Notes under the pieces: generated by a model
The model's input: only the letters and a program-made list of their open reading frames with translations
Told to the model about the DNA's origin: nothing
Databases searched by the model: none
Assembly (NCBI GenBank): GCA_903944135.1
Contig: CAJAQL010000005.1
Span: forward strand, 1 to 49,465
Length of the DNA: 49,465 nt
Direction: 5' to 3'
Source: an uncultured Parcubacteria group bacterium
GTDB taxonomy: Bacteria > Patescibacteriota > Minisyncoccia > UBA6257 > 2-01-FULL-56-20
Shown here: positions 1 through 49,465 of the stretch, one piece after another
How positions within the stretch are numbered: position 1 is the stretch's first letter
How the letters are laid out: the number at the start of each line of letters is the position of its first letter
Position numbers and translations under genes: made by a program

Positions 1-377
1 GAACTTTATTTATTAAGGAGCCTTGCGATATAACTAAATAGGGAATGCCAAGGGGGCAATTTTGTTTAGGTGCCGTAATAATGAATGAAAACTTCTTGGG
101 CAAGCCATTTTCGGTTTTCGGAAAAGGGGTTAAAAAATGTCAGTGTGTGGATAATTTTTATACCATTTGCATAAAAAATGAGATATCATTTTCTTATGAG
201 TCCCAATAAAGAAAATTTCATTTAGATGCGAACGTGGGGTCGCAAAAGAGTGCCCTTCTGGTGGCGAGCAACTTAAGTTTTATGATATAGCCGTTATTAA
301 AAAGAAATATTATTGATCTAGAATGAAGAAGCGGAGATATTAAAAAAGTGTTGAGCAACTCTTAAGAATCTAAAAAC

Positions 378-1640
378 ATGGCACAACAAAAGATCGAGAA
401 TATTAAAGTCAGTGCATTACGATTATGGTCGGAAAATCCACGTGATCCAATAAGCCCAGAGAGCACTGACTTTGACATTATAAAACGAGCTATTAATGAT
501 AACTCTGAAGATTGGAATTTGGATAAAATGGTGAATGAGATGGGTTCTCATTACGATTTCAGTGAGATTCCTACTGTAGTATATCTCAGTGGTATACCCG
601 TTGTGTTTGATGGCAATCGCCGTGTCGCAGTGCTCAAATATCTCCAAGATAAAAAGCTCTATCTATCGCTTACGAATAAGCTTTTTCCAAAGAGCGATGG
701 TCCCAAGGAACTTTGCGAGCTGCGAGAAATACCCTGTAATGTGTGCGATAAAGATACGGCACTTACTAATATTGAAAGAAAACACGTTAATAATGGATCA
801 TGGGGAACTCTCCAGCGAGAGTACTTTTTACATCAACATCGTGGGCAGCCCAAGAGCTTATTCCTTGTTATTGAAGAGCAAACGAAACTTATTAGTACCC
901 ACCCAGATCTTAACCAGGGCTTTGTAAGAGATGAGGTTTTTACCGAGAAGAATCTCAAGGAGATTGGTTTCGGTATGCAAAACGGAAAGCTTGTTTCTGG
1001 CTATAATGACGAAGAGCAGGAAAAAATATTAGAACAGGCTGTCTTGCTTGTTGAGGATAAAGAAATAACAACTCGCAAACATAGGGGTTCATTGAAGCAG
1101 GCATTATTGGAGAAACATCCAGATAGTAAGGAAATACTTACTGTCTTTGATGGTAATAAAAAAGTTGAGATGGTGAATTGTGAATTTCCTCAGGTAGTCC
1201 GCCGAACGCAGCGCGTGACCGGTCAAGACCCTATTTTTTTTGGTAAATGCTTATCGTTAAAGCCGGGAGATGTTAATAACCTCTATCGGGATATTGTCGA
1301 TTTGTATTCCTTTTATCACAACAAAAAAAGCGGGCTTTCGAAGAGTTTTCCCGCTCTTATACGAATGTCACTTCGTTTGATTGTTGAATCGGCAGCTGTT
1401 AATGAAAAGATCGAAGATTATGTGCCTGCTCATTTCGAAGCGGCAAAGAAGGCGCTTTCTCAAGATCAAAAAACCACTCTCTCCACTCAAGAGGTGAATA
1501 CTCCAGAGAAGCTTGTTAAGCTTTTAAATATCGGTGCGCATAAATATACAGCTTCAGCAAATATGGATCAGACGATGACAATGTCTGTCATTATTGGTGT
1601 TATGCTGGAAAAGACACACCCAAAGAAGAAAAAAGGATGA
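378..1640 (+). CDS. ParB/Srx-fold (ParB-like nuclease domain) protein with about 290 aa of uncharacterised C-terminal region
   Basis: The N-terminus IKVSALRLWSENPRDPI ... VVFDGNRRVAVLKYL resembles the ParB/sulfiredoxin-fold boxes. The stop overlaps the next start (ATGA at 1637-1640). Confidence 0.6.
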   Translation: MAQQKIENIKVSALRLWSENPRDPISPESTDFDIIKRAINDNSEDWNLDKMVNEMGSHYDFSEIPTVVYLSGIPVVFDGNRRVAVLKYLQDKKLYLSLTNKLFPKSDGPKELCELREIPCNVCDKDTALTNIERKHVNNGSWGTLQREYFLHQHRGQPKSLFLVIEEQTKLISTHPDLNQGFVRDEVFTEKNLKEIGFGMQNGKLVSGYNDEEQEKILEQAVLLVEDKEITTRKHRGSLKQALLEKHPDSKEILTVFDGNKKVEMVNCEFPQVVRRTQRVTGQDPIFFGKCLSLKPGDVNNLYRDIVDLYSFYHNKKSGLSKSFPALIRMSLRLIVESAAVNEKIEDYVPAHFEAAKKALSQDQKTTLSTQEVNTPEKLVKLLNIGAHKYTASANMDQTMTMSVIIGVMLEKTHPKKKKG

Positions 1641-2497
1641 GATTTTATTCACCACTGAGATATCCTGGGGGGAAAAATAGACTCGCAAAGTTTATTGCCT
1701 TGCTTTGCGAGACGAATAGGATAACGGACCAAAAGGGACATTATGTGGAGCCATATGCAGGAGGGGCTTCAGTTGCTCTACATCTGTTGTTCGAGGGTTA
1801 TGTATCAGAAGTAACAATAAACGACAGCGATAGATCTATATATGCATTTTGGCATACCGTGCTTTATGACGCTGACAAATTGATAAACAAGATTCGCTAT
1901 GCCAGGGTCAATGAAAGAACATGGCGGAAATGTAGAGAAGTGCAACAAAAGAAAGTAGAAGCGTCACTTTTTGAACTTGGTTACTCGACCTTCTTTCTTA
2001 ATCGAACGAATGTATCAGGTATTATAGACGGAGGGATGATTGGTGGTTTTAAGCAGGCCGGGGAATATAAAATAGGTTGTCGTTTCAATAAAAAAGAGTT
2101 GATTAATAGAATACGTACAATAGCTAAATATAAAGATCGGATACATCTATTCAATCTCGACGCACTCGATTTGATAAGGCAAATCGAAAAGAATGATTCG
2201 CCAAATATTATCTTCTACTTCGATCCTCCATATTACTTAAAAGGTCCCTCGCTATATTTAAATAGTTATGACTACTCTGATCATGAAAAAGTGCGTGAAG
2301 CTATCGGTGGGATAGGAAATGCGAAGTGGCTTATTTCGTATGATGCGGCGAAGGAGATAAAGAGTCTCTATCGTGGATACAGAAAAATTGAATATTCACT
2401 TCTTCATACAGCTCGCACTGCTAGAATGGGGGAAGAGATACTCTTTCTTAGCCCTAATATGTTCATCCCCCAGATTACTGACCCAACTAAGGTATAA
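1637..2497 (+). CDS. N6-adenine DNA methyltransferase, Dam/D12 class
   Basis: Contains RYPGGKNRLAKFI, VEPYAGGASV (AdoMet-binding motif) and FYFDPPY (DPPY catalytic motif). Confidence 0.85.
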   Translation: MRFYSPLRYPGGKNRLAKFIALLCETNRITDQKGHYVEPYAGGASVALHLLFEGYVSEVTINDSDRSIYAFWHTVLYDADKLINKIRYARVNERTWRKCREVQQKKVEASLFELGYSTFFLNRTNVSGIIDGGMIGGFKQAGEYKIGCRFNKKELINRIRTIAKYKDRIHLFNLDALDLIRQIEKNDSPNIIFYFDPPYYLKGPSLYLNSYDYSDHEKVREAIGGIGNAKWLISYDAAKEIKSLYRGYRKIEYSLLHTARTARMGEEILFLSPNMFIPQITDPTKV

Positions 2498-2770
2498 ATT
2501 ATATTCTCTAGGGAGCGAAAGTATCGACAAATATCAAAATAACCAAAATCCGCATTTTATTGAAAAACCGCGGAAAATAATCCCGAAATAGATATATCTA
2601 TCATCTCTTGTTTTGCCTCCAAATTAAGACTATTCGAGGTTTTTTATAAGAAAAAAGAAAACATAAGCCAAGATGTACCCTACGAGGTATGTCTCCTTTC
2701 CGTCTTTAATTAAAATCTATATACGCATCTCAAATTTCATATCTCCCAAAAAGGAATCCCAACCCCTTAT

Positions 2771-3139
2771 TTAGCCGAATATCCCAAAGAGTTTTTTCGT
2801 TTTTCCGTCCTTGTCTAAATAGTTATAGATTGATTCCCCAAATTTCAACTGAAACGCCGTTCGTATCATTGCCAGTTTTTCTTGAACTAATTTTTCTGAG
2901 CCATCAATCATAGCTTGGAATAGCAGAGCGCTTATTCCGGGAGGGAGCAGGTTGCTTTCTAGCCTATCCTCCATCTGTTCTTTGGTTTTTTCCCAATCTT
3001 TGACATAGACACTATGGGTCTTGGCCATCTGGAAGGTTATGTCGCAATTTTTAATGAGATCTGCGGCTTGGGTCATTTCTGCCAGCTCCGCCTGCGCCAG
3101 AAAGGCTTTTAGATATTCTTGTTCTTTTTCTGAAAGCAT
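2771..3139 (-). CDS. hypothetical protein (122 aa)
   Basis: Clean ORF in the AT-rich island with no recognisable motif. Confidence 0.4.
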   Translation of the reverse strand: MLSEKEQEYLKAFLAQAELAEMTQAADLIKNCDITFQMAKTHSVYVKDWEKTKEQMEDRLESNLLPPGISALLFQAMIDGSEKLVQEKLAMIRTAFQLKFGESIYNYLDKDGKTKKLFGIFG

Positions 3140-3229
3140 GGATTTATCTTTGTAGTAGTTTTTATCGTTTTGTGTACGGAATAGATATTCTTCTTCCGTA
3201 TTATCTTTCTGAGAAAATTCCTATATTTT

Positions 3230-3748
3230 TCATTGAGGTGTCGTATTAGAGAGATGAGTTGCAGAGAATGGGCACTGTTTCCTTGTATACAGTTCAAACA
3301 AGAAAGCAGAGTTTTCGTTATAGCCAGAAGCACGAAGATTATCTATTATATTTTCTGGCAATTTGCACTCCGCATAGTTAATTCCCTTATCTACGTCGGT
3401 TGTTGTGCTTGTTATAGCTCCATTGGAATCTATATTAGCAACATACTCTCCGGCTGGAATATCACTAGGAGCACCATCTGATCGAACTGCTGTCTGCTGA
3501 TTTGTCGTTGTGCTATTTTCTATAGTAACCGATTGAGGGCTGTTTTCTACGGAATTGCTTTGATTATTTAGTAAAGGGGTAACGAGGTCACTTGATGTCG
3601 CTTGCTGTAATGCGGTGTCGGCGATCGACATCGCTTGGCTGGCAAAAGACAATGCCTGTTGTTTTAGCTGTGCATTTGCTTCAAGCCCTGGCGCGGTGAG
3701 CAGGCTCAATGCCATTTGAAGTACGAGAATAACAGATGCAAAATTCAT
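3230..3748 (-). CDS. hypothetical secreted protein (172 aa)
   Basis: Signal-peptide-like N-terminus MNFASVILVLQMALSLLTAPGLEA followed by a Ser/Thr/Asn-rich region. Confidence 0.45.
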   Translation of the reverse strand: MNFASVILVLQMALSLLTAPGLEANAQLKQQALSFASQAMSIADTALQQATSSDLVTPLLNNQSNSVENSPQSVTIENSTTTNQQTAVRSDGAPSDIPAGEYVANIDSNGAITSTTTDVDKGINYAECKLPENIIDNLRASGYNENSAFLFELYTRKQCPFSATHLSNTTPQ

Positions 3749-4038
3749 AGATTTGAAATGTTTATTTAATTTTGAAAGTGCTGGCTAGAATCGGCCTTTT
3801 TAAACACAAAGCTCCCAGCCAGATTCATATACCTTTCGGTGTACGGCCTACAACGGCGCTCTGACTAGGAGCTTTCTACGTTGTAGGACTTTGCGCCATG
3901 CCCCGATTGCTCAAGGTTTAGGCGACTCTATTAAGTTGTAATTTAATGTTGCCACGAAAAGGTTTTAAAAGCCAATACTTCTAGAGAGGAAATTTAAAGA
4001 GATAGGGTAAAATCATTAAAAAGTTAGGGAAATGGCTC

Positions 4039-4067
4039 TTGACTTTTATCAGAAAGTGTGGTACAAT
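4039..4067 (+). promoter_or_regulatory. sigma70-type promoter for the rightward island operon
   Basis: TTGACT (4039-4044), 17-nt spacer, TGgTACAAT (extended -10, TACAAT at 4062-4067). Confidence 0.55.
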
Positions 4068-4192
4068 GCAAATGCGGGTTAAAAGACGGGTTAACCTGAG
4101 TTTCTACAATATTTCAGCCTAATTATCGAGGGGGGCGATCTTTGGGATGTATTATTAACCAAAGGTCGCTTTTTAGTACTTTTAAAAAATTA

Positions 4193-4495
4193 ATGAAGTC
4201 CATTAAAATAAGATTTCAATATTTTGCCAAGGCAAAAAATGGGTGGAGCACTTATACTTGTTTTGCGTACGCAATCCAAGGTATGCATTTCAGTCGGTAT
4301 AGTGTCCGTGAGTGGTTTAATAAATTAGTCGATTTAGAGGATTATCTACAAAAAGATAAAAAAGGCGTCCTAGACTTTTTAATGATGCTAAATAATAGCC
4401 CCAGGAGCCAACTTTTAAGGGGCAAAACGATGCTAGACGCGATTATTTTATCGCAGACGGGTAAATCCTCATTTTCAAACAAAAAGGTCAAATAA
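4193..4495 (+). CDS. hypothetical protein
   Basis: The ORF opens at TTG 4142 and the first ATG is at 4193. It lies downstream of the 4039-4067 promoter. No recognisable motif. Confidence 0.35.
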   Translation: MKSIKIRFQYFAKAKNGWSTYTCFAYAIQGMHFSRYSVREWFNKLVDLEDYLQKDKKGVLDFLMMLNNSPRSQLLRGKTMLDAIILSQTGKSSFSNKKVK

Positions 4496-4562
4496 AAGAG
4501 AATTTTTATAAAAAATAAGTAGAGATGCGTTTTGCAATTTTTACATTGAGAGTCAGTTTAAT

Positions 4563-4808
4563 ATGAGGGCGATAGACAAAAAATTTTCAGTAGAAAAATT
4601 AAAGGAAATAGATTCAAAATTAGCAGATCTTTCAGAATCCGAAATTATAGAAATTCGTGACTCTCTTTACGATCTGGGCCAACTTATCTTTGATGATTGG
4701 CTGGAAAATGGGAGCGGTTCCAAATATCCGGTTAGGTCATTACCAATATTGTGGAATGATAATAAAATTAAGCTATGCCAATTACGAGCACTCAGACAAA
4801 GGGAATAA
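4563..4808 (+). CDS. hypothetical small acidic protein, overlaps the recombinase start
   Basis: 81-aa ORF whose 3' end overlaps the start of the recombinase gene by 34 nt. An accessory or directionality role is speculative only. Confidence 0.35.
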   Translation: MRAIDKKFSVEKLKEIDSKLADLSESEIIEIRDSLYDLGQLIFDDWLENGSGSKYPVRSLPILWNDNKIKLCQLRALRQRE

Positions 4809-6169
4809 TTTATTGCCGCGTTTCTTCCAAGGAACAGGTTGAGGGAACGAGCTTGGATATGCAAGAACGGGTGTGTCGTGAATGGGCCGGTAAAAGGGGC
4901 ATTGAGGTTCTAGGGGTATTTGTGGATAAGGGTGAATCTGCAAAGACAGCGAACCGGCCCGAATTTTTGAAGGCGATTGGTTTCTGCTCTAAAAAGAAAA
5001 ACAGCGTCAATTTTTTCATTGTCTACAAGGTGGATCGCTTTGCAAGAAATCAGAATGACCACGTAACAGTTCGTGAGGTATTGAAACGGGTCGGCACGGA
5101 ATTACGTTCAGTTACTGAACCGATCAATGAGGAACCGATGGGTAAGGCAATGGAAGGTATGATGTCTGTCTTTGCAGAACTCGACAATAATCTGCGGGCC
5201 GAGCGATGCAAGAATGGCATGATGGAACGAGTGAAAGAGGGTGTTTGGGTATGGCCCGCTCCGATCGGTTACTATCGGCCGCGCAAAGGTGGGAATATAG
5301 CTCCCGATCCGACAACGAAGGACTACATAACCCTTATTTTCCAAGAATGGGCCAAGGGAACGCATACCTATCGTTCCTTGGCTCAATTCATGGCTGAGCG
5401 TGGTTTCCGGACGCATCATGGCAGGAAGCCGTTTTCTCAATTTATCGAGAGCATTATCAGAAACGAGGTGTATTGCGGTTATATTAATTCGTGGGGTATG
5501 CGCGTGAAAGGTACCGGCACATTCGAGCCAATCGTCAGTGAAGAATTATTCTTACGGTGCCAGCACAAGAACAAGACCCTTATGGGGCCGCGAAAAACAG
5601 GGAATCCCGATTTTCCATTGCGACGAACAATTTGCTTAGGTTGCATGGGTTCTCTTACGGCAAGCTATTCACACGGGAATGGTGGCGCATATCCGTATTA
5701 CCATCATCATGCGCATCACAATTGCTCACTGGCGAGGTTCATTCCGAAAGAAACTTTTGAGCAGTTGTTTTTGAAATATCTCCACGGGATCTCGCCTGAT
5801 AAGAAATATGAAAAATGGTTCAAGGCGATCATGCTCGACATCTGGCAGTCGAATTTCAAGAAGTTTGACGAGATGAACGGAACCGTCCAGAAAGAGATCG
5901 GTCAGCTTGAACAGGAGCGGCAGAAAATCTTTGAGGCCCAGCGTCGCAGCGTATATAGCGACGAAGAGTTTTTAGAGCAGAAGAATCTCATCAATCAGAG
6001 GATCAACGAGAAAACTCAGCTTTTGGTCGATAACCGTATCGAAGAATTCAATATGGATGAAGCGTTAACGTATTGCTTCAACTTCGTGCGTGATAGTGCG
6101 AAAACGTGGCTTCGGTTGAAGTACGAGCCAAGGATTCGGTTCCAAAAAAATATCTGTCCCGAAAAATAG
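4775..6169 (+). CDS. large serine recombinase (resolvase/invertase catalytic domain, recombinase domain, Cys/His-rich zinc ribbon, coiled coil)
   Basis: IIYCRVSSKEQ catalytic Ser motif, VDRFARN, Cys/His cluster CLGCMG...HHHAHHNC, and C-terminal coiled-coil-like QKEIGQLEQERQKIFEAQ. Confidence 0.9.
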   Translation: MPITSTQTKGIIYCRVSSKEQVEGTSLDMQERVCREWAGKRGIEVLGVFVDKGESAKTANRPEFLKAIGFCSKKKNSVNFFIVYKVDRFARNQNDHVTVREVLKRVGTELRSVTEPINEEPMGKAMEGMMSVFAELDNNLRAERCKNGMMERVKEGVWVWPAPIGYYRPRKGGNIAPDPTTKDYITLIFQEWAKGTHTYRSLAQFMAERGFRTHHGRKPFSQFIESIIRNEVYCGYINSWGMRVKGTGTFEPIVSEELFLRCQHKNKTLMGPRKTGNPDFPLRRTICLGCMGSLTASYSHGNGGAYPYYHHHAHHNCSLARFIPKETFEQLFLKYLHGISPDKKYEKWFKAIMLDIWQSNFKKFDEMNGTVQKEIGQLEQERQKIFEAQRRSVYSDEEFLEQKNLINQRINEKTQLLVDNRIEEFNMDEALTYCFNFVRDSAKTWLRLKYEPRIRFQKNICPEK

Positions 6170-6254
6170 ACGTTCGACGGAGAAAAATTTGGAACCACGA
6201 AATTGTCTAAGATTTATGCCCTTAATCAGGAATATGACGGTGAAAAATCCAATC

Positions 6255-6329
6255 TGGTGGACCGGAGGGGAGTCGGACCCCTGACCTCCTCATTGCAAAT
6301 GAGGCGTTCTACCACTGAACTACCGGCCC
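6255..6329 (-). tRNA. tRNA-Ala (anticodon UGC), CCA encoded
   Basis: Reverse complement GGGCCGGTAGTTCAGTGGTAGAACGCCTCATTTGCAATGAGGAGGTCAGGGGTCCGACTCCCCTCCGGTCCACCA folds as a cloverleaf. It has the G3:U70 Ala identity pair and anticodon loop TTTGCAA. Confidence 0.9.
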
Positions 6330-6341
6330 GAAAACAAATCT

Positions 6342-6370
6342 ATTGTAGCTTGACGCGTTAAAAATGCAAA
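6342..6370 (-). promoter_or_regulatory. candidate promoter of tRNA-Ala
   Basis: On the minus strand: TTTGCA, 17 nt, TACAAT, ending about 12 nt before tRNA position 1. Confidence 0.4.
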
Positions 6371-6449
6371 GTATAAAAGAGTTTTATGGGATCCGTTGTT
6401 GCAAAATTCGTCTTACTGCCGGGGTGAATTTTGAGGCGGACGCAAGAAC

Positions 6450-6478
6450 TTGCTTAAAATGGAAAATGGCATTATAAT
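6450..6478 (+). promoter_or_regulatory. promoter of rpmE (leaderless geometry)
   Basis: TTGCTT (6450-6455), 17-nt spacer, TATAAT (6473-6478), then 7 nt to ATG 6486. Confidence 0.55.
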
Positions 6479-6485
6479 AAGCCTT

Positions 6486-6737
6486 ATGAAAAAAGATATC
6501 CATCCGACCTATTTCCCTGAAGCAAAAGTGATCTGTGCTTGCGGCAATTCGTTTACCGTAGGGGCGACCAAGCCCGAGATCCGCGTTGAGATCTGCGCAA
6601 AGTGCCATCCGTTCTATACCGGCGAAGAGAAATTGCTCGACGTCGCAGGACGGGTCGAGAAGTTCAAGGCGCGCCGCGAAAAGGCATCCGCCACTCCGAA
6701 GAAGGTGAAGAAAGTGCGCGCGAAAAAAACAGAATAA
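6486..6737 (+). CDS. rpmE: 50S ribosomal protein L31 (Zn-binding type)
   Basis: [23 protein letters not shown]...[13 protein letters not shown]. The ORF opens at 6450 but the conserved N-terminus starts at 6486. Confidence 0.9.
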
Positions 6738-6751
6738 TCCTGAATCTGAAG

Positions 6752-6790
6752 AACGTCCTCAAGCATCCGATGCTCCGGGGGCGTTTTTTT
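6752..6790 (+). terminator. intrinsic terminator after rpmE
   Basis: AACGTCC...GGGCGTT stem enclosing the AGCATC/GATGCT palindrome, followed by a T7 run. Confidence 0.5.
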
Positions 6791-6804
6791 ATACCGGTTA
6801 TTTC

Positions 6805-6813
6805 TGCTATAAT
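6805..6813 (+). promoter_or_regulatory. extended -10 box 6 nt upstream of the pilB GTG
   Basis: TGcTATAAT, then gagaac, then GTG at 6820. Confidence 0.5.
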
Positions 6814-6819
6814 GAGAAC

Positions 6820-8541
6820 GTGAAACTTCCTATTTCTTCCGATCAGTTGAAGGCAGTGCTTATCTCCGAGGGGCTTGTGACGGCGGATGTTTTTGATCGT
6901 CTTTTGGAAGAGGCCCAGAGAAAGGGGCAGGACATCGTCGACGTCCTTGTCTCGAACCATATTGCCGAAAAGGGGTATCTCGACGATGCGGTGGCTAAAG
7001 CGCTTGGTGTTCCAAGGATCACGCTTGCGGCGAGTTCCATTGATAAGGACGTTTTGAAACTGCTCTCTGAGGGAGTTGCCCGCGATCGCCAGGCGGTGAT
7101 CTTTCGCCGCGAAGAGGATGGCACGTTCGATGTGGCCATGGCGAACCCTTCGGATCTTGAAACCATCGAATTTCTCACGACGCGCTTGAAGGCCCGCGTG
7201 AAACCGTTCCTTGCGACCCAGGATGATCTGAACCAGGGTTTTTCGGTGTATGGCTACGAGGTCGAGCAGGATTTCAAGAAGATCATCGAGGATAATATAC
7301 GGAACTCTCTCGCGAACCAGTTGGGAAAAAATATGACGGACGTGGCGTCCCAGCTTCCCGTGATGGGCGTGGTGGAAAATATTCTTTCCTATGCCATGGC
7401 GTCGCGCGCATCAGACATCCATATCGAAATACTTGAAGATGCCACGTTCATCCGTTATCGCATTGACGGCATTCTTTATGAAGTGATGTCGATCACAAAG
7501 GCGATCCATCCGGCGATCGTCGCGCGCATCAAGCTTCTCGCGGGACTGAAGATCGACGAGCACTACGCGCCGCAGGATGGGCGGTTCCGCTATCAGGTCG
7601 GCAATCAGACGATCGATATCCGTGTTTCCGTCATTCCTACGTTTTACGGCGAAAAAGTGGAAATGCGTCTTCTCGAATCATCGCAGAAGCCGTTGTCCCT
7701 CGAGGAGATCGGCATGTCGCCCGAGGCCGTGAAGGTCGTCTCGGAAAATCTCAAGAGATCCTACGGCATGATCTTATCCTGCGGTCCGACCGGTTCCGGA
7801 AAATCGACGACGCTATATGCTTTGATGAACATCCTGAACCGTCCGCAGGTCAATGTCACCACGATCGAAGACCCGATCGAATACAATATGCGCTATGTGA
7901 ACCAGACGCAGATCAATCCTCAGGCCGGCATCACGTTCGCTTCGGGTCTCCGTTCGCTCCTGCGTCAGGACCCGAACGTCATCATGGTCGGCGAGATCCG
8001 CGATGCGGAAACGGCTGATATCTCCGTGCAGGCGGCCCTCACCGGCCACTTGATCCTTTCGTCGCTCCACACGAACGATGCGCCGACCGCCGTGCCGCGC
8101 TTCTTCGATCTGAACGTGCCGCCGTATCTTGTCGCTTCCGTTTTGAGCTTGGTGGTCGCCCAACGTTTGGTGCGAAAGATCTGTCCCTCGTGCATCTATT
8201 CTTATGATGCCGATGAGCATATCGCTTCGGTCATCAAATCCCAGCGCCGCGAACTCGGCATTTCCGACGAAGAAAGCATCACTATCCCGAAAACATTCTA
8301 TCGCGGGAAAGGATGTTCCGTGTGCGGCATGACCGGCTATATCGGCCGCAGCGGTATCTTTGAGGTGCTTGAAGTGAACGATGAAGTGAAAAAAACGATT
8401 GACAGCGATCATTTCGACATCGATGAATTGCGTGCTGAAGCGCGCCGAAACGGCATGGTGACCATGTTCGAGGACGGACTTCGAAAAGTTGAGCTTGCCG
8501 AGACGACGATCGACGAGGTTCTCCGCGTGATCCGTGAATAA
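6820..8541 (+). CDS. pilB: type IV pilus assembly ATPase PilB (GspE family)
   Basis: T2SSE N-terminal-like region, Walker A GPTGSGKSTT, MVGEIRD, LTGHLILSSLHTND, and a CxxC...CxxC tetracysteine motif. Confidence 0.9.
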   Translation: MKLPISSDQLKAVLISEGLVTADVFDRLLEEAQRKGQDIVDVLVSNHIAEKGYLDDAVAKALGVPRITLAASSIDKDVLKLLSEGVARDRQAVIFRREEDGTFDVAMANPSDLETIEFLTTRLKARVKPFLATQDDLNQGFSVYGYEVEQDFKKIIEDNIRNSLANQLGKNMTDVASQLPVMGVVENILSYAMASRASDIHIEILEDATFIRYRIDGILYEVMSITKAIHPAIVARIKLLAGLKIDEHYAPQDGRFRYQVGNQTIDIRVSVIPTFYGEKVEMRLLESSQKPLSLEEIGMSPEAVKVVSENLKRSYGMILSCGPTGSGKSTTLYALMNILNRPQVNVTTIEDPIEYNMRYVNQTQINPQAGITFASGLRSLLRQDPNVIMVGEIRDAETADISVQAALTGHLILSSLHTNDAPTAVPRFFDLNVPPYLVASVLSLVVAQRLVRKICPSCIYSYDADEHIASVIKSQRRELGISDEESITIPKTFYRGKGCSVCGMTGYIGRSGIFEVLEVNDEVKKTIDSDHFDIDELRAEARRNGMVTMFEDGLRKVELAETTIDEVLRVIRE

Positions 8542-8543
8542 TA

Positions 8544-8599
8544 GAATCTATCTCAAAAAGTCCCCACGATATCCAGATGCCTGTTTTTGAGATAGGTTC
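8544..8599. repeat. inverted repeat of the CCTATCTCAAAAA family
   Basis: GAATCTATCTCAAAAA ... TTTTTGAGATAGGTTC flank 24 nt, directly after the pilB stop. Confidence 0.7.
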
Positions 8600-8664
8600 T
8601 AGTGTTATAATACTGAAGTATTCCGGAGTTACCTCGTTTGCAACATTAGAACGCTCATATATTT

Positions 8665-9879
8665 ATGCTTTACCATTATCGCGCGGTTGATGAAGGAGGG
8701 GCGGTCATAGAAGGCGAAGTTGACGCGGAGAACCTGCAGGCTGCTTTGCAGCTTATCTCCCAGAAGAACCTCCGTCCCATTTCCATGGATCCCGTCAAAA
8801 GGGAGAAGCAGGGATCGCTTGGGGGATTTTTCAGTTCCCGGATCACGGTTGGGGATAAGGTTTTCCTTACGAAATATCTCGCCTTGATGCTTCGCGTGGG
8901 AACCGATCTCTTGTCGGCGGTCAATATTCTCATTGCGGATGCCGATAAGCCTGCGATGAAGAATTTTCTCATTGAGGTGCGCGAAAACCTCACGCGCGGC
9001 GAACCGTTTTATAAAACATTCGGACAATATCCCAAGGTGTTCTCGGCGACTTTTGTGAGCCTCGTGAAAGCGGCCGAGGCATCCGGAAACCTGCAGAAAA
9101 CGTTCGAGGATCTTAACGTGTCGTTGACTTCGGATGCGGACCTGCAGAACAAGATCCGTTCAGCGCTCATTTATCCGGTCATATTGCTTGGCATGGCGGG
9201 TGCCATCACGATATTCCTGGTCACCTTTGCCCTGCCGAAGGTGGCGGGAGTCTTTACGGAAAGCAATATCACGCCGCCGCTTTTTTCGCGGATCGTCTTC
9301 GCGGTCGGACTTTTTTTGGGGAATAACATCATCATCATCCTTACGCTCCTCTTTGCCGCGATCTTCGGTTCGGTCTTCTTTGTGCGAAAAACGGAAACCG
9401 GCAAACGGGCCGTTGATGCGTTCCTTACCCATATGCCGGGCATCAAAAATATCTATCGCGATCTGTCGATCCAGCGGATGGCGTCAACGATGAGCTCGCT
9501 TATGAAAGCCGGATTGCCTATCGTGCAGACGATCACGATTGCGGCCGATACGGTACCGATCCGCGAATTCCGCTATGCGCTTCTCAGGATCGCGAACGAA
9601 GGACTTTCAAAGGGGCTTACGATCGGAGAGGCGTTCCGGCGCGAGACCATCTTGCCGCAGTCGGTGACCAGCTTGATCGCAATCTCGGAACGGGCGGGCC
9701 ATATCGAAGAAGTTCTCGGAACGCTCGGCGATTTCTATACCTCGAATATCGATGCAAGCATCGCGACGGCGGTGGCGCTCATTGAACCGGTCATGCTGCT
9801 CATCATGGGCGCGCTCGTCGGACTCATTGCGCTTTCCATCATCGTGCCGATCTATCAAATGTCGTCATCGGCGTTCTAA
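8665..9879 (+). CDS. pilC: type IV pilus platform protein PilC (GspF family)
   Basis: Two GspF-type repeats with three membrane segments. N-terminus YRAVDEGGAVIEGEVDAENLQAALQLISQKNLRPI is typical of PilC. Confidence 0.9.
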   Translation: MLYHYRAVDEGGAVIEGEVDAENLQAALQLISQKNLRPISMDPVKREKQGSLGGFFSSRITVGDKVFLTKYLALMLRVGTDLLSAVNILIADADKPAMKNFLIEVRENLTRGEPFYKTFGQYPKVFSATFVSLVKAAEASGNLQKTFEDLNVSLTSDADLQNKIRSALIYPVILLGMAGAITIFLVTFALPKVAGVFTESNITPPLFSRIVFAVGLFLGNNIIIILTLLFAAIFGSVFFVRKTETGKRAVDAFLTHMPGIKNIYRDLSIQRMASTMSSLMKAGLPIVQTITIAADTVPIREFRYALLRIANEGLSKGLTIGEAFRRETILPQSVTSLIAISERAGHIEEVLGTLGDFYTSNIDASIATAVALIEPVMLLIMGALVGLIALSIIVPIYQMSSSAF

Positions 9880-9881
9880 AC

Positions 9882-10391
9882 ATGGAAAAAGAGTTTTCAC
9901 GATCGTCGCCACATCGGAACAGCGGTTTTACGCTCATTGAGTTGATCGTCGTGATCGCGATCATTGGGATTATGAGCGCAATCGCATTTGTTTCGCTTAC
10001 CGGGAGGCGGGGGACGAATGATCTTACGAACACGGCGTCGCAGATCGTCGTGATCCTGCGGGAAGCAGAAAGCAGATCAATGACGCAGGCGCAGGGTGTT
10101 CCCTGGGGCGTCTATTTCGGGAATCCCACGAACACGGCACCGTTCTATGCATTGTTTTCGTCGACTTACAGCACGGCTACGGTCGCAGGATATTATCGAT
10201 TGCCGGTCACGGTCGGTTACGTCGCTTCAACCGTTCCGCAGGGAGGATCCCTTACGATCACCTTTTCGCAGATCACGGGGTTGGCTTCCTCGTCGGCCGC
10301 GGTCGGACTTTATATTCTGAACCCGCAGAAAAGCTTGACGGTCACCTCGAGCATGATATCCGTCGCGACATCGGGCGTGGTTTCTTATTAA
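9882..10391 (+). CDS. type IV pilin/pseudopilin
   Basis: Class III signal HRNSG|FTLIELIVVIAIIGIMSAIAF. The start is 2 nt after the pilC stop. Confidence 0.8.
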   Translation: MEKEFSRSSPHRNSGFTLIELIVVIAIIGIMSAIAFVSLTGRRGTNDLTNTASQIVVILREAESRSMTQAQGVPWGVYFGNPTNTAPFYALFSSTYSTATVAGYYRLPVTVGYVASTVPQGGSLTITFSQITGLASSSAAVGLYILNPQKSLTVTSSMISVATSGVVSY

Positions 10392-10430
10392 GCAATGACG
10401 AAAATTAATTTTAAAAATCTATTTCTTAAT

Positions 10431-10680
10431 CCGTCATTTCGAACGAAGCCTGCTTCGAGGTTTTCCGAGCGGCAAGGAATTCCTTTTTCTGTCGTCCCCG
10501 CCCCTCAACAGACTCGGGATAAACTCCGGCGGGGGATCCATGCTTCCGATCTTTTGCGTAAAGCACGGGTCCTTCAGCCAAGCCGGAGGATGACAGGAAT
10601 AAACATCGATTCCCGCTGGAACCTGTCTTCCGCACCCGCCCGTGCGGGTACAAGCTCCGGCCTACGCGGGGATGACGAGC
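10431..10680. repeat. cluster of GC-rich palindromic repeat units (degenerate type II plus extra hairpin units)
   Basis: Includes CTGTCGTCCCCGCC..CGGCGGGGGATCCATGCTTCC..AAAGCACGGG..GGAGGATGACAGG and CGCGGGGATGACGAG. The cluster lies inside the long ORF that opens at 10395. Confidence 0.75.
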
Positions 10681-11936
10681 GGATTGGAGGTTTCACTCTC
10701 GTCGAACTTCTGGTGGTCATCATGATCGTCGCTATCCTCTCGATCGTGGTCGTTCTCACGATGAACATTCCCGAACTCTTGAGGCAATCGCGCGACAGTT
10801 CGCGGCTTTCGGATATAAAAACACTGAACGGCGCCGTGACGTTCTATCTTAACGAACTGCCGGGCGGGAATTTAGGTTCGTCGACCACTATCTATGTTTC
10901 CTTGCCGGACAAAACGATCTCGGGAAACACCACGTCCACGTGCACGTCGCTTAATTTACCTACGCCGCCCACGGGTTATAGCTATCAATGTTCTTCGCCG
11001 CAGGCGTATCGCCACGTCGACGGCACGGGGTGGATGCCAGTGAATCTTGCCCAGCTTTCGTCCGGCTCGCCAATCTCGGTTTTGCCGGTTGATCCCGCAA
11101 ACCAGACATCTACTGATCTTTACTATACCTATACCGCAAATGGCGGGAGTTATGTTTTTACCAGTTTTTTTGAATCGCAGAAGGATGCCAAGATGATGGA
11201 AAACAGTGGCGGATCTGATGCTTCCGTTTATGCGGTCGGAACTAATCTCACCGCACCGGATGTTGGAAGGGGTTTTGTCGGTTATTGGCCGATGGACGAG
11301 GGGACGGGAACTATGGCTTACGATCAGTCGGGGGCAGGAAATAATGGGGCATTGATCAACGGACCTACATGGATAGCGGGTAAAATAAATAGCGCCTTAA
11401 GCTTCAATGATAGTAATTCATATGTTTCTGTTTCGGATACCTCTACCTTGGAGTACGTCGGAGGCAATATGACCTTGGCGGCGTGGATCAACGTGAACAG
11501 CACGGAAACGACCGGTGGGTGGATTTTCTCCAAACCGTGGAATGGGGGTGGTCAATATAACTATACAGTTACGCTTAACTCGAATAATACGCTTAGTTTT
11601 GGAATCGTTGGTTCTGGTTCTTACTCTATTTCCACCACTGCGGTCATACCATCTAATTCTTGGCATTATATTGCCGCGACGGTAAATTCCAGTGGCCAAA
11701 TGTCTATTTATATCGACGGTAATTTAAGTGCCTCCGGGACAGATGGTATTGTGGGTTGGACTCCATCATCTGGCAACGGTAGCATTCCTTTGAGCATAGG
11801 GACTCTCTATCCGTACGGAACTGGTTCATGGACCCATTCGAATTTTACATTCGGTGGTTTAATAGATGATGCGAGGATCTATAACAGAGCATTGTCTGTC
11901 ACTGAAATTAAGGCGATCTATAACGCGGAAAAGTGA
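10590..11936 (+). CDS. large pilin-like protein with C-terminal LamG/concanavalin-like domain
   Basis: GG|FTLVELLVVIMIVAIL class III signal at about 10685. C-terminal GYWPMDEG...GLIDDARIYNRALSVTEIKAIY is LamG-like. The ORF is open from 10395; the nearest in-frame ATG before the signal is 10590, so the start is uncertain. Confidence 0.7.
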   Translation: MTGINIDSRWNLSSAPARAGTSSGLRGDDERIGGFTLVELLVVIMIVAILSIVVVLTMNIPELLRQSRDSSRLSDIKTLNGAVTFYLNELPGGNLGSSTTIYVSLPDKTISGNTTSTCTSLNLPTPPTGYSYQCSSPQAYRHVDGTGWMPVNLAQLSSGSPISVLPVDPANQTSTDLYYTYTANGGSYVFTSFFESQKDAKMMENSGGSDASVYAVGTNLTAPDVGRGFVGYWPMDEGTGTMAYDQSGAGNNGALINGPTWIAGKINSALSFNDSNSYVSVSDTSTLEYVGGNMTLAAWINVNSTETTGGWIFSKPWNGGGQYNYTVTLNSNNTLSFGIVGSGSYSISTTAVIPSNSWHYIAATVNSSGQMSIYIDGNLSASGTDGIVGWTPSSGNGSIPLSIGTLYPYGTGSWTHSNFTFGGLIDDARIYNRALSVTEIKAIYNAEK

Positions 11937-11974
11937 CGAAAAAATCATTGCAATAATGCAATGATTTTTTCGTC
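11935..11974. terminator. bidirectional intrinsic terminator hairpin
   Basis: Perfect 18-bp stem GACGAAAAAATCATTGCA/TGCAATGATTTTTTCGTC with a 4-nt loop, between convergent genes. Confidence 0.7.
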
Positions 11975-12082
11975 ATCCTCGATCTAGTCGGGGATCCGTG
12001 CTCTTTATAAAAATATTGAAAGCACGGGTCATCCGCTTGCGCGGGTGAAAACAAAGATTCCTCGACAAGCTCGGAATGACGG
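11971..12082. repeat. GC-rich palindromic repeat locus (type II plus type III unit)
   Basis: CGTCATCCTCGATCTAGTCGGGGATCCGTGCTC..AAAGCACGGGTCATCCGCTTGCGCGGGTG, then GATTCCTCGACAAGCTCGGAATGACGG. Confidence 0.8.
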
Positions 12083-12088
12083 ATAATT

Positions 12089-13606
12089 CTATGCGAAGCC
12101 GGGGAAGAAATCGGTTTTTATCTGGTTGCGGGGGACGCCCATGCTATGAAGCGTGGCTTCGGTCGAAACGACCATGGCATGGGTGCCGGAGATATAGAAG
12201 ATGCGATCACGATAATTAGGGACTTCGCGACGGATGAGCTCGCCGTCAATGCGTCCTTTATGCCAATTGTCTCCAGATGGCAGCTCGTCGGTTCCCGTAA
12301 GTGCATAGATCGTCTTGAGTCCGATCACCCGCATGGCTTCATCAAAGATTTCGCGGTAGGCGATCTCATCCTCGGTTTTGTTGGAATAGAAAAGCACAAT
12401 GGATCGTTTTTCGCCACGATCCGAAAGATATTTCACCATACTGCGGAACGGCGTGATGCCGATGCCTCCAGCGATGAACACCAGTTCTTTTTTCTTGTCG
12501 CGTGGCAAAATGAAATCTCCGGCAAGCTGTCCGGACATGATCTCGTCGCCGGGCGCGAGCTCGAGCATTTTCTTTTTGAAACTGCTCGGCTTCTCGTAGA
12601 ATTTTATGCCGAGGCGCAGGCTTGGTTCTGTGGGCGATGATGCGATCGTGAAATAGCGCCGATTGCCGCGGTTGTCCGCATGGCCGTGTCCGAGGGTCCA
12701 CTCGAGATATTGTCCCGAGTCGAATTTCAGAGGAGGTTTCGTGAAAACAAAATCATACATGCCATCCCCGATATTCTCGGTCCGTTTCAATTTCAAAATA
12801 TATTTCGCCTTCGGACTCAAAATGTATGCGAGAACGTTTCCGGCGAGGAGTGCGAGCTCCGGCGTCGAATAAAGCGAGCCGACGTGAACCCATGGCGCAA
12901 AGAGAATGCCGACGAATGCGCCATAGGCGATGCGTTTGCTGCGGGTCGGCGGCGTGGTCAGCGGTTCCGTGAGCATCACAAATGCGAAAAAGAAGAGCGG
13001 TGCATGAAGCGCTGCTTTTTCGATCGTGACGAGAGGATTTTCGCCGATCGATCCCGCAAGGATCGAAATGATCGCCGCGCTGAAGAATGCGAGCATGAGA
13101 TCGCTGCGCCGGATCTTTCGGACGATTAGGAGCCCGCCGACGATCACAAAAGCCATCATGGGGCTGTTTCCGCCGATCCACCAAGTTGCGGATTGATTGA
13201 TAGTGAGCGCTGTCAAAGCGACGGCGAACGCCGCCGGATTGAAGAGATGCTTTTTATTCGCCGCAAGGATATATTTCGAGGCCGTTGCCCAGATTGCCGC
13301 CCAGATAAGGAATGAAATGCCCGTGAGATCGCGTGGCGCAATTGGCGTAATGATCAAAGCGAGGATAAGCGCCGTGATGTATGTGGACTCGATATTGGTT
13401 TGTGCATGGAATGCATCTGAAAATATCTTGTTCGTGAGCCACGATATGGCGACGAGTATTGCTATGGAAAAAAGAAGTGAGATCGGATCATAGGGAAGTA
13501 TGTGAAGTGCGCCGAAAACCGCCGCGATAGCGGCAAGCGCTCCAAGAACGTAGAGCACCAGCCGGTACATAGTCACTTTATTCAGAAGATTATCGATGAA
13601 GGTCAT
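12089..13606 (-). CDS. polytopic membrane protein fused to a C-terminal FNR-like FAD/NAD(P)-binding reductase domain
   Basis: About 8 hydrophobic segments, then RYFTIASSP (FAD-binding RxYS/T motif) and VFIAGGIGITPFRSM (NAD-binding). The ORF extends to 13822, but that extension overlaps apbE and a repeat; the start is taken at MTFIDNLL. Confidence 0.7.
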   Translation of the reverse strand: MTFIDNLLNKVTMYRLVLYVLGALAAIAAVFGALHILPYDPISLLFSIAILVAISWLTNKIFSDAFHAQTNIESTYITALILALIITPIAPRDLTGISFLIWAAIWATASKYILAANKKHLFNPAAFAVALTALTINQSATWWIGGNSPMMAFVIVGGLLIVRKIRRSDLMLAFFSAAIISILAGSIGENPLVTIEKAALHAPLFFFAFVMLTEPLTTPPTRSKRIAYGAFVGILFAPWVHVGSLYSTPELALLAGNVLAYILSPKAKYILKLKRTENIGDGMYDFVFTKPPLKFDSGQYLEWTLGHGHADNRGNRRYFTIASSPTEPSLRLGIKFYEKPSSFKKKMLELAPGDEIMSGQLAGDFILPRDKKKELVFIAGGIGITPFRSMVKYLSDRGEKRSIVLFYSNKTEDEIAYREIFDEAMRVIGLKTIYALTGTDELPSGDNWHKGRIDGELIRREVPNYRDRIFYISGTHAMVVSTEATLHSMGVPRNQIKTDFFPGFA

Positions 13607-13615
13607 AACTTGATT

Positions 13616-13646
13616 CTGTCGTGGTCCCGGGAGCGGGACGATGACT
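13616..13646. repeat. solo hairpin unit of the repeat family
   Basis: CTGTCGTGGTCCCGGGAGCGGGACGATGAC, between apbE and the reductase gene. Confidence 0.6.
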
Positions 13647-13668
13647 ATTATTTTTTTAAGATGACGAT

Positions 13669-14412
13669 TTATTTTATCGTATATTTTGAAAATCCGCTCG
13701 TCATGGTCGCGATACCGTTCTTGTCGATCATATATCCTTCGAATTCGGGCAATTTTTCGATGAAGGCGATCCCTCGTTCTCCCATGGCAAAAGCAGCGGT
13801 CGCAAACCGGTCGGCTTCGCATGCGTCAGGCGCGATCACGGTCAAACTTACAATGTCGGACGTCGGATATCCGGTGTGTGGATCATAAATATGGTCGCCG
13901 CGGATATAGGTTCCGGATGTCGCGACACCGATATCGGTCGCAAAGAGCGTTTTCACGATTTCATCCTGTTTGAACGGGTTTTTGATGCCGACGCTCCATT
14001 TTTCGCCGGCGGCGTTCTTGCCGCTCGCTTCGATGTCCCCGCCGGCTTCGACATAAAAATTTTGCAGGCCTTTTTTACGGAGGATGTCGGCGGCATTTTT
14101 TATTGCCCATCCTTTTACAATGCCTACCGGATTGAACCGTCCGTCCGGGGTCATGACGTCGAAATATCCCTCGGTTTCGCCTTTGGTCTGTTCCGCGAGC
14201 CGGACGATCTCTTTCATATCATCGCTCCAGCTTTCCCGCGCGGCTCCACGATCGACGGCTCTCGTTTCGCTCGTTTCTTTGAACGGGCTGAAACGTTCAT
14301 CGATAGTCTGAAAATAATCAAAGAGAGCATCACTATCGGTTTGCGCAGCTGTCGCGTCGGCGATGGCGATCGTGATGGGCATTCCCATAAGGATGCGGGT
14401 CTCTTTGATCAT
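13669..14412 (-). CDS. apbE: FAD:protein FMN transferase (ApbE family), no N-terminal signal or anchor
   Basis: MGMPITIAI, GIVKGWAIKNAADIL, GVATSGTYIRGDHIYDPHTGYP. Confidence 0.85.
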   Translation of the reverse strand: MIKETRILMGMPITIAIADATAAQTDSDALFDYFQTIDERFSPFKETSETRAVDRGAARESWSDDMKEIVRLAEQTKGETEGYFDVMTPDGRFNPVGIVKGWAIKNAADILRKKGLQNFYVEAGGDIEASGKNAAGEKWSVGIKNPFKQDEIVKTLFATDIGVATSGTYIRGDHIYDPHTGYPTSDIVSLTVIAPDACEADRFATAAFAMGERGIAFIEKLPEFEGYMIDKNGIATMTSGFSKYTIK

Positions 14413-14467
14413 AAAAGTATTTATTGTGTCATGGTCTAACTCGGCCGGGCCCCCATACTGTTCTTTG

Positions 14468-14560
14468 GTCGTCGTCCGATCTAGTCGGACGATCCGTGCT
14501 TTAAAATCTCAGAAAAAAGACCGGAAGCACGGGTCCTCCGCCTCTGCGGAGGACGACAAG
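14468..14560. repeat. GC-rich palindromic repeat, type II
   Basis: GTCGTCGTCCGATCTAGTCGGACGATCCGTGCTTT..GGAAGCACGGGTCCTCCGCCTCTGCGGAGGACGACAAG. Confidence 0.85.
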
Positions 14561-14563
14561 AAA

Positions 14564-15085
14564 TCAGTTCTTTGCCTTCACGAGCGCCGATGCAAGGGAT
14601 TGCTGGAAACCCTGGCTGGTTTGCGTTGCGCCGGAAACGACATCGACTTGCGCACTTTGCGACGAGATCGCTTCCTGGATCAGTTTCGGAAATGCGGCAT
14701 TGTTGATGCGTGCCGATGTGGCGCGGTCCTTCGGATAAACGAGGATCTTCACGTCGGTCAGCGCTCCGCTGCTCACGATGGCTGCGACCTGAACATTGCC
14801 GAAATAAGCGTTCACGGAATCGCCGTCATAGGAACCGTCTCGATAGAGTCCGGCGACCGTCGGGGTCGGGGCGGCGGACGCAGATTGCGCTCCGGCCGCG
14901 CTTGGTGCGGATGTCGTAGCGCTATTTTGCGCCACCGGCGGTGGCGTTGCTCCGTTTCCTGTAGTTGTACTGCCGCCATTATTATCAGGCGAACTCGAAA
15001 CGACCGAGATGGAATTTTGATTTTCGAGGAGCACGTAAAACGTGAACACGATGATAAGAAAGAAAGAAAGTAGATATTTTTTCAT
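14564..15085 (-). CDS. membrane-anchored FMN-binding domain protein (flavinylation-target type)
   Basis: N-terminal anchor MKKYLLSFFLIIVFTFYVLL, low-complexity linker, and the FMN_bind-like motif VDVVSGATQTSQGF. Confidence 0.75.
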   Translation of the reverse strand: MKKYLLSFFLIIVFTFYVLLENQNSISVVSSSPDNNGGSTTTGNGATPPPVAQNSATTSAPSAAGAQSASAAPTPTVAGLYRDGSYDGDSVNAYFGNVQVAAIVSSGALTDVKILVYPKDRATSARINNAAFPKLIQEAISSQSAQVDVVSGATQTSQGFQQSLASALVKAKN

Positions 15086-15092
15086 AGGGTTA

Positions 15093-15101
15093 ATTTTACC
15101 A
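15093..15101 (-). promoter_or_regulatory. extended -10 box 7 nt upstream of the FMN-binding gene ATG
   Basis: Minus strand reads TGgTAAAAT, taaccct, ATG. Confidence 0.5.
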
Positions 15102-15132
15102 TAGTCATTCTGAGCTCGGCGAATTCTGGGAA

Positions 15133-15176
15133 AAAAAGTCCGCCTTAGCTACAGCTGTCAGCTAAGGCGGACTTTT
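15133..15176. other. strong A/T-flanked hairpin between divergent gene starts
   Basis: AAAAAGTCCGCCTTAGCT / AGCTAAGGCGGACTTTTT arms with a short central loop (ACAGCTGTC). Confidence 0.6.
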
Positions 15177-15248
15177 TGTCGTTCCCGCGCAGGCGGGGAT
15201 CCAGGTTTATTTTCTTTTTTGGGGTCTCCGCTTTTGCGGGGACGACAG
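15177..15248. repeat. GC-rich palindromic repeat, type I
   Basis: TGTCGTTCCCGCGCAGGCGGGGATCCAGG..GGGGTCTCCGCTTTTGCGGGGACGACAG. Confidence 0.8.
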
Positions 15249-15279
15249 AGCGTTTTGTGCGATGAAAATTGATTTTTTC

Positions 15280-15309
15280 TTGCATTTCGCGCCATTTCAG
15301 TATCATAAT
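15280..15309 (+). promoter_or_regulatory. promoter of the GH18 gene (leaderless geometry)
   Basis: TTGCAT, 18 nt, CATAAT, then 6 nt to ATG 15316. Confidence 0.45.
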
Positions 15310-15315
15310 GGAATC

Positions 15316-16566
15316 ATGGAAAAGCGTTTTATTTTCATCGTAATGCTTGCTATGTTTTTGGCGATCTTTGCCGTGCCTAAGTTTGCCGTGCCCGTTGATG
15401 CGTCCACAGCCAATGCGACATCGACCATCGCGCTTGCTTCGGCTTCGACCGCGAAATCCCAGCCGCTCAAGTATGGGGTGTGGCTTCCGTTCTGGAACGC
15501 GCAGGATGGCGCACAGGACGTTTCCTTGAATCTCGATAAGCTCAATGAGGTAAGCCCGTTTTCCTATGAGATCGGCACGGGCGGCAAGATCGTCGATGAT
15601 GCGAAGATCGATAACGGCAGCTGGGCTGGCTGGTTTTCCGCGGCTCACGCCCTTAATGTGAAGATCATCCCGACCATCGCGTGGTTCGACACGACGCCGA
15701 TGTACAATTTGCTTTCAAGCGCTAAAACACGTCAGGCGCAGGAGGATGCGATCGCGAAACTCGCAAAGACGCAGAAGTTCGACGGTATCGACATTGATTA
15801 CGAGAACAAGACGTATGCCATGAAACCGTATTACTCGCTTTTCATTGAAGGGCTTTCCGACCGTCTGCACGCGCAGAAGGAAACGCTGACCTGCACGATC
15901 ATGCCGCGTTCGCCCGCCGTGGATATTTGGGGAGCAAATCCGCCGACCCCTCTGCCGTATTCCGAGGATTATACGGTGCTCAATAAATATTGCGACGAAT
16001 TGCGCGTCATGGCGTATGACCAGGGAACGGTCGACCTTACGATGGACGCGGAGAAGGGCAGCAGTACGCTCTATTCGCCGATCGCCGATCCTGACTGGGT
16101 TTCGCGGGTGCTCGCAAACATGTTGAAATCGCTCGATCCCAAGAAGGTCATGCTTGGCATTCCGACCTACGGCTACGAATACCAGGTTTCCTGGAAGAAC
16201 GGCGTGACGACCTATCAAGAGGTGCGGAGTTTCACTTATCAGGAAGCCATGGATCGCGCCGATCTCGTGGGCGTCACGCCGATACGGGACAATGCCGACG
16301 AGCTGAGCTATACCTACCAGACGTCGACCTACGTTTCAGGGATTCCGGCGGTCCTCACGGCTTATGTCTCGTCGACGAAGCCCCAAATGCTTTCGCCGAT
16401 TACGACGCTTCCTAACAATGCGACGAATACTATGTTCGTTTCTTTCAGCGATGCCCAGGCGGCGCTCGATAAGATCGACCTTGCGAAGAAATACGGGCTC
16501 CGTGGCGTGATGTTCTTCAAGGCTGACGGCGAACTCGACCCCGCAACCTGGGACGATATACAATAA
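15316..16566 (+). CDS. secreted glycoside hydrolase family 18 (chitinase-like) protein
   Basis: Signal-like MEKRFIFIVMLAMFLAIFAVP and the GH18 catalytic motif FDGIDIDYE. Confidence 0.75.
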   Translation: MEKRFIFIVMLAMFLAIFAVPKFAVPVDASTANATSTIALASASTAKSQPLKYGVWLPFWNAQDGAQDVSLNLDKLNEVSPFSYEIGTGGKIVDDAKIDNGSWAGWFSAAHALNVKIIPTIAWFDTTPMYNLLSSAKTRQAQEDAIAKLAKTQKFDGIDIDYENKTYAMKPYYSLFIEGLSDRLHAQKETLTCTIMPRSPAVDIWGANPPTPLPYSEDYTVLNKYCDELRVMAYDQGTVDLTMDAEKGSSTLYSPIADPDWVSRVLANMLKSLDPKKVMLGIPTYGYEYQVSWKNGVTTYQEVRSFTYQEAMDRADLVGVTPIRDNADELSYTYQTSTYVSGIPAVLTAYVSSTKPQMLSPITTLPNNATNTMFVSFSDAQAALDKIDLAKKYGLRGVMFFKADGELDPATWDDIQ

Positions 16567-16576
16567 TTGAGTCCCT

Positions 16577-16777
16577 CTGTCATCGTCCCTGGAGAGGGGA
16601 CCTGTGCTTCCTGATCTTTCTTTTAACTTTTAAAAGCATGAACCCTCCGTCTTCGCGGAGGGTGACAGAAATAAATTCTGTCGTCCCCGTGCAGGCGGGG
16701 ATCCAGAAGAAAGAGCCTGGACCCTCGCTTTTGCGAGGATGACTGAATCGCTAAGCTCGCAAAGCGATTCTCGTCAT
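16577..16777. repeat. repeat cluster (type II, type I, extra hairpin)
   Basis: CTGTCATCGTCCCTGGAGAGGGGACCTGTGCTTCC..AAAAGCATGAACCCTCCGTCTTCGCGGAGGGTGACAG, then CTGTCGTCCCCGTGCAGGCGGGGATCCAG..CTGGACCCTCGCTTTTGCGAGGATGACTG. Confidence 0.85.
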
Positions 16778-16844
16778 TTATCCACAGGCCAATTTTCTTG
16801 CATATTCCTTTATGGTATACTTCTTTTATAAATGAAAGGTCGCT

Positions 16845-17573
16845 ATGTTTTTGCATAGAATCAAGAAAAATATAAAAATGAACAAAAGAAAAATAGGAAA
16901 GAAAAGGGGTTTTACCCTTATTGAATTACTGGTGGTTATCGCGATTATCGCGATTCTTTCGGTTGTGGTCGTTTTGACGTTGAATCCCGCAGAAATGCTG
17001 CGTCGGTCGCGCGATTCAAACCGCGCATCCGATCTTTCGATGATCAAAACATCGCTCAGCTTGTACCTTGCCGATGTTTCTTCGACAAACCTAGGAACGG
17101 CGGGAATTTGCTATGTGCAGCTTGCTCCTGGCGTGACTCATGCTGCAAACTGGGAATTCGCTTCGACTACGGCAAACGAAAATGGTGCGACGGTTACTGA
17201 TGCCATTACTAGTTCGGCAACGGAATGCGGAAATTGGTTCTCAACCGCCGGTGCTACGGTTGCGAACGCCACTTCTAGCCGTTCCGTTTCTGGAACGGGA
17301 TGGATTCCGGTTATTCTTACCAACATAAGTTCTGGAGCTCCGATCGGACAATGGCCAGCAGATCCAGCATTTTCTCTTGGGTCGAGCGGAACCGGAAATG
17401 CTTTTGCGGGTCACTTCTATTCCTACATTATGTCGAATACAAATAATGGATATAAGCTTGCCGCAAAGATGGAAAGTGCATTGTATTCGAACCAGGGTTC
17501 GAGTGATTTGGAATCGACCGATGGCGGCACCGATCTCAATATGTACGAACAAGGAACTACTCTCACGCTCTAA
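16845..17573 (+). CDS. type IV pilin-like protein
   Basis: KKRG|FTLIELLVVIAIIAILSVVVV class III signal. An alternative start is at 16878 (MNKRK). Confidence 0.75.
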   Translation: MFLHRIKKNIKMNKRKIGKKRGFTLIELLVVIAIIAILSVVVVLTLNPAEMLRRSRDSNRASDLSMIKTSLSLYLADVSSTNLGTAGICYVQLAPGVTHAANWEFASTTANENGATVTDAITSSATECGNWFSTAGATVANATSSRSVSGTGWIPVILTNISSGAPIGQWPADPAFSLGSSGTGNAFAGHFYSYIMSNTNNGYKLAAKMESALYSNQGSSDLESTDGGTDLNMYEQGTTLTL

Positions 17574-17594
17574 GCGGTCAAGGTTTCTTGTGAT

Positions 17595-17620
17595 GAAAAA
17601 CGCCCGCAAGGGCGTTTTTC
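17595..17620 (+). terminator. intrinsic terminator after the pilin gene
   Basis: GAAAAACGCCC gcaa GGGCGTTTTTC. Confidence 0.7.
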
Positions 17621-17640
17621 TGTTAGTATCTTTTATTTTT

Positions 17641-17762
17641 TGTCGTCCCCGTGAAAACGGGGACCCAGGTTCATCTCGAAAAATTCTGGATCCCCGCCTG
17701 CGCGGGGACGACAGAAAAAGATTTGGATCGCGGGTCATCCGCCTGCGCGGAGAATGGCGGAA
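17641..17762. repeat. repeat cluster (type I plus extra hairpin); its last 75 nt are identical to 18371-18445
   Basis: TGTCGTCCCCGTGAAAACGGGGACCCAGG..CTGGATCCCCGCCTGCGCGGGGACGACAG..GGGTCATCCGCCTGCGCGGAGAATGGCGG. Confidence 0.85.
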
Positions 17763-17780
17763 GAGTCAATTCATTTGTCG

Positions 17781-17789
17781 TGTTATTAT
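17781..17789 (+). promoter_or_regulatory. extended -10 box 6 nt upstream of the recO ATG
   Basis: TGtTATTAT, aacttc, ATG 17796. Confidence 0.45.
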
Positions 17790-17795
17790 AACTTC

Positions 17796-18296
17796 ATGGA
17801 AGAATACGTGACCGATGCGATCGTTTTGAAGAAGGAACCGTCAGGGGAGAGCGATATGCGCTACGCGCTTTTTTCTGAACGGTTCGGGAAGATCTCGGCG
17901 AAGGCGAAAAGCTCACGGCGCATCGTTTCGAAGCTCGCAGGGCATCTTGAACCGGGAACCGTGGCGAAAGTCCGGTTCATCGATAAAGGTTCCGCGCAGA
18001 TCGTGGATGCCCTGAAATCTTCGCGTGTCGATATTTCACCGGCAGATCTGAGGTTTTTGAACGATCTTTTGCCGGACCTGCAGGCCGATCCTGATCTTTG
18101 GATCCAGCTTACACGTCAGGCATTTTCATGGCGCGACATTCTTCGGACGCTTGGCTGGGATCCGCGCGGCGCGGTCTGTTCGCTCTGCGGTCGTAAAGCG
18201 ACATGGTTCTTCATTCCGCGCCAGGAATTCCTCTGCGATTCCTGTGTTTTAAAAATGGGGAAGAATAAGATATCATATATAAGAATAGAGGATTAA
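17796..18296 (+). CDS. recO: DNA repair protein RecO (short form)
   Basis: OB-fold N-terminus DAIVLKKEPSGESDMRYALFSERFGKISAKAKSSRR and zinc motif CSLCG...CDSC. The ORF opens at 17754, inside a repeat. Confidence 0.65.
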   Translation: MEEYVTDAIVLKKEPSGESDMRYALFSERFGKISAKAKSSRRIVSKLAGHLEPGTVAKVRFIDKGSAQIVDALKSSRVDISPADLRFLNDLLPDLQADPDLWIQLTRQAFSWRDILRTLGWDPRGAVCSLCGRKATWFFIPRQEFLCDSCVLKMGKNKISYIRIED

Positions 18297-18308
18297 GAAA
18301 ACATTTTT

Positions 18309-18445
18309 TGTCATGGTCCGCGGAGGCGGACGGCTCGTGCTTTCAGTTTTCTCTCTGTTTTTTAAGGCATGGATCCCCGCCTGCGCGGGGACGACAGAAA
18401 AAGATTTGGATCGCGGGTCATCCGCCTGCGCGGAGAATGGCGGAA
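18309..18445. repeat. repeat cluster (type II-like plus extra hairpin)
   Basis: TGTCATGGTCCGCGGAGGCGGACGGCTCGTGCTTT..AAGGCATGGATCCCCGCCTGCGCGGGGACGACAG..GGGTCATCCGCCTGCGCGGAGAATGGCGG. Confidence 0.85.
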
Positions 18446-18477
18446 AAATTTACGGAAATAGCAGAACAATTTTTATC

Positions 18478-20340
18478 ATGGAAGAATATAATCCGAACGC
18501 GGTTTGGACGAGCAAAAAGAAGAAGGTTGTTTACACACCTCCGGAGCCGATTCATCTTCCGTCAGTGGCTGATGGCGGACGTGGAAATGTGCCGCCTTCG
18601 GAAAACAAGGGTGGATCCGGAAAGAAGGTGGTGATCATCGCGATTATCATCGTTCTTCTTGGCGGTGCCGCCGGCGCATGGTTCTTTTTGAACCGACCGG
18701 TCGTTGCGCCCGCAGTCGGACTCGATTTCGCATCGGAGAATCAGATCGCGGCCGGAGCAACGACCACTTTTTCGGTGCTTTACACGAACAGCTCGACGGT
18801 GGCATTGCGCAATGCATCGCTCGTGATCTCTTTGCCGGATGGCGTATTTTTCTCGGGACAGCCCGACAGCGAGCGGACAGCCACGATCGCGCTTGGCGAC
18901 GTCGCGGCCGGCGCGGCCGGAAAAGAGGACGTGACGATCCTTGGGACGTCTGCGGCCGGAAGCGTCGTGCAGGTAAGCTCGACGTTATCCTATGCGACCG
19001 ATGCATCGCGCGGCGTTTTGTTCACGACCTCAAAGGAATCCAGCCTGGCGATCGGTACGCCGGTCATCGATCTCGCCATTTCACCTCCTTCCAATGTTTT
19101 TGCGGGGCAGGATTTCACGACGAAGGTGTCTTATGAAAATGCGACGGATCATCCGATCGACGGAGTGAAGATCACCATGCAATATCCTGATGGATTTGCA
19201 TTCACGGAGGCGTCGCCGATACCCGCGTTTCCGGGCGACACGATCTGGAACATCGGCACGGTTCCTGCGGGCGGCGGAGGAACGATCCTTATTACGGGAT
19301 CGATGACCGGCAAAAATACGGCGCTCTATTCGCTTTCGGGAACAGCAGAGGAAAGCATTGCGGGGACATCTTATCCGGTTGCGGCGGTTGCGGCGAATGT
19401 CTCGATCACGGCAACGCCGCTTACGATCGGCGCGGTCGTGAATAATACGCCCGACTATGTTGCGGAGCTCGACGATAATCTTGACTATAAGATCACCTAC
19501 GCGAATCTATCGAACACCACGTTCCAGAATGTCGCGATCACGGCGACGTTCGCGGGCGCGATGTTCGATCAAAGTTCCGTGGATAGCGTCGGCGCGTATA
19601 ATTCGCTCACGAATACGCTTACCTGGTACGCCGCAAATACCCCTTCGCTCACATCGGTCGCACCGGGCGGGAAAGGTTCGGTCGAGTTTCGCATCAAAAC
19701 AAAACCATCGTTCCCGATCGCATCGGCTGCGGACAAGGACTTTGCGCTCGGACTGCATCTTGCGATAAGTTCTCCGACTGTTCCTGCGGGTACAGCGGCA
19801 AGCTCGACATCGGCGTCGATGGACGTCACGAACAAAGTCAACGGCGCGATCGCCATTGATGCCGCCGGATATCGCTATGAACCAGGATCGGGCATCGCGA
19901 ACTCAGGCCCCTATCCACCGCAGGTGAACCAGGAAACGCTCTATACCGTTCATTGGCGCGTGACAGATTATTCGACCGATGTGAGCGGCGTGAGTGTCTC
20001 CGCATATCTGCAATCCGGTGCGACATGCACCGGGAAGGTGATGAGTACGATTGCGGCGGTACCGGTTTGCAATGCCGCAACCGGAGAAGTGACATGGGAC
20101 ATCCCGAGCATCTCCGCCGGAACCGGCGTTTTGGGCGCTCCGGCCGAAGCTGTTTTTCAGGTCGAGAACATGCCCGCCGCGAACCAGGTTGGGAAAGTAG
20201 TGACGCTTCTCGGGAAAACATCGCTTACCGCGACCGATGAATTTACGGGTGGCGCGCTTACCGCATCGGCGAATTCCGTTGGAACCGATATTCCGGAAGA
20301 TACCGCCGTGACGACGAATGAACGGAACGTGACAAAATGA
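18478..20340 (+). CDS. membrane-anchored surface protein with repeated beta-sandwich-like (DUF11/CARDB-like) segments
   Basis: Start taken at MEEYNPNAVW. One TM segment (VVIIAIIIVLLGGAAGAWFF), then repeated segments of the pattern ..Y.N.S..... V.I...LP.G..F. The upstream part of the ORF (18313-18477) is repeat sequence. Confidence 0.55.
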   Translation: MEEYNPNAVWTSKKKKVVYTPPEPIHLPSVADGGRGNVPPSENKGGSGKKVVIIAIIIVLLGGAAGAWFFLNRPVVAPAVGLDFASENQIAAGATTTFSVLYTNSSTVALRNASLVISLPDGVFFSGQPDSERTATIALGDVAAGAAGKEDVTILGTSAAGSVVQVSSTLSYATDASRGVLFTTSKESSLAIGTPVIDLAISPPSNVFAGQDFTTKVSYENATDHPIDGVKITMQYPDGFAFTEASPIPAFPGDTIWNIGTVPAGGGGTILITGSMTGKNTALYSLSGTAEESIAGTSYPVAAVAANVSITATPLTIGAVVNNTPDYVAELDDNLDYKITYANLSNTTFQNVAITATFAGAMFDQSSVDSVGAYNSLTNTLTWYAANTPSLTSVAPGGKGSVEFRIKTKPSFPIASAADKDFALGLHLAISSPTVPAGTAASSTSASMDVTNKVNGAIAIDAAGYRYEPGSGIANSGPYPPQVNQETLYTVHWRVTDYSTDVSGVSVSAYLQSGATCTGKVMSTIAAVPVCNAATGEVTWDIPSISAGTGVLGAPAEAVFQVENMPAANQVGKVVTLLGKTSLTATDEFTGGALTASANSVGTDIPEDTAVTTNERNVTK

Positions 20341-20365
20341 GGTTGAACCTCGCTGTTTGTCCCAT

Positions 20366-20478
20366 TGTCGCGGTCCCGGGAGCGGGACCATCCGTGCTTC
20401 CAGTTTTTCCTTCTCTTTTTACAAAGCACGGACCCTCCGTCTTCACGGAGGGCGACAAAAAATACAGGAGGATGACGG
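20366..20478. repeat. GC-rich palindromic repeat, type II
   Basis: TTGTCGCGGTCCCGGGAGCGGGACCATCCGTGCTTCC..CAAAGCACGGACCCTCCGTCTTCACGGAGGGCGACAAAA. Confidence 0.85.
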
Positions 20479-20541
20479 AAAATGAGCTAAATTTTATCGT
20501 TGCGATTGCAAATATCTTTTAAGTACGCTTTAATCTTTCAT

Positions 20542-21924
20542 ATGGCAGACCAACAGCAACAGGGGGGGGTATCAATGGAAAAAATAGTGAGCTTGTGTCG
20601 TCGGCGCGGATTCGTGTTTCCGTCAAGCGAGATCTATGGCGGTTTTGCGGCAACGTACGACTTCGGGCCGCTCGGATTCCTTTTGAAGAAGAACATTGAA
20701 AAAGTATGGCGTGCATGGAACGTGGAATCGCGGGATGACATGGTGGAGATCGAAGGTGCGATCTTCATGCATCCGAAAGTATGGGAGGCGTCCGGTCATG
20801 TGGGCGGTTTCTCCGATCTTCTCGTCGAGGATCTTGTGACGCATAAGCGTTATCGTGCGGACCATCTGATCGAGGATGCGAAGATCTTGGAGAATGCCGG
20901 CGCGCTCAAGGTGGAAGAGGTGGATACGATCATCAAAGAGCATAATTTAAAGAGTCCCGATGGCAATCCGCTTTCACCGGCGAAACGCTTCAATCTGCTC
21001 GTAAAGACCCATCTTGGCCCCGTCGAAGATGAGGCGTCGGTCGTCTATCTGAAAGGGGAGAGCTGTCAGAACATTTATGTCGATTGGAAGCCGGTTCTCG
21101 AGACAACGCATCGCAAACTGCCGTTCGGTATCGCGCAGATCGGCAAGGCGTTCCGCAACGAGATCACGGTGAAGAACTTCATTTTCCGCACGCGCGAGTT
21201 CGAGCAGATGGATGTGCAGTATTTCTGCAAGCCGGATGAAGCGGATCAGTGGTATGAGTATTGGAAAAAGAACCGGCAGGATTTTTATACGCAGGCCATG
21301 GGATTCTCGCCGGATGACATCAAGTGGCGACAGCACGATCCCGATGAGCGGGCGTTCTACGCGAAGGACGCATGGGATGTGCAATACAAGTTCGGCGAGA
21401 TCGGGTTTCAGGAGGTTGAGGGCGTGCATCATCGCGGCAACTACGATTTGACCCAGCATCAGAAATTTTCCGGCACCGACCTTTCCTATTTTGATGAAGC
21501 GTCCGGCGAACGGTTCCTTCCGTATATCATCGAGTGTTCCGGCGGATTTAACCGTTTGTTCCTTGCGTCGATGTTCGAGTTCTATCGGGAAGACGGCGAC
21601 CGGAAGATACTAGGCTTCCCGCCGAAACTTGCGCCGTACAAGGCGGCGGTTTTCCCGCTTCTGCGCAACAAGGAAGATCTCGTGAAAAAAGCACGCGAAG
21701 TCTATGAGGGTCTGCATAAGAAATTCATGGTTGCGTGGGATGATCGCGGCAATATCGGCAAGCGCTATTATTCGCAGGATGAGATCGGTACGCCGTATTG
21801 CATCACGATTGATTTCGATACGCTGGAAAAGGGCGACGTGACCGTCCGCGACCGCGATACCGCGGCGCAGGAACGGGTGAAGATAGAAGATCTGGAAGCA
21901 TTTATTGCGAAAAAATTGGAATAA
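20542..21924 (+). CDS. glyQS: glycine--tRNA ligase (class II, single-chain alpha2 type)
   Basis: MEKIVSLCRRRGFVFPSSEIYGGFAATYDFGPLG, FRNEITVKNFIFRTREFEQMDVQYF, and a C-terminal anticodon-binding domain. The start is either 20542 or 20575. Confidence 0.9.
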   Translation: MADQQQQGGVSMEKIVSLCRRRGFVFPSSEIYGGFAATYDFGPLGFLLKKNIEKVWRAWNVESRDDMVEIEGAIFMHPKVWEASGHVGGFSDLLVEDLVTHKRYRADHLIEDAKILENAGALKVEEVDTIIKEHNLKSPDGNPLSPAKRFNLLVKTHLGPVEDEASVVYLKGESCQNIYVDWKPVLETTHRKLPFGIAQIGKAFRNEITVKNFIFRTREFEQMDVQYFCKPDEADQWYEYWKKNRQDFYTQAMGFSPDDIKWRQHDPDERAFYAKDAWDVQYKFGEIGFQEVEGVHHRGNYDLTQHQKFSGTDLSYFDEASGERFLPYIIECSGGFNRLFLASMFEFYREDGDRKILGFPPKLAPYKAAVFPLLRNKEDLVKKAREVYEGLHKKFMVAWDDRGNIGKRYYSQDEIGTPYCITIDFDTLEKGDVTVRDRDTAAQERVKIEDLEAFIAKKLE

Positions 21925-21932
21925 ATATTTTT

Positions 21933-21998
21933 CTGTCGTCCCGGCGGAAACCGGGATCCAGGTTTTTTCTCTGGATCCCGTTTTATAACGGGATGACA
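21933..21998. repeat. GC-rich palindromic repeat, type I
   Basis: CTGTCGTCCCGGCGGAAACCGGGATCCAGG..CTGGATCCCGTTTTATAACGGGATGACAAC. Confidence 0.85.
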
Positions 21999-22006
21999 AC
22001 ATAAAC

Positions 22007-23305
22007 ATGAAATTCGTAATTACCGGCGGTAAGCCATTGAATGGGGAAATAACGCTCGCGGGAGCGAAGAACGCGGTTTCGAAGGTGATGGTAGCATCCT
22101 TGTTGACGGACGAGCCGTGCGTGTTCAAAAATTTTCCTGCGATCGGTGAAGTGGACATCATTAAGGAGTTGCTTATGACCATCGGCAGTAAAGTGGATAT
22201 TTTCGGCTCAACCGCAAAGATCCATACGCCGAAAATAGAGAACAGCCGCGTGCTTCAGCTCACGCGGCGGAACCGCATACCGATCCTGGCCTTGGGTCCG
22301 CTCCTTGCGCGCGCGGGCGAGGCGGAAGTGCCGGTTCTGGGCGGCGATCAGATCGGTGCACGGCCGGTCGATATCCACCTTGAAGCGCTCGCAAAGCTCG
22401 GCGCGAAATTGCAGATCACGAAGAACAGCTATCATGCATGGGCGCCGGACGGATTGCACGGCGCAAACATCGAGCTGCGGTTCCCGAGCGTGGGAGCCAC
22501 CGAAAACGCCATTCTTGCGGCGGTCCTTGCACATGGAAAAACGGTCATTAAAAATGCCGCATCGGAGCCGGAGATCATCGATCTCATCAAGATGCTGCAG
22601 AATATGGGCGCGATCATTGAGCTTTCCCCGCCGCGCACGATTACGATCGAAGGCGTGAAGAAACTGCGCGGTGTGACGCATCGCATCCTGCCGGATCGCA
22701 ATGAAGCGGTTTCGTTCGCATGCCTTGCGATCGCAACGCGCGGAAAAATTTTAGTGAAAGGTGCGATCCAGGACCATTTGATAACATTCCTGAACGTGGT
22801 GCGCCGCATGGGTGCGGAATATGAAGTAGGGGATGAGGGGATCACGTTTTGGGTTCCCAACGGGAAGCTGAATCGCGTTTTCATTACGACTGACGTGCAT
22901 CCGGGGTTCATGACGGATTGGCAACAGCCGCTCGTGGTCTGCATGACGCAGGCCGAGGGTGTATCGTCCATCCATGAGACGATCTATGAGGATCGGTTCG
23001 GGTATGCCAATGACCTGAGCGAGATGGGCGCGAAGATCCATGTCGTGCCGGATTGTCCGGACGACGAAAAATGCCGCTTTGCGGGACGGGGACTGTACCA
23101 CTATGCCGTGATCGAAGGTCCGACCAAGCTCCATGCCGCCGAGCTGAAAACGCGCGACTTGCGTTCGGGTATGCTTGATATCATAGCGGCTTTAACGGCC
23201 GAAGGGACATCGGAAATCGAAGGCGTCGATGAAATCGACCGCGGCTACGAACGCATCGATGAACGTCTCCGTGCCCTCGGCGCCGATATCGAACGGGTGA
23301 GATAG
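22007..23305 (+). CDS. murA: UDP-N-acetylglucosamine 1-carboxyvinyltransferase
   Basis: MKFVITGGKPLNGEITLAGAKNA..., full-length EPSP-synthase fold pattern, C-terminal ERIDERLRALGADIERV. Confidence 0.92.
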   Translation: MKFVITGGKPLNGEITLAGAKNAVSKVMVASLLTDEPCVFKNFPAIGEVDIIKELLMTIGSKVDIFGSTAKIHTPKIENSRVLQLTRRNRIPILALGPLLARAGEAEVPVLGGDQIGARPVDIHLEALAKLGAKLQITKNSYHAWAPDGLHGANIELRFPSVGATENAILAAVLAHGKTVIKNAASEPEIIDLIKMLQNMGAIIELSPPRTITIEGVKKLRGVTHRILPDRNEAVSFACLAIATRGKILVKGAIQDHLITFLNVVRRMGAEYEVGDEGITFWVPNGKLNRVFITTDVHPGFMTDWQQPLVVCMTQAEGVSSIHETIYEDRFGYANDLSEMGAKIHVVPDCPDDEKCRFAGRGLYHYAVIEGPTKLHAAELKTRDLRSGMLDIIAALTAEGTSEIEGVDEIDRGYERIDERLRALGADIERVR

Positions 23306-23332
23306 AACCTATCTCCAGAATATCCATCCGGC
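23305..23332. repeat. half-copy of the CCTATCTCAAAAA family
   Basis: GAACCTATCTCCAGAATATCCATCCGGC, directly at the murA stop. Compare 33131-33158. Confidence 0.55.
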
Positions 23333-23351
23333 TTTCGCGGTCAAATATGAT

Positions 23352-24038
23352 CTAATGATTTTTTAATGCGTGAAACGGTGATGTTTTCTGCCAATATTTG
23401 TAATGAATGGCGCTTTCCTTTTTTATTTCTGCTCCGATATTTGGAGGGGTTATTTTAGGAAACCGACCGAAATAATATTTCCAGATTTCTTCTTGGGAGG
23501 GGTCTTTTAAAAGAAACTTAACATGGTGCCAATGGATGCTTTGGAGAAAAACCGCGACGGTCGGATCCGGTTTGTCTTTATAATTTTTCAAGACAGAGCG
23601 GATATAGCCCGCCATTTTTCTTTCTCGCAGGTAGCAATGCACCCAGAAAAGTAGATGTTTTCTTTGCAGATCGTAGGTGAGTCCGCGAGCGAGTTTGAAA
23701 TAATCCCGTCGGAGTTCATCTTGGCCATCAATATTAAAAAGAAGGACGTTATGACCATTCCGCCAGAGTTTTTCTATGCTTTCCCAGACATAAAAATCGG
23801 ACATTGCATAAGGAAATTTTCTTGCAGTGGTTTTAAGAGAACGTTTTATTCGTTTAACCTCTTTGCATGGCTTTTTGTCCGGGGCGTATCGGTTGAAAAT
23901 AAGCGAAGGTTTTCCTTTTTTCGCCGGTAACTCGAAAAAAATAATATCCGGCTGATATTCTGATACGACATTCGCTTGCCGCAGATCGGTTCGATTTCCC
24001 TCGATGCAATTTTTCTGAATAAATCGCGGTTTCATCAA
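23352..24038 (-). CDS. hypothetical protein (228 aa), AT-rich, translationally coupled to recR
   Basis: The start overlaps the recR stop (ATGA at 24035-24038). Composition is clearly more AT-rich than the neighbouring genes. No recognisable motif. Confidence 0.55.
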   Translation of the reverse strand: MMKPRFIQKNCIEGNRTDLRQANVVSEYQPDIIFFELPAKKGKPSLIFNRYAPDKKPCKEVKRIKRSLKTTARKFPYAMSDFYVWESIEKLWRNGHNVLLFNIDGQDELRRDYFKLARGLTYDLQRKHLLFWVHCYLRERKMAGYIRSVLKNYKDKPDPTVAVFLQSIHWHHVKFLLKDPSQEEIWKYYFGRFPKITPPNIGAEIKKESAIHYKYWQKTSPFHALKNH

Positions 24039-24640
24039 TTCCTTCTCTCGAGCGCGGAGCCGAGGGTCTCGTCATCGGCGAACTCGATCTCGCCGCCGGT
24101 CGGCAGGCCGCGGCCGAGCCGACTCATTTTTTCGGTGAACGGCGCAAGCTCTTTCATGAGCGTTGCCGCCTGGAAATCGCCGAGCGAGCTCGGATTGAAT
24201 GCGAAGATGATCTCGCGCGCTTTGCCTTTTAAGTCCTGTTTGATGGTTTTTTTGAGACTCTCTATCCGGTCTCTCTGTCCGTTTTCGAGAAATCCGGTCT
24301 TTGGGATGGGGCCGGTGATGAAATAGCGGCCGGTGAATTTCTTGGTGTTTTCAAGAGAAATGAGATCGGTTTCTTTTTCGACGATCATAATGACGTTTTG
24401 ATTGCGGTTCGGGTTGCCGCAGATATCGCAAAGATCACCGGCGTTCTGGTGCGGGAAGAAGCAATGCTTGCAGATCTTCAGTCTGCGGAGGTTATTGATG
24501 TTCACGGCGAGTTTGTGGACATCCTCGGTCTTTTCTCCGATGAGATAAAAAGCAAGACGAATGGCCTGTCGGGGCCCGATGGATGGCAGATTCGACAGCT
24601 CGTCGGCAACGTTCTGGATCGGTTCGGGAAGCTTCATCAT
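24035..24640 (-). CDS. recR: recombination protein RecR
   Basis: LSNLPSIGPRQAIRLAFYL (HhH), zinc finger CKHCFF...CDICGNP, and a Toprim segment IMIVEKETDLISLE. Confidence 0.9.
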   Translation of the reverse strand: MMKLPEPIQNVADELSNLPSIGPRQAIRLAFYLIGEKTEDVHKLAVNINNLRRLKICKHCFFPHQNAGDLCDICGNPNRNQNVIMIVEKETDLISLENTKKFTGRYFITGPIPKTGFLENGQRDRIESLKKTIKQDLKGKAREIIFAFNPSSLGDFQAATLMKELAPFTEKMSRLGRGLPTGGEIEFADDETLGSALERRN

Positions 24641-24646
24641 GGGGTT

Positions 24647-24655
24647 ATTTTAGCA
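24647..24655 (-). promoter_or_regulatory. extended -10 box 6 nt upstream of the recR ATG
   Basis: Minus strand reads TGcTAAAAT, aacccc, ATG. Confidence 0.5.
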
Positions 24656-24663
24656 TGTTTCAT

Positions 24664-24780
24664 GCGTCATTCCGAGAGTGTTTAAATCGCGTCATCCTCG
24701 GGCCTGGCCCGAGGGACCCGTGCTTAAGGTTTAAGAAAAAGCAAAGAAGCACGGATACTCCGCCTTCGCGGAGGATGACG
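24664..24780. repeat. repeat locus (type III fragment plus type II)
   Basis: GCGTCATTCCGAGAG.., then GCGTCATCCTCGGGCCTGGCCCGAGGGACCCGTGCTT..GAAGCACGGATACTCCGCCTTCGCGGAGGATGACG. Confidence 0.85.
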
Positions 24781-24786
24781 TATAAT

Positions 24787-26001
24787 ATGGCTATGATCCA
24801 GCGCGGCGTTGCTTCTTTCGGACTTGATTACGGCCATTGCCCGCCATGGCTTTTCGAGCGCATGGTGAAGCTGGGCCGTGAGATGATCGAGGTGCTTATT
24901 GCGGAATATGGGCCGGATGAATTCATCCGGCGCATCGCGGATCCTGTCTGGTTCCAATCCTTGGGTACGGTTCTGGCCTTCGACTGGAATGCGTCCGGCC
25001 TTACCACCATCCTTACGGCGGCACTCAAGGAAGCGATTCGCGGGCAGGAAAAAGATCTCGGCATTTTCATCTGCGGCGGTAAGGGGAAGACTTCGCGCAA
25101 AACGCCGGATGAGATCCAGGAATGGGGTGCGCGGCTTGCTCTGCCTGGCGCGCAAGCCGACAATCTTGTCTATAATTCAAAAATGAGCGCAAAAGTGGAC
25201 AGCGCGCTCGTGCAGGATGGATTCCAGCTTTATCATCACAGTTTTTTCTTTTCCCTTCGAAAAAATCCACCTGCTGTTTCTGGCGCTGGTTCAGGGCGAG
25301 CGCAAATCGGAGCGTGGGCCGTAGTTCAGCAGGGGATGAACGTGGAAAAGGGTTCGGCGCGGCGGTATCACTGGTTCTCGGAAGATATCACGGACCTGAT
25401 CAGCGAACCGCATTCCGGCATCTCGTCGCAGGCGGTTCTGAAAACGGTGCTTGACATGACGTCGCACCGGAGCGAGAAGTCGCGTGAGATCTCGACCGAG
25501 CTTACGCAAGCGGGCTATGCGCCGCTCATGAAGGACATCAATCTGCTCAGAAAATATTCGACGCCCTTGTCGCAGATGGCGAAATTCGGCGATCACCATG
25601 GACGACAGCTCACCTTGTTGAATCTCGAATCCCGTGAGTTCAAGAGCCATCCCGTGATCTACGATGACTTTTCAAAAAGCAAATATTTAGAGAAAGTGCT
25701 TGCGACCGTGGCGGATCAGAAGCCGAAAACGTACGAGGAATTCGTCGCCATGAAAGGCGTCGGGCCGAAGACCGTGCGTGCGCTCGCGCTCGTTGGCGAG
25801 GTTATCTACGGCGCTTCGCCGTCCTATGAAGATCCGGCCCGCTACAGTTTTGCGCATGGCGGCAAGGATGCGACGCCGTATCCGGTCGATCGCGAAACCT
25901 ATGACCAGACAATCGCTATTTTGAGCCGCGCCGTGCAAAAAACGCATTTGTCGCAGAGTGAAAAGCAGAAAGCGATCGGAAGGCTTCTTTTGTCATCCTG
26001 A
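24787..26001 (+). CDS. DUF763-like protein with a C-terminal helix-hairpin-helix
   Basis: GLDYGHCPPWLFERMVKLGREM...DPVWFQSLGTVLAFDWNASGLTT resembles DUF763. HhH motif: VAMKGVGPKTVRALALVG. TATAAT at 24781-24786 abuts ATG 24787, and a second ATG at 24793 is 6 nt downstream. Confidence 0.65.
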   Translation: MAMIQRGVASFGLDYGHCPPWLFERMVKLGREMIEVLIAEYGPDEFIRRIADPVWFQSLGTVLAFDWNASGLTTILTAALKEAIRGQEKDLGIFICGGKGKTSRKTPDEIQEWGARLALPGAQADNLVYNSKMSAKVDSALVQDGFQLYHHSFFFSLRKNPPAVSGAGSGRAQIGAWAVVQQGMNVEKGSARRYHWFSEDITDLISEPHSGISSQAVLKTVLDMTSHRSEKSREISTELTQAGYAPLMKDINLLRKYSTPLSQMAKFGDHHGRQLTLLNLESREFKSHPVIYDDFSKSKYLEKVLATVADQKPKTYEEFVAMKGVGPKTVRALALVGEVIYGASPSYEDPARYSFAHGGKDATPYPVDRETYDQTIAILSRAVQKTHLSQSEKQKAIGRLLLSS

Positions 26002-26072
26002 GTTCTGCTGTGTTACCTTGTATCGCATGAAGAACATAGAGAGATCCATTGCGGGACCCGGCATGAAACTTT

Positions 26073-26158
26073 CTGTCGTGATCCGCGGAGGCGGATCATC
26101 CGTGCTTTAAACAAAAGACAGGAAGCACGGATCCTCGGGCCAAGCCCAAGGATGACGG
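26073..26158. repeat. GC-rich palindromic repeat, type II
   Basis: CTGTCGTGATCCGCGGAGGCGGATCATCCGTGCTTT..GGAAGCACGGATCCTCGGGCCAAGCCCAAGGATGACGG. Confidence 0.85.
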
Positions 26159-26232
26159 AGAAAGAGAAATCTCTCGCAAAGTTTTAAATGACCCTGGGGC
26201 GGAATGACTTCGGGGTACTATAAAACCATTTA

Positions 26233-26241
26233 TGTTATACT
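26233..26241 (+). promoter_or_regulatory. extended -10 box 7 nt upstream of ATG 26249
   Basis: TGtTATACT, tcatctt, ATG. Confidence 0.45.
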
Positions 26242-26248
26242 TCATCTT

Positions 26249-26536
26249 ATGGATACCTTGATTCACGCCGATATTTTCTTTTTCGTGACGACGATTGCCG
26301 TGGTCATCATCACGATCGCCCTTACGGTCTTGATCGTTTATCTCGTGAAAGTTTTTCGGAATTTGCGGAAGATCACTGACGAGATCACGGAGGAAACAAT
26401 CCTTCTTCGAAAGGATATCGCCGATCTACGGAGTGAGATCCGTGAGCGGGGATCTCAGGCGGTGGGCGTCATGGACTGGTTTGGAAGGTTTTTTGGTAAA
26501 GCGAAGAAATCAAGGTCGAAAAAGAAATCTAATTAG
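26249..26536 (+). CDS. small membrane protein with a coiled-coil tail
   Basis: MDTLIHADIFFFVTTIAVVIITIALTVLIVYLV, then a charged helix. The ORF opens at 26204. Confidence 0.5.
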   Translation: MDTLIHADIFFFVTTIAVVIITIALTVLIVYLVKVFRNLRKITDEITEETILLRKDIADLRSEIRERGSQAVGVMDWFGRFFGKAKKSRSKKKSN

Positions 26537-26543
26537 CAAAATC

Positions 26544-26972
26544 ATGCCAATAAAGAAAAAAGCAACGATGCGTCATTCCGTGGAGGTCGGTACGGGTATT
26601 GCGGCGGGTATTGCAGGCGCGCTCGCTGGCGGATATCTTCTCTATAAGCGGACGAAGCCCCAGCAGAAGCAGGCGAAAGCGTGGGTCTTAAAGGCTCGCA
26701 AAGAGGCGGCCGTTGAGGCGAAAAAAGCGAAACTGATCGGCGAGAAGGAATATCATCGGATCGTCGAAAAAGCCATCAGGCATTATGGTGCGATGGAAAA
26801 AGTCGGCGCGCCGGAAATCGCTTCGGTCATTCGCGATGCGAAAGCAGAGTGGAAGCACATTGAGGCTGAGGCCAAGAAAGCGGCAAAATCAGCTCCGGTC
26901 ACAAAGAAAACCGTGAAGCGTCCGGCAAGGAAGGCGGTGAAAAAAACGACCAAGAAAGTCGTTCGAAAGTAA
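26544..26972 (+). CDS. Lys/Ala-rich membrane-anchored hypothetical protein
   Basis: Start at MPIKKK, one TM segment (GTGIAAGIAGALAGGYLLY), and a basic low-complexity tail. Confidence 0.5.
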   Translation: MPIKKKATMRHSVEVGTGIAAGIAGALAGGYLLYKRTKPQQKQAKAWVLKARKEAAVEAKKAKLIGEKEYHRIVEKAIRHYGAMEKVGAPEIASVIRDAKAEWKHIEAEAKKAAKSAPVTKKTVKRPARKAVKKTTKKVVRK

Positions 26973-26997
26973 GACGCAAAGCCTAAAATTTCTTTTG

Positions 26998-27026
26998 CAA
27001 AGAATCCCGCTGCGGCGGGATTTTTT
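26998..27026 (+). terminator. intrinsic terminator
   Basis: AATCCCGC tgcg GCGGGATT followed by a T run. Confidence 0.65.
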
Positions 27027-27055
27027 GTTGTAGCGATGGAAATGCCAAAGTTTTC

Positions 27056-27254
27056 TCTGTCATCCTCGATCTAGTCGAGGATCCGTGCTTTATAAAAATA
27101 TCGAAAGCACGGATGGTCCGTCTCCACGGACGATAACGGAAGAAAATATCATTATCCGCTTTGCGAACGAAACAAGCTTGGTCGATCATTCATCTCCGTG
27201 AAAACGGGAGATCTAGCATAAGAAACCTGGATCCCCGCCTGCGCGGGAACGACA
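27056..27254. repeat. repeat cluster (type II plus type I)
   Basis: CTGTCATCCTCGATCTAGTCGAGGATCCGTGCTTT..AAAGCACGGATGGTCCGTCTCCACGGACGATAACGG, then CATCTCCGTGAAAACGGGAGATC..CTGGATCCCCGCCTGCGCGGGAACGACAG. Confidence 0.85.
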
Positions 27255-27281
27255 GATTCTCAACTTTCGGAAACAGGGACG

Positions 27282-28559
27282 TTATTCGTATCTGAGCGCT
27301 TCAATGGGGCTTTTCTTTGCGGCTTGGCGTGCGGGATAGAGGCCGAAGGCGACACCGCAGGCGGTCGAAACAAGCACGGCGATCAGAACTGCCGAAAGCG
27401 GGAACTCGAATGTCCAGCCGCCGGCGACAACGTGCGAGAGAACGAGCCATGCGAGCGCGGTAACTGCGGCTCCGACCGCGATGCCGATAATGCCGCCGAG
27501 GAAGGTGAGCATGACGGACTCGATGAGAAATTGCTGGAGAATATCGCGATCGGTTGCACCGACGGCCTTCCTGAGGCCGATCTCGCGCGTGCGTTCGACG
27601 ACGGAGACGAGCATGATGTTCATGATGCCGATGCCGCCGACCACGAGCGAGATAGATGCGATCGCTGCGAGGAAAAGCGTAAGGACCGATGTGATGCTGC
27701 CGAGCAGTGAAAGAATATCCTGTTGGGTTTCGATCGTGAAGTCGTCCTTGCTTGATGTTGTGATGCCATGATCGTGTTCCAGCACGGATTCGATGCGTGA
27801 TTTTACGAACGAGATGTCATAGGAAGAATTGGCCGATGCGAAAACGTAATTGAAATAGGTGATGCCGAGCATCTGGCTTTGAGCGACCGTGATCGGAACG
27901 ATGACGAGGTCGTCCTGATTCACGCCGCCCACTCCCGTTCCCTTGGCGGGAAGGACGCCGACGACGCGGAAGCTTGTGTTCTTGAGCCGGATATCCTTTC
28001 CGACGGGATCCATGTTCTTGCCGAAGAGCGTGGTTGCGAGATCGGATCCAATGACCGCGACGTGGTTGAAGGCCGTTACGTCGGCGGCAGTGAAGGGATA
28101 TCCGTTTGCAATGGTGAAATTCCGAACGGGGAAGAAGTTGGCTGTCGTGCCTTGATAGGTGACCGTAAGATCGTTGTCGCCGTAGACCGCGTCGGCTTGG
28201 CCGCTTACGAGCGGAACGACGGCGTCAATGGACGGCTCGCGCGAGAGCGCGTCGACATCGTTCTGAACAAGGCTCGTGATGATGATGCCTTGGGATGCGG
28301 CGGGGGACTGGAAGCGGCCATTGTTGGTGCCGCCCGGAATGATGAAAATGAGATTAGAACCAATACCCTGCACCTGGCCCAGAATGTAGTCCTGCGCCGA
28401 TTGGCCGATCGACATCAGAATGATGACCGAGGCGATGCCGATCACGATACCAAGCATGGTGAGCGCGGAGCGCATTTTGCCGTGCTGAAGGCTGTCGACC
28501 GCCGAATGGAATGAATCTTTGACGCGCATGATATATAGGTATTCGTTTCTTTTTGTCAT
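27282..28559 (-). CDS. ABC transporter permease, MacB/FtsX family
   Basis: MacB-type periplasmic domain between TM1 and TM2, and a C-terminal FtsX module with ERTREIGLRKAVGA. An alternative start is at 28529 (MRVKDSF). Confidence 0.85.
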   Translation of the reverse strand: MTKRNEYLYIMRVKDSFHSAVDSLQHGKMRSALTMLGIVIGIASVIILMSIGQSAQDYILGQVQGIGSNLIFIIPGGTNNGRFQSPAASQGIIITSLVQNDVDALSREPSIDAVVPLVSGQADAVYGDNDLTVTYQGTTANFFPVRNFTIANGYPFTAADVTAFNHVAVIGSDLATTLFGKNMDPVGKDIRLKNTSFRVVGVLPAKGTGVGGVNQDDLVIVPITVAQSQMLGITYFNYVFASANSSYDISFVKSRIESVLEHDHGITTSSKDDFTIETQQDILSLLGSITSVLTLFLAAIASISLVVGGIGIMNIMLVSVVERTREIGLRKAVGATDRDILQQFLIESVMLTFLGGIIGIAVGAAVTALAWLVLSHVVAGGWTFEFPLSAVLIAVLVSTACGVAFGLYPARQAAKKSPIEALRYE

Positions 28560-28638
28560 GGTCCCGGAAGCGGGACCATCCGTGCTTCAATTCTTCTTGA
28601 TTTCAAAAAGCACGGATTCCCGCCTGCGCGGGGATGAC
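28554..28638. repeat. GC-rich palindromic repeat, type II, overlapping the annotated start codon
   Basis: TGTCATGGTCCCGGAAGCGGGACCATCCGTGCTTC..AAAAAGCACGGATTCCCGCCTGCGCGGGGATGACC. Confidence 0.85.
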
Positions 28639-28672
28639 CATTTTCATTTTGAATACGTTAAAAGGAAAATGG

Positions 28673-29401
28673 TCATTTGAAGAATTCTTCTTTCGACTTT
28701 CTTTGTTTTATGACCGGCGTATCGCTTTCAATGAGGCCGTCTTTCATGCGGATAATGCGGTTTGCGAACTCCGCAGTATAGGTTTCGTGCGTTACGAGTA
28801 TGATCGTATGTCCTTGCTTGTTCAGATCGTCGAGGATGCCAATGACCTGCGCTCCTGACTTGGAATCGAGGTTGCCGGTCGGTTCGTCGGCAAAGATGAC
28901 GTTCGGATTGTTCACGAGCGCACGGGCGATCGCGACCCGCTGTTTTTGTCCGCCTGACAGGCGTCCGGCTTCGCTCTGTATTTTTTCACCGAGGTCGACG
29001 GAACGGATCGCGTCCTCGATCATTTTCTTTCGCGCGCTGGCGGGTACGCTGTCGTTGTAGAGCAGGGGAATCTCGACATTCTCGTATACCGTAAGCCGCG
29101 AGAGAAGATTGAAAGCCTGAAAGACGAATCCCATCTCCTTGTTCCGCATGTGGGCGAGCTCTTGGTCGGACATATCGTCAATGCTCTTTCCGAAAAAGGA
29201 ATAATTGCCGCCGGTCGGGCGATCGAGGAAGCTGAGGATCTGAAGCAGGGTTGATTTGCCGGAACCCGAGGGGCCGATGATGGAGACAAAATCACCCTTA
29301 TCAATACTGAAAGAAACGCCGCGGATCGCCGACGTGACGTTATCGTCGTCGATATAATCTTTTTTAAGCTCTTTGACGTCGATCATGGGATTTTTTGTCA
29401 T
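28673..29401 (-). CDS. ABC transporter ATP-binding protein (MacB/LolD-like)
   Basis: Walker A GPSGSGKST, signature LSGGQKQRVAIARAL, Walker B VIFADEPT. An alternative start is at 29386 (MIDVKEL). Confidence 0.9.
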   Translation of the reverse strand: MTKNPMIDVKELKKDYIDDDNVTSAIRGVSFSIDKGDFVSIIGPSGSGKSTLLQILSFLDRPTGGNYSFFGKSIDDMSDQELAHMRNKEMGFVFQAFNLLSRLTVYENVEIPLLYNDSVPASARKKMIEDAIRSVDLGEKIQSEAGRLSGGQKQRVAIARALVNNPNVIFADEPTGNLDSKSGAQVIGILDDLNKQGHTIILVTHETYTAEFANRIIRMKDGLIESDTPVIKQRKSKEEFFK

Positions 29402-29486
29402 GGTCCCGGAAGCGGGACCATCCGTGCTTCAATTCTTCTTGATTTTATTTTGAAAGCACTGGTTCCCCGCCTGCGCGGGGATGACA
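29396..29486. repeat. GC-rich palindromic repeat, type II, overlapping the annotated start codon
   Basis: TGTCATGGTCCCGGAAGCGGGACCATCCGTGCTTC..GAAAGCACTGGTTCCCCGCCTGCGCGGGGATGACA. Confidence 0.85.
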
Positions 29487-29506
29487 ATAAAATTGCTATT
29501 TTATTG

Positions 29507-31066
29507 TCATTTCAACCCGATGTTTATCACCTGTTCTCCTTCGGTCGTTCCTGAAGCTATTTCAACGTTGCCGTTCTCGTCCGAGATGCCGAGCGTCACG
29601 GGTTGTTGAACCGTGGTGTTGTTGACAAGGGTTTCCACGAATGCGCCGTTGTCGTTCTGGATGATGGCGTATTGCGGCAGGATCAGGACGTTGTCTTTTT
29701 CCTGCGTCGCAATGCTGAGGTTCGCCGTGAGGCCGCTTTTCATGCGCGGGTCGTTCTTCGCGAACGCCACCTTTACCTGATAATCCACGACGCCGGAAAT
29801 GATCGTCTGCGCAGAGTCAATATAGAAGACTTTCCCGGAGAATGTTTCATTCGGAAACGCGTCAAAGGTCATGGACACGACATCTCCCGTGGATATTTTT
29901 CCGATATCGACCTCCGGAACATCAGCGTCGACTTCGAGAGAGTTGCTCACGATGAGCGATGTGACTGGAACTCCGGGCGAAGCGATCGCTCCCGGTTTTG
30001 CGTTCTGCATCGTAACGATGCCGCTCATGGGCGCAACGAGCGATGCTTTGTCTATTTTTACCTGGATCGCCTGCTCGCTGGCTTGCGCTTGTTCGACTTG
30101 CGCCGTCTGTGCGTCAATGTCTTGTTTTGTCGAACTGGCGCGCGTGAGGTTGAGCTGGGCTTCAGCCTGCGCAACGGCGACTTTCTCGGAATCGATCTGC
30201 TGTTGGATCGTACTGATGGATGAGATCGCGGTATTCACTTCATTGAGGGCGGTGGTTATGTCGTTCTTGTAGGCTGCCGTCGTAACGCTCGGAAGTGATG
30301 TGTCGTTTGCGATGGCATTCGAGGAATCAATGATGAGATTCTTGATGACGGCAAGGCGCGAGGTTGCGCTCGATAATGACGAGTCGATCGTTGAGGACGT
30401 CGTTTGACCGCCATTTATCTTCTGCAGATCGGTTTGCCATGCCGTGAGACTGGTTCCGGCAGAGATGCGCTCAAAGGCTACGTCGTTTGCGATCTGAGAA
30501 TCGTTGATCGAAAAGGTGAGTTGGGGATTGTTGGTGTTGGCATTGCTGAAGAACGGCGCAAGCTGGTTCGTGACGGCGTCGTTTGCGCTGGTATAGGCGC
30601 TTGCGAGCGTGTTCGGCGCGCCCGTATAGGAATTTTCGAGGGTTTGCTCGGCGGCCTGCAGGGCGGTTTGCGAAACAGCGATGTTCTCGGGCGTCGCTCC
30701 CGCTTGGAGCTTTTCGAGCGCCGCAGTCTCCGAATCGACGTTCGCCTGAGCTTCCGCGAGCTGGGCTGCGAGATCCTGCGTATCAAGTCGTGCGATGATA
30801 TCACCGGTATTTACCCGATCCCCCTCATTATAATAGACCTGCGCAATGGTGCCGCCATTCTCAAAAGCAAGATCGACGCTGCGAGTCGTCGTGACATTTC
30901 CGGTCACGCTGACGACCTCCGTGATCGAGCCGCGCTTTACCGCGACGAATTGATAGGTTGTCTTATGTGAGCGTGCAATGAAAAACCATGCGCCGCCCCC
31001 GATGAGGATGATAAGGATCACGATGCCGATTTTCGATTTAAAAAACCCCGCAGTTTTTTTGAGCAT
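29507..31066 (-). CDS. HlyD/MacA-family periplasmic adaptor (membrane fusion protein) with a long coiled-coil insert
   Basis: N-terminal TM, biotinyl-lipoyl-like GDRVNTGDIIARLD, a long Ala/Gln coiled coil, and a beta-barrel ending APMSGIVT. Confidence 0.8.
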   Translation of the reverse strand: MLKKTAGFFKSKIGIVILIILIGGGAWFFIARSHKTTYQFVAVKRGSITEVVSVTGNVTTTRSVDLAFENGGTIAQVYYNEGDRVNTGDIIARLDTQDLAAQLAEAQANVDSETAALEKLQAGATPENIAVSQTALQAAEQTLENSYTGAPNTLASAYTSANDAVTNQLAPFFSNANTNNPQLTFSINDSQIANDVAFERISAGTSLTAWQTDLQKINGGQTTSSTIDSSLSSATSRLAVIKNLIIDSSNAIANDTSLPSVTTAAYKNDITTALNEVNTAISSISTIQQQIDSEKVAVAQAEAQLNLTRASSTKQDIDAQTAQVEQAQASEQAIQVKIDKASLVAPMSGIVTMQNAKPGAIASPGVPVTSLIVSNSLEVDADVPEVDIGKISTGDVVSMTFDAFPNETFSGKVFYIDSAQTIISGVVDYQVKVAFAKNDPRMKSGLTANLSIATQEKDNVLILPQYAIIQNDNGAFVETLVNNTTVQQPVTLGISDENGNVEIASGTTEGEQVINIGLK

Positions 31067-31078
31067 GTTTTTATAATA

Positions 31079-31321
31079 TTATTTCGGCGCTTTCTTCATG
31101 AGTTTTCTTACGGATGCAAGATGTTTCATGAGATGGGATGCCATCGCTTCGAGCCGGGATGCCTTCATGATCATGATCGTATCATCGTGCGCGCTCATAA
31201 CGATGAGCTTTTCGCCTTTCATGAGCTTCATGGCGGCGCGTGCCTCTGCGGGGATGACGATCTGTCCCTTTTCGCCGACGGTCGCTATGCCGATGAATTT
31301 TTTCCGGCTTGACTTGTTCAT
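31079..31321 (-). CDS. AbrB/MazE/SpoVT-family DNA-binding protein
   Basis: ATVGEKGQIVIPAEARAAMKLMKGEKLIVM (SpoVT-AbrB swapped-hairpin motif). It is the first gene of the pump operon. Confidence 0.7.
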   Translation of the reverse strand: MNKSSRKKFIGIATVGEKGQIVIPAEARAAMKLMKGEKLIVMSAHDDTIMIMKASRLEAMASHLMKHLASVRKLMKKAPK

Positions 31322-31400
31322 GCTCAAACGATACCATAATGACAAAGGAATATCCAACAAGTAGGAAAAGTAGGAAAAGGAAATCTTGGTGATGTTCTTG

Positions 31401-31492
31401 TTGTTATCCCGTGCGTTGACACGGGATCCAGAAAAAAGCAGTCCTGGATCCCTGCCGGAGCCTGTACCCGCGCAGGCGGGCGCCGGAACGGC
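31401..31492. repeat. degenerate type I repeat
   Basis: TTGTTATCCCGTGCGTTGACACGGGATCCAG..CTGGATCCCTGCC..CCCGCGCAGGCGGGCGCC. Confidence 0.7.
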
Positions 31493-31508
31493 AAAACATT
31501 AATTATCC

Positions 31509-32306
31509 ATGTCATCTATTATCGAGGTCAAGCATTTGGTGAAAAAGTTCGGCGATCTCGCGGCCGTGGACGATATTTCGTTCGATGTCGCGAAAGGAGA
31601 AATCTTTGCGTTCCTCGGACCGAACGGCGCGGGCAAGACGACGACGATCAAGATGCTTACCACGCTGCTTGTTCCGACGAGCGGAGAAATACTTCTCGAC
31701 GGGCATAATCCGGCGCACGATCAAAGCGGCGCACGGAGATCGTTCGGGATCGTTTTCCAGGATCCGAGCCTTGATGACGAGCTGACGGCGCTCGAAAACA
31801 TGGAATTTCATGCGGTACTGTACAGCGTTCCGAAGAACGTGCGCGGCCAACGCATCGAAGAGCTGATGAATTTTGTGGAGCTTTGGGACCGGAAGGACAG
31901 TCTGGTCAAGGAATTTTCCGGCGGCATGAAACGGCGCCTCGAGATCGCGCGCGGTCTCCTGCATCATCCGAAGATATTGTTCCTTGATGAACCGACGACC
32001 GGCCTTGATCCGCAGACGCGGAATCATGTGTGGAGCTATATCAAAAATCTCAATGAAAAAGAACAGATCACGGTGTTTTTCACGACCCACTATATAGAGG
32101 AAGCCGACCGTTCGGCTTCGCGGGTTGCCGTGATGGACCATGGCAAGATCGTCGCGGGCGGAACGCCTGACGAACTCAAGAAGCAGACCGGTACGGAATT
32201 ATTGGAGGATGCATTCATTAAATTGACGGGATATGACCTCCGGAAAGAGTCGGCCGGAGGGACGGATCATATGCGCACCCGCTCGAGGGCGTGGGGGAGA
32301 AGATAA
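31509..32306 (+). CDS. ABC transporter ATP-binding protein (ABC-2/DrrA type)
   Basis: GPNGAGKTTT, FSGGMKRRLEIARGL, ILFLDEPTTGLD. Confidence 0.9.
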   Translation: MSSIIEVKHLVKKFGDLAAVDDISFDVAKGEIFAFLGPNGAGKTTTIKMLTTLLVPTSGEILLDGHNPAHDQSGARRSFGIVFQDPSLDDELTALENMEFHAVLYSVPKNVRGQRIEELMNFVELWDRKDSLVKEFSGGMKRRLEIARGLLHHPKILFLDEPTTGLDPQTRNHVWSYIKNLNEKEQITVFFTTHYIEEADRSASRVAVMDHGKIVAGGTPDELKKQTGTELLEDAFIKLTGYDLRKESAGGTDHMRTRSRAWGRR

Positions 32307-32381
32307 ACAGGGAGAACGAATAAAAAATCAGCGAATGGATTTTTATTATTCCTTCTCCATCTCCATTATTCATCAATAATC

Positions 32382-33128
32382 ATGTCAGCTATTTATATTC
32401 TTTGGCTCCGTCAGTTAAAAAGATATTTTCGTTCGAGGGCGCGTATGATAGGCTCTCTTGGTCAGCCGGTCATGTTCCTTATCGCGCTCGGATTTGGATT
32501 CGGGCCTATCTTCGAAAAAGCCGGCGGCGGTGATTATATCCAGTTCCTTGCGCCGGGCGTGATCGCCATGGGGATTCTCTTTACGGCGATGTTCATGGGC
32601 ATCGAGATCATTTGGGACAAGCAATTCGGATTCTTGAAGGAAACGCTTGTCGCTCCCGTTTCGCGCATGTCGATCATGATCGGCCGGACGCTCGGCGGCG
32701 CGACCGTCGCTCTGGCGCAGGGCGTCATTGTCTTCCTTATTGCTTGGGCAATCGGATTCCGTCCGAGCTTCGCCATGATCTTCGTGGCGTTCATCTTTAT
32801 GTTTCTGATCGCTATGCTTTTTACGGGAATCGGAACGGCGATCGCGTCGGTCATGGACGATATGCAGGGATTCCCGCTTGTTACGAATTTTCTCGTCATG
32901 CCGCTTTTTTTCCTGTCGGGATCGCTTTTCCCTCTTGCGGGCTTGCCGCCCGCCATCGAGGTCATTGCCCGGCTTGATCCATTGTCTTATGGCATTGACG
33001 GGCTCCGCGGGGCGCTCGTGCCCGGTTCGATCCATTTTGGATTCCTTTTTGATTTCGGCGTGCTCGGCGTCATAACGCTCATCGTTTTGGGCATTGGCGC
33101 ATATCTATTCTCGAAAATCGAGATATAG
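32382..33128 (+). CDS. ABC-2 type transporter permease
   Basis: Six hydrophobic segments. N-terminus YILWLRQLKRYFRSRARMIGSL is typical of ABC-2 permeases. Confidence 0.85.
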   Translation: MSAIYILWLRQLKRYFRSRARMIGSLGQPVMFLIALGFGFGPIFEKAGGGDYIQFLAPGVIAMGILFTAMFMGIEIIWDKQFGFLKETLVAPVSRMSIMIGRTLGGATVALAQGVIVFLIAWAIGFRPSFAMIFVAFIFMFLIAMLFTGIGTAIASVMDDMQGFPLVTNFLVMPLFFLSGSLFPLAGLPPAIEVIARLDPLSYGIDGLRGALVPGSIHFGFLFDFGVLGVITLIVLGIGAYLFSKIEI

Positions 33129-33130
33129 TT

Positions 33131-33365
33131 GGTCCTATCTCAAAAATATCCATCCGGCTCTTGCGGTCCCTTTCGGCTGCAAACCGAGATTCCTCATTTT
33201 GAGCCTATCCCTGCGCAGGCGAGGAGAAGTTCTCGGTTTTCGCTCGACCGTTGGAAGTGAAGCGAAAAATGAAAGGTTTTCTGTTCATTTTTTTGAGCGA
33301 ACCAACGGATGGTTTTCCATTAAAGTCCTCGTGATATCCGGATGCCTGTTTTTGAGATAGGGCTC
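33131..33365. repeat. MITE-like element bounded by CCTATCTCAAAAA / TTTTTGAGATAGG inverted termini
   Basis: GGTCCTATCTCAAAAATATCCATCCGGC (33131-33158) and GATATCCGGATGCCTGTTTTTGAGATAGGGCTC (33333-33365) flank about 175 nt of non-coding sequence. Confidence 0.5.
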
Positions 33366-33462
33366 ATGATCCGGAAGTTCCTCCTCCAGAATAGGCAAGT
33401 TGTCAGACCATTGCGTTTTTCTGTTTTTCTGGCATAATAAAAGCATCTCTTATTGATGCCCC

Positions 33463-33491
33463 TTGCGTATTTTTTAGGTATAGTGTACAAT
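33463..33491 (+). promoter_or_regulatory. sigma70-type promoter of the 33522 gene
   Basis: TTGCGT, 17 nt, TACAAT. This one leaves a leader of about 24 nt. Confidence 0.5.
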
Positions 33492-33521
33492 ATATTCACA
33501 TAATCAATCACATTTTAACCA

Positions 33522-34556
33522 ATGGCAACATTTTCAAAGATCATCACGAATGCGCTTGCAGGATTGAGTCCGCGACAGCGGGACGTGATCGTGGGGCGCT
33601 TCGGTCTCGAGGGAGATAAAGAAGGAGAGACTTTGGCTACGATCGGAAACCGGCTTCATATCACGCGGGAGCGTGTTCGGCAGATCGAAAATGGCGCCAT
33701 GGCTACAGTCGCAAAGAACGTCAAAGATCATGGCGAAACCGTGGCATTGATCGCGAAGGTCAAGGGTTATATCGCGGGGAAAGGCGGCATTGCGGGAAAA
33801 GATGACGTTGCGGCATATGCGGCAACGCTCGCAAAAGGAGCCAATGTTGCACAACTCGATTTTCTATCGGAAGCTTCGGGATCTTTCTTGGAGCGCCATG
33901 AGGACGAGGATTTTTCCCCGATCTACATGAGTGGCGACAAAGAGTGGAAGGCGGCGAAATCCTTTATCGAAAAATGGGTAGGATCGCTTCGTTCGCGTCG
34001 AGGACAGGTTTTTGAGGGATCTTATCGCACCGAACTTGCGAGTTTTACGAAAGAGAACGCCGTGCTGTCCACGACGGCTGAAAATTACCTTAGCCTTACG
34101 AAACGTATCGGAAAGAATCCTTATGGAGATGAAGGGCTTTCGGATTGGGCGGAGATCAGCCCGAAGACCGTGCGCGATAAGATCTATCTGGTACTTAAGA
34201 AAAATGGCGAGCCGCTTCATTTTGAGAGCATCGCCCGCCGCATCAATGACGTGAAGTTCGATGACAGCCGGAAGGCCTTGGGTCCCACGGTTCATAATGA
34301 ACTTATTAAAGATGACCGGTTCGTTTTGGTCGGCCGCGGTATGTATGGTCTTCGGGAACATGGTTATGAACCGGGAATCGCGCGCGAGGTGATCGCGAGA
34401 GTACTGAAGGAAAAGGGACCGTTGCTTGCGAAAGATGTCGTGAGCCACGTAACGAAGCAGCGTTTCTTCAAGGCGAACACCGTAGTCATCAATTTGCAGA
34501 ACAAGGCTTTATTCGAACATTTGCCGGACGGCAGATATCGCGTGAGGGAATCATAA
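33522..34556 (+). CDS. sigma-70 region 4-like HTH protein with a C-terminal HARE-HTH domain
   Basis: LSPRQRDVIVGRFGLEG...TLATIGNRLHITRERVRQIENGAM (region 4). C-terminal IYLVLKKNGEPLHFESIARRI...FVLVGRGMYGLREHGY is HARE-HTH-like. Confidence 0.65.
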   Translation: MATFSKIITNALAGLSPRQRDVIVGRFGLEGDKEGETLATIGNRLHITRERVRQIENGAMATVAKNVKDHGETVALIAKVKGYIAGKGGIAGKDDVAAYAATLAKGANVAQLDFLSEASGSFLERHEDEDFSPIYMSGDKEWKAAKSFIEKWVGSLRSRRGQVFEGSYRTELASFTKENAVLSTTAENYLSLTKRIGKNPYGDEGLSDWAEISPKTVRDKIYLVLKKNGEPLHFESIARRINDVKFDDSRKALGPTVHNELIKDDRFVLVGRGMYGLREHGYEPGIAREVIARVLKEKGPLLAKDVVSHVTKQRFFKANTVVINLQNKALFEHLPDGRYRVRES

Positions 34557-34570
34557 AAAGGATCTTTTTT

Positions 34571-34639
34571 CTGTTGCCCCGTTGGAAAACGGGGCAACAG
34601 ATTTTTTCTGGATTCCGTGTCGGAACACGGAACGGCAAG
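34571..34639. repeat. hairpin units of the repeat family
   Basis: CTGTTGCCCCGTTGGAAAACGGGGCAACAG and CTGGATTCCGTGTCGGAACACGGAACGGCAAG. Confidence 0.65.
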
Positions 34640-34647
34640 GCGTTTCG

Positions 34648-34656
34648 TGCTACAAT
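34648..34656 (+). promoter_or_regulatory. extended -10 box 6 nt upstream of ATG 34663
   Basis: TGcTACAAT, aaccat, ATG. Confidence 0.5.
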
Positions 34657-34662
34657 AACCAT

Positions 34663-35952
34663 ATGTCTGCGACGATGTTACAAGGCATTTTTCAGGGCGT
34701 CCTGCAGAGCGTTCTTGTTGCGTGGAGCGAGGTATGGTGGATCGTCCTGCCGCTCGTCACCTTTTTTATTTTCTGGGATTTTTGGCTGGTCTATCTCCAT
34801 ATCCGGTTCGTGAAGGCGATTTCCTGGAAACTGCTTGAGGTCAAAATTCCTAAAAACGTCCTGAAAACGCCAAAGGCGATGGAGCAGATCTTCGCCGCGG
34901 CGCACGCCCCGTATTCCTACGGGATTTTGAAGTTCGATAAATACTGGAAAGGGAAAGAAGAATCATGGATGGCGTTCGAGCTGATCGCCCGCGCCGGCGA
35001 AAGCCATTTCTATATGCGATTGCCGAAAGAAATGCGTCACAATATGGAGGCCGCCGTCTACGGCCAGTATCCGGAAGCCGAGATCATGGAAGTTGATGAT
35101 TATCTCGATCATTTCCCCGAAGTTCTTCCTAATCAGGAGATAGATGTTTCGGGTTTCGAAGAAATTCTGCGCCACGAGAATTATCTCCCGATCCGGACCT
35201 ATCTCGAGTTCGAAGATCCGACCGAGGAACGGCGGCTCGACACGATTGCTCCGATCATGGAGATCATGGCGAAGCTCAGGGACGATGAGCAGTTATGGTA
35301 TCAATTGGTCGTCCGGCCAACCGGCGAAGATTTCAAAAAAGAAGGGGAGAAAAAAATAAATCAGATCATCGGTACGGAATCAAAGAACAAGTCGGGCGGT
35401 CTTTTTGCTGACTTCGGTCTTGGCGTCACGCTTGGCGAAGTGGTGCGCGCCCCTTTCGAACATCCTGGTTCCGCGGTGAAGAAGAAGGAAGAGGCGGCAA
35501 AGACGATGCGTTTCTTGATCACGCCAGGCGAGAAGGACATGACCGAGGCCATCGAAGAAAAGATATCGAAGATCGCATTCGAGGCGACGCCGCGCTTTCT
35601 TTATGTCACAAAACAGGGGAGTCCCGATCCAGGCGTGATCGCGGCAATTCATGGATTTATACGCCAGTTCAGCACGCAAAACTTGAATTCCTTGAGACCC
35701 GATGGCGCGACGACGACAGCGTCGTATTCCGTGCGCGGTATGTTCAAGGATACCCGCATCAGATGGCGAAAGCGCGCGATCTACGAAAGTTACCGCCACA
35801 TTTCTCCGGGTGAAAAAAAATCAGTTTTGAACATCGAAGAACTTGCCAGCATCTATCACTTCCCGAGTGCGGCGGTCTCGACGACCGAACTTGAAAAGAT
35901 CCCGTCGCGCAGAGGCAGTCCGCCGTCGGGCATTCCGACCATAGAAGATTAA
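34663..35952 (+). CDS. hypothetical membrane protein (N-terminal TM pair, large soluble domain)
   Basis: SVLVAWSEVWWIVLPLVTFFIFWDFWLVYL, then about 370 aa without a recognisable motif. It lies immediately upstream of the TraD-like ATPase. Confidence 0.6.
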   Translation: MSATMLQGIFQGVLQSVLVAWSEVWWIVLPLVTFFIFWDFWLVYLHIRFVKAISWKLLEVKIPKNVLKTPKAMEQIFAAAHAPYSYGILKFDKYWKGKEESWMAFELIARAGESHFYMRLPKEMRHNMEAAVYGQYPEAEIMEVDDYLDHFPEVLPNQEIDVSGFEEILRHENYLPIRTYLEFEDPTEERRLDTIAPIMEIMAKLRDDEQLWYQLVVRPTGEDFKKEGEKKINQIIGTESKNKSGGLFADFGLGVTLGEVVRAPFEHPGSAVKKKEEAAKTMRFLITPGEKDMTEAIEEKISKIAFEATPRFLYVTKQGSPDPGVIAAIHGFIRQFSTQNLNSLRPDGATTTASYSVRGMFKDTRIRWRKRAIYESYRHISPGEKKSVLNIEELASIYHFPSAAVSTTELEKIPSRRGSPPSGIPTIED

Positions 35953-35953
35953 T

Positions 35954-36031
35954 CGTCATGTCGAGCCACGCGAGACATCTCGAAGAATAGTAATTATTTC
36001 ACGAGATTCCTCGTACGGCTTGGAATGACGG
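35954..36031. repeat. type III-like repeat units
   Basis: CGTCATGTCGAGCCACGCGAGACATC and GATTCCTCGTACGGCTTGGAATGACGG. Confidence 0.65.
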
Positions 36032-36059
36032 GGGCAATGGGAGTCGGGACGCGATTTTG

Positions 36060-36068
36060 TGTTATCAT
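36060..36068 (+). promoter_or_regulatory. extended -10 box 7 nt upstream of ATG 36076
   Basis: TGtTATCAT, tattcat, ATG. Confidence 0.45.
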
Positions 36069-36075
36069 TATTCAT

Positions 36076-38103
36076 ATGATGGACGACGACATGCAGGATC
36101 TTACCCCGCTCGGGGTTTATAATTTCCGCCATCAACAGAAGAAATTCGGCATCAAGCTCGACGACCGCCGCCGGCATATTTATGTTATCGGAAAGACCGG
36201 CGTCGGGAAGACGACGCTTCTCGAGAATATGGCGATCGCCGATATGCGATCAGGCAAGGGGCTTGCGTTCGTCGATCCGCACGGCGAATCAGCGGAAAAG
36301 CTGCTCGACTTCGTGCCGGAGAACCGCCTGGACGATGTGATCTATTTCGATCCATCTGATATGGAATTTCCGATCGCGTTCAATCCGATGGAGCAGGTCG
36401 GTACCGAGTACCGGCATTTGGTGGCGTCGGGGCTCATGGGAGTGTTCAAAAAGATCTGGGCCGACGCGTGGTCGGCGCGCATGCAATATATTTTGAACAA
36501 CACCCTGCTCGCACTCCTTGAAAATCCCGGCGCGACGCTTTTGGGGATCCTTCGCATGTTCTCGAACCAGGATTATCGGAAACAGGTCGTGGACAATCTG
36601 AAGGACCCGGTCATCAAAGCATTCTGGCAGGATGAATTTTCAAAATACAGCCAGCGATTCGAGACCGAAGCCTTGGCTGCAATTCAGAACAAAGTCGGCC
36701 AGTTCGTTTCGAATCCGCTGGTCAGGAACATTCTTGGCCAGCCTCATTCGTCGCTCAACATGCGCGACATCATGGATTCTGGGAAGATATTCATCTGCAA
36801 TCTCTCCAAAGGGAAGATCGGCGAGGATAATTCCGCGCTTCTCGGCGCCATGATCATCACGCGCATGCAGCTTGCCGCAATGTCGCGCGTCGATACGCCC
36901 GAGGACAAGCGCCGCGATTTTTTCCTGTACGTCGATGAATTCCAGAACTTCGCGACGGAATCCTTTGCGAACATCTTGTCTGAAGCTCGCAAGTACCGCC
37001 TGAGCCTGGTTCTCGCGCACCAGTATATCGGCCAGCTGATGACGGGCGACAGCACGTCGGTTCGCGATGCCGTGTTCGGCAATGTGGGTACGATCATTTC
37101 GTTCCGTGTGGGTGCAGCGGATGCTGAATATCTGGAACAGGAATTTATGCCGGAATTCCTGCAGAACGATTTCGTTAATCTATCGAAAGCGAATGTTTAT
37201 ATCAAACTGATGATCGACGGCGTCTCTTCGCGCCCGTTTTCCGCGGAGACCTTGCCGCCGCAGAAGATACCGCTCGAATCCTATCGCGATGTGATCATAA
37301 AAAATTCCCGCGAGCATTACGGTACGCCGAAGAGCGTCGTTGAAACGCAGATCGCGAGCGAATGGCGCTCCGGTCCGGGCAATGTATCCGCAACAAGACC
37401 CGAACGGCAGCAAGAGAAGCGATTGTCCGAGGTGCTCGGTCCCGGCGCCCGCCAAAGAAAAGCGTCCGATGTGCGCAATGTCCGCGACGTGGAGCCTCGA
37501 CCCACGGTGGCGTTGAGGGCAGCGGTCCCGGTCGTTCAGACGGAGAAAGATCCGGTGCCGGAAAAAACCGCAGGGGATGATCCTCGTGCCAATATCGATC
37601 AGCCTTCCAAAAAAGTCATGCATCCGAACGTCGACATCGACGCCCTGAAGCAAGCCATCCATCATTCGCTAGAAGCTCGTTCAAAGAACACGGGATCTGT
37701 TTCCGCGCAAACGGCAACAGGAAGTGCTCGCGCGGAAAACACCCGTATCGTCCGAGTTCCCGTAAGCGAAACGCCCCCCGAAGAACCAGGACAGAAAAAA
37801 GAAGAGGAACTTCAGGGCGGTATGATGCATCTTTCCGATCTTTCAAAATTGCCGCCAAAAGAAAAACATGGCATCGTTACGCATAACGATGACCGCGAAA
37901 AGGGTGACCACGAAGAAGAGACTGATACCAATCAGAGCCATGATGCCAAGTCCGCAGCTATTGCATCGTCCGAAGACGAAGACCCGAATGCTTCGAATGA
38001 TGCATCACGCACGACTCAACAAAACAATTCCGGTTCAAAGATCGACATCAGCGCACTGAGAGAAGCAATTGGTGAAATCCAGAAGAAACGGCATGCCAAG
38101 TGA
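36076..38103 (+). CDS. TraD/VirD4/TrwB-like coupling-protein-type ATPase, no TM anchor, about 230 aa disordered C-terminal tail
   Basis: Walker A IGKTGVGKTT, FVDPHGE, Walker B-like FFLYVDEFQNF, ARKYRLSLVLAHQ. The tail is rich in E/K/S/T/P with two (V/I)DIxALxxAI motifs. Confidence 0.7.
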   Translation: MMDDDMQDLTPLGVYNFRHQQKKFGIKLDDRRRHIYVIGKTGVGKTTLLENMAIADMRSGKGLAFVDPHGESAEKLLDFVPENRLDDVIYFDPSDMEFPIAFNPMEQVGTEYRHLVASGLMGVFKKIWADAWSARMQYILNNTLLALLENPGATLLGILRMFSNQDYRKQVVDNLKDPVIKAFWQDEFSKYSQRFETEALAAIQNKVGQFVSNPLVRNILGQPHSSLNMRDIMDSGKIFICNLSKGKIGEDNSALLGAMIITRMQLAAMSRVDTPEDKRRDFFLYVDEFQNFATESFANILSEARKYRLSLVLAHQYIGQLMTGDSTSVRDAVFGNVGTIISFRVGAADAEYLEQEFMPEFLQNDFVNLSKANVYIKLMIDGVSSRPFSAETLPPQKIPLESYRDVIIKNSREHYGTPKSVVETQIASEWRSGPGNVSATRPERQQEKRLSEVLGPGARQRKASDVRNVRDVEPRPTVALRAAVPVVQTEKDPVPEKTAGDDPRANIDQPSKKVMHPNVDIDALKQAIHHSLEARSKNTGSVSAQTATGSARAENTRIVRVPVSETPPEEPGQKKEEELQGGMMHLSDLSKLPPKEKHGIVTHNDDREKGDHEEETDTNQSHDAKSAAIASSEDEDPNASNDASRTTQQNNSGSKIDISALREAIGEIQKKRHAK

Positions 38104-38119
38104 TTTTATGTCGAATGAT

Positions 38120-38205
38120 CTGTCATTCCGAGCCTGCGAGGAATCTTTGTTCCCGTTCCCGTGCCTGTGCCTGCCTATGCAGGTATAGGCTCCGGCGGGG
38201 ATCCG
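38120..38205. repeat. type III unit plus degenerate GC-rich repeat
   Basis: CTGTCATTCCGAGCCTGCGAGGAATC ... GGCTCCGGCGGGGATCCGGG. Confidence 0.7.
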
Positions 38206-38225
38206 GGTTTTTTTAAAACTATTTC

Positions 38226-38984
38226 ATGCAGTTTCATGTCATAACCATTTTCCCTGATATTTTCGATTCGTATATCCGCGAATCGCTTTTTAAGCGCGCG
38301 ACGGAGAATAAAATCGTTTCGGTGAATTCCTACAATCTCCGCGATTTCACGGAAGAGCGGCACCGCAAGGTAGACGATCGGCCGTTCGGCGGCGGACCGG
38401 GAATGGTTTTGCAGATCCAGCCGGTCTATGATGCCGTGAAATCTATCAAGCAAAAAGCGGCGAAACGGAAGAAAAAAAGAAAAGTGCGAACAATCCTGTT
38501 TTCGACGCGCGGCAAGAAGCTCGATGCAAAAGAAGCGAAACGATTATCGAAATACGACGATCTCATTTTGATCTGCGGCCGCTACGAAGGCGTGGACGAG
38601 CGCGTAGCGGAACATGTGGCGGATGAGGAAATCTCGATCGGGGATTACATCCTTTCCGGCGGTGAACTGCCTGCCATGGTGCTTATGGAATCCGTGAGCC
38701 GCTTCATTCCCGGATTTCTTGGGAAAGAAGAGTCTCTCGAAGAAACGAACGGTTCATTCCCGACCTATTCCCGTCCCGAAGTCTTTTATCCTTCTTCGTC
38801 ACGCGTGGCGACGCACCTGTCGCCCTCGTCCTTCGGAATGCCTCAGGGTAAACTCCGGCGAGGATCCGTGCTTTCCTCGTTATCTTCGAACAAGAGAAAA
38901 ACAACCGGTTGGCCTGTTCCCAAGATCCTCCTTTCCGGCGACCACAAAAAGATCGCCAAATGGAGAAAACAACAGTCTGACTAA
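38226..38984 (+). CDS. trmD: tRNA (guanine37-N1)-methyltransferase with a 40-aa insertion in the interdomain linker
   Basis: FDVITIFP-like MQFHVITIFPDIF, DDRPFGGGPGMVL, ICGRYEGVDERV, SIGDYILSGGELPAMV, YSRPEVF ... VPKILLSGDHKKIAKWR. Confidence 0.9.
   Translation: MQFHVITIFPDIFDSYIRESLFKRATENKIVSVNSYNLRDFTEERHRKVDDRPFGGGPGMVLQIQPVYDAVKSIKQKAAKRKKKRKVRTILFSTRGKKLDAKEAKRLSKYDDLILICGRYEGVDERVAEHVADEEISIGDYILSGGELPAMVLMESVSRFIPGFLGKEESLEETNGSFPTYSRPEVFYPSSSRVATHLSPSSFGMPQGKLRRGSVLSSLSSNKRKTTGWPVPKILLSGDHKKIAKWRKQQSD
38787..38906 (+). repeat. repeat-family sequence inserted in frame within trmD
   Basis: CTGTCGCCCTCGTCCTTCGGAATGCCTCAGGGTAAACTCCGGCGAGGATCCGTGCTTTCC closely parallels the intergenic copy at 10489-10556. 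Confidence 0.7.
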
Positions 38985-38988
38985 GATT

Positions 38989-39558
38989 ATGCAGAAGGAA
39001 ATAGAAACAAGATTTCTTGATATAGACAAGGATGACCTCGTGAGGAAGCTTACTTTACTTGGCGCTATCGATCGGGGCGAAGAAAAATTGGCGGAAATCA
39101 TTTTTCATGCCGCAGACATGTCGTGGGCCGGGAAGAATAAATTCGTGCGACTCCGCAAAACGAAAGAGAAGATAAAGCTGACATATAAAGAAAATAGAGG
39201 GCAAACCGTGGATAGTGCGCAGGAGATTGAGTTTGATGTCTCGGACATCGATCAATGTTCCGAGTTGTTGCATGTGGTCGGCTTGGAGCCGATACGACAC
39301 CTCGAAAAATATCGGCACACCTTTAAGCTTGGCGATGTGACGATTGATATTGATTCCTGGCCAAAAATTCCCGCTTACGTGGAACTGGAAGGACCATCGG
39401 TGGAATCTCTTGAAGAAGCTTGCGGCAAATTGGATATGGATTGGGAAAAAAGATTCGACAGTGATGCGCGGGAAGTATTCCGGCGTTACGGTTATGACTT
39501 AGATAATATTACGGTGATTACATTCAGTGAGCTTAAGTATAGAGATTCGGCTATTTAA
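38989..39558 (+). CDS. CYTH-domain protein (class IV adenylyl cyclase / triphosphatase family)
   Basis: N-terminal EIETRFL (ExExK-like motif), VRLRKTKEKIKLTYK, IDIDSWPKIPAYVELEG. The ORF upstream of 38989 is an alternative frame of trmD. Confidence 0.7.
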   Translation: MQKEIETRFLDIDKDDLVRKLTLLGAIDRGEEKLAEIIFHAADMSWAGKNKFVRLRKTKEKIKLTYKENRGQTVDSAQEIEFDVSDIDQCSELLHVVGLEPIRHLEKYRHTFKLGDVTIDIDSWPKIPAYVELEGPSVESLEEACGKLDMDWEKRFDSDAREVFRRYGYDLDNITVITFSELKYRDSAI

Positions 39559-39593
39559 CCTGAATTTAATCTTCATTCTGCCATGCTTTTATC

Positions 39594-41102
39594 ATGGTAG
39601 ATTTTTTTATCAGTGATTTAGTCTGCGCCATGGCGGCGGGTTTACTTGTCGGGATGCTGACTGTTGGTTTCAAGTGGAATATCGCGGCAATTTCTTTTTG
39701 TGTCGTGCTTGTTGCACCGGCGTTAAAATATTTTTGGTCGAAATCATGGAAAACATCGGTTATTTTCACGCTGATAGTTTTCTTTTCGATTCTGGCTGGC
39801 GGATATTATTTTCATCTTTTTGTGAATCTGCGGGCGGCTGGACAGCGATTGCCGGATGGGAAGAATTTTTTCGACGCAGTCGTTGTGAGCGAACCTGCGG
39901 CGTCGGAAAAATATCTTTCGTTCTCTGCGGAGCTTCAGCCGCCGTTCGCGGGAAAGGTTTTGATGTTTGCGCCGCCGGAAAGCGAGATTCGCTACGGCGA
40001 TCTTGTAGAAGTTTCAGGGACGTTTGCGGCAGGGGACACAAATGCCGCGCCCACGATCTTTTTGAAAAAAATATCCGTCGTTTCGGAAGGGCATGGATCA
40101 TGGCTTATCGCGAAGCTTGGCGATTTTAAAAGAGCAATTTTGCAGATATTTTCTCGTGCATTGCCGCAGGATGATGCGGCGCTTCTCGGTGGCATGACTT
40201 TAGGCGGGACGGCGGGCATGAGCGTGGCATTAAAGAACGATATGACCGAGTCGGAAACGCTTTACGTAACGTCGATGTACGGCTGGAAGATCGCGATGAT
40301 CGTTATGATGATCGAAACGCTGCTTGCCGGTTTTCTGCCGCGCCGGATCAGATTTTGCGTGAGCGCTTTCCTGATCGTTCTCTTTGTTCTGATGTCGGGC
40401 GGCAACGTTTCCGCGGTGCGCGGCGGCGTGATGGCGTATCTTCTCATGTTCGCCAAAGAAACAGGATCGGTATTTTCACGCAGGAACACGCTTCTTTTTG
40501 CCGCGGCCGGCATGGCGCTCTTCGATCCGACGATCGTCGCGCAAGCGGCATTTCTTTTGTCGTTTTTAAGCGTTGCCGGCATGGTGTTCCTTTCGGGGCC
40601 GATCCGAATATCTTTGCATCTTGGCGAAGGAAAAGGAGTTTTCGAATGGAAGAACGCGATTATCGTGAGCGTGGCATCTTTAGTGCCAATCGTGCCGCTC
40701 GTGAGCGCCATCTTCGGATCGTTTTCACTGACGGCCGTTTTTGCAAATATTCTGATCGCGCCAACGATTCCAATCGGCATGGGCGCGGGCATGGCGCTCG
40801 CCATCGCGGGATGTATTTCTCAGTATGCTGCATTTTTCATCGGGCGCGGCGTGGAGATATTTCTTTTCTATGCCCTCTGGGTCATCCATTTCTTTGCGGC
40901 GCACGTCGTACTTCTGCCATTTTCATTTTCCGGCATGATGCCGTTTGTGATCTATTATGCCGCGGTCGGATTTTTTGCGTACGCGTATCGCGAGGATGCA
41001 GTGCATCAAAAATGTCATTCCGTCTGCCCGCCGGGTCTTTGGCGAAAAAGGGAGCCTTGCGAGGAATCTATTTCAAACTGCATTCTCGAAAAAGAGAACT
41101 GA
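39594..41102 (+). CDS. comEC: ComEC/Rec2 DNA-uptake channel (DUF4131-like plus competence domain), lacking the MBL domain
   Basis: Polytopic membrane protein with GDLVEVSGTF (OB-like segment), LLGGMTLGG, and SGGNVSAVRGGVMAYLL, typical of the competence domain. Confidence 0.75.
   Translation: MVDFFISDLVCAMAAGLLVGMLTVGFKWNIAAISFCVVLVAPALKYFWSKSWKTSVIFTLIVFFSILAGGYYFHLFVNLRAAGQRLPDGKNFFDAVVVSEPAASEKYLSFSAELQPPFAGKVLMFAPPESEIRYGDLVEVSGTFAAGDTNAAPTIFLKKISVVSEGHGSWLIAKLGDFKRAILQIFSRALPQDDAALLGGMTLGGTAGMSVALKNDMTESETLYVTSMYGWKIAMIVMMIETLLAGFLPRRIRFCVSAFLIVLFVLMSGGNVSAVRGGVMAYLLMFAKETGSVFSRRNTLLFAAAGMALFDPTIVAQAAFLLSFLSVAGMVFLSGPIRISLHLGEGKGVFEWKNAIIVSVASLVPIVPLVSAIFGSFSLTAVFANILIAPTIPIGMGAGMALAIAGCISQYAAFFIGRGVEIFLFYALWVIHFFAAHVVLLPFSFSGMMPFVIYYAAVGFFAYAYREDAVHQKCHSVCPPGLWRKREPCEESISNCILEKEN
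41013..41068 (+). repeat. type III repeat forming the 3' coding end of comEC
   Basis: TGTCATTCCG...GCGAGGAATC (compare 38120-38145), with about 30 nt between the arms. Confidence 0.5.
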
Positions 41103-41108
41103 AATTCA

Positions 41109-41984
41109 ATGAATCAAAATCTCAAAAGATCAAACAAGCTTTTTCTTGTCGTTATGACTGCGTTTTTTGCATTTGATGTTTTCTGTTGGTATTCGATCTT
41201 CTCGAATGTACCCAATGCGTCGGCGCGCGCATATTTTTTGGATGTCGGACAGGGCGACAGCGAGCTCATGGTCTTTCCCGGTGGCGTCACCATGATGACG
41301 GATGCGGGTCCGACGGACGCCGTGCTTGGCGGTTTGGAAAAGGCATTGCCGGGGAAAAAATATATCGATCTCGCGCTCATCACACATCCGCAGCTCGACC
41401 ATTTCAACGGTTATAACTTCATTCTTGACCATTATGAAGTTGGCGCGTTCCTTTATAACGGGCGCGACGATACGGGTGTTGCGGAATGGACCGCGCTGAA
41501 AGAAAAGATCGCGGAGAAGCACATTCCCTTCATCACGCTCGGTGCGGGGGACCGTGTTCATTCGGGAAAAGACGAGGTTGATATCCTTTCCCCTGATCGC
41601 GAGTTCGGCGAAAGCGCGGAGCTGAACGATACCGGCCTTGTCGAGATGATAAAAACAGGGAATTTCCGCGCGCTTTTTACGGCGGACATCGGTTTCAATA
41701 TTGAAGATTGGCTCATCGCAAATATAAAAGATCTGCGCGCCGACGTGCTTAAGGTGCCGCATCATGGATCGAAATATTCCTCGGGCGATGCGTTTCTCCG
41801 TGCCGTGAATCCTTTGATTGCCGTGATCGAGGTTGGCGCAAAGAACGTGTATGGCCATCCCGGCGCGGCTACCTTGGCGCGGCTGGCGTCTTCGACGCGC
41901 GCCGAGGTTTTCCGCACCGATAAGAACGGCACCGTGGGGGTCTCTTATGAAAATGGGAAATTGAAAGTTGAAAGAGAGAAATAA
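41109..41984 (+). CDS. membrane-anchored metallo-beta-lactamase domain protein (ComEC C-terminal domain as a separate gene)
   Basis: N-terminal TM, FLDVGQGDSELMVFPGG, ITHPQLDHFNG (HxHxDH), VPHHGSKYS. Confidence 0.85.
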   Translation: MNQNLKRSNKLFLVVMTAFFAFDVFCWYSIFSNVPNASARAYFLDVGQGDSELMVFPGGVTMMTDAGPTDAVLGGLEKALPGKKYIDLALITHPQLDHFNGYNFILDHYEVGAFLYNGRDDTGVAEWTALKEKIAEKHIPFITLGAGDRVHSGKDEVDILSPDREFGESAELNDTGLVEMIKTGNFRALFTADIGFNIEDWLIANIKDLRADVLKVPHHGSKYSSGDAFLRAVNPLIAVIEVGAKNVYGHPGAATLARLASSTRAEVFRTDKNGTVGVSYENGKLKVEREK

Positions 41985-42065
41985 AGCGATCGATTTTGAT
42001 ATTTTCCGCTGGCAACCATGGATTCATTCGATAGAGTAAGTCCGTTGTTGCCAGCGGCTGGAATA

Positions 42066-42081
42066 TTTTTGAGATAGGCTC
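42066..42081. repeat. single terminus of the CCTATCTCAAAAA family
   Basis: TTTTTGAGATAGGCTC, preceded by the hairpin CCGCTGGCAAC..GTTGCCAGCGG (42007-42058). Confidence 0.5.
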
Positions 42082-42118
42082 TAAGCTGGAAGTCGGCGAG
42101 CATGCGCCGGCCTATTTT

Positions 42119-42682
42119 ATGGATACGATCGTTTTCGATATAGAAACCCAGAATTTTTTCACCGACCCCGGCGTGGGAAGGGATAATTTTGGCGCCCTCA
42201 AGATATCGGTTGTCTGCGCATATTCATACGACAAAGATAAGTACTTCTCTTTTGAAGAGAACGAAATGCCGGCCGCAGCGGAACTTTTTTCCAGCGCCGG
42301 GCGAATCGTTGGTTTCAGCAGTAACCGTTATGATATCCCGGTGCTCAATAATTATTTTCAGCATCTGCGTCTGCCGATCGAAAATCTTTGGAAGAAAGAG
42401 CGCGTCGATCTTCTTGAGGAAGTCGAGCTTGCGACGGGCGATCGGGTCAGCTTGAGCCGGCTCGCCGAGGCGAACCTTGGCGAAAAGAAAGAACAGCACG
42501 GCGCCGAAGCTATTCAATTATATAAAGAGGGGAAAATGGATGAACTCAAAAAATATTGCCTGAACGACGTTCGGCTGACAAAAGAGATTTATGACCTCTA
42601 TCTGAAACAGCATTATCTTATGGTGCCGAGCAAGAAAACCGGAGATACGGTCAGGGTTGAATTCGCAAAGCCGATCATATGA
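42119..42682 (+). CDS. DEDD-type 3'-5' exonuclease (RNase H-like, PolB-exo/YprB-like)
   Basis: IVFDIETQN (Exo I), GFSSNRYDIPVLN (Exo II-like), YCLNDVRLTKEIY (Exo III-like). Confidence 0.6.
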   Translation: MDTIVFDIETQNFFTDPGVGRDNFGALKISVVCAYSYDKDKYFSFEENEMPAAAELFSSAGRIVGFSSNRYDIPVLNNYFQHLRLPIENLWKKERVDLLEEVELATGDRVSLSRLAEANLGEKKEQHGAEAIQLYKEGKMDELKKYCLNDVRLTKEIYDLYLKQHYLMVPSKKTGDTVRVEFAKPII

Positions 42683-42713
42683 AGATGTTGTGCGATGCAA
42701 AAATCCGCAACAC

Positions 42714-42743
42714 AAAACCGCATCTTTTGAAAGATGCGGTTTT
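42714..42743. terminator. bidirectional intrinsic terminator
   Basis: Perfect 13-bp stem AAAACCGCATCTT / AAGATGCGGTTTT with loop TTGA, between convergent genes. Confidence 0.75.
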
Positions 42744-42843
42744 GTAAACGAACCTTCCGTTGCGATCGGCGTGATTGCTCATCGGAACATTGTCGTCTCG
42801 CAAAGGTTCTTTGATGCTGCATCGTGCCGTTGGGCGTACTTCG

Positions 42844-43140
42844 CTATTGGTTGATCGACGCAGGATTTTGGTTCTGACCTCCTGATGGCGGTGTGCCGCT
42901 CGCATTGCCCGGCGGTATACCATTGCCATTCGTCGAAGAACTTATGTTCGCGGAAGGTGCCTGATCGGGAGGTATCTGGCTGGGAGGGATCTGCTGCTGG
43001 GTATTGCTTGCGTTGATATTGCTGTTCACTTCTCCCTGTTGCTGGCTCGGGCCGGAAGTCATTACGAAGAAGAGAACAATTGCCGCAATAATGATCACCA
43101 CAACTACAACTGCAGCGATTATGATGTATTTTTTTTGCAT
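42844..43140 (-). CDS. small membrane-anchored low-complexity (Gln/Pro/Asn/Ser-rich) protein
   Basis: MQKKYIIIAAVVVVVIIIAAIVLFFV anchor, then a low-complexity tail. Confidence 0.5.
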   Translation of the reverse strand: MQKKYIIIAAVVVVVIIIAAIVLFFVMTSGPSQQQGEVNSNINASNTQQQIPPSQIPPDQAPSANISSSTNGNGIPPGNASGTPPSGGQNQNPASINQ

Positions 43141-43262
43141 AAATCAAGAAAAAACAGCCTCGACCTTTTGCACCGAATGGAACCTATTTTTATTATACGA
43201 GACACCGTGCAAAAACGTTTCTTACTGATGGATCCAGAATGGAGCGTAGCAGGATTCCGGAC

Positions 43263-43742
43263 TTATGCGGCAATCTGCTCCTTCGCTGAGTTGGCCCCTG
43301 GTTCGGGGGTGGCGGAAAGCATCACGGCAAGAGTATCCATGTAATCGCGCCAATGAATTATTTTGCGATCTTCAATGGTGATGATGGAGCAAAAATGGTT
43401 ATGGTAATCCTTTCCCGTGGAAGGAACCGTCCCGTGCACCTCGTATTCCAGAATGATAACGTTTTTGGGTTGCGCTGATTTATATATCCGTAAATGATCG
43501 GCTGAGTGAATGACGTTGGTATAACCTTCGAACCAGTCCATGTATGCTTGACGCCCCTCGATTTTATTGGTGAATCCAGGAAAGTCGTACTGAAACTCAA
43601 AGACGGCATTTTCGGCTACGGCATCCCAGAAATGCCCTCCGTCAACCTCGCCGTTCAATCCCTTCATGATGATACGGTAAAACGGTTCGGCATTTTTATT
43701 AAACGCGGGATAACTTCCGTTGGTTCTCTCTTTCTTATCCAT
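43263..43742 (-). CDS. SnoaL/NTF2-like fold protein
   Basis: Size and pattern (HFWDAVAENAVFEF...IEGRQAYMDWF...EYEVHGTV...FCSIITIEDRKIIHWRDYMD) fit the NTF2-like cone fold. TAAAAT lies 7 nt upstream of the ATG. Confidence 0.6.
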   Translation of the reverse strand: MDKKERTNGSYPAFNKNAEPFYRIIMKGLNGEVDGGHFWDAVAENAVFEFQYDFPGFTNKIEGRQAYMDWFEGYTNVIHSADHLRIYKSAQPKNVIILEYEVHGTVPSTGKDYHNHFCSIITIEDRKIIHWRDYMDTLAVMLSATPEPGANSAKEQIAA

Positions 43743-43771
43743 GGTGCTAATTTTATATCAAATCAGCGCTG

Positions 43772-43858
43772 CGGAGAGGGTGAGATTCGAACTCACGGAG
43801 CCCTTTCGAGCTCACCGCATTTCGAGTGCGGCGCCTTCGACCACTCAGCCACCTCTCC
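43772..43858 (-). tRNA. tRNA-Ser (anticodon CGA), long variable arm, no encoded CCA
   Basis: Reverse complement GGAGAGGTGGCTGAGTGGTCGAAGGCGCCGCACTCGAAATGCGGTGAGCTCGAAAGGGCTCCGTGAGTTCGAATCTCACCCTCTCCG. It has a 7-bp acceptor stem, T-loop TTCGAAT and anticodon loop CTCGAAA. Confidence 0.92.
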
Positions 43859-43868
43859 TTTGCGGTTC

Positions 43869-43897
43869 ATTGTATGAGGATTTTTAAGATAAGGCAA
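43869..43897 (-). promoter_or_regulatory. promoter of tRNA-Ser
   Basis: Minus strand reads TTGCCT, 17 nt, TACAAT, then 9 nt to tRNA position 1. Confidence 0.55.
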
Positions 43898-44037
43898 ATT
43901 GTAATGATTCCTCGCCCCTCAAAAATCCTTGGAGCAGGCTCCGCTCGGGATGATGGTGATTTTTTAGTTAAACTTCACCATTAAATTTTTCTTAAAGAAC
44001 ATTTTGAGATCAGATTTTTATTTGATAGAACGGATAG

Positions 44038-45162
44038 ATGAAAAATAAAATAATTGTATTTGCCGCGATGGCGGCGATGATCATTGCGGGATGCGGGGCG
44101 ATGCCGGTGCGGATCGGCGCGGCGTACCGATTTTCCAATTTTAAAGGGAAACCGCCGATTCATATAAAAACTTCGGGAGGGAAATCTCCGTCGGGCATTA
44201 CGCCAAGCAAGATAAAGAAAATATATAATCTGCCGGCGACGGGCGGCGGGGGAACGATCGCGATCATTGACGCATATGATGATGCGACCATCGAAAAGGA
44301 TCTTGGTATCTTTGATGGTGCTTATGATCTTCCGGCGTGCACTGCGAAGAACGGATGTCTCGAGAAGCATCTCATGGCCACATCGACAAAAACGGACAGC
44401 GGCTGGGCGCTTGAGACGTCGCTTGATGTCGAATGGGCGCATGCCATGGCGCCGCAGGCGAAGATATTACTGGTCGAAGCACAAACGCCGAGTGGCGCGA
44501 ACCTGCTTTCGGCGATCGATTACGCGGCTAGCCGCAAAGATGTTGTATCTGTTTCGATGAGCTGGGGCGGAGATGAATTTTCGGATGAGCTATCTTACGA
44601 TTCGCATTTCATGGGAAAATATGGCGCAGTATTCTTTGCTTCATCCGGAGATAATGGTGCGGGTGTGAGCTGGCCGGCGGTGTCGCCGTCGGTCATCGGT
44701 GTCGGCGGTACGTCGCTCGCGTTAACGGCTTCTGGAACATTGGTTTCGGAAGCGGCATGGTCGGGGAGCGGCGGCGGCGTGAGTGCTTATGAGGTTCAGC
44801 CGGATTATCAAAAAACGTATGCCGTGCCCAGGGCGAAGGGCATGCGCGCCGTGCCGGATGTCTCATATGATGCCGACCCGGCTTCGGGGTATGCCGTCTA
44901 TAAGACGACCGGTTCTTCGAAGAACGGCTGGTATACGGTTGGCGGCACGAGCGCCGGTGCGCCTCAGTGGGCCGCGGTTTACGCGCTCGGACATTCAGCC
45001 ACGCTTGCAAACATGTACGCCGACAAGGCATCGTCCAGCACGCTCAAATTCTTCAGGGACATCGCCAGTGGATCGAACGGAACATGCAAATATTATTGCG
45101 ATGCACGGAAGCGTTACGATTACGTGACTGGACTTGGCAGTCCGCAGACGGTGAATTTCTGA
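44038..45162 (+). CDS. S53 (sedolisin/kumamolisin-like) serine peptidase, probable lipoprotein
   Basis: Lipobox-like AAMIIAGC, IAIIDAYD, ETSLDVEWAHAMAP, and the catalytic GGTSAGAPQWAA. Confidence 0.75.
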   Translation: MKNKIIVFAAMAAMIIAGCGAMPVRIGAAYRFSNFKGKPPIHIKTSGGKSPSGITPSKIKKIYNLPATGGGGTIAIIDAYDDATIEKDLGIFDGAYDLPACTAKNGCLEKHLMATSTKTDSGWALETSLDVEWAHAMAPQAKILLVEAQTPSGANLLSAIDYAASRKDVVSVSMSWGGDEFSDELSYDSHFMGKYGAVFFASSGDNGAGVSWPAVSPSVIGVGGTSLALTASGTLVSEAAWSGSGGGVSAYEVQPDYQKTYAVPRAKGMRAVPDVSYDADPASGYAVYKTTGSSKNGWYTVGGTSAGAPQWAAVYALGHSATLANMYADKASSSTLKFFRDIASGSNGTCKYYCDARKRYDYVTGLGSPQTVNF

Positions 45163-45186
45163 GACGCGCTATTTTTTACTTTCTAT

Positions 45187-45257
45187 CTGTCGTCCCCGGG
45201 AAAACGGGGACCCAGGTTATTATCATTCTGGATTCCCGCCTGCGCGGGAATGACAAG
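45187..45257. repeat. GC-rich palindromic repeat, type I
   Basis: CTGTCGTCCCCGGGAAAACGGGGACCCAGG..CTGGATTCCCGCCTGCGCGGGAATGACAAG. Confidence 0.85.
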
Positions 45258-45282
45258 AAAGAGGATGAAACATAAAGATTCG

Positions 45283-45291
45283 TGTTATAAT
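45283..45291 (+). promoter_or_regulatory. extended -10 box 6 nt upstream of ATG 45298
   Basis: TGtTATAAT, gggtat, ATG. Confidence 0.5.
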
Positions 45292-45297
45292 GGGTAT

Positions 45298-46023
45298 ATG
45301 AAGATCGAATGGAACAAGGTGACATGGTATTCGAAGCTCCTGGCGCTCATACTTTTTGTTGTGTTGCCATTCGCCGGATTTTACTTTGGTGTTCGATATG
45401 GCGTCGCACAGCAACGTGCGGCAAATATCCTCTCCGATTCAAAAAATACTCCATCGTCAGCGTCGATAACATTATCACAGAACGAAGATGCCTATTATGA
45501 AAATGTCTCCGCGTGGCAGACCGACCAAAATAATAGCGGATGGAGCATCGCGTATCCACTCGACTTTTCGGTCAATGACAATCATTCGGCATCAACGACC
45601 GATGACTGGTCGATGAACGCATTCGGTACGGTGGGCCTCAAGGCTTTCGAACTCGATATTCCAAAGATGTTTGAGCCGCAGACGAATTTTGCCGATGCGA
45701 AATTGACGGTCGGGCGAAGTGGCGATGCTATGGCCGTCAAGGAATGTTTGTCGCCAGGCACGGAAGGATCGACATCGTTTGCGGCGACCACGATCAATGG
45801 GATTGATTTTCTGAAAGCGACATCCTCCGATGCGGGTGCGGGGAATTATTATGAGACAACGAGTTACCGCACGCTCCATGCCGGGCAATGCTATGCGATC
45901 GAATATACGATCCATTCGTCGCAGATCGGGAATTATCCTCCGGAATATCAACTGAAGCCATTTGATAAAACAAAATTGACCGACGTGCTTGATCGGATAG
46001 TGGGGACATTCAAGTTCGAATGA
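45298..46023 (+). CDS. membrane-anchored hypothetical protein
   Basis: MKIEWNKVTWYSKLLALILFVVLPFAGFYFGV anchor and an extracytoplasmic domain with no recognisable motif. Confidence 0.55.
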   Translation: MKIEWNKVTWYSKLLALILFVVLPFAGFYFGVRYGVAQQRAANILSDSKNTPSSASITLSQNEDAYYENVSAWQTDQNNSGWSIAYPLDFSVNDNHSASTTDDWSMNAFGTVGLKAFELDIPKMFEPQTNFADAKLTVGRSGDAMAVKECLSPGTEGSTSFAATTINGIDFLKATSSDAGAGNYYETTSYRTLHAGQCYAIEYTIHSSQIGNYPPEYQLKPFDKTKLTDVLDRIVGTFKFE

Positions 46024-46072
46024 ATTTATCTCCAAGATTTTCCATAAAGTTCGGAATGACAGCATTTCATCT

Positions 46073-46762
46073 ATGAAACCAAAAGCTCAAAAAATAACGG
46101 TCATTATTGTTTTCTTGCTTGTTATTATTTTTGGTATCGGGCAATTCTTCGGGCGTATTCCGATTTCCGGCAATAATGCGACCGACCAGAATACGGTGGT
46201 TACTCCAACTCCGACGCCAACGCAGATCGTCGCTTTCATTCCGCAACCCGCAAGTTCCACGCCGGTCATTAAGGGTTCCTGCTGGACGAGTTCCATCGCG
46301 GCACCGTATCGCACGGATGCCTGGCGTTGTACGGTGGGGAACAGTATCCAGGATCCATGTTTCGCGATAAGCGGAAGCACGAGCACCTTGCTCTGCGGTA
46401 TGGATCCAGCCAACCCTGCGGCAACATCGAGTTTTGTCCTGTCTCTTGTAAAACCTCTTCCGGTCACAAGCAGTTCTATTCCTGAAATTCCGGGCAATTG
46501 GGCATGGCTCGTGAAATTGCAAGATGGAACAGTCTGTTCGCCGTTTACGGGAACGCTGCCGTTCGCGGCGGATCAGGAGGTTGCAGAATACGGTTGTGCG
46601 CCAAAAGTACCCGGTGGTCCGGCGTGGGATATTTTCGGTGATCTGAACGCTTCTTCCAGCGTTTGGACGGCAAAGATAGGAATGCTTTCCGCATCAACCT
46701 CGACTTTCCCGCCCCCGATTGTTACCTCATCCGTTGTTTCCGTGATGTCGGTCTGGCAATAG
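46073..46762 (+). CDS. membrane-anchored or secreted Cys-containing hypothetical protein
   Basis: MKPKAQKITVIIVFLLVIIFGIG anchor and 8 Cys in the mature part. Confidence 0.55.
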   Translation: MKPKAQKITVIIVFLLVIIFGIGQFFGRIPISGNNATDQNTVVTPTPTPTQIVAFIPQPASSTPVIKGSCWTSSIAAPYRTDAWRCTVGNSIQDPCFAISGSTSTLLCGMDPANPAATSSFVLSLVKPLPVTSSSIPEIPGNWAWLVKLQDGTVCSPFTGTLPFAADQEVAEYGCAPKVPGGPAWDIFGDLNASSSVWTAKIGMLSASTSTFPPPIVTSSVVSVMSVWQ

Positions 46763-46796
46763 ATTTTTGTCATTCTATATTGTCATTATGTTTTTC

Positions 46797-46870
46797 TGTC
46801 ATCCCGTTGAAAAACGGGATCCAGATTTGAAGAAGAAAAAACTGGGTTCCCGCCTGCGCGGGAACGACAA
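46797..46870. repeat. GC-rich palindromic repeat, type I
   Basis: CTGTCATCCCGTTGAAAAACGGGATCCAG..CTGGGTTCCCGCCTGCGCGGGAACGACAA. Confidence 0.85.
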
Positions 46871-46916
46871 TGATATAAGGATAAGAAGGGAAGAGGATGT
46901 TTTTGAAAATCGTTCC

Positions 46917-46925
46917 TGTTATACT
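46917..46925 (+). promoter_or_regulatory. extended -10 box 7 nt upstream of the second pilB ATG
   Basis: TGtTATACT, gtaatca, ATG 46933. Confidence 0.5.
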
Positions 46926-46932
46926 GTAATCA

Positions 46933-48612
46933 ATGACCGATGCACCGAAAGGGCAAGATGATCTTCATTCGCAGCTCGCGAAGATCCGGCGTGCCGGCGA
47001 GGAGCGCGCGGCGGAGCGTCTTGCGGAAAAATTAGGATATCCTTATGCCGACCTCTCCAAAATGCCGGTTTCTTTGGATGCCGTTCGTACGATCCCTGAG
47101 GCTGATGCGCGCGACGGGAAGATATCCGCCATCGAGGTACGCGACAAGAAGATCGCTGTCGTCGCAGTGAATCCGATCTTGCCCGCAACCATGAAGGCGC
47201 TCAATGATCTTGCCGCACAGAAGTACGAGACGAAAGTCTTCGTGGTGTCGCCATCAAGCCTGGAGGCGGCATTTGCCCTATATAAGTTCGTGAAGCCGCC
47301 GACGGAGTCCGTTGCGGGTAAAGTCGCCATTTCAAAGAATCGTCTCGAAGAGTTAACGGGCCAGCTCGTGACGCTTGAAGCCATCCATACTACGATCATG
47401 AATCTGGACTTTACGAAAGCTTCACCGAGCGATCTTATCCAGATATTGTTCGCGGGAGCGCTTGCGGTCCATGCGTCTGATATTCACACTGAAGCAGGGG
47501 AAAAGCAGGCAAAGATCCGTTTCCGCGTGGATGGCCTTTTGCATGATATCTGCGATCTTCCGCTTCCGTTCTATGCCAATTTCGTCTCACGCGTGAAATT
47601 GCTTTCGGAGATGAAAATCAATGTCCGGAACGAAGCGCAGGACGGGCGCTTCACGATCAATCTTGCTGGCAAGGATATCGAAATGCGCGTTTCGGTCATT
47701 CCGGCGGAGTTCGGCGAAACGATCGTCATGCGTGTTCTTGATCCGTCGGCTACGATGGTCGGTTTGCCGAGCCTTGGTTTGCGCACCGACAATCTCGTGA
47801 TCGTAAAGAGGGCGCTCGACCGGCCGAATGGCCTTATTTTAAACACTGGCCCGACGGGCTCCGGCAAAACGACGACGCTCTACGCATTTCTTCGTTCCGT
47901 GAACAGTCCGGAGATGAAGATCATCACGCTTGAAGATCCGATCGAATACCGCATCGAGGGCATTGAACAGACCCAAGTGGATGAGGAGGCGGGATACACG
48001 TTCGCGAACGGCCTTCGCGCCATCGTCCGGCAGGATCCTGACGTGATCCTCGTCGGCGAAATCCGCGATCTCGAAACGGCTGATATTGCCATGCAATCGG
48101 CTTTGACCGGACATCTCGTGCTCTCGACGCTCCATACGAACGACGCGGTCGGTGCCGTACCGCGGCTCATCAATCTTGGCGTGAAAGCGGTTTCGATCGG
48201 GCCGGCATTGGCGCTCGTGATCGCCCAGAGGCTGGTTCGCGTGCTATGCCCCGAGTGTAAAAAGGAAGTACCTATCGATGACGCAATGAACGAAAAAATA
48301 AAAGCATTGCTTGCCCGTTTGCCTGCGCAGGTCGACAAAACGCTCTATGAGCATCCGACGTTTTTCGCTCCGGTCGGTTGCCCTAAATGCAACGGCATTG
48401 GTTATAAAGGGCGCGTTGGTATTTTTGAATTTCTGGAAGGCGGTCCCGATCTTGAAACTACGATACTTCATGAGGCGTCCGAAGTTGCGCTCCGCGAAGT
48501 GGCGAAACGACAGGGGATGGTCTCGATGCAGGAAGACGGAATCCTAAAGGCGATCGAAGGAAAGACGACGCTCGATGAAGTAAAGGATGCGACCGGTGAG
48601 CTTGCGTGGTGA
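46933..48612 (+). CDS. pilB: second PilB/GspE-family pilus assembly ATPase (diverged paralogue)
   Basis: GPTGSGKTTT, LVGEIRD, LTGHLVLSTLHTND, CPECK...CPKCNG, and an N-terminal T2SSE_N-like region. Confidence 0.9.
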   Translation: MTDAPKGQDDLHSQLAKIRRAGEERAAERLAEKLGYPYADLSKMPVSLDAVRTIPEADARDGKISAIEVRDKKIAVVAVNPILPATMKALNDLAAQKYETKVFVVSPSSLEAAFALYKFVKPPTESVAGKVAISKNRLEELTGQLVTLEAIHTTIMNLDFTKASPSDLIQILFAGALAVHASDIHTEAGEKQAKIRFRVDGLLHDICDLPLPFYANFVSRVKLLSEMKINVRNEAQDGRFTINLAGKDIEMRVSVIPAEFGETIVMRVLDPSATMVGLPSLGLRTDNLVIVKRALDRPNGLILNTGPTGSGKTTTLYAFLRSVNSPEMKIITLEDPIEYRIEGIEQTQVDEEAGYTFANGLRAIVRQDPDVILVGEIRDLETADIAMQSALTGHLVLSTLHTNDAVGAVPRLINLGVKAVSIGPALALVIAQRLVRVLCPECKKEVPIDDAMNEKIKALLARLPAQVDKTLYEHPTFFAPVGCPKCNGIGYKGRVGIFEFLEGGPDLETTILHEASEVALREVAKRQGMVSMQEDGILKAIEGKTTLDEVKDATGELAW

Positions 48613-48707
48613 TCTTTTCTCTCGTCCCGGTGCATGAGACATGTCCCTTTTTTATCCTGAAACTTGCCTAAAGAAGCTGTTCCTTGGGTAAGTTTTTCTT
48701 GTCATAG

Positions 48708-48716
48708 TGATATAAT
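48708..48716 (+). promoter_or_regulatory. extended -10 box 6 nt upstream of ATG 48723
   Basis: TGaTATAAT, ttctcc, ATG. Confidence 0.5.
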
Positions 48717-48722
48717 TTCTCC

Positions 48723-49465
48723 ATGTATCATCGTTTTTCTCACGAGGCTTTCACCCTGATCGATCCCCGTCTTCACGGGGATGACAAGAGGTTTCAAGGC
48801 TTCACCTTGATTGAATTGTTGATCGTGATCGCCATCATCGCCATCCTCAGTATCGTCGTCGTCCTCACCCTCAACCCCGCAGAGATGCTCCGTCAGGGCA
48901 GGGACAGCAACCGCTCCTCTGATCTCGATACCCTGACCCATGCCTTATCCCTCTATCAGACGGACCAATCGGTAACGAGCGGATCGGGTTCCCTCGGCTC
49001 ATCCACCCTCATCTATCTCTCCCTGCCGGACAGCTCAAGCACCTGCGGCTCCTGGAATCTCCCGTCTCCTCCCGCGGGCTACAGCTATCAGTGCGCTCCC
49101 ACGAGTTCCTACCGGAATACGAATGGTCAGGGCTGGATCCCCGTGAACCTCGCTTCCACGACGACCGGGAATCCTCTGGGCCAGCTTCCGATAGATCCCA
49201 CGAATGCCTCTTCCTCCGGCCTCTATTACGCCTATACGACGAACGGCATCCAGTATGAGGTCACGTCCCTCTACGAATCAAGCAAATACAAGGCATCATC
49301 AGCCCAGAATCCAACGATTCCTTCCTATCCCGAGGTCAACGCCAAAGGATCAAATCTTGCCCTGAATCCGCTCTTCAGTTCCCAGGGACTTGTCGGTTAT
49401 TGGCCTCTCGATGAAGGCAATGGATCTACGACCCAGGATCTGTCGGGCAACGGGAATACGGGAAC
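48723..49465 (+). CDS. LamG-type large pilin, paralogue of 10590-11936 (partial; runs off the window)
   Basis: Not in the ORF track because there is no stop in the window. My translation: MYHRFSHEAFTLIDPRLHGDDKRFQG|FTLIELLIVIAIIAILSIVVVLTLNPAEMLRQGRDS...GYSYQC...GLVGYWPLDEGNGSTTQDLSGNGNTG, collinear with the 10590 gene. Confidence 0.75.
   Translation, partial: MYHRFSHEAFTLIDPRLHGDDKRFQGFTLIELLIVIAIIAILSIVVVLTLNPAEMLRQGRDSNRSSDLDTLTHALSLYQTDQSVTSGSGSLGSSTLIYLSLPDSSSTCGSWNLPSPPAGYSYQCAPTSSYRNTNGQGWIPVNLASTTTGNPLGQLPIDPTNASSSGLYYAYTTNGIQYEVTSLYESSKYKASSAQNPTIPSYPEVNAKGSNLALNPLFSSQGLVGYWPLDEGNGSTTQDLSGNGNTG
48755..48788 (+). repeat. single repeat hairpin unit inside the pilin leader-peptide coding region
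   Basis: CTGATCGATCCCCGTCTTCACGGGGATGACAAG, translated as LIDPRLHGDDK. Confidence 0.7.

Follow-up and report, generated by a model that had tools for sequence, protein, structure and literature searches.

A hairpin repeat and a second cleavage motif in the prepilin leader of a LamG-type pilin gene

A pilus-subunit gene of an uncultured Paceibacteria-like bacterium holds an in-frame block of 51 bases in the part of the protein that is cleaved off. The gene lies at the end of the window, the whole stretch of 49,465 nucleotides that was analysed. In its leader a REP hairpin stands between two prepilin cleavage motifs, A-FTLID upstream and G↓FTLIE downstream (the arrow marks the cut). On a slight balance of probability, recombination between the 5' ends of pilin genes lengthened this leader, leaving AFTLID as a dead relic and G↓FTLIE as the site that is cut. 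This reading differs from that of an earlier note on the same DNA, which saw in the two motifs the duplicated target of an inserted element.

The features of the locus are collected in Table 1. Translation from the ATG at 48723 reads MYHRFSHEAFTLIDPRLHGDDKRFQGFTLIELLIVIAIIAIL..., that is MYHRFSHE-AFTLID-PRLHGDDKRFQ-G↓FTLIE, and continues as GFTLIELLIVIAIIAILSIVVVL. In this frame the REP hairpin codes for D-P-R-L-H-G-D-D, and the left 17-mer of the motif repeat overlaps the first two hairpin bases. Contigs of two independent pond-metagenome studies span positions 48720-49047 with zero differences; because they agree, the locus is not an assembly artefact.

Table 1. Coordinates of features at the pilin locus and its neighbours in the window
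Feature	Position	Strand	Remark
Extended -10 box TGaTATAAT (TGATATAAT)	48708-48716	+	6 nt, then ATG 48723
Prepilin leader CDS, 25 residues, MYHRFSHEAFTLIDPRLHGDDKRFQ	48723-48797	+	Translation
Upstream motif copy GCT TTC ACC CTG ATC GA (A-F-T-L-I-D), GCTTTCACCCTGATCGA	48747-48763	+	
REP hairpin GATCCCCGTCTTCACGGGGATGAC	48762-48785	+	8-bp stem, 4-nt loop
Hairpin arms ATCCCCGT and ACGGGGAT	48763-48770 and 48775-48782	+	Loop CTTC
GACA, the TGTC tag in minus-strand reading	48783-48786		REP feature spans 48762-48786
12-nt spacer AAG AGG TTT CAA (K-R-F-Q), AAGAGGTTTCAA	48786-48797	+	Basic end of the functional leader
Downstream motif GGC TTC ACC TTG ATT GAA (G↓F-T-L-I-E)	48798-48815	+	Predicted prepilin-peptidase site, cut before F at 48801
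Mature LamG-type type IV pilin	48801-49465	+	Gene continues past the window end
Out-of-frame mini-ORF MTRGFKASP, then stop	48781-48810	+	Begins at the REP-tail ATG
PilB/GspE-type assembly ATPase	46933-48612	+	Directly 5' of the pilin gene; Pfam T2SSE, E = 1.8e-118
Leader of LamG pilin paralogue 1, nested and degenerate REPs	10590-10706	+	Last REP ends at 10676

Of the ten loci read, six keep the arrangement TGnTATAAT-N6-ATG (the window, L081, L082, L005, L006 and L007), and near variants of it occur in L083 (8-nt spacing) and L002 (TACAAT). Between 48723 and the Gly codon there is no in-frame ATG, GTG or TTG. At 48781 the hairpin tail has an ATG in another frame, which runs into a stop nine codons on. 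An independent gene call on an ENA contig starts from ATG 48723, 111 nt past the stop codon of the ATPase. Because the promoter-ATG arrangement is conserved, no later in-frame start exists and the gene call agrees, ATG 48723 is taken from the sequence as the start codon and the hairpin as translated within the 25-residue leader. The pilin gene lacks an SD-like purine run, and its -10 box, 6 nt before the ATG, is conserved in homologues. Several other genes of the window likewise have a -10-like box 6-7 nt 5' of the start codon and are without a Shine-Dalgarno. The pilin mRNA is probably leaderless or near-leaderless, starting at or next to ATG 48723. The predicted RNA fold of 48723-48830 includes the REP stem (MFE -33.4 kcal/mol, z = -2.26 against shuffles).

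Re-reading of the sequence bore out much of what the earlier note had described: the start codon, the reading of the leader, the 13/17 repeat with the hairpin bracketed between its copies, and the position of the repeat within the leader ORF. The same holds for its statement that both LamG pilin paralogues have repeats in their leaders, the degenerate copy of paralogue 1 ending at 10676. In this paralogue (ORF 10395/10590-11936) the reading frame is open from 10395 on and the REP lies in the same frame as in pilin 2. From the REP end 12 nt follow, and then the GGT TTC of G↓FTLVE from 10689. In this paralogue, as in L002, L003, L004 and L006, GAC and the Gly codon are 12 nt apart, and six genes agree in frame and spacing.

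The hairpin belongs to a family of about 26 copies in the window. Its conserved flanks are cTGGAT or gcacGGAT at one end and GAYGACAra at the opposite end, and its stems vary by compensatory changes. Inverted pairs are frequent (17642/17693, 21939/21976, 27189/27234, 45189/45235 and 46802/46847), and the partners differ in stem or loop type. On the minus strand the consensus is tTGTC - (A/G)T-stem - 4-nt loop - stem - CCA(G); the pilin copy reads tTGTC-ATCCCCGT-GAAG-ACGGGGAT-tail in this direction, with a cTTGTC tag. The REP-strand tag is TGTC in 22 of the 26 copies and xGTC (GGTC, AGTC, CGTC) in the remaining four. The stem starts with AT in the pilin copy and with GT, a G-T first pair, in many others. 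Loops are GCAG, GAAG, GAAA, GGAG or 5 nt long. About half of the copies have a CCAG tail and the rest CCGTGCTT; the tail of the pilin copy is CGA, and its stem is abutted by the Ile-Asp codons. On the opposite side the tails of the other copies have just GACARA in common, and for this reason the 12-nt spacer AAGAGGTTTCAA is not regarded as part of the element. By chance the exact hairpin would turn up 0.00 times; the family pattern matched 14 times against 0.05 expected. A search of Rfam gave no family over the hairpin, its only matches in the window being two tRNAs and a LOOT RNA. REPs adjoin many start codons in the window, and a REP-tail ATG is the first start codon of the ORFs 27282-28559(-) and 28673-29401(-).

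These traits fit the class of CGTC/TGTC-tagged REPs described by Di Nocera, De Gregorio and Rocco (2013; PMC3733652). Members of this class have a terminal unpaired tag CGTC, often TGTC or CCTC, a stem of 8-9 bp with complementary A/T at the first and second positions, a loop of 4-5 nt and a short unpaired tail fitting CCA. Inverted dimers are frequent, many of them heterodimers, and the class includes Rickettsia RPE-4/RPE-6 and Neisseria dRS3. Copies are known within ORFs, N-termini included; many N-terminal REPs are in fact extragenic owing to mis-annotation, and a transposase for the class is not known (PMC3733652). The window family shares with it the tag, the 8-bp stem, which starts with AT in the pilin copy, the 4-nt loop, the inverted pairs and the many stem variants per genome. 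Its tail fits CCA in about half of the copies, the others having CCGTGCTT and the pilin copy CGA. A further difference is the Patescibacteria-like host, from a phylum outside the five listed in that study. The defining paper describes neither a host motif doubled around a REP nor duplications made by the class, and a text search of it found no mention of 'target site' or 'duplication' (PMC3733652).

The two motif copies GCTTTCACCCTGATCGA and GGCTTCACCTTGATTGA (the latter at 48798-48814) are identical at 13 of 17 positions; dinucleotide shuffling of the 93-nt region attained this score in 33 of 2000 trials. With one gap allowed, AGGCTTTCACCCTGATCGA and AGGC-TTCACCTTGATTGA match at 16 of 18. Over the whole window and both strands, just two other 17-mers agree with the right copy at 13 positions or more, the left copy and one in a pilin gene at 16908. 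Since the sole other match is another pilin gene, the left copy is pilin-type DNA, not noise. The earlier note had taken the pair for a target duplication, and the survey of the family contradicts this. In the 26 copies the best 17-mer matches between a copy's own flanks were 8-13, which is the distribution of non-cognate flank pairs, and a match of 13 was reached only by the pilin copy and by one copy flanked by neighbouring REPs. Neither terminal inverted repeats beyond the hairpin nor a nearby transposase were found in the window. What stands of the proposed insertion at the cleavage codons is the extra in-frame 51 nt relative to the closest homologues; the insertion footprint with target duplication does not.

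The pilin protein has 1959 homologues, mostly of 400-430 aa with N_methyl and Laminin_G_3 domains, whose sources name the hosts Paceibacterota/Patescibacteria. Nearest by mature sequence are P0001-P0008 (65-87% identity; 87% between the window ORF and P0001 over mature residues 31-215). They have a single motif and short leaders, for example MYRDKHQA↓, MGQQNSPRSA↓ or ...HRFSFRDDFPQHSSA↓. Among 119 homologues the median leader length is 10 aa, and just five leaders reach 25 aa or more. Compared with its closest homologues the window gene has an extra in-frame block of 51 nt. With the single motif of L081, L005 and L082 the upstream copy agrees at 16 of 17 positions and the downstream copy at 12-14. 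By this comparison AFTLID is most likely the relic of the native cleavage site; 'native' here rests on sequence similarity, not on orthology, because synteny with the window is lacking in the closest homologues.

The double motif occurs in five of the 119 homologues and is absent from 95%. P0077 (L002) reads REP-QGSCK-AFTLI-REP-KRNQ-GFTLIE, with the junction and the 12-nt spacer of the window and the stem variant CCTCGT/ACGAGG. In P0037 (L003; MQKAFTLIELLI-PRQDRDKSSQ-GFTLIELL) and P0045 (L004; MRSAFPLIQLLVV-PPRRARNTSSR-GFTLIELL) a decayed hairpin forms the spacer, and the 10 kb of L003 show no REP family. P0096 (L006) reads MHQRKGFTLIELLVV, then 27 residues with a nested second hairpin, and then GFTLIELL. 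Promoter, leader and first motif of L006 match those of the single-motif L083 (MHQRKG↓FTLIE), and its spacer is related to those of L003 and L004. P0044 (L007) has an in-frame inverted REP pair behind the conserved promoter, followed by AFTPLD-RQSRHQT-AFTLIE. An exhaustive search of representatives added P0121 (AFTLIDPRFHEDDKRNQAFTLIE) and further decayed first copies, namely AFTLIA, AFTPIA, SFTLTV and GFTLIL. Junctions lie after FTLI, FTLIELLI or FTLIELLVV, and the duplicated lengths are 15, 24 and 27 nt. The first copy behaves as a relic, since its state ranges from intact to decayed (AFTPLD, AFTLIA, SFTLTV) and the duplicated length varies. The unit AFTLID-REP-KRxQ is common to the window gene, P0077 and P0121, the mature parts being only about 50% identical to the window protein; AFTLID is kept in three distant proteins with otherwise unrelated leaders. 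The stems of the window copy and of L002 differ by a compensatory pair (CCCCGT/ACGGGG versus CCTCGT/ACGAGG), and both stem variants occur as ordinary genomic REPs in the window. The comparison with orthologues and paralogues that the earlier note had suggested therefore does not favour its view, for the double motif recurs where the junctions are different, the hairpins have decayed or a hairpin family is missing from the vicinity. The note had also named the two observations that would speak against it, and these were essentially made: no duplications at other copies, and the double motif in relatives.

The choice of the cleavage site was assessed by the class III signal-peptide criteria, which are a short basic leader, G/A at -1, F at +1, E at +5 and about 20 hydrophobic residues (Pfam N_methyl PF07963). 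The only N_methyl match of the protein, at residues 22-46 (E = 1.1e-08), covers the second motif copy, in keeping with the note's description of G↓FTLIE as the intact site. This copy has all of these traits: KRFQ-G↓FTLIE is followed by LLIVIAIIAILSIVVVL and about 20 hydrophobic residues. The first copy lacks two of them, having Asp instead of E at +5 and charged residues behind it in place of a hydrophobic helix. The note had called this site degenerate; its alanine is not, since among the 119 homologues A is the majority residue at -1 (A 69, G 46, S 4), and A-FTLI is a normal site for the family. As judged from these motifs, the first site is disabled by Asp at +5 and by the loss of the hydrophobic helix, and G↓FTLIE is the predicted site of the prepilin peptidase. 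A peptidase A24 gene was not found among the 20 window ORFs scanned, the window being a part of the genome.

Exchange of segments is evident in this gene family. P0004, P0005 and P0006 have unrelated leaders and are 99-100% identical over mature residues 31-215. L081 and L005 share a tract of ~620 nt that is 100% identical, the rest of the genes being 50-60% identical, and its 5' edge lies in the codons of the N-terminal helix. This tract shows directly that segments have passed between these pilin genes. In the source sample, a unitig starts exactly at 48747 with a depth of 29.5, compared to 9.7 for the upstream unitig, and it is also entered by a second path of 37 nt with a depth of 16.6. 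Depths and second entry path indicate identical gene bodies behind more than one upstream context. A donor gene with REP-AAGAGGTTTCAA-GGCTTCACCTTGATT was not found in a metagenome scan for the module. The scan with GGRGAYGAC-N12-GGNTTYACNYTNRTHGAR gave seven matches, none of them a REP module; all seven are ordinary genes with an SD-like GGAGATGAC and a start codon within the 12 nt. An 11-kb contig with an apparent exact 47-mer match to the second motif failed at 99% likeness and was dropped.

Tandem prepilin motifs are not confined to this group of genes. One genome per GTDB species was scanned for two FTLIE-coding motifs 21-51 nt apart, which yielded 66 loci, 59 of them in frame, with tandem motifs and basic spacers. 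The hosts belong to Planctomycetota, Verrucomicrobiota, Lentisphaerota, Kiritimatiellia, CPR lineages and Proteobacteria and include a Bacillota isolate. Recurrent spacer families are LLACQPKPWRRQARA, LPFDKLRVVRQRKPE and LPVVSRVKARA. The spacers are strongly basic (3.8 K/R versus 0.4 D/E) and weakly hairpin-prone (mean z = -0.8; 9 of 58 below -2), and within the 8-kb loci none occurred outside pilin-like genes. In genomes with several copies, the downstream motif and the spacer are near-invariant between paralogues and the upstream motif is variable. The two motifs of a gene are no more alike than the same-genome background would give. One locus (L042) has at least three tandem 75-nt units consisting of the gene's own leader and motif. 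Because of this pattern across phyla and copies, in-place duplication by an inserting element does not fit, and the tandem motifs with unrelated basic spacers speak against the insertion footprint. The pattern fits a partial duplication or exchange of pilin 5' ends. Full-text literature searching found no description of tandem prepilin motifs.

If recombination built the leader, an in-frame block of 51 nt would have taken it from ~8 to 25 residues. Its three parts would be the CGTC/TGTC-tagged REP hairpin, the Lys-Arg spacer of 12 nt and the (G)FTLI codons repeated. It could have come about through segmental gene conversion, by one-sided homologous recombination or by template switching. The right junction would lie in the N-terminal codons common to all pilin genes, and the left one where the Thr-Leu-Ile-Glu codons (CCTGATCGA) share a short microhomology with the REP tail (CCTGGATC). 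Homology-facilitated illegitimate recombination, described in naturally transformable bacteria, joins DNA by one homologous anchor and a microhomology junction. The locus may resemble its products, with ~50 nt common to pilin genes on the right side and a 4-6-nt similarity (CCTG..GA) on the left. The upstream A-FTLI-D would then be dead, and the peptidase would cut at the downstream G↓FTLIE with the hydrophobic helix behind it. The REP-encoded residues would leave with the leader and never reach the pilus; since the leader is discarded, the insertion of a REP would be tolerated. The whole double unit AFTLID-REP-KRxQ may be old, or may be mobile as one piece, in which case the polarity 'first native, second imported' is not established at this locus. 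A single old duplication by some insertion mechanism may also lie behind the double motif.

A more speculative and rather doubtful extension is that motif, basic and often hairpin-forming spacer, and motif together make up a self-propagating leader cassette copied by gene conversion. Both ends of such a cassette would be shared pilin N-terminal codons, so that it could enter any paralogue or incoming pilin gene undamaged. If true, it would explain why the unit occurs with the same spacer families in many paralogues of one genome, why it is found in Planctomycetota, Verrucomicrobiota, Lentisphaerota and CPR, and why the window, P0077 and P0121 share one unit despite bodies that are ~50% identical. 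In a variant of this idea the decoy motif would have been co-opted to regulate prepilin processing. A related question is whether selection maintains the extended leader as a functional unit, either as an mRNA hairpin that controls stability or translation, or as a decoy and basic spacer that tune recognition by the peptidase. We regard this as possible, with rather low confidence; it concerns function and is compatible with a recombinational origin. The compensatory pair between the window and L002, the constant frame and 12-nt spacing, the AFTLID conserved in three distant proteins, the local fold below that of shuffles, the many REPs next to start codons and the uniformly basic spacers across phyla would all suit it. 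The compensatory difference may, however, reflect the source copies, as both variants are ordinary window REPs. The hairpin is decayed in L003 and L004, the feature is missing in 95% of homologues, and the cross-phylum spacers have little tendency to form hairpins. A regulatory role of the hairpin in the mRNA is possible, and the data do not require it.

A transposition of the REP into the codons of the cleavage site, with duplication of ~15-17 bp of target and later divergence of the copies, appears unlikely. The two copies do bracket the hairpin and are 13/17 identical, the gapped 16/18 match would explain the step from Ala to Gly by a 1-nt deletion, and the junction in L002 is identical (ATA, then GAT), which would make the site recurrent. 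Yet none of the 25 other copies has a duplication. The 12-nt spacer, which the other tails do not share, would have to belong to the element, the duplicated lengths in relatives are unequal, the same architecture exists with non-REP spacers, and the REP class is without a known transposase (PMC3733652). It is very unlikely that the gene is mis-started, with an extragenic REP, or a decaying pseudogene. The warning about mis-annotated N-terminal REPs (PMC3733652) and the use of a REP-tail ATG as first start codon by other window ORFs would suit this reading, and without an 8-nt imperfect tandem copy the REP-tail ATG would yield MTRG↓FTLIE. As it is, this ATG is out of frame, no in-frame start precedes the Gly codon, the promoter-ATG arrangement is conserved, and L002 and L007 likewise hold in-frame REPs behind the conserved promoter; moreover the ORF is open and 87% identical to P0001 over mature residues 31-215. 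Least credible, and highly improbable in our view, is a phase-variation switch in which RecA-independent deletion of the 51 nt restores a short leader. Direct repeats around a hairpin are a classic slippage substrate, and most relatives have the single-motif form. The repeats are merely 13/17 identical, however, and no deletion allele or joint across the 51 nt occurs in the contigs of two samples, in which rare variants would be invisible.

Two further ideas were rejected. The first 24 nt of the leader might have been a decayed REP, in a tandem of REP, spacer and motif as in L002; the score against the adjacent REP was reached by 1034 of 5000 shuffles, and that against the best of 25 REPs by 23 of 500, which is unconvincing. 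Translational bypassing between matching take-off and landing codons is unneeded, the insert being in frame and stop-free in every case.

Rickettsia palindromic elements lie in frame within protein genes and are translated, being tolerated where the extra residues are harmless. Like these elements (cited in PMC3733652), the pilin repeat is a small palindromic sequence translated in a host protein. It differs from them in that it lies in a segment removed by proteolysis and in that the processing motif occurs twice beside it. In Neisseria, mosaicism of pilins arises by gene conversion between pilE and pilS. The ~620-nt tract of L081 and L005 shows a similar segmental exchange with breakpoints in conserved sequence. 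Unlike in Neisseria, no silent cassettes, G4 element or programmed system were identified here, and the by-product consists in a doubled leader motif rather than in a varied exposed domain.

The wider occurrence of tandem motifs may matter more than the single locus. Such motifs would mark recombination within very large pilin-like gene families, and with their basic spacers they offer a natural test of site choice by the prepilin peptidase. A cleaved prepilin leader would be a safe place for selfish hairpin repeats where genes are almost without a 5' UTR. Start-codon and signal-peptide callers will mis-handle genes of this kind; database entries of relatives begin inside the hairpin or at a later Met (P0044, P0147).

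REPs, the hairpin repeats tagged with CGTC or TGTC, were compared for reading frame wherever they were found inside a pilin leader (window 48762-48785 and 10656-10676, the relatives' loci L002 and L007, and the homologous proteins P0122 and P0020). Every one of them is read in the frame in which GAYGAC encodes Asp-Asp or Asn-Asp. The second stop-free frame of the REP is never used in these leaders. Upstream of LamG pilin 1, the frame stays open for 98 codons between the stop codon that ends the preceding pilin gene and the G-FTLVE motif (10395-10688). This stretch spans three or four REPs that are nested or degenerate, and the start of the database entry P0147, ATG 10590, itself lies within a REP tail.

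REP-tail ATGs (GGGACC ATG ACA AAA) are also the first start codons of a MacB/FtsX permease ORF (27282-28559, minus strand) and an ABC ATPase ORF (28673-29401, minus strand); 45250 is a further case. Genes may therefore obtain start codons or 5'-end structure from REPs. In the leader of LamG pilin 2, the REP-tail ATG opens an out-of-frame ORF, MTRGFKASP followed by a stop codon (48781-48810). Within this ORF there is an imperfect 8-nt tandem copy, AGGTTTCA followed by AGGCTTCA (48788-48803), minus which the ATG at 48781 would read MTRG-FTLIE, a complete short prepilin. In the source metagenome run X1, a branch point of the assembly graph (48747-48776) falls exactly where the upstream motif begins, with unitig depths around 48747 of 9.7 and 16.6 upstream vs 29.5 downstream.

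Two exact repeats in the window, of 76 nt (17687-17762 and 18370-18445) and 54 nt (28550-28603 and 29392-29445), consist of paired REPs and their spacers. Recent copying has therefore involved whole REP dimers.

In-frame tandem prepilin motifs of the form FTLIE(LL) - basic spacer - [AG]FTLIELLVV recur in GTDB genomes (L008-L073). Their hosts include Planctomycetota, Verrucomicrobiota, Lentisphaerota, CPR and a Bacillota isolate, and conserved spacer families are LLACQPKPWRRQARA, LPFDKLRVVRQRKPE and LPVVSRVKARA. A description of such motifs with a basic spacer was not found in the literature searched.

The LamG pilin genes of two loci from the same metagenome, L081 (3068-3690) and L005, have ~620 nt in common at 100% DNA identity. 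Their genomic contexts differ; in their leaders and LamG domains the two genes are unrelated or share 50-60% identity. The identical stretch is a tract of segmental gene conversion or recombination.

At the start of the window, a tRNA gene is adjoined by a D12 adenine methyltransferase, a LOOT RNA match and a large serine recombinase; 1637-6329 may be an integrated element.

Coordinates of tandem prepilin motif examples and of the features around the tRNA gene
Feature	Location	Strand	Remark
Tandem prepilin motif	L040 686-763	-	
Tandem prepilin motif	L021 4275-4352		
Tandem prepilin motif	L021 6202-6279		
D12 adenine methyltransferase	window 1637-2497		
LOOT RNA match	window 3809-3924	-	56 bits
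Large serine recombinase	window 4775-6169		
tRNA gene	window 6258-6329	-
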